Assembly (NCBI GenBank): GCA_943787795.1
Contig: CALSNU010000008.1
Span: forward strand, 1-40,718
Length of the DNA stretch: 40,718 bases
Direction of reading: 5' to 3'
From: an uncultured bacterium
GTDB lineage: Bacteria > Planctomycetota > UBA1135 > GCA-002686595
A model generated the notes under the pieces. The model had not been told where the DNA came from. It made no database searches and saw only the letters and a list, made by a program, of their open reading frames with translations. A program made the position numbers and the translations under genes. How positions within the stretch are numbered: the stretch's first letter is position 1; every line of letters begins with the position of its first letter. Positions 1 to 40,718 of this stretch are shown here, piece by piece.

Positions 1-729
1 CCACGCGCTGCCCTCCGGGCCCGCCGAGCTCAGGATCCGCTCCCGGACCCCGCCGGGCACGACGCGGGGTCCTACGCGACGGCCCTCGGCGTCACCCCCG
101 CGCCGGACGGGGCGCAGCCCGTGGCGGGCTGGCACCTGTGGCTGGTGCTCCGGCACGACCTCGCGGCGCTCCGCCAGTGCCTCCAGCGCCGGGTGCGCTC
201 CATCGGGGTCTGGGAGGGCGTGCGGGGCGACGGGCTCCTCGAGGGCGCGATCGACGGCGAGACCTGCGCGCGCGCGGACGACCTCATCGAGCTGACGCAC
301 GCCTTGGCCAGGTTCTGGCAGATCGGCCGCGGCCGACCGGTGACCTGGAAGGACGTCGAGGCATCCGGCGGCGTGAGCGACAGCTTCGAGGCCGCTGCCC
401 GGGAGCTCCTGCTCGAACACGAGCGGGACCCGGCGGCCTTCCTGGCGGCGGTCCGGGGGCTGTCGCGCTTCCGCACCAAGAATGCCGACAAGCTGGAGGC
501 CCACCTCCTTGAGGTCGGGTGCCTCTCCCACGAGGATCCCATGGGGCGCGACGCGCTCGTGGTTCGATCCCTGGCCGCCTGTCCGGAGGTCGCCGAGCGC
601 CTCGGCGAGGCGGCGGCCGCGCACGTGGAGTGGGTGATCGAACTCCTCTCCGCGGCCGAGCCCGGGGCGGCGCCCTCCGAGCAGCCAGCGGGCGATCCAG
701 CCGGGGCTGGCGAGATCGGCTCGCGCTAG
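1..729 (+). CDS. Hypothetical protein, C-terminal part (5' end lies outside the window)
   Basis: Frame 1 is open from base 1 to TAG at 727-729, with GC3-rich codons and helical, protein-like composition (GWHLWLVLRHDL...VEWVIELL). No family recognised. Confidence 0.7.
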   Translation, partial: PRAALRARRAQDPLPDPAGHDAGSYATALGVTPAPDGAQPVAGWHLWLVLRHDLAALRQCLQRRVRSIGVWEGVRGDGLLEGAIDGETCARADDLIELTHALARFWQIGRGRPVTWKDVEASGGVSDSFEAAARELLLEHERDPAAFLAAVRGLSRFRTKNADKLEAHLLEVGCLSHEDPMGRDALVVRSLAACPEVAERLGEAAAAHVEWVIELLSAAEPGAAPSEQPAGDPAGAGEIGSR

Positions 730-746
730 GGGCGGCGCCCGCGGTC

Positions 747-1269
747 ATGGCCCGGTCCCACACGCTCCTCGCGAGGTCCATCCACTGGGGCTTCATCGGG
801 CTCTACGTGTACGGGCTCTCCAAGCAGCTCGACGACCTGGAGGACCTGGAGGAGCCAGGGCTGCTCGAGTTCGAGGTGGCGTTCGCCGTGCTCTTCCTCG
901 CGGTGGTCGTGGCGCGCTACCTCTACATGCGGCGCTTCGAGACCTTCCTCGGGGCGCGCACGCCGCCCTCCCCGGTGCACCGCTGCTTCGCCCGGCTCGT
1001 GCACCTCGCCATGTACGGCTGCCTCGCGATGCTGCCGCTCTCCGGGCTCATGATCGCGGGGCTCTACAGCGCAGGCTTCGAGGACGGCCTCCTTCAGGGC
1101 TTCGCCCTGGGCCTGCACGAGTTCTGCGCCTCCCTCAGCTACGCGCTGATCGCGCTCCACATCACGGCGGCGGTGCCTCTCGCGGCTCAAGGGCCAGGGC
1201 GTCTGGTCGGCGATGGTGCCGGTCTGGCGCGAGGCCCCTGGCGGCGAGGACCCCAGACGCCGATGGTGA
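747..1269 (+). CDS. Cytochrome b561/b-type di-heme membrane protein with an apparent 1-bp frameshift near 1176
   Basis: ATG747. Four hydrophobic helices with His ligands (SIHW, LVHLAMY, GLHE, ALHI). After GTG 1173-1175 an extra C shifts the natural-looking tail LSRLKGQGVWSAMVPVWRE (stop TGA 1267-1269) into another frame. Confidence 0.75.
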
Positions 1270-1601
1270 GCGCGGATACCCCCTCGGCTCAGCGGACCTC
1301 CAGCGGGACCTCCACCGAACCGTCCACCCAGCGAGGCCGTGGCCTCGTCCAGTGAGTTCCACTGGGCCAGGAGAGGCACCCGGCCCCCAACGCCGAGGAC
1401 GTCGGTCCGCGCCGCCGGCCCGTCATCGAGCTCGTCGGCGAAGTCAGCTGGTACGGGGTCGGGGCCCTCGACAGCGACGAGCTCGCCTCGGGCACCTGGG
1501 GAGCGGCTTCGCCGGATCGCCCTTCCCAGGGCAAGGCGCACGTCGGCGCCACCTTCACCTTGACCGGATCGACGCATTCAGTCAGGGTCGTCAGTCCACC
1601 C

Positions 1602-2534
1602 ATGGCCTCGTCCCGTTCGAAATTTCACGGTCTGCGCACCCTCGCTTGCCTCGGCGCCCTGGCGCTGGCCATGCCCGAGACGGGGCAGGCGCAGCAGGTC
1701 AACCTCCTGGACTTCGACGACCTGGTCGGCGCGGGTCCGGTCCCCTCCGGCTACGGCGGAGTCCCCAGCTGGGGATCGTGGGCCTTCAGCGATCTCCCGG
1801 ATCCTGTGCTGCCCCCCTGGAGCGGCCCTTGCCGGATTCGATCCACCGGCCCTCAGCGTCGAATCGAGTTCGGCCGCGACGTCACCTTCGGGAGCGTGCG
1901 CGTGGTCGCCGAAGCGCCGTTCCGGGTGCGCCTGTATCGGGCGGGTCAGCTCGTCTGGACCTCCTCCCAGTTCGCCGCCAACTCCGGCGGCCCGGCGCGC
2001 TGGGTGTATTTTGCCCAGCCGACGCCGGTGGATACGTTCGAGCTTGAGTGCGCCACGGACCGGCACGCGGTCGATGATCTCCTCTACGCGGTCGCCCCGG
2101 TGACCCTCGGCGAGATCTTCTGCTTCCCCAACCAGTTCAACTCCACGGGTGGCTGGGGGGTCCTCGCAGGGAGCGGGAGCGACGTCGCCTCGAGCAATGA
2201 CCTGACGCTGCACGCGACCGACCTCCCGCTGGGCTCCTGGGGCTTCGCGATCGTCAGCGCGACCCAGGGGTTCATTCCGTCGCCCACGGGGCCGGGCTAC
2301 CTGTGCCTCAACGGTTCCATTGGTCGCCTCGTGGCGCCGAGCCAGATCAAGAACTCGGGGTCCATCGGGGCCTTTGACATCTCGATCGACCTGGCGCAGG
2401 TCCCCACGCCGACCGGGTTCGTCGCCACGTCCGCTGGCGACACCTGGAACTTCCAGGTCTGGTACCGCGACGTGGGGTCGGGTCCCTTCCCAACCTCGCA
2501 CTTCACCAGCGGCGTCGAGATCACCTTCCAGTGA
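1602..2534 (+). CDS. Secreted protein with a conserved C-terminal domain (C..NSTG...LC..G..GR...FQ.WYRD...ITFQ)
   Basis: Signal peptide (LACLGALALAMPETGQA-Q). The C-terminal ~130 aa are clearly homologous to those of the convergent gene at 2667-4331. Confidence 0.85.
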   Translation: MASSRSKFHGLRTLACLGALALAMPETGQAQQVNLLDFDDLVGAGPVPSGYGGVPSWGSWAFSDLPDPVLPPWSGPCRIRSTGPQRRIEFGRDVTFGSVRVVAEAPFRVRLYRAGQLVWTSSQFAANSGGPARWVYFAQPTPVDTFELECATDRHAVDDLLYAVAPVTLGEIFCFPNQFNSTGGWGVLAGSGSDVASSNDLTLHATDLPLGSWGFAIVSATQGFIPSPTGPGYLCLNGSIGRLVAPSQIKNSGSIGAFDISIDLAQVPTPTGFVATSAGDTWNFQVWYRDVGSGPFPTSHFTSGVEITFQ

Positions 2535-2666
2535 AGGCACAGGGCGCCGGTCGGCCGCGGCTGTGCGACATGAGGCCGAGCGCAGCGTGGAGCGGCCGGG
2601 CGGGGGAAGGGATCGCGAGAGGCCAGGGGCCGGTCCGTCGGATGGGGGCGGAGCGCTCCCATCCGG

Positions 2667-4331
2667 TCACTGGAACGTGACGCAGAGGGAGCCTGTCAGG
2701 TTGTTGCCCCGGGGGCCCTGGGTGTCGCGGTGCCAGGCCTGGAAGTACCAGGTGTCGCCCGGGAGCACGGCCACGGCGCCGGTCCCCAGGGGGATAGCGG
2801 TCAGGTCCACGGTGAAGTCCGCGCGGCCGGCGGCGCTGGACAGGGTGACCTGCTGGAGGAAGCGTCCGAGCACGCCGCCGATGCAGAGGTTGCCGTTGCT
2901 GTTGCCCGCAGCGAAGGGCGTGAAGACCGACGTCCTCGAGGCGAGGAGGAGCGTGGCCTGGGTCGGCGGGAGGCTGGCGGCCGCGAGGGTGCAGTCGTTC
3001 AACGGGACGGACGGAGAGCCGAGCCCGGTGAGGGTCCCCGTGAGGCCGGTGGAGTTCGGCACGGCCACGCAGGTCGGGTCGGGGGCGCCAAGCGTCTCGG
3101 TGAGGGGCAAGAGGTACGCGGCGCCGGCCTGGTCGCCGAGCTCGTCCTCGAGGAACGCGCCCACGATCGCGCGGCCGCCGTCCAGGGCCAAGGCGTAGCC
3201 GAAGGCGTCGCCCGGCTCGGGGTCCGTGGGGACGAGCTTGCCGAGCTCCAGCCCCGTGGCGAGGTCGAACTCCCAGGCGACGCCGCCGATCGCGGCGGAG
3301 GGGGCCCCCACGAGGACCCGCTCGTCGTCCATGGCCAGGGCCGACCCGAAGGCGGTCCCGAAGGGGTCCTCGGAAGGGATCAGCTCGAAGAGCTGGCCGC
3401 CCGTGGCCACGTCGAACACGTACACCGCGGGGTCCCCTGGGATGAAGCCGCTGGACCGGAGGCTCGAGACCGCGGCGCGCTGCCCCTCGAGGTCGACGTC
3501 GGTGCCAAAGAAGTCGATGGGCGCGCTGACGTCAGGCGTGATCTTCCTCAGCTGCTGCCCCGTCGCCGCGTCGAACAGGTACGCGGCGCCCGACGAGACG
3601 CCGTTGCTGTCCTCCCCGTACGCGCCGACCAGGGCGAGCCCGCCGCTGATCGCGACGCTGATCCCGAAGTAGTCGTCCTCCTCGCCGTCGGCGGCGAGCA
3701 GCTTCGCGACCTGCTGCCCCGTGGACAGGTCGAACACGTAGGCGGACCCCGAGTTCTCTCCGAGGTCGTCGTCCCCGAAGGCGCCGACGATACCGAGCCC
3801 ACCGCCCACGTCGACCGCCGAGCCGAAGCGGTCCTCGGGAGCGCCGTCGGTCGGGAGGAGCTTGCGCAGCTGCTGGCCGGTCGCGACGTTGAAGACGTAC
3901 GCGGAGCCGGAGTTGGGGCCGTTGTCGTCGTCGCCCCCGGCGGACACCAGCGCCGTCGTCCCCTCGAGCGCGATGTGGTCGCCCAGGAGGTCGAAGGCGG
4001 CCCCGTCGAGGGCGGTGAGCTTGCGAAGCTCCGCGCCGGTGGCGGCGTTGAAGACGTACACGGAGCCCGACTGGGACCCGTTGTCGTCATCGAGGCGGGC
4101 ACCCACGATGGCGGTGCCCCCGCTGATGGCCACGTCCACGCCGAAGTAGTCCTCCTGGAAGCCGTCCGAGGCGATCAGCTTCAGGGAGGTCTGCGCCCAT
4201 GCGCCCGCGGAGAGGGTCGAGAGGGCGAGCGCCCAGAGGGAGGCCTTCAGCGCACGGGCACGCCGCCGTGGAGCCCTCGCTGTGGGTCCGGGTGCGGTCG
4301 CCGTGGGGGGGAGAGCGTCGGCGATCGTCAT
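2667..4331 (-). CDS. FG-GAP (integrin-alpha-like beta-propeller) repeat secreted protein with the same C-terminal domain
   Basis: Signal peptide ending AWA-Q. About seven repeats of D.FG..VAI.G..A.VGA..DD..G..SG.AYVF. C-terminus GDTWYFQAWHRD...LCVTFQ. Start codon uncertain. Confidence 0.9.
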   Translation of the reverse strand: MTIADALPPTATAPGPTARAPRRRARALKASLWALALSTLSAGAWAQTSLKLIASDGFQEDYFGVDVAISGGTAIVGARLDDDNGSQSGSVYVFNAATGAELRKLTALDGAAFDLLGDHIALEGTTALVSAGGDDDNGPNSGSAYVFNVATGQQLRKLLPTDGAPEDRFGSAVDVGGGLGIVGAFGDDDLGENSGSAYVFDLSTGQQVAKLLAADGEEDDYFGISVAISGGLALVGAYGEDSNGVSSGAAYLFDAATGQQLRKITPDVSAPIDFFGTDVDLEGQRAAVSSLRSSGFIPGDPAVYVFDVATGGQLFELIPSEDPFGTAFGSALAMDDERVLVGAPSAAIGGVAWEFDLATGLELGKLVPTDPEPGDAFGYALALDGGRAIVGAFLEDELGDQAGAAYLLPLTETLGAPDPTCVAVPNSTGLTGTLTGLGSPSVPLNDCTLAAASLPPTQATLLLASRTSVFTPFAAGNSNGNLCIGGVLGRFLQQVTLSSAAGRADFTVDLTAIPLGTGAVAVLPGDTWYFQAWHRDTQGPRGNNLTGSLCVTFQ

Positions 4332-4489
4332 GGCGGCGGCTGGCTGGCGAGGATGGGGGAGGCCGCCGGACTCAGCAGAGCTCCGGCCCGTTCCAATGGT
4401 CGATCGTACCGTCGGTGCGACCGGATGCCTCGAAGTCTCGAATTGCGCGCGGACCTGGGGCCACGCCAGCGGGCCCCGCGGGTCGGAGC

Positions 4490-7378
4490 CTACCGGGGCT
4501 CCACTGGACCGCGGAGGATCTCCTCGATGGTCCCGTCGGGGGAGAGCATCAGGGTCGTCGGCAGGGGCAGCCGCGCCAGGTCGACCACGTCCTGGATCGT
4601 ACGGACTCCGGGCCTTGGGTCTCCGGCGAGGTGCACGCCGAGGGCGGGGGCTCGCTGGCCCAGCAGCTCGAGCGCCCGGGCCCGGTCCGAGGGGGCGTCC
4701 ACGGAGACCGCGATCACCCGCATGTCCTCGCCTGCGTCCCACTCCTCAAGGAGCGGGAGCTCGGCCACGCAGGGTGCGCAGTAGCTGGCCCACAGGTTCA
4801 GAGCGACGCGCTCGCCGGTGGCGGCGGGGTCGATGAGCACCTGCGCCCCGCTCGCGTCGAGCACCTCGAAGGGCGCGACCTTGTCGCCCACGTTCACGAG
4901 GAGCCCCCTGGGCTTGGGGTCCTCGAGGACCCGCGGGACCGCGCCGTAGGAGGCGGCGACGCCCGCCCCTTCCACGAGCAGCGCGCGGGCGCCGGGCTTC
5001 AGGTCACCGAAGCTCTCGACGGCGCCGCCGGGCCAGCGGACCGTCACCGTGGCGGCCGTGGCGCCACCGAGCCCGAAGATGAGCTCGGGCGCCTGGCAGG
5101 AGATGAAGCCAGCGCCGCGGGAGAGCACCTGGCTCACCTTGCGCTCGCCGGCCACGACCTCCACCTGGGCGCCGATCGCCTCGGCGTTGCCGGTGGTGGC
5201 GCGCAGCTTGACCTTCACGAAGCCCGGCGCGGTGCCGAGGTCGTTGCGATACATGGCGTGGCGCTCGCGCTGGGTCTCGTGGACGAAGAGGTCCACGTCC
5301 CCGTCGTCGTCCGCGTCGAAGGCGATCACGGCGCGGCCGTCATTGGAGGAGTCCGCGCCGGAGAGGTCCGAGAGGTCGAGGAAGGACCCCGCGCCGTCGT
5401 TGATGAACAGCTTGTCCCGCTCGTTGCCGCTGAAGGAGCGGCCCTCGGCGAAGATCTGCCCGTTGTGCCGGGCCAGGAAGCCGTCGTTGCCGACCTCCTC
5501 GCGGGAGAACTTGCCGGACTCGGGGGTGGAAGAGCAACTCGACGCCACCACGTGGCGCCAGTAGGTGCTTCATGTGTCGAAGGCGAGCTCCCCCGTCACG
5601 AACCCGTTCGTGCAGAAGATGTCGAGGTCGCCGTCCAGGTCCACGTCGAAGAGCGCCGGGGACCAGGCCCAGCTGGCGCCGATGCCGCCGCGGTCGCCTG
5701 GGATGCGGGCGAAGCTGTCCCCGTCGCGGGTGAAGATGGAGTTGCCGGCGGCCAGCTTCTTGAGCAGGGCGTGGGTCTCCTTGTCGATGTCCTCCTCGAG
5801 GCGGCCGAGGATCCGGCTGCCCGCCGTGGAGGACATGTTCGAGACGTACAGGTCCAGGGAGCCGTCGCCGGTCAGGTCGCCAAAGGAGGCGCCCATGCCG
5901 CTGCCCTTGTCGACCACGCCCTGGGCGTCGGAGCCGTCCAGGAAGGTGCCGTCCCCCTGGTTGATCCAGAGGCGGTTGGAGCCGTAGTCGTTGGCGACGT
6001 ACAGGTCCGCGTCTCCGTCAAGGTCCACGTCCGCGGACGCCGCCGCGTAGCTCCAGCGAACGTCCTTGATCCCCGCGGCCTCGGCCACGTTCTCGAAGCC
6101 GAGGAACGCGCCGTCTTCGTCGGTGCCCAGGTTCCGCAGGAGCCCGTTGGGGGAGCCGTTGGTGGCCTCGGTCCATGAGTTGTTGTGCTCCACGTCCACC
6201 CGGCCATAGCCGCAGATGTGAACGTCCAGCCACCCGTCGCCGTCGAAGTCGAGGACGGTGAGGGTGTAGGCCACGAAGGGCTCCTGGAGCCCGGGCCCGC
6301 CGGGGGCGTCGGTGAACTGGCCGCCGCCGTCGTTGAGGAAGATCCGGCAGCGCTCGCCGCCCATCTTCCCGCCCGCCAGCGGCCAGCCGGTGAGCCCCAC
6401 CATCAGGTCCTGGTCTCCGTCGTTGTCGCAGTCGAAGAAGACCGCGCCCGTGCCGCGGTCGGGGCTCCCCACGCCGCGCTCGTCGGCCTCGTCCGACCAG
6501 GTGCCGTCGGGCTGGGCGATGTAGAGGAAGTTCTGGTCGTCGCTGGGGACGAACAGGTCCCAGTCGCCGTCGCCGTCCACGTCGCCCGCGGCGGCGCCGT
6601 TCCAGTGGAAGCTGTTGTTCGCGTCCGTGCCGAAGCGGGCCCAGGTGTGGGCGAGCCCTGTGGACGCGGCGACCTCCGTGAAGAGCGGCGCCGAGCGGCG
6701 CTCCACCTCCCACTTGTGCAGGAGGAGCTGGTCCACGAGGTAGCGTCCGCGGGTGCGGGTGACGCGGGCGTCGCCGCGACCGTGCACGGAGACCATGCCC
6801 CCTGAGGCGTCCACGCCGGTGATGTGGATCTTCAGGTCGAGGCGCCCCCAGCGGGAGCGGCCGCGCTGGAAGCTCGCACCCTTCACCTTCCAGAGCATCG
6901 AGTCCACGCTGCGCCACTCGCCGAGCAGGGAGCGGAGCGACGCCATGAAGCCCTCGCGTCCGACGCCGGCAGAGGAGGCCACGTCGTACTTGATGCGCTC
7001 CACGCCGAGGGGGAGGGCCGTGCGGCTCGCCGCGGCGTGTCCCACCATGGCGTGCGCGGCGAGCTCCGGTGAGAACCACTCCTGGGCCTGATCGAACTGA
7101 CGCTTGCGCAGGACCTCGGCGAACTCGATCAGGCTGTCCGCCAGGGCCTCGGTCTCGTCCTCCACGGCCTCGACGCTGGTGACCGGGCGGTCCGGGGAGG
7201 CGATGCCGTCGGGGAGCTCGACGGGAACGTCCAGGGAGGCCGTTGGCGCGCGTGCGCCGGGGGCCTCCACCGAGGGGGTCTCGTCCCCGCCGCCGCATCC
7301 CGGCGCGGTGCCGAGAACCAGGGCCAGGGAGAGAGCGATGAGCGGGGCGGTGACAGGTTGGGCGGGTCGGGGGATCAT
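4490..7378 (-). CDS. CRTAC1-like lipoprotein (FG-GAP/VCBS repeats + ASPIC/UnbV + TlpA-type thioredoxin domain) with in-frame TGA at 5572-5570, candidate selenocysteine U603
   Basis: The 5570..7840 and 4490..5551 ORFs share one frame and are separated only by TGA: NGFVTGELAFDT-TGA-STYWRHVVASS. DxDxDGDxD repeats occur on both sides. The downstream part has AIGAQVEV...LIFGLG...VTVRWP (ASPIC/UnbV) and NLWASYCAPC (CxxC). Lipoprotein-like signal TAPG-C. SECIS-like hairpin follows the TGA. Confidence 0.8.
5533..5572 (-). promoter_or_regulatory. Putative bacterial SECIS element (UGA + hairpin)
   Basis: mRNA reads UGA AGCACCUAC UGGCGCCAC-GUG-GUGGCGUCG AGUUGCU: 9-bp upper stem with two G-U pairs, GUG loop starting 18 nt after UGA, and a possible lower stem AGCA/UGCU. 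Confidence 0.7.
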
Positions 7379-7696
7379 CTGGGCGGACGATACGAGAGGA
7401 GATGGGACCAGTGAGAGCTTTATCGGAAGGTGGGCGCGTCGGTCTTCTCTGCCAGACGGCAGATTCTGGGCGCGAGGCGCTCTGGGCTCTCCCTGGAACT
7501 CCAGGGGCCGTGCACCGCCGGTCGGGGTGCGACATCTGGGCCGTCCCGGGACACGGGGCGGCGGCCGGCAGAGGGTGGCGTCCGCTGCCTTCTCCATCGG
7601 GCAGCAGGATCGTCGTGTCGCAGGGCCCTTGGGCCGAGGGGGCATGGGGCGGTGGGCCCATTGCCCGGGGGGAGCGGTCGTGACACCATCCGACCC

Positions 7697-8614
7697 ATGC
7701 GCGTCGTGTACGTCCTCGCCGAGTACAGCCTCCACAATCACATCGTGGAGTCTCACCGCCTCGCCCGACCTGGGGACCACATCGCCGTCTGCAAGGTGCC
7801 GCTGGTGCTGCGCGGGAAGAGCCGCTCGGAGACGGTCCACCGGATCGTGCCCAAGCTCTCCCAGCGCTTCCTCGCCGGGAAGGTCGTGGAGGGGCTCGCG
7901 CTGCTGGCGATCACGGCGCTGCCCAAGCTGATGGGGAGGGGCCCGGTGTTCCGGCGGCTACGGACCATCGCGCGTCGCCATCGCCTGCCGTTCCATCGGA
8001 CGGAGGACATCATGTCGGCCGAGACCCTGGGGTTCATCAGGGAGCAGCGGCCCGACCTCGTGGTGACGCTCTTCCACCAGATCGTGCGGCAGGCCTTGAT
8101 CGACCTTCCGCGGCTGGGGGTCGTGAACATCCACCCCGGTCTGATCCCGCACTTCCGCGGGATCCAGCCCTACTTCTGGGAGCTGAGTGAGGGCAGCGAG
8201 CGCGCCGGGGCGACCGTTCACTTCATCGAGGACGAGTCCGTGGACAGCGGCGGCGTCCTGGCGCAGACGAGCTACGAGGTCCCGGCGGGGATCAGCGTGC
8301 AGCGCAACTACTACCTCACCTGTCGGGCTGCGGGCCGGCTGATGCCCCGGGTGATCGCTGGCCTCGAGTCCGGATCCCTGAAGCCAGAGGACCAGGACCC
8401 CGACGCGGGGGCGTACTGGCGATGGCCCGACAGCGCGGCCTTCGACCGCCTTCGGGGACGGGGCCACTCGCTGGTGTCCTGGCGGCAGCTCGTGGGGCTG
8501 CTGGCCGGCGCAGACGACGATCGCCCGGCGCTCGAGCGGCTGGGCGCCGAGACGGCGGGTGCCCTGGGTGGACCCGGCGCAGGCGCTCCGGAGGGGCCGC
8601 TGCACGGCGGCTAG
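7697..8614 (+). CDS. Formyltransferase family protein (Fmt/PurN-like N-terminal domain)
   Basis: Motifs VVNIHPGLIPHFRG..PYFW and GATVHFI...VDSGGVL, which carry the Asn/His/Asp catalytic residues. Confidence 0.88.
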   Translation: MRVVYVLAEYSLHNHIVESHRLARPGDHIAVCKVPLVLRGKSRSETVHRIVPKLSQRFLAGKVVEGLALLAITALPKLMGRGPVFRRLRTIARRHRLPFHRTEDIMSAETLGFIREQRPDLVVTLFHQIVRQALIDLPRLGVVNIHPGLIPHFRGIQPYFWELSEGSERAGATVHFIEDESVDSGGVLAQTSYEVPAGISVQRNYYLTCRAAGRLMPRVIAGLESGSLKPEDQDPDAGAYWRWPDSAAFDRLRGRGHSLVSWRQLVGLLAGADDDRPALERLGAETAGALGGPGAGAPEGPLHGG

Positions 8615-8734
8615 GAGCCCGGTCTCCGCGGCGCAGGAGGGCGCCTTCAGCGGCGAGAGAGAGACCGCCACCTGGAGCGCGGCAGATGAAGGCTCCTTCT
8701 CCGAGCCTCAACGCGCCCCAGGCGCGGCCGGCGA

Positions 8735-9235
8735 TCAGTCCTCGTCGCAGCAAGGGGTGCCGCGCAACGCGGTCACGTGGGCGGTGACCAGCAGCAGCCC
8801 GCCGGCCATGGTGAGCAGGCTCGCGAGGGGGACGAAGAGGTTGGATTCCTGCACCGAGGCGCAGCATTCGTCTACGCAGCCCGTGGACTCCTGGAGCGCG
8901 AGCCAGCTGGGACAGGGCAGGTTCACGCCGACGGTCTGGGCCCAGGCGGACCCGGGCACGGCGAGGCCGAGGAGGATCAGCACCGACCCCACGGTGGCCA
9001 GGGCGGTGAGCACCCGTCGGACCTGCGGCGTCACGCGCCGCATGTTCCGCCGCAGGAGCGAGATGGCCGCAGGCAGTGAGACCGCGGCGAACGCCCAGTG
9101 GGTGGCCGGAGAGGTCCAGACGCCGCCGATGAGCGGGGCGAAGGCGAGGATGACCGGTGCCGCCATGCAGTGGATGGCGCAGGTCCCTGCGGCGACCACG
9201 CCGAGGCGGTCCGCGATGTGGGGTGTCAGTTGCAT
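8735..9235 (-). CDS. MerC-family membrane protein (metal uptake-like), Cys-rich
   Basis: N-terminal DRLGVVAAGTCAIHC motif typical of the MerC domain, four TM helices, TAH near the C-terminus, extra CVDECC and terminal CCDED. Confidence 0.8.
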   Translation of the reverse strand: MQLTPHIADRLGVVAAGTCAIHCMAAPVILAFAPLIGGVWTSPATHWAFAAVSLPAAISLLRRNMRRVTPQVRRVLTALATVGSVLILLGLAVPGSAWAQTVGVNLPCPSWLALQESTGCVDECCASVQESNLFVPLASLLTMAGGLLLVTAHVTALRGTPCCDED

Positions 9236-9260
9236 GGGGCGGTCATGGGGCGCGGCGGAT

Positions 9261-9941
9261 TCACCCTTCCTCGATGGCGGCTTGCGCGCGGATCCATCGC
9301 AGCCGCCGGGCTGCGGGCTCGAAGGTCGGCTTCACCTCGCTACATGTCTCGTAATGCCGCTCGGCGACCTCGAGTTCCCCGAGATCTTCAGCAATCAGCC
9401 CGCGGTGATAGTGGCTCCGCCATGAGGTCTCACCGGCGAGGGCGTCGGCCCGGTCCAGGGCCTCGAGCGCCTCGGCGTAGCGCTGCTCCACGAAGAGCAG
9501 CGCCGCGTGGGCCTCATGGAGGCCTGGCGAGTCTGGCCGGGTCCTCAGCGCGCTCTCGACCCGGCGGTGTGCCCCGGCCAGGTCGCCGCTGCGGGCGGCC
9601 ACCTGCACCGAGAGCTGGACGGCGTCGACGTTGTCGGGCTCGGCCTTGAGAGCCAGGTCGAGCAGCGAGACGGCCCGGTCGGCGCGGCCCGTCTCGATGG
9701 ACAGGGCCGCGTCCGCGATCAGGGTCGGGACGTGCTCTGGGTGCTGGAGGCTCAGGGAACGCAGGTCCCGTGCGAGCTCCGGTGCGGGAGCGTCAGGGGC
9801 CTCGAGCAGCTGTCCGAGCCGCTCGTCCGCCGACGGTCGCTCCGTGAGGGGTGGCGTCAGACACCCGGTGAGCGGGGCGCTGAGGGCCAGGCCGACCAGG
9901 AGAGCCGGGAGGGCCGGGAAGGAGGGGGTCGATCGAGGCAT
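9261..9941 (-). CDS. TPR lipoprotein, TadD-like pilotin
   Basis: Lipobox LTG-C, several TPR helical repeats, last pilus gene of the tad cluster. Confidence 0.75.
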   Translation of the reverse strand: MPRSTPSFPALPALLVGLALSAPLTGCLTPPLTERPSADERLGQLLEAPDAPAPELARDLRSLSLQHPEHVPTLIADAALSIETGRADRAVSLLDLALKAEPDNVDAVQLSVQVAARSGDLAGAHRRVESALRTRPDSPGLHEAHAALLFVEQRYAEALEALDRADALAGETSWRSHYHRGLIAEDLGELEVAERHYETCSEVKPTFEPAARRLRWIRAQAAIEEG

Positions 9942-9955
9942 AGGTACGGACCGGA

Positions 9956-10942
9956 TCAAGGCTGCCCCGTCAGGGCAGAGCCAGCGAGGCGAACGAACTC
10001 GGCGACCGCCGGACCAAAGGTCCACACGAAGACGCCGGGGAGGAAGCAGATGACGAGGGGGAAGGCGAGCTTGGTCGGGAGGACCTGGGCCCTCTGGATA
10101 GCCTCCTCGCGGCGGCGGCCCCACAGGTCCGTCGCCTGGCGGCGCAGGGTCTCGCCCAGGCTCGCCCCCTGGCTCTCCGCGTGGATCAGGGCCGAGCTGA
10201 AGGCGAGCAAGGAGGGGACATCGAGCTCCTGGGCCACGGCGCGGATGGCGGTGGCCCGGGGGACGCCGGCCATGGTGGCCGAGCGCATCCGGGCGAACTC
10301 GACGGCGAGCACGCGCTCCGGGCCGAGGGCCTGCTCGACCCGCTGTACCGCGGCGTCGAAGCCCATGCCCGACTCGACGAGGCTGGCCAGGAGGCTGAGG
10401 ACCGTCGGCATGTCTCGCTCGACCTCCTCCACGCGGCGCTGCCGCTGCTGACGGACCCACACCACAGGCAGCATCGTCACGAGGAGGGCGATCAGCCAGG
10501 TCGCCGCGCGCATGACCGGGACGAAGATCGTGGCGAACCCGCCGGGCACGCCCTCCAGCCAGCCGACCGCGGCGTCCGTGAAGCCGGAGGCGTCGACCAT
10601 CAGCGCCAGGAACGCGGCCGAGAGCGCGGCGCCGATCATCCACAGCACGAAGCGTGAGGGAGCCGACGCATCCGTCATGCCCGCGCTGATGAGCCAGCGC
10701 CGCAGCCACCCGGCGCCAGGCGTCACGCCCGAACCCGGCGGGAGGGGGGTCGCGGCGGTGACGGGCGCGGTGGGAGCCTCGGACGAGCCCTCCCGAAAGA
10801 GCACCGAGGCCACCCGGCGGCGCCGACGGGCGTGCCGCAGATAGAGGGCAAGGAGCAGCAGCCCGCCGGCGCCGGCCGCGAAGACCCACGGCTGGGGCTC
10901 GCTGAGCCCGAGGGGGAGGGCCGCGCTGGAGGGGGACTGCAC
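9956..10942 (-). CDS. tadC: Tad inner-membrane platform protein TadC (T2SSF family)
   Basis: T2SSF domain (VERDMPTVLSLLASLVESGMGFDAA...GASLGETLRRQA...KLAFPLVICFLP), directly after tadB. GTG start at 10942. Confidence 0.88.
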   Translation of the reverse strand: MQSPSSAALPLGLSEPQPWVFAAGAGGLLLLALYLRHARRRRRVASVLFREGSSEAPTAPVTAATPLPPGSGVTPGAGWLRRWLISAGMTDASAPSRFVLWMIGAALSAAFLALMVDASGFTDAAVGWLEGVPGGFATIFVPVMRAATWLIALLVTMLPVVWVRQQRQRRVEEVERDMPTVLSLLASLVESGMGFDAAVQRVEQALGPERVLAVEFARMRSATMAGVPRATAIRAVAQELDVPSLLAFSSALIHAESQGASLGETLRRQATDLWGRRREEAIQRAQVLPTKLAFPLVICFLPGVFVWTFGPAVAEFVRLAGSALTGQP

Positions 10943-10944
10943 GG

Positions 10945-11757
10945 TCAGACCTCGACCTGAATGGTGCGCGAGATCCAGGCCACGCCGATGGCCTGGAGGA
11001 AGACGGAGAGACCGACCGCAGAGAGGCCCAGGTCGTTGGACAGGAAGCCTTCCACGCGGTCGGGGTACTGCTTCCACATCAGGAAGGCGAGCCCGTAGGT
11101 GATCGCGAGGATGCCGGCCACGGAGGCCTGGGTCTCCACGGCCTGGGAGCCCGAGCGCCGGATGACGTCGACCCGGTCGCGGATGGTGCGGGCCACCTCG
11201 CTCAGGGACTGGGCCACGCTACCGCCGCTGTTGAAGTGCGATGCGAGCGTGAAGGCGAAGAGCCGGACCCCCTCCTGGGGGTACCGATCCACGACGTCGA
11301 AGAGGACCGTGGCGGGGGCGTCGCCGATCCGGATGCGATCGCAGATCTCGTCGAGGATCCCGGCCGTGCGGCCGCGGGTCTCCTTCGCGGCGGTGTTGAG
11401 GCTGTCCACGAGCGCGGCGCCTGCGCGGAGGGAGGCCACCACCAGATCGAGGGCCGAGGCCAGGTCGAGCTCCAGGGCCACGTCCCGACGGGAGGCGTGG
11501 GTCTTGAGGGCCACGTGGCAGCCGACGCCGAAGAAGGCGCCCACGGCGCAGGCGATGATGGTGGGCAAGCCTCCTGCGAGGCATGCGAGGGCCGCGGTCG
11601 GGGCGGCGACCAGGCTGATGAGGGCCCGGCTCCTCGCCCGCTCCCGGCCCTGGGAGGGACGCCCGGCCTCCGTTCCGGCGCCGCTCCCGCCACGGATGAA
11701 GTGCACCAGCGCACCGAGGAGGACGGCGAGGGTGAGGCTCAGGAGGATGTCCAGCAT
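10945..11757 (-). CDS. tadB: Tad inner-membrane platform protein TadB (T2SSF family)
   Basis: ALDLVVASLRAG...GGSVAQSLSEVARTIRDR motif, directly after the ATPase. Confidence 0.88.
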   Translation of the reverse strand: MLDILLSLTLAVLLGALVHFIRGGSGAGTEAGRPSQGRERARSRALISLVAAPTAALACLAGGLPTIIACAVGAFFGVGCHVALKTHASRRDVALELDLASALDLVVASLRAGAALVDSLNTAAKETRGRTAGILDEICDRIRIGDAPATVLFDVVDRYPQEGVRLFAFTLASHFNSGGSVAQSLSEVARTIRDRVDVIRRSGSQAVETQASVAGILAITYGLAFLMWKQYPDRVEGFLSNDLGLSAVGLSVFLQAIGVAWISRTIQVEV

Positions 11758-11769
11758 GGCGACCGGGGC

Positions 11770-13179
11770 CTAGCGGCCCCCGAGAGCCTCTCCCGTCGGC
11801 GAGGCGAAGATCTCCAGGGGGATGTCCTCGCCTCCCGCTCGCAGGGCGTGGACGAAGCGCGGCACGATCCCGGTGGCCTCGAAGCGGCCCATCAGGCGGC
11901 CCTCGTTCGAGCCGTAGGAGCGATAGACGAACAGGTCCTGGAGCAGGGGCGTCCCCGACTCCATCCCGGTCACCTCGGAGATCGACGCGATGCGGCGTAC
12001 GCCGTCCTCGAAGCGCCGCACATGAACGACGAGGTCGAGCGCGGAGGTGATCTGCTCCCTGATCGCCCTTGAGGGCAGGTCCGCGCCCGCCATGAGCACC
12101 ATGGTCTCCAGGCGTGCGAGGGCGTCGCGCGTGGAGTTGGCGTGGACGGTGCACAGGCCTCCCTCGTGGCCCGTGTTCATGGCCTGCAGCATGTCCAGCG
12201 CCTCCCCCGAGCGCACCTCGCCCAGGATGATGCGCGAGGGACGCATGCGCAGGCTGTTGATGAGGAGGTCGCGGGCGGTCAAGGTGCCGCTGCCCTCGGC
12301 GTTCGGCGGACGCGTCTCCAGGCGAACCACGTGCCGCTGATCCAGGGTCAGCTCGGCGGTGTCCTCGATGGTGACGACGCGCTCATCCTCGGGGATCGCC
12401 TCGGCGAGGATGCCCAGGAGCGTCGACTTACCCGCGCCCGTGCCGCCGGAGAGCAGCACGTTCTGCCGCGTCCGGACCGCCGTGGACAGCAGGGTCCACA
12501 TGGCCTCGTCGAGCATCCGTAGCTTCAGGACGTCCACGGAGCGGAGCCGGTTGCGCCCGAAGCGGCGAATGGAGAGCGTGGGCCCGTCGATGCTCACGGG
12601 CGGGATGGTGGCGTTCATCCGGCTGCCGTCCGGCAGTCGCAGGTCCACCATGGGCGAGGACTGGTCGATCCGGCGCCCGGAGGACACCGCCAGCCGCTCG
12701 ATCATGCGCAGGAGGTGATCGTTGCTGGCGAAGCGGACGTTGACCTGCTGGAGCTTGCCGAAGCGCTCCACGAAGACCTGGTCATGGCGGTTGACCAGGA
12801 TGTCTGTGATGGCGGGGTCGAGGAGCAACGGGCTCAGGGGGCCGAGCCCCGTGGCCTCCTCGCTGAGCTCTTGGGCGAGCTGCTGCTGTTCGGTCTGGTT
12901 GAGGGGGAGCGACTCGGTCTGGAGCAACTCCGCGACCCATTCGTTGACGGCGACCTCCAGCTCGTCAGGGCCAAGGCCCAGGAGCCCGTCCTCCTGCAGC
13001 TCGGCGATCATCCTCGCGTGCAGGTCGGCCTTGAGCGCGGTGTAGTCGTCCTGACGCGGGACCTCCTCGGCCGCCGAGCTTCCCTGGTTCGGGCCCGTGG
13101 TCCGCTGGGTGACCGCGTTGTCCTTCGGGCGCGGGCGCCGGAAGAGAGAGCGGGTGTCGAGGAGGTCATTGCGGTCCAT
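11770..13179 (-). CDS. cpaF: Tad/Flp pilus assembly ATPase CpaF/TadA
   Basis: Walker [46 protein letters not shown]. Confidence 0.96.
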
Positions 13180-14416
13180 GGTGAGCACCCCCTTGGCTGG
13201 CAGCCTGGACCCTGGACAGGTCAGGCTGAAGTTCAGGGGTGACGGGGTCGCTCACCAGCGACGTGTTCGCCGACACGGCGTCCTTGACGACGCGGTTGAT
13301 CGCGCGCTGCCACGCGCCCATTCGGTTGATCGAGATGAACCTCGGCTTGCCGGAGTTCGCGGCGGAGAGGACGGCCTTGGAGTAGGGCACCACGTGATCC
13401 ACGGGGCGATCGAGCCGGGTGGCGACGTCGGTCGGCGTGATCCCGAGGCCGCGGCCGGGGTGGGTCCGGTTGAGGATCACCCGCGACCTGGAGCGTTCGA
13501 CGCCCACGCGCTCGAGGACCCGCAGCAGCTCGGCGGAGCCGTTGATCGTGGGGCCCGAGTCGTTGAGCACGGTGAAGGTCAGGTGGGAGAGGTCGAGGAT
13601 GGCCAGGGTGACGCTGTCGAGGAGGGGGAAGGTGTCCACCACGACGTAGTCGTAGGCCCGCCTCGCCACCGAGATGACCCTGGAGATCACGGCCTCGTCC
13701 ACCGCGGCGGCGTCGATGGCGTTGGAGGGGGCGGGGAGCAGGTGAAGGCCCGAGGCGTGCTCGGTCACCAGGCCCGCGAGGAGCCGGGCGTCGAGGCGCT
13801 CCACCTCTCTGGCGGCGTCGGCGAGAGTGGCCTCAGGGGAGAGCCCCAGGAGGTCCGCTGCGACCCCGTGCTGGATCGACGCGTCCACCAGCAGGACGGA
13901 CCCCGAGCGGGTCAGTCCCACGGCGGTGTTGATGCCCACCGTCGACTTGCCGACGCCTCCCTTGCTCCCCACAAAGGACAGCACCTTGCCCACGCTGCGG
14001 GGGCTCTCTTCCTCCCGCGCGAGGATCTCTCGATCGACCAGTTCGCGCACCTCCGGCCTCGAGAGCGGGCGGCTCAGGAAGTCCCGGAGGCCCGAGCGCA
14101 GGAGCTCGACCAGACCCGAGCTCAACGCGCCGTCGCCGTCGAACTCCTGCCTCCGGTAGGTGGCGACGACGACGGGAGGGTGGTCGACCCCGCGCAGCTC
14201 CTCGGCGAGCCGCTTGGCCTGGGTGATGTCCTGGCCGAGCTCCACGAGGAGCAGGTCCACGGGGCGCTCGGTGGCGTGGCGGATCGCGCGGCGCTCGTCC
14301 TCCTCCACGTGGAGAACGAAGCGGACGTCCTCACCGAGGTCGTCGGTGGAAGCCGTGAACTCGGACACGAGGCCCGGGTCATGGGTGAGGAGGAGTGTTT
14401 GGATGGTGCGCTGCAC
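13166..14416 (-). CDS. cpaE: Pilus assembly protein CpaE/TadZ (receiver-like domain + MinD/ParA ATPase)
   Basis: N-terminal receiver-like domain, deviant Walker A GSKGGVGKST, YDYVVVDT. Overlaps the cpaF start. Confidence 0.9.
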   Translation of the reverse strand: MQRTIQTLLLTHDPGLVSEFTASTDDLGEDVRFVLHVEEDERRAIRHATERPVDLLLVELGQDITQAKRLAEELRGVDHPPVVVATYRRQEFDGDGALSSGLVELLRSGLRDFLSRPLSRPEVRELVDREILAREEESPRSVGKVLSFVGSKGGVGKSTVGINTAVGLTRSGSVLLVDASIQHGVAADLLGLSPEATLADAAREVERLDARLLAGLVTEHASGLHLLPAPSNAIDAAAVDEAVISRVISVARRAYDYVVVDTFPLLDSVTLAILDLSHLTFTVLNDSGPTINGSAELLRVLERVGVERSRSRVILNRTHPGRGLGITPTDVATRLDRPVDHVVPYSKAVLSAANSGKPRFISINRMGAWQRAINRVVKDAVSANTSLVSDPVTPELQPDLSRVQAASQGGAHHGPQ

Positions 14417-14455
14417 GGCAGGAAATCCAGGGCGATTGGGGAGGGAGAGAGCGGG

Positions 14456-15757
14456 TCAGCGCGCGAGGACCGGTGCGAGCAGGCGGGCGTCCGTGGGGGC
14501 CACGGGCGGGAGTGAGAGGTCGAACGCCGCGGTGGGTTGAGCGGTGGCGTTGGCCGGCGCGACGGTGTCATCGAGCTTGATCCCCACGAGCCGCAGGGTC
14601 GGGCCCGCCTCGACGGCGGCGACCTCGAGCTGGACCGCGACGAAGCCGCGGATGCGCAGGGCGCCGGCCCCCGGCTCCCGGACGTGGATGGAGGCATACG
14701 CGAGCCCGTCGAGCTCGGGGGAGGGCTCGGAGGGGATCAGGACCGGGCCCTCGGAGACCAGCGCTCCGAGGCGCGGGGCCCCCGCCACGGCCTCCCCGGC
14801 GGCGGTCCCGCCGATGTCGCCGTTGGCGTCGAGGACCGCCGTGAACTGCCCGCGTACGGGGATTGCGGCCCACTCCACCGCGTCGAATGAGAGCCAGCGC
14901 ACCGTCCCCGGCGTCCCGCCCGTCGCCAGCGGAGCGAGGCCCGGTAGGCCAGGCCGGGCGAGGCCCGCGGCGGTCACAGGGCGCGCGTCGGCAATGGCAG
15001 CAGCCCGGACGGTGATGCCGTCCCGGCGGGGATCGTAGACGGCGGGGTCCGGCGTGCCGAGGGCCGCGGAGCCGAGCCCGAAGAGGTACGGCAGCGTCGG
15101 CCCCGATGAGCTGACCCCGGGGACGCGGTCGAGCGGTTCGGTGGTCCTTGTGCGTCGGAGGCGCGCGAGGAACGAGGGGCCCCTGTCCTCCGGGATGAAG
15201 TCCAACCGCGAGTAGTCGCCGGATTCGACGTGCCAGTCGACCCTGGCGGGGTCAACCGGGTCGAGGGCGGTGAAGGCGCCCGCCACGAGGTCGCCGCTCT
15301 GCGCGTTCGAGCCCACGTTGAGCTGGAGCGTTGGGATCCAGGGCGCTGCGGGGTCAAGCACGCCGCCGATCGGGTCATTGACGCCGCTGACCCCGGTCCC
15401 GAGGACGAGCCCGGCGCCCAGCAGGAACTGGTCGGGGCCGGTGGCGAGGTCGAGGTCCTCGTCGAAGACGAGCTGCGCGAGGAGCGAGGCCGACTGTCGC
15501 CGCTGCTGGTCCGGGTCGGGGACCGCCGCGTCGCGGCCTGACAGGCCCTCCAGGGCCGCCACGTCGGCGCTGGTCTGCATCTGCAGCTGGGTGGTGCGGG
15601 CGATGCCCAGGTCCACCACCACGGCGCAGAGCCCGAGGAACGCGATGAAGAAGAACGCGAAGAACAGCACGACGACGCCGCGCCGACCCGGAGGGGCCGC
15701 GCGGAAGCGCTCGCGGGTCAGCCCGCGGGGTCTTGAGGTCGCACCGGTCGTGGTCAT
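14456..15757 (-). CDS. tadG: TadG-like pilus assembly protein/pseudopilin
   Basis: RRG-VVVLFFAFF...VVDLGIARTTQLQMQTSADVAALEG matches the Tad N-terminal motif. Confidence 0.8.
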   Translation of the reverse strand: MTTTGATSRPRGLTRERFRAAPPGRRGVVVLFFAFFFIAFLGLCAVVVDLGIARTTQLQMQTSADVAALEGLSGRDAAVPDPDQQRRQSASLLAQLVFDEDLDLATGPDQFLLGAGLVLGTGVSGVNDPIGGVLDPAAPWIPTLQLNVGSNAQSGDLVAGAFTALDPVDPARVDWHVESGDYSRLDFIPEDRGPSFLARLRRTRTTEPLDRVPGVSSSGPTLPYLFGLGSAALGTPDPAVYDPRRDGITVRAAAIADARPVTAAGLARPGLPGLAPLATGGTPGTVRWLSFDAVEWAAIPVRGQFTAVLDANGDIGGTAAGEAVAGAPRLGALVSEGPVLIPSEPSPELDGLAYASIHVREPGAGALRIRGFVAVQLEVAAVEAGPTLRLVGIKLDDTVAPANATAQPTAAFDLSLPPVAPTDARLLAPVLAR

Positions 15758-15761
15758 CTGG

Positions 15762-16868
15762 TCAGCGCTCGCTGGGGTCTTCGTTCCGCGCCCTTGGGAC
15801 GGGCGTCAATACGCGCTCGCCGCCGACGAGGGTCTCGATCACGGTCATGTCGAGTGGCTCGTAGCCGGCGGGCAGGGTGGGGGGGCCGTCGTCCTCGGAG
15901 GGCTCTTCAGCGTCCTCCTCGTCGTCCAGGAGGCCGGGCGTCAGGCTCTCGGCCGGGTCGTCGGGGTGCCCGGAGCGAGCGACGCACGTGAGGTCGGCCT
16001 CGAGCCGGATCGCGGCCATGAGCGGCGCGACCTCCGGCGGTGCCAGGGCGATGATCATCTCCTGAACGGGACGGGTGCCGTTCACCTGGCCGGCCGTGAG
16101 GCTGGAGCTGGAGGTCGGGATGAAGCGGGTCTCGATCGGCGAGACGACCACACCGTTCTGGACGATCACGTCGACCCTCGCGCGCTTGGAGTCCTTGGGG
16201 CCCTGCGCGCCCCCGGACTTCGGGAGCAGGTCAGAGTAGACCCCGCTGAAGGACGAGCCGTCGCCCGCCCTCGTCACCGCGGCCGAGGGGCGTGGGCTCT
16301 CAAGATCGCGGGCGGCGATCAGGTCGAAGCGGTCGCCGGGATTCAGGCCGATGATCCCACGAACGAGCTCGACGTCGATGCGCAGGGCGCGCTTCCCGGG
16401 GGGGATCCCGCCCGCGAGTCCGGGGCGGGTGCCCTTGGGCAAGAAGTCGGCCTCGGTGAAGGCGAAGCCGGGCCGCTTGGCCCTCGCCATGACGCGCCCG
16501 ACGATTCCGCTCGTCCCGACGAGCACATCGTTCTCGCCGACGAACGCCTCGTCCAGGTCGATGAAGCTGAACGCGCCACGCCTGGTGTCGAAGAGATCGT
16601 CCCTGGTGACTCGCGCGTACGGCTCGATGGCACGCGCCGAGATGAGGACGCGGATCTTGCCCTCGGCGGGCGGCTGGATGGTCGGGCCCGTGATCGGGCC
16701 GGCGGCGGCGACCGGCTCTGGTGTCGGCGAGAAGAGGCCGAAGGGGTCGCGGAGCGGTTGTCCGCTGACGCGCAGGTAGAGGAGCCAGCCCAGGCCACCG
16801 ATCAGGACGGTGAGCAGGATGAGGGGGCCGTACGGGCGTCGACGGGATCTGCGGGGTGCAATGGCCAT
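15762..16868 (-). CDS. cpaB: Flp pilus assembly protein CpaB/RcpC (SAF domain)
   Basis: N-terminal TM segment, then VLISARAIEPY...IVGRV...IPPGKRALRI...GLNPGDRFDLI. Confidence 0.85.
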   Translation of the reverse strand: MAIAPRRSRRRPYGPLILLTVLIGGLGWLLYLRVSGQPLRDPFGLFSPTPEPVAAAGPITGPTIQPPAEGKIRVLISARAIEPYARVTRDDLFDTRRGAFSFIDLDEAFVGENDVLVGTSGIVGRVMARAKRPGFAFTEADFLPKGTRPGLAGGIPPGKRALRIDVELVRGIIGLNPGDRFDLIAARDLESPRPSAAVTRAGDGSSFSGVYSDLLPKSGGAQGPKDSKRARVDVIVQNGVVVSPIETRFIPTSSSSLTAGQVNGTRPVQEMIIALAPPEVAPLMAAIRLEADLTCVARSGHPDDPAESLTPGLLDDEEDAEEPSEDDGPPTLPAGYEPLDMTVIETLVGGERVLTPVPRARNEDPSER

Positions 16869-16890
16869 GGGAGGGGCGAGCGCTACGGCG

Positions 16891-17775
16891 CTAGAGGATG
16901 AGCTCGCGCCGGAAGAGCGCCTGAGCGGCTACGAGGCGACGAAAGGGGCGTACTTCGGTGCCCAGGGCTTCCTGGCGACCCAGCCCGAGGGAGCCGGCGT
17001 ACGGCCCGGCGCCGTCCGGCCCAGGGCCGAGGATCACGTTGGATCCGCCGAGCGAGATGTCGGCCTTGATCGCCCGGCTCTCGCCGGCGTCAGAGATCAG
17101 GTAGGCCGTCAAGGCGGCGGCCTGGAAGGGGACGTTGAGGCGTACCGCGGCGATGCCGCCCCGGGAGATGGCGAAGGCACCGGGCTGTCCGTTTCCGGCG
17201 ACCTCTTCCAGGACCGGGGCCAGCTCGATGCTGGTCTCCAGCCCGGTGGTCGGGTCCCGCTCAAGGATTCGCGGGACAAGCACGGACAGGCCTGTGGGGC
17301 TGGTGGAGGAGTCGATGAGCGCGCCGGGCATGTGCAGGAGCCTGCGGGTCCCGCCGGGGGTGGCCACGGTGGAGGTGATCATCAGCGGCCGCAGGGCCTG
17401 GTTGACCACGGGCATGCTGGCGAAGAAGGCCTCGAGCGCGGGGCCAGGCGGGGTCGCGACGAGGTCGACGACCACGTAGTCCGCGTCATACACCGCCCCG
17501 CGAAAGCCCGGCTCGGCGAGCGCGTCCTGGAAGCCGAAGTCGGCCGGGAGGGGATACAGCGCGAACTCGCGGGCGGCGAAGCGCGCGGCATCTTGCGCGG
17601 CCTGGCTGACGGCCATCCAGCGTCCCAGGGAGAGCATCCCGGCCAGGACGAGGTAGAGGCTGAGCGAGATGAGCGCGAACTCCACGGCGACGCCCCCAGC
17701 TCGGAGTTCTCCGAGCCGGGAGTGGCGGATCGCCGCGCACGTGGCGAGCGGCGTTGTGCTCAGGCCTGTAGCCAT
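16891..17775 (-). CDS. tadE: TadE-like pseudopilin
   Basis: RAG-GVAVEFALISLSLYLVL...QAAQDAARFAARE matches the TadE motif. Confidence 0.85.
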   Translation of the reverse strand: MATGLSTTPLATCAAIRHSRLGELRAGGVAVEFALISLSLYLVLAGMLSLGRWMAVSQAAQDAARFAAREFALYPLPADFGFQDALAEPGFRGAVYDADYVVVDLVATPPGPALEAFFASMPVVNQALRPLMITSTVATPGGTRRLLHMPGALIDSSTSPTGLSVLVPRILERDPTTGLETSIELAPVLEEVAGNGQPGAFAISRGGIAAVRLNVPFQAAALTAYLISDAGESRAIKADISLGGSNVILGPGPDGAGPYAGSLGLGRQEALGTEVRPFRRLVAAQALFRRELIL

Positions 17776-18173
17776 TTCAAAGGGAGGAGGGCGAGGAGCC
17801 CGAGGAGCATGGCCGGCGCGTAGGCGATCTCGGTCTCGCCCAGCCGCCGGGCCCGCAGGGCCAGGACTCCGCCGAAGATGGAGGTAGCCAGGAAGAACGC
17901 GAGGAAGGGGAGGAGCCCCAGCGCAGGACCCAGCGCGATGGCGAGCTTCGTGTCGCCCCCTCCGAACCAGCCGAGGCGGAAGAGGGGCAGGGTGATGAGC
18001 ATCGCCGCCACCATGCCCAAGGCCGCTTGGCCCCACCCGAGCGGGTGGAGGCCAGCGGCCGTAAGGGCGAGGGCGCAGAGGAGCAGCCCGCCCGGGATCG
18101 CGTTCGGGATCCGCCGGCTACGCAGGTCGAAGGCCGAGGCCAACGACACGGCGCCCATGGCGAGGAAGAACAC
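17760..18173 (-). CDS. cpaA: Prepilin peptidase, A24 family (CpaA/TadV)
   Basis: FDLRSRRIPN, FGGGDTKL and IAYAPAM motifs with two catalytic Asp. Start uncertain: GTG18173, or an upstream out-of-frame ATG near 18201. Confidence 0.9.
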   Translation of the reverse strand: MFFLAMGAVSLASAFDLRSRRIPNAIPGGLLLCALALTAAGLHPLGWGQAALGMVAAMLITLPLFRLGWFGGGDTKLAIALGPALGLLPFLAFFLATSIFGGVLALRARRLGETEIAYAPAMLLGLLALLPLKWLQA

Positions 18174-18218
18174 GATCGGCGGGGAGGTGCGGGATGCCCA
18201 TGCGCAGCGCGCTTGGGA

Positions 18219-18566
18219 TCACTCGCCGACTTCGAGCACGAGGCCGCCGACGCCGCCGACGCCGCCGGTGATGCCGAGGTTCGTGTCGAGGCGGGGGGTG
18301 TCCGAGTTCGCCAGGATGGTGGCGACGTCGAGCTGGATCGGGCCGGCGTCGGCGCCGGTGGTCTCGATGATCTTGCCGCTCTGGATCGGGCCGTTGTCGT
18401 CGGCGTGGGCGCCGGGCATGATCGCGGCGACCGAGCTGATGAGGTCGTTGGTCTTGTGACCGAAGACGGCGACGCCGGCGGCGGAGATGAGGGCGACGCC
18501 GGCGGCGAGGAGCGAGTACTCGAGGAGGGCAGCGCCCTTCTCGTCACGGATGAGGTTCTTGAACAT
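18219..18566 (-). CDS. flp: Flp family type IVc major pilin with an extended C-terminus (115 aa)
   Basis: MFKNLIRDEKG/AALLEYSLL: class III signal with Glu+5 and Tyr+6. Confidence 0.92.
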   Translation of the reverse strand: MFKNLIRDEKGAALLEYSLLAAGVALISAAGVAVFGHKTNDLISSVAAIMPGAHADDNGPIQSGKIIETTGADAGPIQLDVATILANSDTPRLDTNLGITGGVGGVGGLVLEVGE

Positions 18567-18630
18567 GGTCTCTGTCGAGAAAGAGGGGTGGGAAGTGCCG
18601 CAGGGCCCCGGATAGGACCCCACGACGTGG

Positions 18631-20646
18631 CTAGTGCCGTTCGCTGGCAGCCGGTTCCCCGGCGGCCTCGGATTCTTCGGGTGAGACGCTGGCCCGGCAT
18701 CTTTCCAGGACCTCGTCGGTGCTGGGGAAGGCCCAGAGCTCGGCCTCGGGACGCGGTTCACGGATCACGCTGGGGGTGACCACGATGACGAGCTCGCTCT
18801 CCTGGTCGTCGTCCGCCTCGTTGCGGAAGAGCCACCCCAGCACCGGGACCGACCCCAGGACCGGCGTCCGTGACTGCGCCGACTGAGCGCGGGCGAGGGA
18901 GAGCCCGCCGATGACCAGCGCCTCGCCGTCGTAGACGCGCGCCGAGGTGCGGGTCGCCCGGGACTCGAACGCGGTGGCGGGGCTTGATTGGCCCGTCGCG
19001 TCTCCGATGGCCTCGGTCAACGCGAGGTCGGGGGTGGAGATCCGCGGGATGACGTCGAGCGTGATGCGGCTGGAGCTGCGCTCCTCCACGAGGGGGCGCA
19101 CCGTCAGGTCGATGCCGTAGTCCCGGAAGTCGACGGTGTTCAGGACCTGGTCCGTGCCGCCGCCGACCGTCACGGCGCTGGGGACGGGGATCTGTCCGCC
19201 CACCTGGAACTGGGCCAGCTCACCCGAGAGCACCGCGAGGGAGGGATTGGACATGCTCTTGGCGATCTCCTCCTGCACGAGGAGCTGGAAGAAGCTGTCC
19301 ACCGCGAAGCCGCCCGAGACGGCCTGGCCGCGGCCGGAGAAGGTGCCGTTGAGAAAGCCGAGCAGGCCCTGGATGTCGCCGTCATTGACCGTGGGCGCCC
19401 CGGCGCCTTGCAGCGCCGTGGACTGGGGCGAGGGAGGCAGGCCGGGCTGATCAAAGTTCGCCTGGGCCACGGAGAGGTCATTGCGCCAGCTCCGGAGCTT
19501 GCTGCTGTTGACCTCGTAGAGGCGCACATCGACCCGCACGAGCGGCAGGTAGGTGACCTGGATGGTCGAGAGGATCCTCCCTCCCGCGGCCTCGACGATC
19601 TTCGCTCGTCCGACCTGGGAGCCGATGCGGTTGGCGATCTGCTGCTGGCCTCCGCTGCTCAGGGCCGAGCCCCTCAGGCTGTTCAGGCCTTGCTGCTGGC
19701 TGCCGCCACCAGTCGAGCCGGCGCCGAAGATGTTCCGCGCCATGGTGAGGGCGCCCGCCTCGTCGGCGAGGGCGCGGACCTCGTTGCCCGCCACGCCGCC
19801 GCCCTTGGCGCCCTGTACGGCCCTTGAGGCCACGAACAGCACGCGGGTTAGGGTCACCTGGTCGGGGACGTCGCCGTCGAGGACGAAGACGTCGTTGGCG
19901 TCGTCGATGAACTCACCGACCTGTACGCGGCGGACGGTGACGTCACCCTCGACGAGCGGCGCGATGGCGTCGGCGATGCGCGCTTCCAGCGTGGGCGCCG
20001 TGGTCGCCAGGCGCAGCAGGTTGATCACGCTCGCGTTGCCGCCTCGTGCCGGCCCCTCGGCGGACCCATTGATGTCGGCGGTGATCTCACCCTCCTCGCC
20101 TTCGCTCAGGATCGGGATCGGGACTCTCGCGCCGAGGTAGGCCTCGACGGTCGCCTGGGCGGCCTCCCGGAGCTCGGCCGTGGGCACGACCCCGCGGAGG
20201 ATCACGAAGTCCCGGTCGGCGGCGAACTCGACGCCGATGCCTGCGTCGATCTCGAGCAGGAGGTCCACGAGGAGCGTGAGGTCGCGCTCCACGGCAATCA
20301 GGCGCTCCAACGGCTCGCCGGATTCGAACCAGATGGTGAGCGAGGTCACGCCCACGGTCGCCCCGGTGATCAGGACCTCGCGGCTGTCGAGGACCTCCGA
20401 GCGGAGGACGTTGCCATCCGCGACCGAGACGCGGCGCACATCACGGTCGAAGGTCAGCCGCTCGCTCTGGCCGAGGCGAAGGGCCGCGTCGCCCTGCTGG
20501 GGGGGGGCCGGTACGCTTGGGGCCTGGATGGAGCCAGCGGTCAGGGCCGCGCGGCTCAGGCTGGGGGGGGCCTGGACGGCAGGGAGGCTGGGCAGGCCGG
20601 GGAGCAAGCCCAGGGCCAGGGCCAGGGCCAGGGCGAGGCTCAGCAT
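18631..20646 (-). CDS. cpaC: Tad secretin CpaC/RcpA
   Basis: Signal peptide, pilus-formation N-terminal domain (VRRVSVADG...GVTSLTIW), and secretin domain (PSLAVLSGELAQFQVGGQIP...PVLGSVPVLGWLF...ELVIVVTP). Confidence 0.92.
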   Translation of the reverse strand: MLSLALALALALGLLPGLPSLPAVQAPPSLSRAALTAGSIQAPSVPAPPQQGDAALRLGQSERLTFDRDVRRVSVADGNVLRSEVLDSREVLITGATVGVTSLTIWFESGEPLERLIAVERDLTLLVDLLLEIDAGIGVEFAADRDFVILRGVVPTAELREAAQATVEAYLGARVPIPILSEGEEGEITADINGSAEGPARGGNASVINLLRLATTAPTLEARIADAIAPLVEGDVTVRRVQVGEFIDDANDVFVLDGDVPDQVTLTRVLFVASRAVQGAKGGGVAGNEVRALADEAGALTMARNIFGAGSTGGGSQQQGLNSLRGSALSSGGQQQIANRIGSQVGRAKIVEAAGGRILSTIQVTYLPLVRVDVRLYEVNSSKLRSWRNDLSVAQANFDQPGLPPSPQSTALQGAGAPTVNDGDIQGLLGFLNGTFSGRGQAVSGGFAVDSFFQLLVQEEIAKSMSNPSLAVLSGELAQFQVGGQIPVPSAVTVGGGTDQVLNTVDFRDYGIDLTVRPLVEERSSSRITLDVIPRISTPDLALTEAIGDATGQSSPATAFESRATRTSARVYDGEALVIGGLSLARAQSAQSRTPVLGSVPVLGWLFRNEADDDQESELVIVVTPSVIREPRPEAELWAFPSTDEVLERCRASVSPEESEAAGEPAASERH

Positions 20647-21206
20647 GCTTCCGTCTCCGAGTCGTGGTCGAAGAGCATCCTGTTGAGGGCCGCTCGGGCT
20701 CGAGAGGTTCGAGAGCGGACGGTGCCGATGGGAAGGCGGAGGCGTTCGGCGGCTTCGTTGTAGCTGAGGCCCCGCCAGGCCACGAGCTCGAGGATCTCGC
20801 GGTGCTCGCTGGTCAACCTTGAGGCCATGGCCGTCAAGTGACAGACCTCGTCCCGCTCGGCGGCGCTGGCTGCCGGGTCGGCTGCGGCACCTTCCGGGTC
20901 CATCGGGCAGCAGCGGCTGGTGCGTTCGTTCGCCGCGACGAACTCGTGGTCGGAGCGGCGCCTGGAGCAGCGCAGGATATGGAGGCAGGAGCGGCGCACC
21001 AACGAGAGGAGCAGGGGCAGAGGCTGCTCGGGCAGCTCGGGATACGACCATGCGCGGACGAGCGTCTCCTGCACGGCATCCCACGCCAGGTCATCCGAGT
21101 AGAGGACCCGCCTCGCGGCTCGGTGGAGATCCACGAGGTGCTCGGATACCGTCTCCTCGAAGGCCAACTGGCGTCCGTGGAGCGTGCTCTTGTCTGTCTT
21201 CTTCAT
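20640..21206 (-). CDS. ECF (sigma-70 group 4) sigma factor
   Basis: Region 2 (AWDAVQETLVRAW) and region 4 (GLSYNEAAERLRLPIGTVRSRTSRAR). Its stop overlaps the secretin start (ATGCTGA). Confidence 0.92.
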   Translation of the reverse strand: MKKTDKSTLHGRQLAFEETVSEHLVDLHRAARRVLYSDDLAWDAVQETLVRAWSYPELPEQPLPLLLSLVRRSCLHILRCSRRRSDHEFVAANERTSRCCPMDPEGAAADPAASAAERDEVCHLTAMASRLTSEHREILELVAWRGLSYNEAAERLRLPIGTVRSRTSRARAALNRMLFDHDSETEAC

Positions 21207-21304
21207 GTTCCTTCGGGCATCCGCAGGCGCTGTTGGCATCAGCGATGCGTCCTGGGCCTGGATTCAGGTCGACAAACCTAGGCCGCACGTCCATTCGAAG
21301 GATG

Positions 21305-21316
21305 TGCAACGTTGCA
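21305..21316. promoter_or_regulatory. Perfect 12-bp palindrome TGCAACGTTGCA in the divergent ECF/ArsR intergenic region
   Basis: Seen directly, about 100 bp upstream of the ECF start. A binding role is inferred only. Confidence 0.3.
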
Positions 21317-21360
21317 AGGCATGGGGCGCGGTGAGGGACGGGCGGGCGCTCGAGGATGTC

Positions 21361-21439
21361 CTGGTGCTCCTGTGCTCCTGTGGCTCCTGGGCTCTGGGCT
21401 CTGCGGGGCATTGGGCTCTGGGCTCTGCGGGGCATTGGG
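21361..21439. repeat. Short tandem duplications (ctcctgtg-like units and 2x tgggctctgggctctgcggggcat)
   Basis: Direct repeats visible in the intergenic sequence. Confidence 0.7.
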
Positions 21440-21542
21440 TCGACGATTCACCCGCGGAGCGCGCGCGGCAGCCCTGATTTGAGTTCGATACATGGCCAAG
21501 TGAGCAACTCTCGGTCGACTCAGGCGGCATGCTGTTACCCCA

Positions 21543-21899
21543 ATGCACGACGAATCCGATCCGAACCTTGAGCCAGCCTGCACCCCGGGGGCGCACCCGC
21601 AGCGCGACCCGGTCAGGATTCCGGATCGCGCCTTCGGAGGTGCCGTGGCGCTGTTCAAGGCGCTCTCTGACGAGCGTCGCCTTCGTACCCTCGCGTTCCT
21701 CAGCGAAGCAGAGGCCTGCGGGAGCGAGATCGCCGCCACCTTCGACGAGCCGCTCTCGACGGTCTCCCACCGGATGAAGCTCCTCGAGACCGCTGGCCTC
21801 GTGGCCCGGCGCCGTGCGGGTCGGCACGTGTACTTCCGGCTGCTAGATGACCACGTCTTCAGCCTTGTGCGTGAGGCTCTCGAGCACGCTCAGGAGTGA
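21543..21899 (+). CDS. ArsR/SmtB-family metalloregulator, alpha5-type
   Basis: FKALSDERRL, wHTH STVSHRMKLL, alpha5 site DDH-x10-HAQE, and an N-terminal C..H. Confidence 0.92.
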   Translation: MHDESDPNLEPACTPGAHPQRDPVRIPDRAFGGAVALFKALSDERRLRTLAFLSEAEACGSEIAATFDEPLSTVSHRMKLLETAGLVARRRAGRHVYFRLLDDHVFSLVREALEHAQE

Positions 21900-21987
21900 G
21901 ACCGCTCGGGCCGGAGGGCCTCAGCTCGAGGTCCCTGTTCGAAGCTCTAGCTGAATTCCTACGCCCTGACTCTCGGTCCGAAGACCC

Positions 21988-22452
21988 ATGTCGATTGCCA
22001 TCACGGACGGCCACACGGTGGCCATTCATTACAGCCTGACGCTCCACGATGGAGCGGTCGCCGAGGACACCCGGGGCGGGGAGCCGTACGTCTTTGTTCA
22101 GGGGGAGCGCTCGCTTCCTCCCGGGCTCGAGCGCGACCTCGTCGGTCTTCGCGCTGGTGATGAGCGCGAGTTGACCCTCGCACCGGCCGACGGCTTCGGC
22201 GTCGTGGACCCGAAGCTCGAACGGACGGTCGAGCGATCGATGTTCCCCACGGGTGTGGAGCTCGAGGCTGGAATGTCCTTTGGCGCCGAGAGCGCGCACG
22301 GCGTCACCCAGGTCTGGATCAAGGACGTGAGCGGCGACGAGGTCGTGGTCACGCAGAACCATCCCCTCGCAGGCCAGAGCCTGACCTACCGGGTTCGAGT
22401 CGTGGACGTGCGCGAGGCTGCTGAGGAGAGCGCGGAGCCCCCGAGCACGTGA
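21988..22452 (+). CDS. slyD: FKBP-type peptidyl-prolyl isomerase, SlyD-like, without the His-rich tail
   Basis: VAIHYSL...PGLERDLVGL..GD...PADGFG...NHPLAGQSLTYRVRVVDVREA. Confidence 0.9.
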   Translation: MSIAITDGHTVAIHYSLTLHDGAVAEDTRGGEPYVFVQGERSLPPGLERDLVGLRAGDERELTLAPADGFGVVDPKLERTVERSMFPTGVELEAGMSFGAESAHGVTQVWIKDVSGDEVVVTQNHPLAGQSLTYRVRVVDVREAAEESAEPPST

Positions 22453-22800
22453 TGCAGCTCGTGCTGAGCTCGGTCGGTCGACCGAGCAAGTGATCTGCAG
22501 GTGCCGTGCCGCGTGACGTGACGGCCAGCGCTCCCTCGCCCTCCGGAGCGGGGGGCGTCGGCGGCCTCGAGTTGTCGTGGGGGCGGGTCCGCCCACGAGA
22601 CCGCTGGGTCCTGCCCTCTTGTGGGCTCGCGCCGCCACCACCGAGCTGACCGCCGGGGGCTCGTGGGCGAATTCAGCCGCGGCGAGAAAATTCCTGCCTG
22701 CGGGCAAACGCCGGGTGGGGCCGTTCGTAGTCTCCGCCTCGGGCAGCGCGCTTCCTCTGCTGCAACTCTCATCGGCCCCGGTTGGCCTCACTTCTTAACT

Positions 22801-23832
22801 ATGTTCAAGAGCTCGTCCCTTCTTCTCCTCCCGCTCCTCTCCCTCTCTGGAGACACCCCGAAGGTCGCCCATGAGGACGGCCTCAAGCTCGCCCGGACCT
22901 TTGAAGTGTCCACCGTTCGATCCATCGACAGCGCAGTGCTGAGCCTCCCCGACCAGGAGCAAGACGTTGGTTCGGGTACAGAGCGTTCCAGGACGCTGAG
23001 CCTCCTGGTGGAGGACGAGATCCTCACCGTTGCTGACGGCGCTCCCCTGAAGTTCCGTCGCGGGTTCTCCACGGTGCAGAGCGAGCAGGACGCCGGGGAG
23101 GTCGAGGGCCTTGAAGTCTTGGACTCTTCGGGAAGCAGCGAACTGGAGGGCCTCGGCGTCACGTTCACCCGCGAGGCTGCAGACCAGGAGTGGGCCTGCG
23201 AATACGACGACGAGTCAGAGGGTGAGTCCGCCTGGCTCGACGAGCTGACCCCAGGGATGGACCTCTCGTCCATCCTCCCGGAGGGCGACGTCGGGGTCGG
23301 AGACTCGTGGGAGGTCCCCGTCTCGATCCTTGGCGACCTGCTCCACCCGGGCGGGACGGTCGACGTGGTGACACCGGAGGATGTCGATATTCCTGAGGGG
23401 GGCATCGCAGTCGTGGTTCCCAAGGGCCCCAAGGATGGCGGCTGGGACTCCTTCGAGGGCGAGGTCGTCGCCCGCTACGACTCCATCGACGAGGAGGACG
23501 GTCGTCGCGCGAAGATTGTCCTCACGCTCGAGCTGAGCAGTGAGATGGATCGAGCCGAGGACCTCGAGCTGGAGGCCGCCGAGCGCGGGGTGGAGGAGGC
23601 GTACAGCGAGGCCAAGCTCATCCGCGACCTCTCCGGGGAGGTCGTCATTCTCTGGGACCTCATCGGGCACCACGCCCTCTCGGCCGAGGGGACGCTGACC
23701 GGCTCGACTCAGCTCAGCGCGGCCTGGACCATCAGCGGCCCGATGGAGATTGAGCTGGAGTACGAGGAGGAAGGCAGCGTGGAGCACGAGATCTCCATGG
23801 AGGTCGAGACCACCGGGGGCGACGCCGACTGA
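22801..23832 (+). CDS. Hypothetical secreted, very acidic protein
   Basis: ATG22801, short hydrophobic N-terminus, Glu/Asp-rich, alternating beta-strand patterns and a VGVGDSWEV motif. Confidence 0.75.
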   Translation: MFKSSSLLLLPLLSLSGDTPKVAHEDGLKLARTFEVSTVRSIDSAVLSLPDQEQDVGSGTERSRTLSLLVEDEILTVADGAPLKFRRGFSTVQSEQDAGEVEGLEVLDSSGSSELEGLGVTFTREAADQEWACEYDDESEGESAWLDELTPGMDLSSILPEGDVGVGDSWEVPVSILGDLLHPGGTVDVVTPEDVDIPEGGIAVVVPKGPKDGGWDSFEGEVVARYDSIDEEDGRRAKIVLTLELSSEMDRAEDLELEAAERGVEEAYSEAKLIRDLSGEVVILWDLIGHHALSAEGTLTGSTQLSAAWTISGPMEIELEYEEEGSVEHEISMEVETTGGDAD

Positions 23833-23899
23833 TCCTCGCTCGCGAGCGGGAGCCGGGCTGCGAGGGACCCTCTTCGAGGAAGGCCCTCGGCCCCTCCCC

Positions 23900-25294
23900 T
23901 CAGGCGAGCAGATCGTGAAGGACCTTCCCGTGCACGTCGGTCAGGCGGCGGTCGATGCCGTCGGTGCGGACCACGAGCTTCGTGTGGTCGATGCCGAGGG
24001 CGTGCAGGATCGTGGCGTGCACGTCGTAGTTGGTGGTGGGTCGGTCCACCGCCTTCCAGGACCACTCGTCGGTGGCGCCGTAGGTCACGCCGCCCTTGAT
24101 GCCGCCGCCGGCGAGCCAGTTGGTGAAGCCGAAGGGGTTGTGGTCGCGGCCCAGTGAGCCCTGGCTGCAGGGCATGCGGCCGAACTCCGTGGTCCAGTGG
24201 ACGATGGTGTCGTCCAGGAGGCCCAGTCGCTTGAGGTCCTGGATGAGGGCGGCGGCGGGGCCGTCCATGGAGCGGCCCATGGCGCCGTGGTCGCGCTCGA
24301 GGTCCTCGTGGCTGTCCCAGTTGCGGCGGGGGAACCCGTTGTCCGCGCCGCTCCACACCTGCACGAAGCGCACGCCCCGCTCGAGGAGCCGGCGGGCGAT
24401 GAGGCAGCGGCGACCGAAGCTCGCGGTGGCGGGGTCGTCGACACCGTAGGCCTCCCGGGTCGCCTTGCTCTCCCCGGAGAGGTCGAGGACCTCGGGCCCC
24501 GCCACCTGCAGGCGGGCGGCGAGCTCGTAGGCGCGGATGCGCGCCTCGAGGCGGCTGTCCCCGGCGCGACCCTCCAGGTGCCGCCGGTTGAGCTCGGTGA
24601 CCAGGTCCCGGTCCGCGGCGTCGCGCGCCGCGCCCAGGTCCGCGTCCTGCGGCGGGAAGAGGTTGGGGATCGGCTCCGCCGCGCCCGGCTGGATGACCGT
24701 CGCCTGGTGCTGGGCGGGGAGGAACCCCGCGCCCCAGTTCTTCGGTCCGCCCGGCGGGAGCCCGCGGTCGTCCGGCAGGCACACGAAGGTGGGTAGGTCG
24801 TCGTTCTCGCTGCCGAGGCCGTAGGCGATCCAGCTGCCCATGGAGGGGAAGCCGGGGTTCAGGAAGCCGGTGGACTCCAGAAAGGTGGCCGGGCCGTGCA
24901 CGTTGGAGGTGGAGGTCATCGAGTGCACGAAGGCGATGTCGTCCACGCACTCCGCGAGCCGGGGCACGAGCCCGCTCATCCAGCGGCCGCACTCCCCGTG
25001 CTGGCTCCACCCCCAGGGGGACGCCATGACGTGGCCGGGGGCCGACTGGAACAGCTCGACCTCTTCCCCTGGGTTCCACGCCTCGCCGTTGCGCTCGATC
25101 AACAGCGGCTTGTGATCGAACATGTCGCACTGGCTCGCTGCGCCGGACATGAACAGCTGGACCACGCGCTGGGCCCTGGGGCGTGCGCCCGGCGTGGGCG
25201 ATTGAGCCAGGGCCTGCTCGCGCCCCAGGAGCTGCGCGAGGGCGATGCCGCCCAGGCCGCCGCCCGCGCGCCAGAGGAGCTCCCGCCGGCTAAC
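23900..25294 (-). CDS. DUF1501 family protein with Tat-like leader; canonical start codon missing
   Basis: SRRELLWRAGGGLGGIAL leader, VVQLFMSGAASQCDMFDHKP, RRLLERGVRFVQ, WDSH, TTEFGRMP, GRDHNP. The frame is open to GTT 25294, which lies 6 nt after GAGGA. Confidence 0.9.
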   Translation of the reverse strand, partial: VSRRELLWRAGGGLGGIALAQLLGREQALAQSPTPGARPRAQRVVQLFMSGAASQCDMFDHKPLLIERNGEAWNPGEEVELFQSAPGHVMASPWGWSQHGECGRWMSGLVPRLAECVDDIAFVHSMTSTSNVHGPATFLESTGFLNPGFPSMGSWIAYGLGSENDDLPTFVCLPDDRGLPPGGPKNWGAGFLPAQHQATVIQPGAAEPIPNLFPPQDADLGAARDAADRDLVTELNRRHLEGRAGDSRLEARIRAYELAARLQVAGPEVLDLSGESKATREAYGVDDPATASFGRRCLIARRLLERGVRFVQVWSGADNGFPRRNWDSHEDLERDHGAMGRSMDGPAAALIQDLKRLGLLDDTIVHWTTEFGRMPCSQGSLGRDHNPFGFTNWLAGGGIKGGVTYGATDEWSWKAVDRPTTNYDVHATILHALGIDHTKLVVRTDGIDRRLTDVHGKVLHDLLA

Positions 25295-25321
25295 GCCGCT
25301 TCCTCGGGCTCGGAGTCCTCC

Positions 25322-25393
25322 GCCTCAGTCCACCCGGCCTCAGTCCACCCGGCCTCAGTCCACCCGGCCTCAGTCCACCCGGCCTCAGTCCAC
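25322..25393. repeat. 15-bp tandem repeat (gcctcagtccacccg) x ~4.8 that includes the stop codon of the DUF1553 gene
   Basis: Exact repeats seen. On the minus strand they read GTG GAC TGA GGC CGG. Confidence 0.95.
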
Positions 25394-28339
25394 ATAGAGG
25401 AACTCGTTGCTGTTGAGGAGGACGCGGCACAGTGCGTGGAGGCCGTGGGCCTCGGTGTGCTCCTGGAGCAGGCGGAGCTCTTCGCCGGTGGGCGGGCGCT
25501 GCCAGGCGAGCCAGGCGGCTCGCTCCACCGGCCCCATGTCCGTGAGTTCGGTCTCCACGCGCTCCCCGAAGTGCCTGGCCTGAGAGAGCATGAAGCGGTC
25601 GTTGAGGAGCGACAGCGCCTGGAGCGGCGTCGTGGTGTCGGAGCGAACCGGGGTGCTGTTCGACGGGTCCGCGCAGTCGAAGGCGCTCATCCAAGGGTCC
25701 GGGGCAGAGCGGACGATGAAGCGGTAGATGCTCCTGCGGTGGGTCGTGAGGTCCTCGGGGTCGGCCTCGGCGTAGAGGTAGCGCGGCGAGTGGTCGTCCT
25801 CGAAGCGGAACAGCTCGAAGCCGGGTCCACCGGCGGTGAGGGTCAGGCTCCCCGAGACCGAGAGCACCGCGTCGCGCAGGGCCTCGGCCTCAAGGCGCCT
25901 CCGGTTTGCGCGCCACAGGAGCCGATTGCCGCGGTCCACGGCGGCGGCCTCCGGTCGGTCGGCGGAGCTCTGTCGGTAGGTGGCGCTGTTCACGAGCTGG
26001 CGGTGGAGGCCCTTGAGGGAGCCGCCTCCGTCGCGGAAGGTGGCGGCCAGGTGATCGAGGAGCTCGGGGTGCGAGGGGGACTCGCCCATACGCCCGAAGT
26101 CGTTCGGGGTACCCACCAGCCCGCGGCCGAAGTGCAGGTGCCAGACCCTGTTCACGGCGGAGCGCCAGGTAAGGGGGTTCTCCGGGTGGGCGATCCAGCG
26201 GGCGAGGCCGAGGCGGCGGGCGCCCTCGTCCTCCTCGGCGAGGGTGCTGGCGAAGCTCGCAGGGGCGTGGGAGAGCACGGCCACGCCGCCGGGCACGCTC
26301 GGCTCTGCGGGCTGCGTGACCTCTCCGCGCTCCAGGCGGTGGATCGCGCGCGGGCGGCTGCCAGGGGGCGGGGTGAAGGCGCCCTGGGGCGCGAAGCTGG
26401 ACGTGGCCGCATAGACTCGGCGGCGCGCGGGCAGCGACGCGAGCGCCAGGTCCGTCGCCTCGAGGCGGTCGGTGCGCTCCGCCCTCCGGCGCTTTTCCTG
26501 CGCACTCTCCAGCCGGTCGGTGGCGGCGTGCCACCGCTGCTCGGCCTCGTCGAGCCGGGCCATGGCGGCGGTCCAGGGGAACGCGCCGTCCACGAGCAGG
26601 CGCCGGCCCCAGCGGGCGCCGGCCTCGATGGTGTCGGCGGCGGTGACCTCTGCGCCCAGGGCCACGTTCTCGCCGCCCGACCACACCTCGAGCTCGGCGA
26701 GGGCGAAGCCGTGCTGGTCCGTGCGCTTCCAGAGCCGCGGGACCTGGACCTCCACGAAGCGCGCCAGCGGACGCCCGTCGGGGGTGAGGGTGATGGGGCG
26801 GTTGCCGTGGCGGTGGGGCTCGTCGGCCGCGCGCCAGGTCGCCACCGGCGACCAGGCGTCCCCGGTGCCGAGGCGGACCGTGAAGGCGGCCGGCAGCCCG
26901 AAGCCCGCGCCGTGGTGTTCGCCGAAGACCTCGTCGCAGGGGTAGACCGTCACGCGGTCGATGGGGCGCGGCGCACCGAGGTCGACGCGGACCCACTTCT
27001 GGTGATCCGCGGAGGCCTCGAGGGCGCTGTGGTAGCCCATGGAGCCCGAGCGGTCGGGGGCCTCGACCGCCGCCGCGAGGGCCTCGCGTTCCGCCCGGAG
27101 TCCGGCGACCCTCGGGCTTGGGTCCCCGGCGATCCGGCGCGCGAGCGCCTCCTCGGCGGCGGCGTGCTCGTCGGTGAGTGAGGCCCGCTCGGCGTTGAGC
27201 GCCGCCCGCCGCGCGCCGACCTCGGGGTCCGCGTCGTACTCGCGGTCCGCGCGCTCGATGCCGGCGAACACGGCCTGGGCGTTGTAGTAGTCCGCCTGGG
27301 AGATGGGGTCGAACTTGTGGTCGTGGCAGCGGGCGCAGTGAACCGTCAGGCTCTGGAAGGAGCTGAAGACGTTCTTCACCACGTCGTCCCGGTCGAGGTT
27401 GCGGGTCTTCTGCTTGTCGACGGTGCCCTCGCGCAGCTCCACGTGCCCCACGAAGTCCCAGGGACCCGCGGCCAGCATGCCCGTGGCCGCGACCGCCGAC
27501 GGCGAGGCGCCCGGCAGCACGTCGCCGGCGATCTGCTCCTGGACGAACTGGCCCCAGGGCATGTCGCCGTTGAGGGCGTCGATGACCCAGTCCCTGTAGG
27601 GCCAGGCGTGGCGGCGCGGCTTGTCCTTGTCGTAGCCGTGGGTGTCGGCGTAGTGGACGACGTCGAGCCAGTGGCGCGCCCAGCGCTCGCCGTAGCGCGG
27701 GGAGGCGAGCAGGCGCTCGACCTCGAGTTCAAATGCCTGGAGGGAGGGGTCGTGCATGAACCGCTGCACGTCCTCGGGCGTGGGGGGCAGCCCCACCAGG
27801 TCGAAGTGGAGGCGCCGCAGGAGGGTCCGACGGTCCGCCTCCATGGAGGGCTCGAGGCCCTGGTCGAGCAGCGCGCGCAGGACGAAGGCGTCCACGGGCT
27901 CGCGCACCCAGCCCTGCCATCTGTCGGGGAGGTCGGGCAGGGCCGGCGCCTCGATCGGCTGCAGGGACCACCAAGGGGCGCTGCCGCCTCCGGCGCCCAC
28001 TGCACCGGCGGTCCAGGGGGCGCCCGCTTGGATCCATCGACGGAGGGTCGCCACCTCCTCCTCCGAGAGCGGCGGCGCCTTCAGGGGCATCTCGGGCTCG
28101 GGCCCACGCACCAGCTCCAGGAGCAGGCTCTGCTCGGGGTGCCCAGGCTCCACGATGCCCTCGGGCAGGGCGTCGCCCGTGAAGATGACCCCGCCCTTGG
28201 CCGTGCCCTCGTCGTGGCAGCTGAGGCAGTGGGCCTCCAGGATCGGGGCGACCTCGGTCCGGAAGAGGTCCGCGCCTTCCTGCAGCGGCAGGCCGACCGC
28301 CGCGGCGGACGGCGCGAGGAGCAGGAGGGAGCAGATCAT
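25385..28339 (-). CDS. Planctomycete cytochrome c / DUF1549 / DUF1553 (PSCyt1-PSCyt2-PSD1) protein with discoidin-like insert
   Basis: Heme motifs CLSCH and CARCHDHKFDP, YGERWARHWLDV, NRVWHLHFGRGLV, PSHPELLD, QALSLLN, C-terminal NEFLYVD. Confidence 0.95.
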   Translation of the reverse strand: MICSLLLLAPSAAAVGLPLQEGADLFRTEVAPILEAHCLSCHDEGTAKGGVIFTGDALPEGIVEPGHPEQSLLLELVRGPEPEMPLKAPPLSEEEVATLRRWIQAGAPWTAGAVGAGGGSAPWWSLQPIEAPALPDLPDRWQGWVREPVDAFVLRALLDQGLEPSMEADRRTLLRRLHFDLVGLPPTPEDVQRFMHDPSLQAFELEVERLLASPRYGERWARHWLDVVHYADTHGYDKDKPRRHAWPYRDWVIDALNGDMPWGQFVQEQIAGDVLPGASPSAVAATGMLAAGPWDFVGHVELREGTVDKQKTRNLDRDDVVKNVFSSFQSLTVHCARCHDHKFDPISQADYYNAQAVFAGIERADREYDADPEVGARRAALNAERASLTDEHAAAEEALARRIAGDPSPRVAGLRAEREALAAAVEAPDRSGSMGYHSALEASADHQKWVRVDLGAPRPIDRVTVYPCDEVFGEHHGAGFGLPAAFTVRLGTGDAWSPVATWRAADEPHRHGNRPITLTPDGRPLARFVEVQVPRLWKRTDQHGFALAELEVWSGGENVALGAEVTAADTIEAGARWGRRLLVDGAFPWTAAMARLDEAEQRWHAATDRLESAQEKRRRAERTDRLEATDLALASLPARRRVYAATSSFAPQGAFTPPPGSRPRAIHRLERGEVTQPAEPSVPGGVAVLSHAPASFASTLAEEDEGARRLGLARWIAHPENPLTWRSAVNRVWHLHFGRGLVGTPNDFGRMGESPSHPELLDHLAATFRDGGGSLKGLHRQLVNSATYRQSSADRPEAAAVDRGNRLLWRANRRRLEAEALRDAVLSVSGSLTLTAGGPGFELFRFEDDHSPRYLYAEADPEDLTTHRRSIYRFIVRSAPDPWMSAFDCADPSNSTPVRSDTTTPLQALSLLNDRFMLSQARHFGERVETELTDMGPVERAAWLAWQRPPTGEELRLLQEHTEAHGLHALCRVLLNSNEFLYVD

Positions 28340-28489
28340 GGGCGGCGTTCGGCGGCGGATCCGAGCCTACCCCATGGGTCGAGGATGCGCCCCGTCCGAG
28401 CCCCATCCGAGCCCCGTGAGAGCCTCTTCGCCGGCCGCGCGGCGCGGCCCCGACGCCCCTCAGCGGAACGGTTGGTCAGTGGATGATGG

Positions 28490-29167
28490 TCAGCTGATGA
28501 TGGTCGGGAGGATCGCAGCCATGGCTGCGGCGGCGAGCATCGCCGACTGGGCGGCGGCCGCTGCCTTGGCGGCCTCGCCGACCTCGCCGCTGGCGATGGC
28601 TTCCAGGCGCGCCTTGCGGGCGTGGAGCTCGCGGCGGGGGAACGTCGCGTTGAGCAGGCCGACGGCGCTCCCCAGGGCGACGAGGGCCGCGGTGTGGGCG
28701 GAGACCTGGTCGGTGTCCGTGAAGATGGCCTCGGTCAGCTCGGCGACCAGCGCGGCCTCGGGTTCGGGGTCCACCTCGGGGTAGACCTTGCGCGTGAAGA
28801 AGAGGAGGACCTTGCCCTCGTCCTCGCGCAGGATGCCCCGCTGGCAGAGCTGCCGAGCGATGCGGTGCCTCAGGTCGCGCAGCGCGGCCAGCTTGGTGAT
28901 CCAGTGCTGGGCAGGGCGCGGCCTCGACGCTGCGCCGATGAGCCTGAGGCACTCGTCGAGGAGCCCGTCCCCCGTCGGGCTGCCATCGGCCACGCGCAGG
29001 ACGTGGTGCTTGCCCTCGGAGGCGAGGCGGTCTTCGAGGAACAGATCGGAGAGCAGGGCGCCCGCGAGGGCGTAGCCGCAGTTGCTGACGGCGACGGTCC
29101 CTTCCCGGTCCTTCAGGATCAGGAGGAGGGCCTTCTCGTAGAGGCGGACGGGGTTGGAGTCATTCAT
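28490..29167 (-). CDS. GPP34 / GOLPH3-Vps74 family protein
   Basis: LLLILKDREG...ALAGALLSDL...TGDGLLDE...LCQRGIL...LLFFTRKVYP and an Ala-rich C-terminus. Confidence 0.85.
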   Translation of the reverse strand: MNDSNPVRLYEKALLLILKDREGTVAVSNCGYALAGALLSDLFLEDRLASEGKHHVLRVADGSPTGDGLLDECLRLIGAASRPRPAQHWITKLAALRDLRHRIARQLCQRGILREDEGKVLLFFTRKVYPEVDPEPEAALVAELTEAIFTDTDQVSAHTAALVALGSAVGLLNATFPRRELHARKARLEAIASGEVGEAAKAAAAAQSAMLAAAAMAAILPTIIS

Positions 29168-29320
29168 GGTCGGCGGGGGCGGTGGTGGCCCTTCTACGGC
29201 GGGCGGGGCAGCGCATTCAACGTACGGGGAGATCCCCCCTGCGCCTCGAGCCACCATGACTTCGCTCGAGATCGGGGCGTCGCGCTACTCTCGGTGGGGA
29301 ACCGGCGGCCCAGACTCTCC

Positions 29321-30325
29321 ATGAACCCATCACGAACGACCACCCCGCGACTCGCCCCGGCCCTTCTGCTCGGCGTCCTCACAGGCTGCGCCTCCGGACC
29401 TGCTCCCGCCGAGCCTGTTCCTTCGGGGCCTGCTCCTTCGGGGCCGACCACCTCGCAGGGCGCCCCCGCCGTGCGGGTCACGTCGGCGGACGACCCCGCG
29501 CTCGATCTCCTCGACCGGGAGCGACGGGCGCTGACCGAGGCGGGCATGACCCGCGTGGCGATGCCCTTCGGGGTGCTGCTGGCCGCCGACGAGGCGATGC
29601 CCTTGGGCTACGTCGAGCAGGCGGCGGCGATCCTCGCCGAGATGCTGGACCAGGACATGGACGGCGTGGCGGACGACCCGACGGTGGCGGCCACCCTCGC
29701 CCGCCGCGACGTGGCGTGGCTCGCCATGCCCATGGACCCGGAGCGCTGGGAAGAGGAGCAGCTCCCGCGCCTGATGGAGGACCTGGGCTACGACATCATC
29801 ATCCCCGAGTGGTGGATGGAGGTCTCGGGCCCCGAGCCGGATCGCCGCGGCCGGGCGGTGATGGTGGAGGAGGTCCACCACTTCATGACGCAGTTCGGCT
29901 TCAGCGCGGTCTACCCCGAGGTCTTCGGGGTCGAGGACTGGACCTCGGTGCTGGGGCGCGAGACCGAGCGGGCCCGCTGTCTCTTTTGGCAGCACCCCGA
30001 GAACGACTGCCCCGGGAGCCCGGCCGAGATCCCCGGTGACTGCAGCGACCCCAGCTGCGACGCCGTCGAGTTCTACCAGCAGGTGGCGGTGATGCGCGCG
30101 GGCATGGAGCCCGGCTGGCTCGGCATCGGGTTCCCGCGGGATCGCGATGAACTGGAGGCGCTCCTTGGAGAGGAGCTCAAGGCCGCGCTCGACGACCCTC
30201 GCTTCCACCAGCTTCGGAGCCCGCTCACCTTCGCCTATCCGGTGCTTCGCGCTCGGCCTCGAGTCGGGCCTCGACCGGGCTCCACCGAGGGCTCCACCGA
30301 GGGCTCCTCCGAGGGCTCCCCCTAG
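29321..30325 (+). CDS. Hypothetical lipoprotein with an EEVHH (zincin-like) motif
   Basis: Lipobox LTG-C, LDQDMDGVADDP (Ca-loop-like), VEEVHHFMTQFG..AVYPEVF, and Cys-rich CSDPSCDAVEFY. Confidence 0.75.
   Translation: MNPSRTTTPRLAPALLLGVLTGCASGPAPAEPVPSGPAPSGPTTSQGAPAVRVTSADDPALDLLDRERRALTEAGMTRVAMPFGVLLAADEAMPLGYVEQAAAILAEMLDQDMDGVADDPTVAATLARRDVAWLAMPMDPERWEEEQLPRLMEDLGYDIIIPEWWMEVSGPEPDRRGRAVMVEEVHHFMTQFGFSAVYPEVFGVEDWTSVLGRETERARCLFWQHPENDCPGSPAEIPGDCSDPSCDAVEFYQQVAVMRAGMEPGWLGIGFPRDRDELEALLGEELKAALDDPRFHQLRSPLTFAYPVLRARPRVGPRPGSTEGSTEGSSEGSP
30278..30320. repeat. 12-bp tandem repeat (gggctccaccga) x ~3.5 at the 3' end of a CDS
   Basis: Encodes GSTE-GSTE-GSSE-GSP. Confidence 0.85.
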
Positions 30326-30990
30326 GGCGCCTTCGCCTCCGCTCGCATCGCGAGGCAGGCTGCGATGCCGAGGTAGGCCAGTGCGATCTGCAGCGCAAGG
30401 CTCAGGCCCGCGAGCGTCATCGTCGCCGCCGTCAGTTGGGCCGGTGTCCAGGTCGCGGCCTGGGCACCCAAGAGTCCGGTGAAGAGCGCGAGGAGCCCGA
30501 CCATCCCAAGGTGCCCGAAGGTCGCCCACAGCGCGAACCGCCGCCACCGCCACCGGCTCGTGGTGAAGTTGAGTTGCCCGGCGAGCGCGGTCAGCGACCA
30601 GCCTGCGACGATGATCGTGATCAGCTCCAGGCTCTCGCGCCAGTCGAAGGAGAAGCCCTCCTGCGCCACCACTTCCTGCGGGCGGTGGGACCCGAGCGCC
30701 ACGATGACGACCAGGGACTGGACCCCGATGAGGAGCGCGAACCAGGCGCGCAAGGCCCCCGATGCGACGCGTCGTAGCGGGAGAAAGGCCAGCGCGAGCA
30801 GGACCGCACCGAGCTCGTCTGGAAACACGTCGATCAGGAACCCCGTCTCCGTGACGGCGTCGGGGCCTTCCCACGTGGTGACGGCCTCCGTCCCGTCAGC
30901 CCCGACGGTCAAGTCGATGGCGAGGAGCGCGGCGCCCGCGAGGAGGAGCGACATGCTGCGAGCGATCTTGGTCTGCGGCGGATCAGCCAT
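30322..30990 (-). CDS. Hypothetical integral membrane protein (~6 TM)
   Basis: Several hydrophobic segments, DVFPDELG motif, ATG30990. Confidence 0.7.
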   Translation of the reverse strand: MADPPQTKIARSMSLLLAGAALLAIDLTVGADGTEAVTTWEGPDAVTETGFLIDVFPDELGAVLLALAFLPLRRVASGALRAWFALLIGVQSLVVIVALGSHRPQEVVAQEGFSFDWRESLELITIIVAGWSLTALAGQLNFTTSRWRWRRFALWATFGHLGMVGLLALFTGLLGAQAATWTPAQLTAATMTLAGLSLALQIALAYLGIAACLAMRAEAKAP

Positions 30991-31198
30991 CAGCGCACAG
31001 CATACCCAGCCCGGACCATCGTGGCGGTTTGACCTCGTGTGGCTGAGACGGCCGTTGTGGCGCCGCATTGGGGCACCTCCCGCCGCCATCACGGCACATC
31101 GCCTCGACGCTGCGCTGGATCGAGGAGCGAGTGCACTATTTTCCCTCACTCCCCGCGCCAGTTTGAGCGCGCTCTTTCCTGCACCTGCCACTCCAACC

Positions 31199-31707
31199 AT
31201 GAAGACTCTGCCCCTTCGAAACGCCGCCATCGCCCTCCTCGTCCCTGCGATGACCAGCTGCGCCGCCACCATCCTCGCGGGCGCCCCCAATGCCAACGAG
31301 TTGTCGGGCGTCATCGATGCTGAGGATGAGCGATCCCTCGGAGGACGTGCCGTCCTCGGTGCTTACGCGGCGAACGACCCCGGGCCATGGGCGAGTGGAT
31401 CGCCGATGACGCCAAGGTCGTGTTCAACACCGAGACCGTCGACAAGGCGACCTTCCTGGCGAACGTCTCGGAGCGTCACGGGCAATTTGAGGTCTCGCTG
31501 GTGAACCCGATCGTCACCACGATGATCTACAACGACGGCAAGGCGTACACGAATCTTTGGACGACATGGAAGGGCGTCGCTCGATCCACGGGGGAGGAGG
31601 TCAAGTCTCCAGCGCAGATGTTCATGACATGGCGGGACGGGAGGATCTCGACCTTCATGCACCACTTCGATCCCGGCCCGCTCGACAGGGCGATCGAGTC
31701 CCTCTGA
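31199..31707 (+). pseudogene. SnoaL/NTF2-like lipoprotein, paralogue of 33150-33692, with a 1-bp frameshift at ~31382-31386
   Basis: The N-terminal part (MKTLP...TSC...GRAVLGAYAANDP) and C-terminal part (MGEWIADDA...HHFDPGPL) both align to the intact paralogue. CCC GGG CC ATG here versus CCC GCG GCC ATG there. May be a sequencing error. Confidence 0.8.
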
Positions 31708-31828
31708 CCGCGCACACGCCGCCCCCGTGGATCCAGCCGCCCTGCCGGCTCCTGGGGTCCAGTGAACCGGCGCGCCCTCTCCGCACAGGAGTGGGCGCGC
31801 CGGTCATGCCTGGGACCAAGGGCGGGGC

Positions 31829-32173
31829 CTAGACCAGCTCCAGCGGCCCGTGGTTGTCGCAGTGGTCCCCGTGCGGATGGTGCAGGTGCCCATCGACCAG
31901 GTAGTCCACGTGATCTCCATGGGGTACGGCTTCGTGGCCGCAGCCCGGTCCGTGCACATGGGAGGCGTCGTGAGTTCCGCACGCGTGCTGTGGCGTGCAC
32001 TCCGCCGGGTTCTGCGAGCTCACCTCGATGCGGTGCTCGTCCACGTGATCGTCGTGGGGGTGATGCATGTGCCCGTCATGGAGGTAGTCCACGTGGTCGC
32101 CGTGCTTGACGCCGGTGTGCCCGCAGTTGGGTCCGTGGGCGTGATCGTGGTCGTCGTGCTTGTTGCAGTTCAC
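31829..32173 (-). CDS. Small His/Cys-rich metal-binding protein with two internal repeats
   Basis: About 27 His and 6 Cys in 114 aa, two copies of H.HGP.CGH..V.HGDHVDYL.DGH.HHPH.DH. GTG start overlaps the ArsR stop. Confidence 0.9.
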   Translation of the reverse strand: MNCNKHDDHDHAHGPNCGHTGVKHGDHVDYLHDGHMHHPHDDHVDEHRIEVSSQNPAECTPQHACGTHDASHVHGPGCGHEAVPHGDHVDYLVDGHLHHPHGDHCDNHGPLELV

Positions 32174-32514
32174 TTCGGTTCTTCTTCTGCGGCGTGTTCG
32201 AACACGCCCTGGAGGAGTTCGTCGATGTGGTGGTCGGCGAGGGAGTAGTACTGGTGCTTGCCCTCACGCCTGCGCGTGAGCAACCGCTCGCCCCTGAGGA
32301 CGCGCAGCCTTGCGGAGATCGTGGAGAGCGAGTCGCCCGTGAATTCAGCCAGCTCCGTGACGCAGCGCTCTCCCGGTCGAAGGAGCTCGAGCAGGCGCAG
32401 CCGGCCAGGATCCCCCGCGGCGCGGAGGATGGCCGCCGCCCTCTCGAGCACCCCGGCCGAGGAGACCGTCGGGGCCGCCATGGAGCCGTGGTTGCAGTCG
32501 GGCTTCTCACTCAT
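32170..32514 (-). CDS. ArsR/SmtB-family metalloregulator (alpha5 site plus N-terminal and alpha3 Cys)
   Basis: GDPGRLRLL, ERCVTELA, DHH-x10-HAAE, N-terminal CNH. Confidence 0.92.
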   Translation of the reverse strand: MSEKPDCNHGSMAAPTVSSAGVLERAAAILRAAGDPGRLRLLELLRPGERCVTELAEFTGDSLSTISARLRVLRGERLLTRRREGKHQYYSLADHHIDELLQGVFEHAAEEEPK

Positions 32515-32524
32515 TGACTAAGAC

Positions 32525-32543
32525 AATCTATCAATCGTTCAAT
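32525..32543 (-). promoter_or_regulatory. Candidate SmtB-type operator/promoter upstream of arsR
   Basis: AT-rich imperfect inverted repeat ATTGAACG-AT-TGATAGATT (minus strand) 10 nt before the ATG, overlapping a TAGATT -10-like hexamer. Confidence 0.45.
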
Positions 32544-32740
32544 CGAAAGGTCGAGCTGAAGCCGGTTTCTCGGCCACCACTGCGTCGCCGCTGGCGCGTG
32601 AGCCCCGGCCCAGAGGTGCCCAGGGGTCCATCTCAGGGTCCTGGGAGCCGTCGGTTCCACGCGGGGTTCGAGCCCCACGGCTGGAGCTCGGGGCGCCGCT
32701 CGTGAGCCCTGCCCACCGCGACCTCGCTGTCCGGCGCGAC

Positions 32741-32840
32741 GGAGGGTCCAGCTTTCGGAGGGCCCAGCGTTCGGAGGGCCCAGCGTTCGGAGGGCCCAGC
32801 GTTCGGAGGGCCCAGCGTTCAGGGGGCCCAGCGTTCAGGA
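32741..32840. repeat. 16-bp tandem repeat (ggagggcccagcgttc) x6
   Basis: Four exact and two degenerate copies, no spacers. Confidence 0.95.
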
Positions 32841-32858
32841 GGCCTGCAGGCTGCCGGC

Positions 32859-33055
32859 GTGACCCTCACCTCCGAGCCCCTCCCTCCCCCGTGCTTCTTC
32901 CTCGGCGGGTCGCGCTGACCGCGAATGGAGCCTGCCCTCTCCGGACCCTGGACTGGCTCTCAGTTGGCTCTCAGTTGAGAGCTAGCCGGCCCTTGGAGCA
33001 GTGCACGGTCGGGCTCGTGTCGAGCGAGGGGTCCGTGCTCCCGGGGATGTCGCCC
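32859..33055 (+). pseudogene. Decayed 5' fragment of the GrdB/PrdB-like gene at 38176
   Basis: RPLEQCTVGLVSSEGSVLPGMSP here versus KPLEECTVGLVSSAGLVLPGMTP there. Upstream DNA also aligns (ccctcccccgtgcttcttcctc versus ccctcccggtgcggttgttcctc) with indels. Confidence 0.75.
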
Positions 33056-33149
33056 GTCCAGGGGCCCAGGGAACGGACCTTGCTACAGTCCTCCGCGATC
33101 GTCCCAAGCGAATTAGATGGGACGCACCCCTCCCTGCTCTCTGATCCCT

Positions 33150-33692
33150 ATGAACCGGCTCTTCACCCGTCTCGCCCTCATCGGGCTCCTCGTCCCCGCA
33201 TTCACCAGCTGCGTCAGCACCCGCGCCGGCGCCCCCAACGGCAGTGATTGGTCGGGCATCATCGATGCCGACGACGACCGCTCCAGGGGAGGGCGTGCCG
33301 TCCTCGATGCCTACGTGGCGAATCATCCCGCGGCCATGGGGGAGTGGATCGCCGACGACGCGGAGATCCTGTTCAACTCGGAGGTCGTCGACAAGGCCGC
33401 CTTCCTCGCCGGCGTCTCCGAGGATCACGAGCGCTTCGAGGTCTCTTTGGTGAACCCGGTCGTCACGACGATGCTCTACAACAACGGGAACGTCTACACG
33501 AACCTGTGGACCACCTGGAGGGGCGTCGCCCGTGCCACGGGCGAGGAGGTCGAGTTCCCCGTTCAGATGTACATGACCTGGGAGGACGGGAAGGTCAGGT
33601 CGTTCATGCACTTCTTCGATCCGGGGCCCCTTGAGGAGGCCGTCGAGGCCCTCGAGGACCCTCTGAGGACCCGGTTGGCTGAGCCTCGCTGA
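33150..33692 (+). CDS. SnoaL/NTF2-like fold lipoprotein
   Basis: Lipobox FTS-C, WIADDAEILFN, WTTWRGVARATGEEVEFPVQMYMTWEDGKVRSFMHFFD. Confidence 0.85.
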   Translation: MNRLFTRLALIGLLVPAFTSCVSTRAGAPNGSDWSGIIDADDDRSRGGRAVLDAYVANHPAAMGEWIADDAEILFNSEVVDKAAFLAGVSEDHERFEVSLVNPVVTTMLYNNGNVYTNLWTTWRGVARATGEEVEFPVQMYMTWEDGKVRSFMHFFDPGPLEEAVEALEDPLRTRLAEPR

Positions 33693-33871
33693 CCGGAGCT
33701 TGATTGCCTCCGTTGCTGGCGCTCCTTGCGGACGCGGGCCAAGGGCCGGACGGCGCTCATCCGTCCTGTCCCGTGCCCGCGCCCTTGGCCATCGCGCGCT
33801 TCAGGCGCCCGCTTGGTTCCATGGCTCGGACGTGCTTCGCGCCTGGGGGGCGACGTCCCGTGGTGGGGCCG

Positions 33872-33965
33872 ATCCAAGTGCTTCGGGCTGGCCCTGGTGC
33901 TTTGGGGCGCCTTGGTGCTGCGGGGGGCCTTGGTGTTTCGGGGGGGCTGGTGCTTCGGGGGGGGC
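33872..33965. repeat. Degenerate 18-bp tandem repeat (gccttggtgctNcggggg) x ~5
   Basis: Units start at about 33872, 33891, 33909, 33927 and 33945, upstream of the acid phosphatase. Confidence 0.75.
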
Positions 33966-34051
33966 ATCGCGCGGCGCGAATGCTCGGGGACGGCGAGCAT
34001 CACGGGTCACGGCTTGTTCAGCGAGGCGTTCGAGGGGAGACTCCTCGACCC

Positions 34052-34888
34052 ATGAAGCGATCCCTGACCCCTCGAAGTCTCCCCTGCGCCATCCTGACCT
34101 TCAGCGCCCTCGGCTGCGCATCCGCGCCGGGCCATCACCCGCTGACGATGGCGACGATGTACGCGCAGTCCGCCGAGTATGCGGCCGCGTCGCGCTCGGT
34201 CTACGCGGCGGCCCGCGTCCAGCTCGACGACGCCCTCGCTGACCCGGACTGGTCGGCCGCGCTCGAGCAGGGCGTCGACTTCGCAGGCAAGCCACCGGCG
34301 ATCGTGCTCGATGTCGACGAGACGGTGCTCGACAATTCGCCGTACGAGGCGCGGCTGATCGAGGACGGCGCGAGCTACCCCTCGGGATGGGATGCGTGGT
34401 GCAACGAAGGGGTCGCCGATCCCGTGCCTGGGGCGCTCGCGCTCACGAAGTATGCGGCGGAGCGGGGGGTCACTGTCTTCTACCTGACGAACCGCAAGGC
34501 GCACCTCGAGGAGGGCACCTACCGCAACCTGGTGGCCCGGGGGTTCCCGGTCGACGGAGGACTCGACGCGCTGCTGATGGCGGACGAGCGGCCCGATTGG
34601 ACGTCCAACAAGTCGAGCCGCCGTCAGCATCTCTCGGCCACGCACCGCATCGTCATGATGTTCGGCGACAACCTCGGAGACTTCGTGGCGCGGGACGAGG
34701 CTCGCGGCACGCCTGCGGAGCGTGAGGGAGTCATGGCGCGCCACGGGGAGTGGTGGGGCACGCGCTGGTTCATGGTCCCGAACGCGATGTACGGCTACTG
34801 GGACGGAGCGGTGCTCGACTACGACTATGCACGTGGCGAGGCTGAACTCGACCGGCTGCGGCTGAACGCGCTCGAACAGAAGCGCTGA
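34052..34888 (+). CDS. Class C acid phosphatase / 5'-nucleotidase lipoprotein e(P4) family (HAD)
   Basis: Lipobox ALG-C, LDVDETVLDNSPY, FYLTNR, K.SRR, FGDNLGDF, PNAMYGYW. Confidence 0.92.
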   Translation: MKRSLTPRSLPCAILTFSALGCASAPGHHPLTMATMYAQSAEYAAASRSVYAAARVQLDDALADPDWSAALEQGVDFAGKPPAIVLDVDETVLDNSPYEARLIEDGASYPSGWDAWCNEGVADPVPGALALTKYAAERGVTVFYLTNRKAHLEEGTYRNLVARGFPVDGGLDALLMADERPDWTSNKSSRRQHLSATHRIVMMFGDNLGDFVARDEARGTPAEREGVMARHGEWWGTRWFMVPNAMYGYWDGAVLDYDYARGEAELDRLRLNALEQKR

Positions 34889-35359
34889 GGCACCCCGCGG
34901 CCCCGCCGACCCACACCCGTTTCCAGTCGCTGTGCCGATGCGAAGGCGTTGCACGGAAGGTCGGGCGCCCTGGGCTGTTGGGGCGCCCTGGGCTGTTGGG
35001 GAGGCTGAGAGCGGCAGGGGTGCGCTCGGTGCCTCTCCCAATCACCCGGAGATCCGCCTCGCTTCGTGGCTGGGGAGGACTTCACCGGTGGTAAGCCGAA
35101 GACGCCCGTGCCCGTGCTCGTGTCCGTGTCCGTGCCAGGGCCATCCCACGCCGCGCCATTCGTCCAGAGCTCCGGCCTCACCGGCCGGGGCATTCGTCTT
35201 CATGCGTCGTCTGCGCATTCGAGGCCCGGCCGCACACGGGGAGTCCTGCGGGGGGCGACTGTCCCTCGGGTCGACTCCCGTGGTACCGTCCGTCCTCAAT
35301 GGATGGGCTCCAGCGTCTGCTAGCCTCGCGCTCTATCCCCTCGGCCTCTGCGCCGCACG

Positions 35360-37753
35360 ATGACGATGACGCCCGACGCCGCACGAACACTGACGGTGGC
35401 CAGCCGCGGCCCCATCCGCGTCCCCAGTCGCGTCCCCAACGGCGGCCTCACGCGGGGCCTCACGCGAGGCCTCACGCGGGGCCTTGCGCTGGTACTCGCC
35501 GGCCTCCTCGGTGCCTGCTCGGGGAGCGAGGATCCGCAGGGGGACGCGCCGGCCGGGGCACCCCAGGGCAGGCTCCGGCTGCAGCTCGATGGGCCGGCTC
35601 CGATCGCGGAGGCTCCGCGGACGGTCTGGCAGACCAGCGCGGCCGAGGACACGGATAGGTGGTGGTCGGACGCCGCACGCTCGACGGCGCTGGAGAAGGA
35701 CGGCGACCGAGGCCCGAGGGTTCGCTTCGAGGACCCCGACGCGTTCGCCGTCCTGCTGCCCGGCCCGTTTGATCCACGCACCTTCAACCGCCTGCTGCTC
35801 ACTCTGGATCTCAACAGGGTCGAGTACCTGGAGCTCTCGCTCCGCCGAGAGGGCGCGAAGAGCTTTGTGCTCAAGGGACGCGAGCTCTATCCCGACGAGC
35901 GCACGCAGGTGATCGACCTGGCAGGCCTCCCTCGCGATGCGGGCCCGTTTGACGACCTCTTGCTGGTGTTCGCTGGCGCCTCGGGCTACGTCGAGCTTGA
36001 GCGCTGCGAGCTCGTGAACTGCCCCGTCACCACGTACCTGCCACCGTCCGCTGCACCGACCTCCATCCGGATCGGGACCGATCACCGCCCCGGTCTGGGA
36101 GTGTTCCCCGGGGCCCCTGCGGTTGCGAGGTTCGTCCCACGGGATGGGGAGCGGCTCGAGCTCGCGCTCGGCGTCCCTGCACTCGCGGCGGGGGGAGGCG
36201 GTCGAGTCAGCGTCACCATCGGCGGGTCTGGGGGAGTGGAGCGGCAAGATCGGACGATCGAGGAGCTGCGGGGGACCTGGGACCAGCTCGTCTTCCCCCT
36301 CCGGTCATTCGTCGGTGAGAGCGTCGAGGTGCGCGTCGAGATCCTGGACCCGCCAGCAGGGGAGCTCGTCGGCGTTGCGGTCTCGAGTCCACGTAGGGTC
36401 CAGCGAAGACCCGAGGCTCCGACCGTCCTGCTGGTCACGTCCGACACCCATCGAGCCGACCATGTGGGCGCTGCAGGTGCCGGAGTGGATGTGCGCACCG
36501 AGACGCTCGACGAGATCGCCGCGACGGGTGTGCTCTTCCTCGACGCCATGAGCGTCTCCAACGTCACGGTCCCATCGCACGCCTCGATCCTCACCGGACT
36601 ACCGCCAGCGCAGACCGGAGTGCTCGGTAACCTCGACTCACTCGCGTCCGAGGCGGTGACGATCGCGGAACGCTTCAGCGAGGCGGGCTATACCTGCATG
36701 GCGTCCGTCAGCACGGTGCTCCTGGCGCCGGACACCAGCGGACTCGGTCAGGGGTTCGACCGCTTCGACCGACCTCTTGAGGGCCAGCGAGATTCGGTTC
36801 GGACGATCCGAAACCTCGCGGCCTGGCTCCCTGAGGTCACGGATCAGCCGCTCTTTGTCTGGCTGCACCTCTACGACGCGCATACGCCCTACGATCCGCG
36901 CCCGCGGTTTCGGTCTCATTACCCCGCAGACCGTGACCCACGCTCAGCGGACTTGCCCGAGCTTCCCGCGCACCAGCGGGCGTTCTGGGACCCGTCGATT
37001 CGCGACCGGGCGTACGTCGAGAGCCTCTATCGGAGCGAGGTCGACTACGTCGACTTCCGTCTGGGGAAGCTGCTCGATGCGCACCCGCGGCTCGCGACAG
37101 GGACCATCGCGGTCACCGCGGACCATGGGGAGTCTCTGGGGGAGCAGGACGTCTGGTGGTCCCACGACCTGCTCGACGCGAGCACGCTACGAGTTCCCCT
37201 TCTCCTGCGCTGGCCCGAGGCGGCCTCGGATCGTCGCGGTCGACGTGTGCGAGCTCCGGTGAGCAACGCGCAGCTCGGAGAAGCCCTGCTGGACCTCGCT
37301 GGCCTCCCGGCGGTGGTCGGGGGGGACTCCCTGCTCGCCGCCGCCGAAGAGCGTGTCGGCGCGGGCGCCCCGCGCTTCGCGATCGCCGACGACGGGAAGG
37401 CCTGCTCGATCGAGGCAGAGGGCTGGCTGCTGATCCTGCACCTCGCGGATCAGCAGGTCCCGCCCGGTGGGCCTGTCCTCCGGGAGCGACACCAGGTGAA
37501 CCTCTACAACCTCGGCGCCGACCCGCTCTGTGAGGTGGACCTTGTGGATCGCGAGCGGTCGCAGGCGACACGGCTGCGTCAGGCGCTCATCCGGCACCTT
37601 CGCTCGGCCACGCTGGAGTTCGCCGGGGAGCGCAATGTCTCCGCCGCCTTCCAGGCTGAGCTCGGCGGGCTTGGCTACAGCTCAAGGGGGCGCGCCGCGG
37701 GCACGCTCTTCGACGAGGACTGTGAGTGCGCGCGTTGTCGAGCGCTGCGCTGA
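35360..37753 (+). CDS. Sulfatase-like hydrolase (alkaline phosphatase superfamily) lipoprotein with N-terminal beta domains
   Basis: Lipobox LGA-C, VLLVTSDTHRADH, TVPSHASILTG, FVWLHLYDAHTPY, TADHGESLGE, LRVPLLL. Start approximate. Confidence 0.88.
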   Translation: MTMTPDAARTLTVASRGPIRVPSRVPNGGLTRGLTRGLTRGLALVLAGLLGACSGSEDPQGDAPAGAPQGRLRLQLDGPAPIAEAPRTVWQTSAAEDTDRWWSDAARSTALEKDGDRGPRVRFEDPDAFAVLLPGPFDPRTFNRLLLTLDLNRVEYLELSLRREGAKSFVLKGRELYPDERTQVIDLAGLPRDAGPFDDLLLVFAGASGYVELERCELVNCPVTTYLPPSAAPTSIRIGTDHRPGLGVFPGAPAVARFVPRDGERLELALGVPALAAGGGGRVSVTIGGSGGVERQDRTIEELRGTWDQLVFPLRSFVGESVEVRVEILDPPAGELVGVAVSSPRRVQRRPEAPTVLLVTSDTHRADHVGAAGAGVDVRTETLDEIAATGVLFLDAMSVSNVTVPSHASILTGLPPAQTGVLGNLDSLASEAVTIAERFSEAGYTCMASVSTVLLAPDTSGLGQGFDRFDRPLEGQRDSVRTIRNLAAWLPEVTDQPLFVWLHLYDAHTPYDPRPRFRSHYPADRDPRSADLPELPAHQRAFWDPSIRDRAYVESLYRSEVDYVDFRLGKLLDAHPRLATGTIAVTADHGESLGEQDVWWSHDLLDASTLRVPLLLRWPEAASDRRGRRVRAPVSNAQLGEALLDLAGLPAVVGGDSLLAAAEERVGAGAPRFAIADDGKACSIEAEGWLLILHLADQQVPPGGPVLRERHQVNLYNLGADPLCEVDLVDRERSQATRLRQALIRHLRSATLEFAGERNVSAAFQAELGGLGYSSRGRAAGTLFDEDCECARCRALR

Positions 37754-37896
37754 GTCAAGCGGGTGATGGGGCCTCGTCTCGGGTCGGCGCCAGGTTGACC
37801 TGGGGCGTTGAGCCGTCCGGCGGCACGAGGCCGGCAGAGCCAGCAGGCGAGAGCCCCCGGGTCGCTAGCGGGCCTTCGCCTCTGGCCTTTGGGCGA

Positions 37897-38030
37897 GGCC
37901 CAGTTGGTAGGAACCTGTCGGTATGAACCTGTCGGTGTGACCCGTGCGGTACGAATCGCGCGGTGAGACCCGGGCTGTGGGGCCGATGGGATGGGGCCTG
38001 TGCGGTGAAGTCCACGCGGTGTGAACCCGT
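37897..38030. repeat. Degenerate 14-bp periodic array, ~10 units (consensus about GA(A/C)CNGNGCGGTGN)
   Basis: Units in register at 37897, 37911, 37925, 37939, 37953, 37967, 37981, 37995, 38009 and 38023. Confidence 0.7.
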
Positions 38031-38175
38031 CACCCAGGGTCGACTCTGGACCCGGGCGACGGCGGCTCAGGCGCGCGCGCGACCCCAGTCGCCCGCGCCA
38101 GTTCCCTCCACCCATCCCTGCTCCTGCCGGGCTCTGCGTGCCTGTTCGGTCGAGGGGAAGTGATAGCCTGCGTCC

Positions 38176-38919
38176 ATGGCGCACACTTCTGACCTTTCCC
38201 TCCCGGTGCGGTTGTTCCTCCGCGCCTACCGCTGGCGGCGGATCGACCCTGTCCCGTTCACCGCGTGCACCAAGCCGTTGGAGGAGTGCACGGTGGGGCT
38301 GGTGTCGAGCGCAGGGTTGGTGCTCCCCGGGATGACGCCCTTTGATGGCGCCCTGCGCGGCGGCGACTGCAGCTGGCGCATCATTCCTGGTGATGCGGAC
38401 AGCTCGAAGCTCATGGACGGGCACCGGTCGGACGCCTTTGACCACAGCGGCATGGCCAGCGACCCCGAGCTGGCCTTTCCCATCGCTCGGCTGCGTGAGT
38501 TGGCGGGGGCGGGGGAGGTCGGCGCGGCGGCCCGGCACCACGCATCCTGCATGGGGGCCATCACGGCCACGGGCCGCCTGGTGAAGGAGACGGCGCCTGA
38601 GATCGCCGCGCGGTTCGTGGAGGACCAGGTGGACGTGGCGCTGCTGGTGCCGGTCTGACCCATGTGCAACCAGACTGTGGGTCTGGTCGCCGCCGAGCTC
38701 GAACGGCACGGCATCGTCACCGTGGCGCTCCAGCTCCTGCGCAGCGTGGCGGAGAAGGTGCGCCCGCCCAGGGCGCTGTGCCTCCCGTTCCCCCACGGCT
38801 ACCCCCTGGACACACCTGGGGACGCGGAGCGGCAACGCGCCGTGCTACGGGCCGCGTTGGGGCTGGTCCAGGCGCCTGGGCCCGGGCCAAGGCTCATGGA
38901 GTTCCGGGGCGGCGTTTGA
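38176..38919 (+). CDS. Glycine/betaine/sarcosine/D-proline reductase selenoprotein B (GrdB/PrdB)-like protein, selenocysteine U161 in a UxxC motif
   Basis: KPLEECTVGLVSSAG...GDCSWRII...DPELAFPIARLREL...VDVALLVPV-TGA-PMCNQTVGLVAAELERHGIVTV...PPRAL...PHGYPL. The in-frame TGA at 38656-38658 sits at the family's Sec position and is followed by a hairpin. Confidence 0.9.
38656..38690 (+). promoter_or_regulatory. Putative bacterial SECIS element
   Basis: UGA CCCAUGUGCA ACCAGACU-GUG-GGUCUGGU CGC: 8-bp stem with a GUG loop starting 18 nt after UGA. Confidence 0.8.
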
Positions 38920-39056
38920 GGCCGAGGCGCCAGCCACCTCTATCTGTAGGCGCGAGTGAAAGCGCTGGCGCCCAGGCCCCATGAACTGGGGACCTGGTGC
39001 AAGGCCGCCCGTCCTCGTCGTCGTTCGCCTGTTGGTCGTTGCGATCTCTCGCTGTC

Positions 39057-39150
39057 GGGTCGGCCGGACCGGGCCGGATCGGCCCGAATCGGGTGAGATC
39101 GGGCCGGACCAAATCGGGCCGGACAAAATCGGGCCGGACAAAATCGTGCC
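39057..39150. repeat. Pentamer-based low-complexity repeat including ~3x atcgggccggac(a/c)aa
   Basis: Seen directly in the intergenic sequence before tetR. Confidence 0.8.
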
Positions 39151-39219
39151 GGGATGAGATGGGCGTGGGGCCTCCTCCAGTCGGCGCCGGCGTGGACTCG
39201 GAGACTCCTCAGGTGTTGG

Positions 39220-39248
39220 TTGCTATCCGGAAATGATCAGTTTAGGAT
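39220..39248 (+). promoter_or_regulatory. Sigma70-like promoter TTGCTA-N17-TAGGAT with an overlapping TetR-type operator palindrome
   Basis: -35 at 39220-39225, -10 at 39243-39248. Imperfect palindrome TCCGGAAA-TGATCA-GTTTAGGA at 39226-39247. ATG39256 falls at the expected transcription start. Confidence 0.6.
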
Positions 39249-39255
39249 GGTGCCC

Positions 39256-39846
39256 ATGAGCCCTGGACCCAGCAAGACCTTTGATCCCGACCAGGCCCTT
39301 CTGTTGGCTCGCGACACCTTCTGGCGCCTCGGGTTTGATGGCACGGGCATTAGCGATCTGGAGGTCGAGCTGGGGATTGGCCGCAAGAGCCTCTACGACA
39401 CCTTCGGCAACAAGCGCGAGCTGTACCTGAAGGCGCTCCAGTGCTACGCGGACACGGTGATCCAGAGACTCTGTGAGCGACTTGAGGATCCCAGGGGCAG
39501 CGCCATCGCGAACCTGGAGAGGACCCTGGAGCGTCTGGCGCAGCACCACGGCGCTGGAGAGAGCCTGGGCTGTCTGCTGGGCGTCGCCATGGCCCAGGCG
39601 CAGCACGAGGACGAGGAGCTCGCGCAGCTCATCCGCACCTACCTCAAGCGGCTGGAGCGCGCCCTCGAGCGCGCCCTGCGCCAGGCCCAGCTGGACGGCG
39701 ACGTGCGCAGCGAACTGTCGGCGCGGGACACCGCCCGCAATCTCGTCGCCCTGACCCAGGGCCTGGCCCTCATGGGCCGGGTGAGCGAGAAGCCCGCCAT
39801 GCCCCGCGCGGTCGTGCGTGCCAGCCTCGCTGCTGTGCGCACCTGA
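39256..39846 (+). CDS. TetR/AcrR family regulator (NemR/ComR-like)
   Basis: FDPDQALL.A..TFWRLGFDGTGISDL...GIGRKSLYDTFGNKRELY and GCLLG in the C-terminal domain. Confidence 0.95.
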   Translation: MSPGPSKTFDPDQALLLARDTFWRLGFDGTGISDLEVELGIGRKSLYDTFGNKRELYLKALQCYADTVIQRLCERLEDPRGSAIANLERTLERLAQHHGAGESLGCLLGVAMAQAQHEDEELAQLIRTYLKRLERALERALRQAQLDGDVRSELSARDTARNLVALTQGLALMGRVSEKPAMPRAVVRASLAAVRT

Positions 39847-39895
39847 TGGCGCCCCAGGTGGCGACACAGATGGCGCCCCAGGTGGCGACACAGAT
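39846..39895. repeat. 24-bp direct duplication (atggcgccccaggtggcgacacag) x2 just after the tetR stop
   Basis: Two exact copies followed by a partial third (atcgcgccc). Confidence 0.9.
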
Positions 39896-39911
39896 CGCGC
39901 CCTTCCCGAAC

Positions 39912-40718
39912 ATGATCCACTTCAGCTGCCCCCGGCGACCCAGGTCGCTCACCATCTCCATCCTCGCCGCGCTCTTCATCCTCTTCCTGGGCTCCACGGC
40001 CCGGGGAGGCCAGGCGGACGTTCCTGCGGTCGCGGCCCTCGAGCAAGGGTCCTCCTCCGCGGAGGGCCTGCGCTTCCCGGTCTCCACGGCCCTGGCGGAG
40101 GGGCTCTTGCCCGAGGGGCTCGAGTCCCTCGATGCCCTGGTGGCGCAGCTGGTCGCCGACGACGAGGTGGTGGGGGCCGAGCTGATGGTGATCCGCAACG
40201 GTCGTACGGTGCTCCACAGCGCGCACGGGTGGCGGGACCGCGAGGGGGCCCTGCCCATGGAGACGGGGTCGCTCTTTTGCGTGCGGTCCATGACCAAGCC
40301 CCTGGTGGGCGTCGCGATCCACCAGCTGGTGGAGGACAAGGCGCTCAAGCTGAGGGACCGGGTCGCCGAGTACCTCCCCGCGTTCGACGTCGACGGCAAG
40401 CGTGAGATCACGGTGCAGCAGCTCCTGCAGCACACGAGCGGGCTCCCCATGTCTGAGATCATGACCTCGGATCCGCGCGAGCTGACCAGCATCCGGGCCG
40501 TGGCCGATCTCGGCGGCGCGTCGCAGCTGGAGTTCGAGCCGGGGACGGGGTTCCGGTACAGCGACCAGGGGACGGACACGCTCACCGCGCTGGTCGAGAT
40601 CGTGAGCGGCCAGCCCGCGGAGGCGTTCATTCAGGCGCGGATCCTCGATCCGCTGGGCATGGACGAGAGCCGCTGCTTGCTCACGCCGGAGCACCTGCTC
40701 GATGGGCGCAGCGCGTCC
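39912..40718 (+). CDS. Serine hydrolase, beta-lactamase class C/AmpC-like family (3' end lies outside the window)
   Basis: Missing from the ORF track because there is no stop in the window. ATG39912 MIHFSC..., signal peptide, FCVRSMTKP (SxxK), LLQHTSG, FEPGTGFRYSD, ILDPLGM. Confidence 0.92.
   Translation, partial: MIHFSCPRRPRSLTISILAALFILFLGSTARGGQADVPAVAALEQGSSSAEGLRFPVSTALAEGLLPEGLESLDALVAQLVADDEVVGAELMVIRNGRTVLHSAHGWRDREGALPMETGSLFCVRSMTKPLVGVAIHQLVEDKALKLRDRVAEYLPAFDVDGKREITVQQLLQHTSGLPMSEIMTSDPRELTSIRAVADLGGASQLEFEPGTGFRYSDQGTDTLTALVEIVSGQPAEAFIQARILDPLGMDESRCLLTPEHLLDGRSAS

Follow-up and report, generated by a model that had tools for sequence, protein, structure and literature searches.

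Selenoproteins of bacteria that are decoded by SelB and a SECIS element within the open reading frame are the closest described systems to the gene reported here. According to Table 1 and sections 5-8 of a 2026 catalogue of 119 families (PMC13188914), they are recognised by an in-frame UGA, a hairpin of bacterial SECIS (bSECIS) type, restriction to genomes carrying selABCD, and an annotation that ends at the UGA. The bSECIS consensus given in these parts of the catalogue is a loop of 3-9 nt with G in the first two loop positions and a spacing of 16-37 nt, and the families of Haft and Tolstoy 2025 (PMC12013261) are included in its Table 1. Exported or lipoprotein members have also been described: SaoX, SaoB and SaoC were found as UGA-truncated gene pairs, as stated in the portion of the report drawn on here (bioRxiv 10.1101/2022.07.06.499078). 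The original prediction for this DNA, which held known bacterial selenoproteins to be mostly small cytoplasmic redox enzymes, has to make room for these, the exported selenolipoproteins SaoX and SaoC being already known.

In the present work we describe a gene within a 40,718-nt stretch of DNA (the window) from an uncultured bacterium of the Planctomycetota. Its product shares all of the above characteristics with the catalogued selenoproteins, and differs from them in that an FG-GAP scaffold occurs in none of the 119 families listed in those parts of the catalogue, the predicted selenocysteine (Sec) lies outside a CxxU or UxxC motif, and Cys homologues are rare instead of abundant. The Sao proteins, as presented in the same portion of their report, differ in having ABC substrate-binding folds, a fixed gene neighbourhood, Cys homologues, and no fused thioredoxin. 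With CRTAC1/ASPIC-UnbV proteins (9etn; PF07593, PF13517) the product has in common the propeller and ASPIC fold, export, and DxDxDG loops, to which it adds an NTF2-like domain, a helical lid bearing the predicted Sec, and a TlpA-like domain; matches of the family profile (A1) to CRTAC1 span the repeat segments and not the Sec helix. With the periplasmic thioredoxins TlpA, ResA and DsbE it shares the thioredoxin fold, the WxxxCxxC motif and a later L-P-T motif, whereas its scores fall well under the cut-offs of those families, the domain is fused to the C-terminus of a 960-aa protein, and the proposed client is a Sec of the same chain. By structure the protein is a member of the CRTAC1/ASPIC-UnbV family, and its decoding resembles that of other selenoproteins with an in-ORF SECIS.

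Results

A single frame across an internal TGA

The coding sequence (4490..7378, minus strand) runs as a single frame from 7378 to 4490 and comprises 962 residues followed by TAG. The frame had been proposed to be split by a lone TGA, and indeed its sole internal stop is the TGA at 5572-5570, codon 603, in the context NGFVTGELAFDT*STYWRHVVASS, identical to the junction first quoted. The DxDxDG repeats of the beta-propeller, said to run on past this codon, are found both N-terminal and C-terminal of it. GC3 is 0.95 in both halves of the gene, and the earliest in-frame Met past TGA603 is residue 709. The downstream half had been described as having no obvious ribosome-binding site, and the Shine-Dalgarno-like words GGAGG, AGGAG and GAGGA occur in 0 of 101 TGA loci over the 21 nt from the TGA. 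We read the whole frame as one gene with TGA603 (5570..5572, minus strand) as a predicted Sec, on the basis of full-length orthologues with a single TGA, the homologue alignment, and a structural model of residues 52-962. Three TGA paralogues and two Gln paralogues are present in the same genome.

The TGA is unchanged in contigs X15#5, X5#21 and X9#28 among the matches listed, the run data being assembled contigs from four of the 24 listed runs. Only X15#5 spans the TGA with at least 31 letters on each side, and the study behind it may be the source of this DNA. Because the runs are represented by contigs only, neither expression level nor strand can be read from them.

Conservation of the TGA and the Sec machinery

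Exactly one TGA is found in each of the best 17 places among 40 relatives (44-100% identity, G000 included). At the aligned column, 156 distinct loci carry TGA (101), CAG (19), GAG (7), TGC (7), GAC (4), GCG (4) or other codons (14). The alternative that homologues have TAA or TAG at the junction, or encode the two halves in another frame, finds no case among the 101 TGA loci and the 156 aligned loci (TAA/TAG, 0 of 156). Moreover, codons +1 to +6 after the TGA retain the residues of read-through homologues, with Trp in 82 and Arg in 79 of the 101 TGA loci. The best 120 database homologues divide into 98 whose last residue is precisely 602 and 22 that continue through the TGA position; those ending at the TGA bear the NCBI name 'VCBS repeat-containing protein', and read-through homologues are present at about 50% identity. 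Homologues that are 88% identical over the matched part are named Planctomycetota, an Akkermansiaceae genome has TGA in 12 of 12 family matches, and TGA members are found in Ca. Multivorans too.

All of selA, selB, selC and selD, whose presence had been put forward as a check, were found in this genome: tRNA-Sec lies on contig C3 (ARAGORN), and selA, selB and selD score above profile cut-offs, selD carrying a TGA of its own in ACAG*AAKM. Otherwise TGA serves this genome as its predominant stop codon, ending 1687 of the 2014 long ORFs that a rough filter takes as coding-like. Genome-wide TGA recoding was rejected for this reason, and tRNA-Sec is the one tRNA with a UCA anticodon that was found.

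Family matches were obtained in 45 of the 151 genomes sampled from the phylum, and TGA-bearing ones in 35, the TGA position being confirmed at the aligned column for 34 of the 35, with the TGA of G073 lying outside the aligned-column comparison. The 35 TGA genomes have selA in 35 and selB in 34 cases, and the full sample of 151 has selA in 113 and selB in 111. Genomes without both selA and selB number 35 of 151; none has a TGA member, and the two family carriers among them, G045 and G149, have TGC. A Fisher test of TGA versus Sec trait gives p 4.5e-5, a value that exaggerates the significance since related genomes do not count as independent. TGA members occur in 21 of 121 genomes sampled from the phylum of Ca. 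Multivorans, and 20 of these genomes have selA; the exception, G268, has selB, a TGA-bearing selD and tRNA-Sec, and G286, which lacks all four Sec genes, has Ala at the column. Rows G239 (TGA) and G214 (sense) come from unpublished genomes, and the conclusions are the same without both. The proposed alignment across the junction therewith returns TGA in Sec-using genomes only; the sense codons in the column mostly specify residues other than Cys. As a side observation, the family gene of G212 shares its strand with selA and stops some 450 nt short of it.

The hairpin downstream of the TGA

Folding and homologue comparison place a bacterial SECIS-type hairpin at 5540..5560 (minus strand), with 9 bp including two G-U pairs and a GUG loop. 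This hairpin had been predicted 18 nt past the UGA; the hairpin itself stands, while the distance does not apply to the stem, which starts at +10, 18 nt being where the loop starts. Its stability alone is ordinary in DNA of 70% GC (over 50 nt, z -1.77 with 11 of 200 shuffles equal; over 60 nt, z -0.50), and its significance comes from the comparison across homologues. Of the TGA loci, 95 of 101 fit a bSECIS model where synonymous recoding predicts 52.7; among sense loci the count is 19 of 40 for a predicted 19.3, a control from which 15 of 55 sense rows had been dropped as remote. In a later set, five rows of which repeat earlier loci, 33 of 36 TGA and 3 of 12 sense loci passed.

Covariation of the hairpin, which had been named as a test, is present in the TGA rows and at chance in 40 sense rows with the same peptide motif. 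In 85 distinct TGA rows, seven stem pairs are paired in 73.4% of cases versus 59.0% after shuffling, and double changes number 88 versus 42.6 +/- 7.0, a count reached by 0 of 500 shuffles. The true stem register exceeds all slid controls, of which the -3 slide gets to 64%, partly because the loop of a subgroup sits one codon later; the number of stem pairs showing a double change (6 versus 6.2 in shuffles) is not in excess. Judged from these sequence comparisons, the hairpin after TGA603 is a SECIS. Rfam returns no match to it, the sole match in 4300-7600 being raiA with 17.5 of 101.3 bits. The hairpin also scores as terminator-like, a role that was rejected since such scores occur at chance rate (1 found, 0.8 expected) and the T-tail is broken.

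Export signal, domains and predicted structure

The N-terminus reads as a signal peptide with a probable lipobox at Cys28 (TAPG-C; 7295..7378, minus strand), and a simple regular expression finds a lipobox-like motif in 63 of 86 Met-started homologues ending at the TGA. We infer that the protein is exported and probably lipid-anchored at Cys28. AlphaFold2, given Cys in place of Sec, models residues 52-962 with a pLDDT of 95.2 and a pTM of 0.93.

Following the signal peptide, and adding to the architecture proposed earlier, is an NTF2-like domain (approximately residues 67-229; 6692..7180, minus strand; pLDDT 96.9), which matches 3rob_A (Z 14.2, rmsd 2.5, 129 aligned) and many other NTF2-like folds. 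The CRTAC1-like FG-GAP beta-propeller (approximately residues 230-713; 5240..6691, minus strand; PF13517, PF01839) spans the TGA and contains the DxDxDG loops. Its best match is murine CRTAC1, 9etn_A (Z 42.8, rmsd 2.6, 464 aligned, 22% identity), its Foldseek E value is 1.9e-25, and NCBIfam 20.0 has no match to the propeller part. Helical insertions make a lid on the propeller in the model. The chain continues with an ASPIC/UnbV domain (residues 734-796; 4991..5179, minus strand; PF07593, E 1.4e-13) and a TlpA/ResA-like thioredoxin domain (approximately residues 828-959; 4502..4897, minus strand). The latter is assigned from NCBIfam matches below cut-off (TlpA, 38.8 bits with a cut-off of 230, E 8.4e-10; ResA, 38.3 bits with a cut-off of 170, E 1.2e-9) and from Foldseek matches to ResA and DsbE structures. 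It contains the putative redox motif CAPC, C867-C870, within WASYCAPC (4769..4780, minus strand), recognised from the sequence and from its co-occurrence with Sec.

In the model, a DxDxDG loop leads into a strand and then into an insertion, where residue 603 opens helix 603-614 and stands two residues past Asp601; Asp is found at this -2 position in 101 of 101 TGA loci. From the general topology of FG-GAP propellers, we take Sec603 to be on the face opposite the Ca-binding loops. The Asp residues of DxDxDG are near-invariant in the homologue alignment, Ca binding being predicted only from the motif. The earlier picture of an exported, Ca-binding propeller with Sec603 in a loop is thus kept for the propeller and the putative lipobox and revised for the loop, which is not a plain loop and is replaced by a helix start in a lid insertion. 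Residues conserved in at least 80% of 104 homologues are Y391, N407, N463, D464, N514, R522, W570, W572, N591, W607, R608, D680 and R682, and such strongly conserved polar and aromatic residues are expected if a pocket is shared.

Residues at the Sec position and the thioredoxin motif

In 128 read-through proteins, the column is occupied by E (42), S (18), D (16), A (15), N (9), Q (6), C (5) or others (17). Cys or another residue had been anticipated in homologues without Sec; other residues, mostly Glu, Ser, Asp, Ala, Asn and Gln, prevail, and Cys is rare. Cys counterparts do exist (5 of 128 proteins, 7 of 156 loci), as a minority, unlike in most selenoprotein families, and their presence in only 5 of 128 argues against a catalytic role of this position in all members of the family.

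The state of the thioredoxin motif follows that of the Sec position. Of the Sec members that bear the domain, 44 of 46 retain an intact CxxC, as do 2 of 4 members with Cys and 9 of 87 with another residue; sampling is uneven in this tally, genomes having supplied the Sec rows and protein databases the majority of the sense rows. Of these 87, 63 are without Cys in the motif (6 of these unresolved) and 15 have one. A later set taken from genomes only gives an intact CxxC in 30 of 32 Sec members versus 0 of 4. The thioredoxin domain has been lost altogether from the nearest non-Sec clade, 14 proteins whose column holds E, L, N, H, I or R, and the Cys protein P0006, near that clade, retains CQPC. 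On a FastTree tree of 192 rows (10 of 202 were dropped, nine as remote and one as frameshifted), the Sec site undergoes at least 29 state changes. Independent pairs differing in Sec have CxxC changing in the same direction in 7.1 and in the opposite direction in 0 of 14 (median p 0.016). When the rows are restricted to those bearing the domain, the figures are 4.5 versus 0 of 9, which is not significant (median p 0.06, FastTree). This co-loss of Sec and CxxC lends independent support to the suggestion, made in the original prediction, that the thioredoxin domain may be a built-in reductant.

Twelve of 58 Sec members have no visible thioredoxin domain (one is frameshifted and one is cut by the locus end), often with a Cys near the Sec instead (C-U, U-x-C, U-xxxx-C). 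Two further Sec members have a thioredoxin domain without CxxC, including a degenerate motif in a Sec paralogue of this genome.

Discussion

Conservation of the codon, correlation with the Sec trait, covariation of the SECIS and a confident one-chain model together argue for Sec decoding of a single chain. We consider it highly probable, and strongly supported, that Sec is inserted at UGA603 by the SelB/SECIS route, in which SelB on the in-frame hairpin would direct Sec to this codon. Sec603 would then stand at the N-terminus of a helix in the propeller lid, beside the invariant Asp and the conserved Trp-Arg pair, and its selenolate would most likely attack, as a nucleophile that cycles between redox states, a ligand bound in the propeller pocket. 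The CAPC of the TlpA-like domain (C867/C870) would re-reduce Sec603, with electrons coming from a membrane carrier of DsbD/CcdA type; DsbD_TM was found in this genome. Retention of CxxC in Sec members and its loss in others point to such a relay between Sec and thioredoxin, and we lean, with some reserve, towards this reading as a whole, that is, a Sec nucleophile acting on a pocket ligand and re-reduced by a tethered thioredoxin. Paralogues losing Sec usually shed CxxC or the entire thioredoxin domain, and are probably non-redox binders. The 95 ORFs flanking TGA loci have no family in common beyond close kin, and offer no clue to a pathway or substrate.

It is conceivable, if rather doubtful, that the protein serves in binding or adhesion, with Sec as a ligand for soft metals or a switch that responds to redox state and with no catalytic turnover, and that the thioredoxin keeps Sec reduced or serves other clients. 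Such a role would suit the Glu, Asp, Ser, Ala, Asn and Gln of most non-Sec homologues, which fit a ligand-contact or helix-cap site, as well as the binding function of CRTAC1 (the nearest structure) and of other FG-GAP propellers such as lectins and integrins, and the Cys often seen beside Sec in thioredoxin-less members. However, the tracking of Sec by CxxC implies that Sec is repeatedly oxidised, and many polar and aromatic residues beyond the repeats are highly conserved.

We regard as very improbable that the TGA is a true stop, and that two polypeptides co-assemble into the propeller after re-initiation of the second at a GTG six or seven codons further on. TGA is the main stop of the genome, and in 66 of 101 TGA loci translation could first restart at a GTG in position +7 or +8, but this GTG lies inside the hairpin and is served by no Shine-Dalgarno-like word. 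Furthermore, the column shows no TAA or TAG, frame shift or spacer in 101 loci, codons +1 to +6 are conserved as in read-through homologues, and the TGA form is limited to Sec-using genomes. Decoding of the UGA otherwise than as Sec, through Trp or Cys suppression or a variant code, is just as hard to credit: the scarcity of Cys counterparts and a bias to rare codons just before the TGA could be read in its favour, yet no tRNA with a UCA anticodon was found apart from tRNA-Sec, TGA otherwise acts as the predominant stop, the hairpin is bSECIS-like and specific to TGA, and the trait follows selA/selB. A pseudogene or assembly error, the least credible reading, is refuted by conservation, the TGA being kept in orthologues 42-91% identical, in other phyla and in run contigs, with equal GC3 in both halves.

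The Sec-decoded family appears to have escaped description. That CRTAC1/ASPIC-UnbV proteins are not known among the classical selenoprotein families, as first stated, agrees with the absence of any propeller, ASPIC-UnbV or CRTAC1 family from Table 1 and sections 5-8 of the 119-family catalogue (PMC13188914), and with the selenoprotein models of NCBIfam 20.0, among which NF041054 alone responds, to the thioredoxin domain and with 12 bits where its cut-off is 300. The family is also absent from deep-Sep (PMC12013277, main text and four supplements), BSepDB (PMC13326102, main text and its supplement, about 4.0 million characters), the main text of SelCysML (PMC13745706), and the accessible part of the Haft and Gwadz preprint. 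A literature search, with subscription journals mostly outside its scope, returned no paper on the family, and a mention in Haft and Tolstoy 2025 or in Deng et al. 2026 (groundwater candidates) is possible. Pattern scans of genome contigs and metagenomes, whose patterns either demanded Cys or consisted of DxDxDG alone, for that reason yielded chiefly distant FG-GAP proteins. We conclude from the sequences that this family of selenoproteins is genuine, is missing from the catalogues consulted, and joins a new scaffold to a known decoding mechanism.

It adds a widespread family to the bacterial selenoproteome, with TGA members in 35 of 151 and 21 of 121 genomes of two phyla, often in multiple copies. 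Evidence for and against seems to us about evenly balanced on the broader proposal that these proteins are selenoenzymes of the cell surface, forming a large and old family with multiple copies in Planctomycetota, Verrucomicrobiota and the Ca. Multivorans phylum (12 TGA copies in one genome), in which a Sec chemistry of the propeller pocket would rarely be replaced by Cys and a same-chain thioredoxin would recycle the Sec. If true, the CRTAC1 fold would here gain its first branch of redox enzymes, and whole selenoprotein families would be seen to escape searches for Sec/Cys pairs. Standard searches have a blind spot in this case, since they need abundant Cys homologues, here about 4%, and many database pairs of a 'VCBS repeat protein' and a downstream fragment are each a single gene. 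The co-loss of Sec and CxxC offers bacterial CRTAC1/ASPIC-UnbV proteins a first biochemical lead that can be put to the test.

Sequence features flanking the TGA codon

The codon preceding the TGA that encodes the predicted Sec603 (window 5575-5573, minus strand) was compared over the 101 family loci with TGA at the aligned site, and a rare-codon bias was found at this position within genes that are GC-rich. Leucine is encoded there by TTG in 29 of 40 cases and threonine by ACA in 19 of 37, while TTG for leucine preceding the site was found in 0 of 19 cases among sense-codon paralogues. This bias may help to adjust how the ribosome pauses or how Sec is inserted. Further downstream, GC3 drops at codons +9 to +13 in TGA loci only, reaching 0.50 at codon +11 vs 0.82 in sense loci; perhaps the RNA directly behind the SECIS hairpin is thereby kept unstructured.

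One Akkermansiaceae genome (G188) contains 12 family members (L302, L307, L309, L311 and L313-L320), all 12 with TGA, mostly preceded by TTG. Another Sec member, L213 from genome G065, has a frame break about 20 codons past the TGA, and its ASPIC and thioredoxin parts carry on in another frame.

Genomic context

Next to the selenoprotein gene, the window encodes an exported FG-GAP_2 repeat protein (2667-4331, minus strand; Pfam), whose C-terminal domain matched no Pfam family. Its gene also adjoins the selenoprotein orthologue in locus L009, and is absent from this position in most relatives. Pfam further identified a MerC-like gene (8735-9235) and a Tad/Flp pilus gene cluster (9261-18036, minus strand) comprising TadE, TadG-like, ParA-type ATPase, T2SSE ATPase, T2SSF and TPR proteins.

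Elsewhere, the TGA member L327 (G212:C1:1155036-1158321) lies about 450 nt upstream of the Sec-synthesis gene selA on the same strand. In genome G190, where the family member has Glu at the Sec site, selA is in three pieces (G190:C2:40345-41812), reflecting either Sec loss in progress or an assembly error. A ferrochelatase gene directly follows the thioredoxin-less Sec members L209, L210 and L212 in three genomes.

Cysteine at or beside the Sec site

A distinct subgroup with Cys in place of Sec, defined by the motif D-Y-C-T-x-F-W-x-H-D and devoid of the thioredoxin domain (L038, L216, L217, L241, L248, L249, L259, L305, L308 and L340), is the form present in three Sec-negative genomes, and occurs in Sec-positive genomes too.

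Three subgroups of Sec members carry Cys beside Sec, as C-U (L218, L235, L236, L242, L246, L257), U-x-C (L219, L221, L237, L243, L244, L254, L258) or U-xxxx-C (L209, L212). The thioredoxin domain is missing in most of the members checked, so local resolution of Sec may occur in these proteins.
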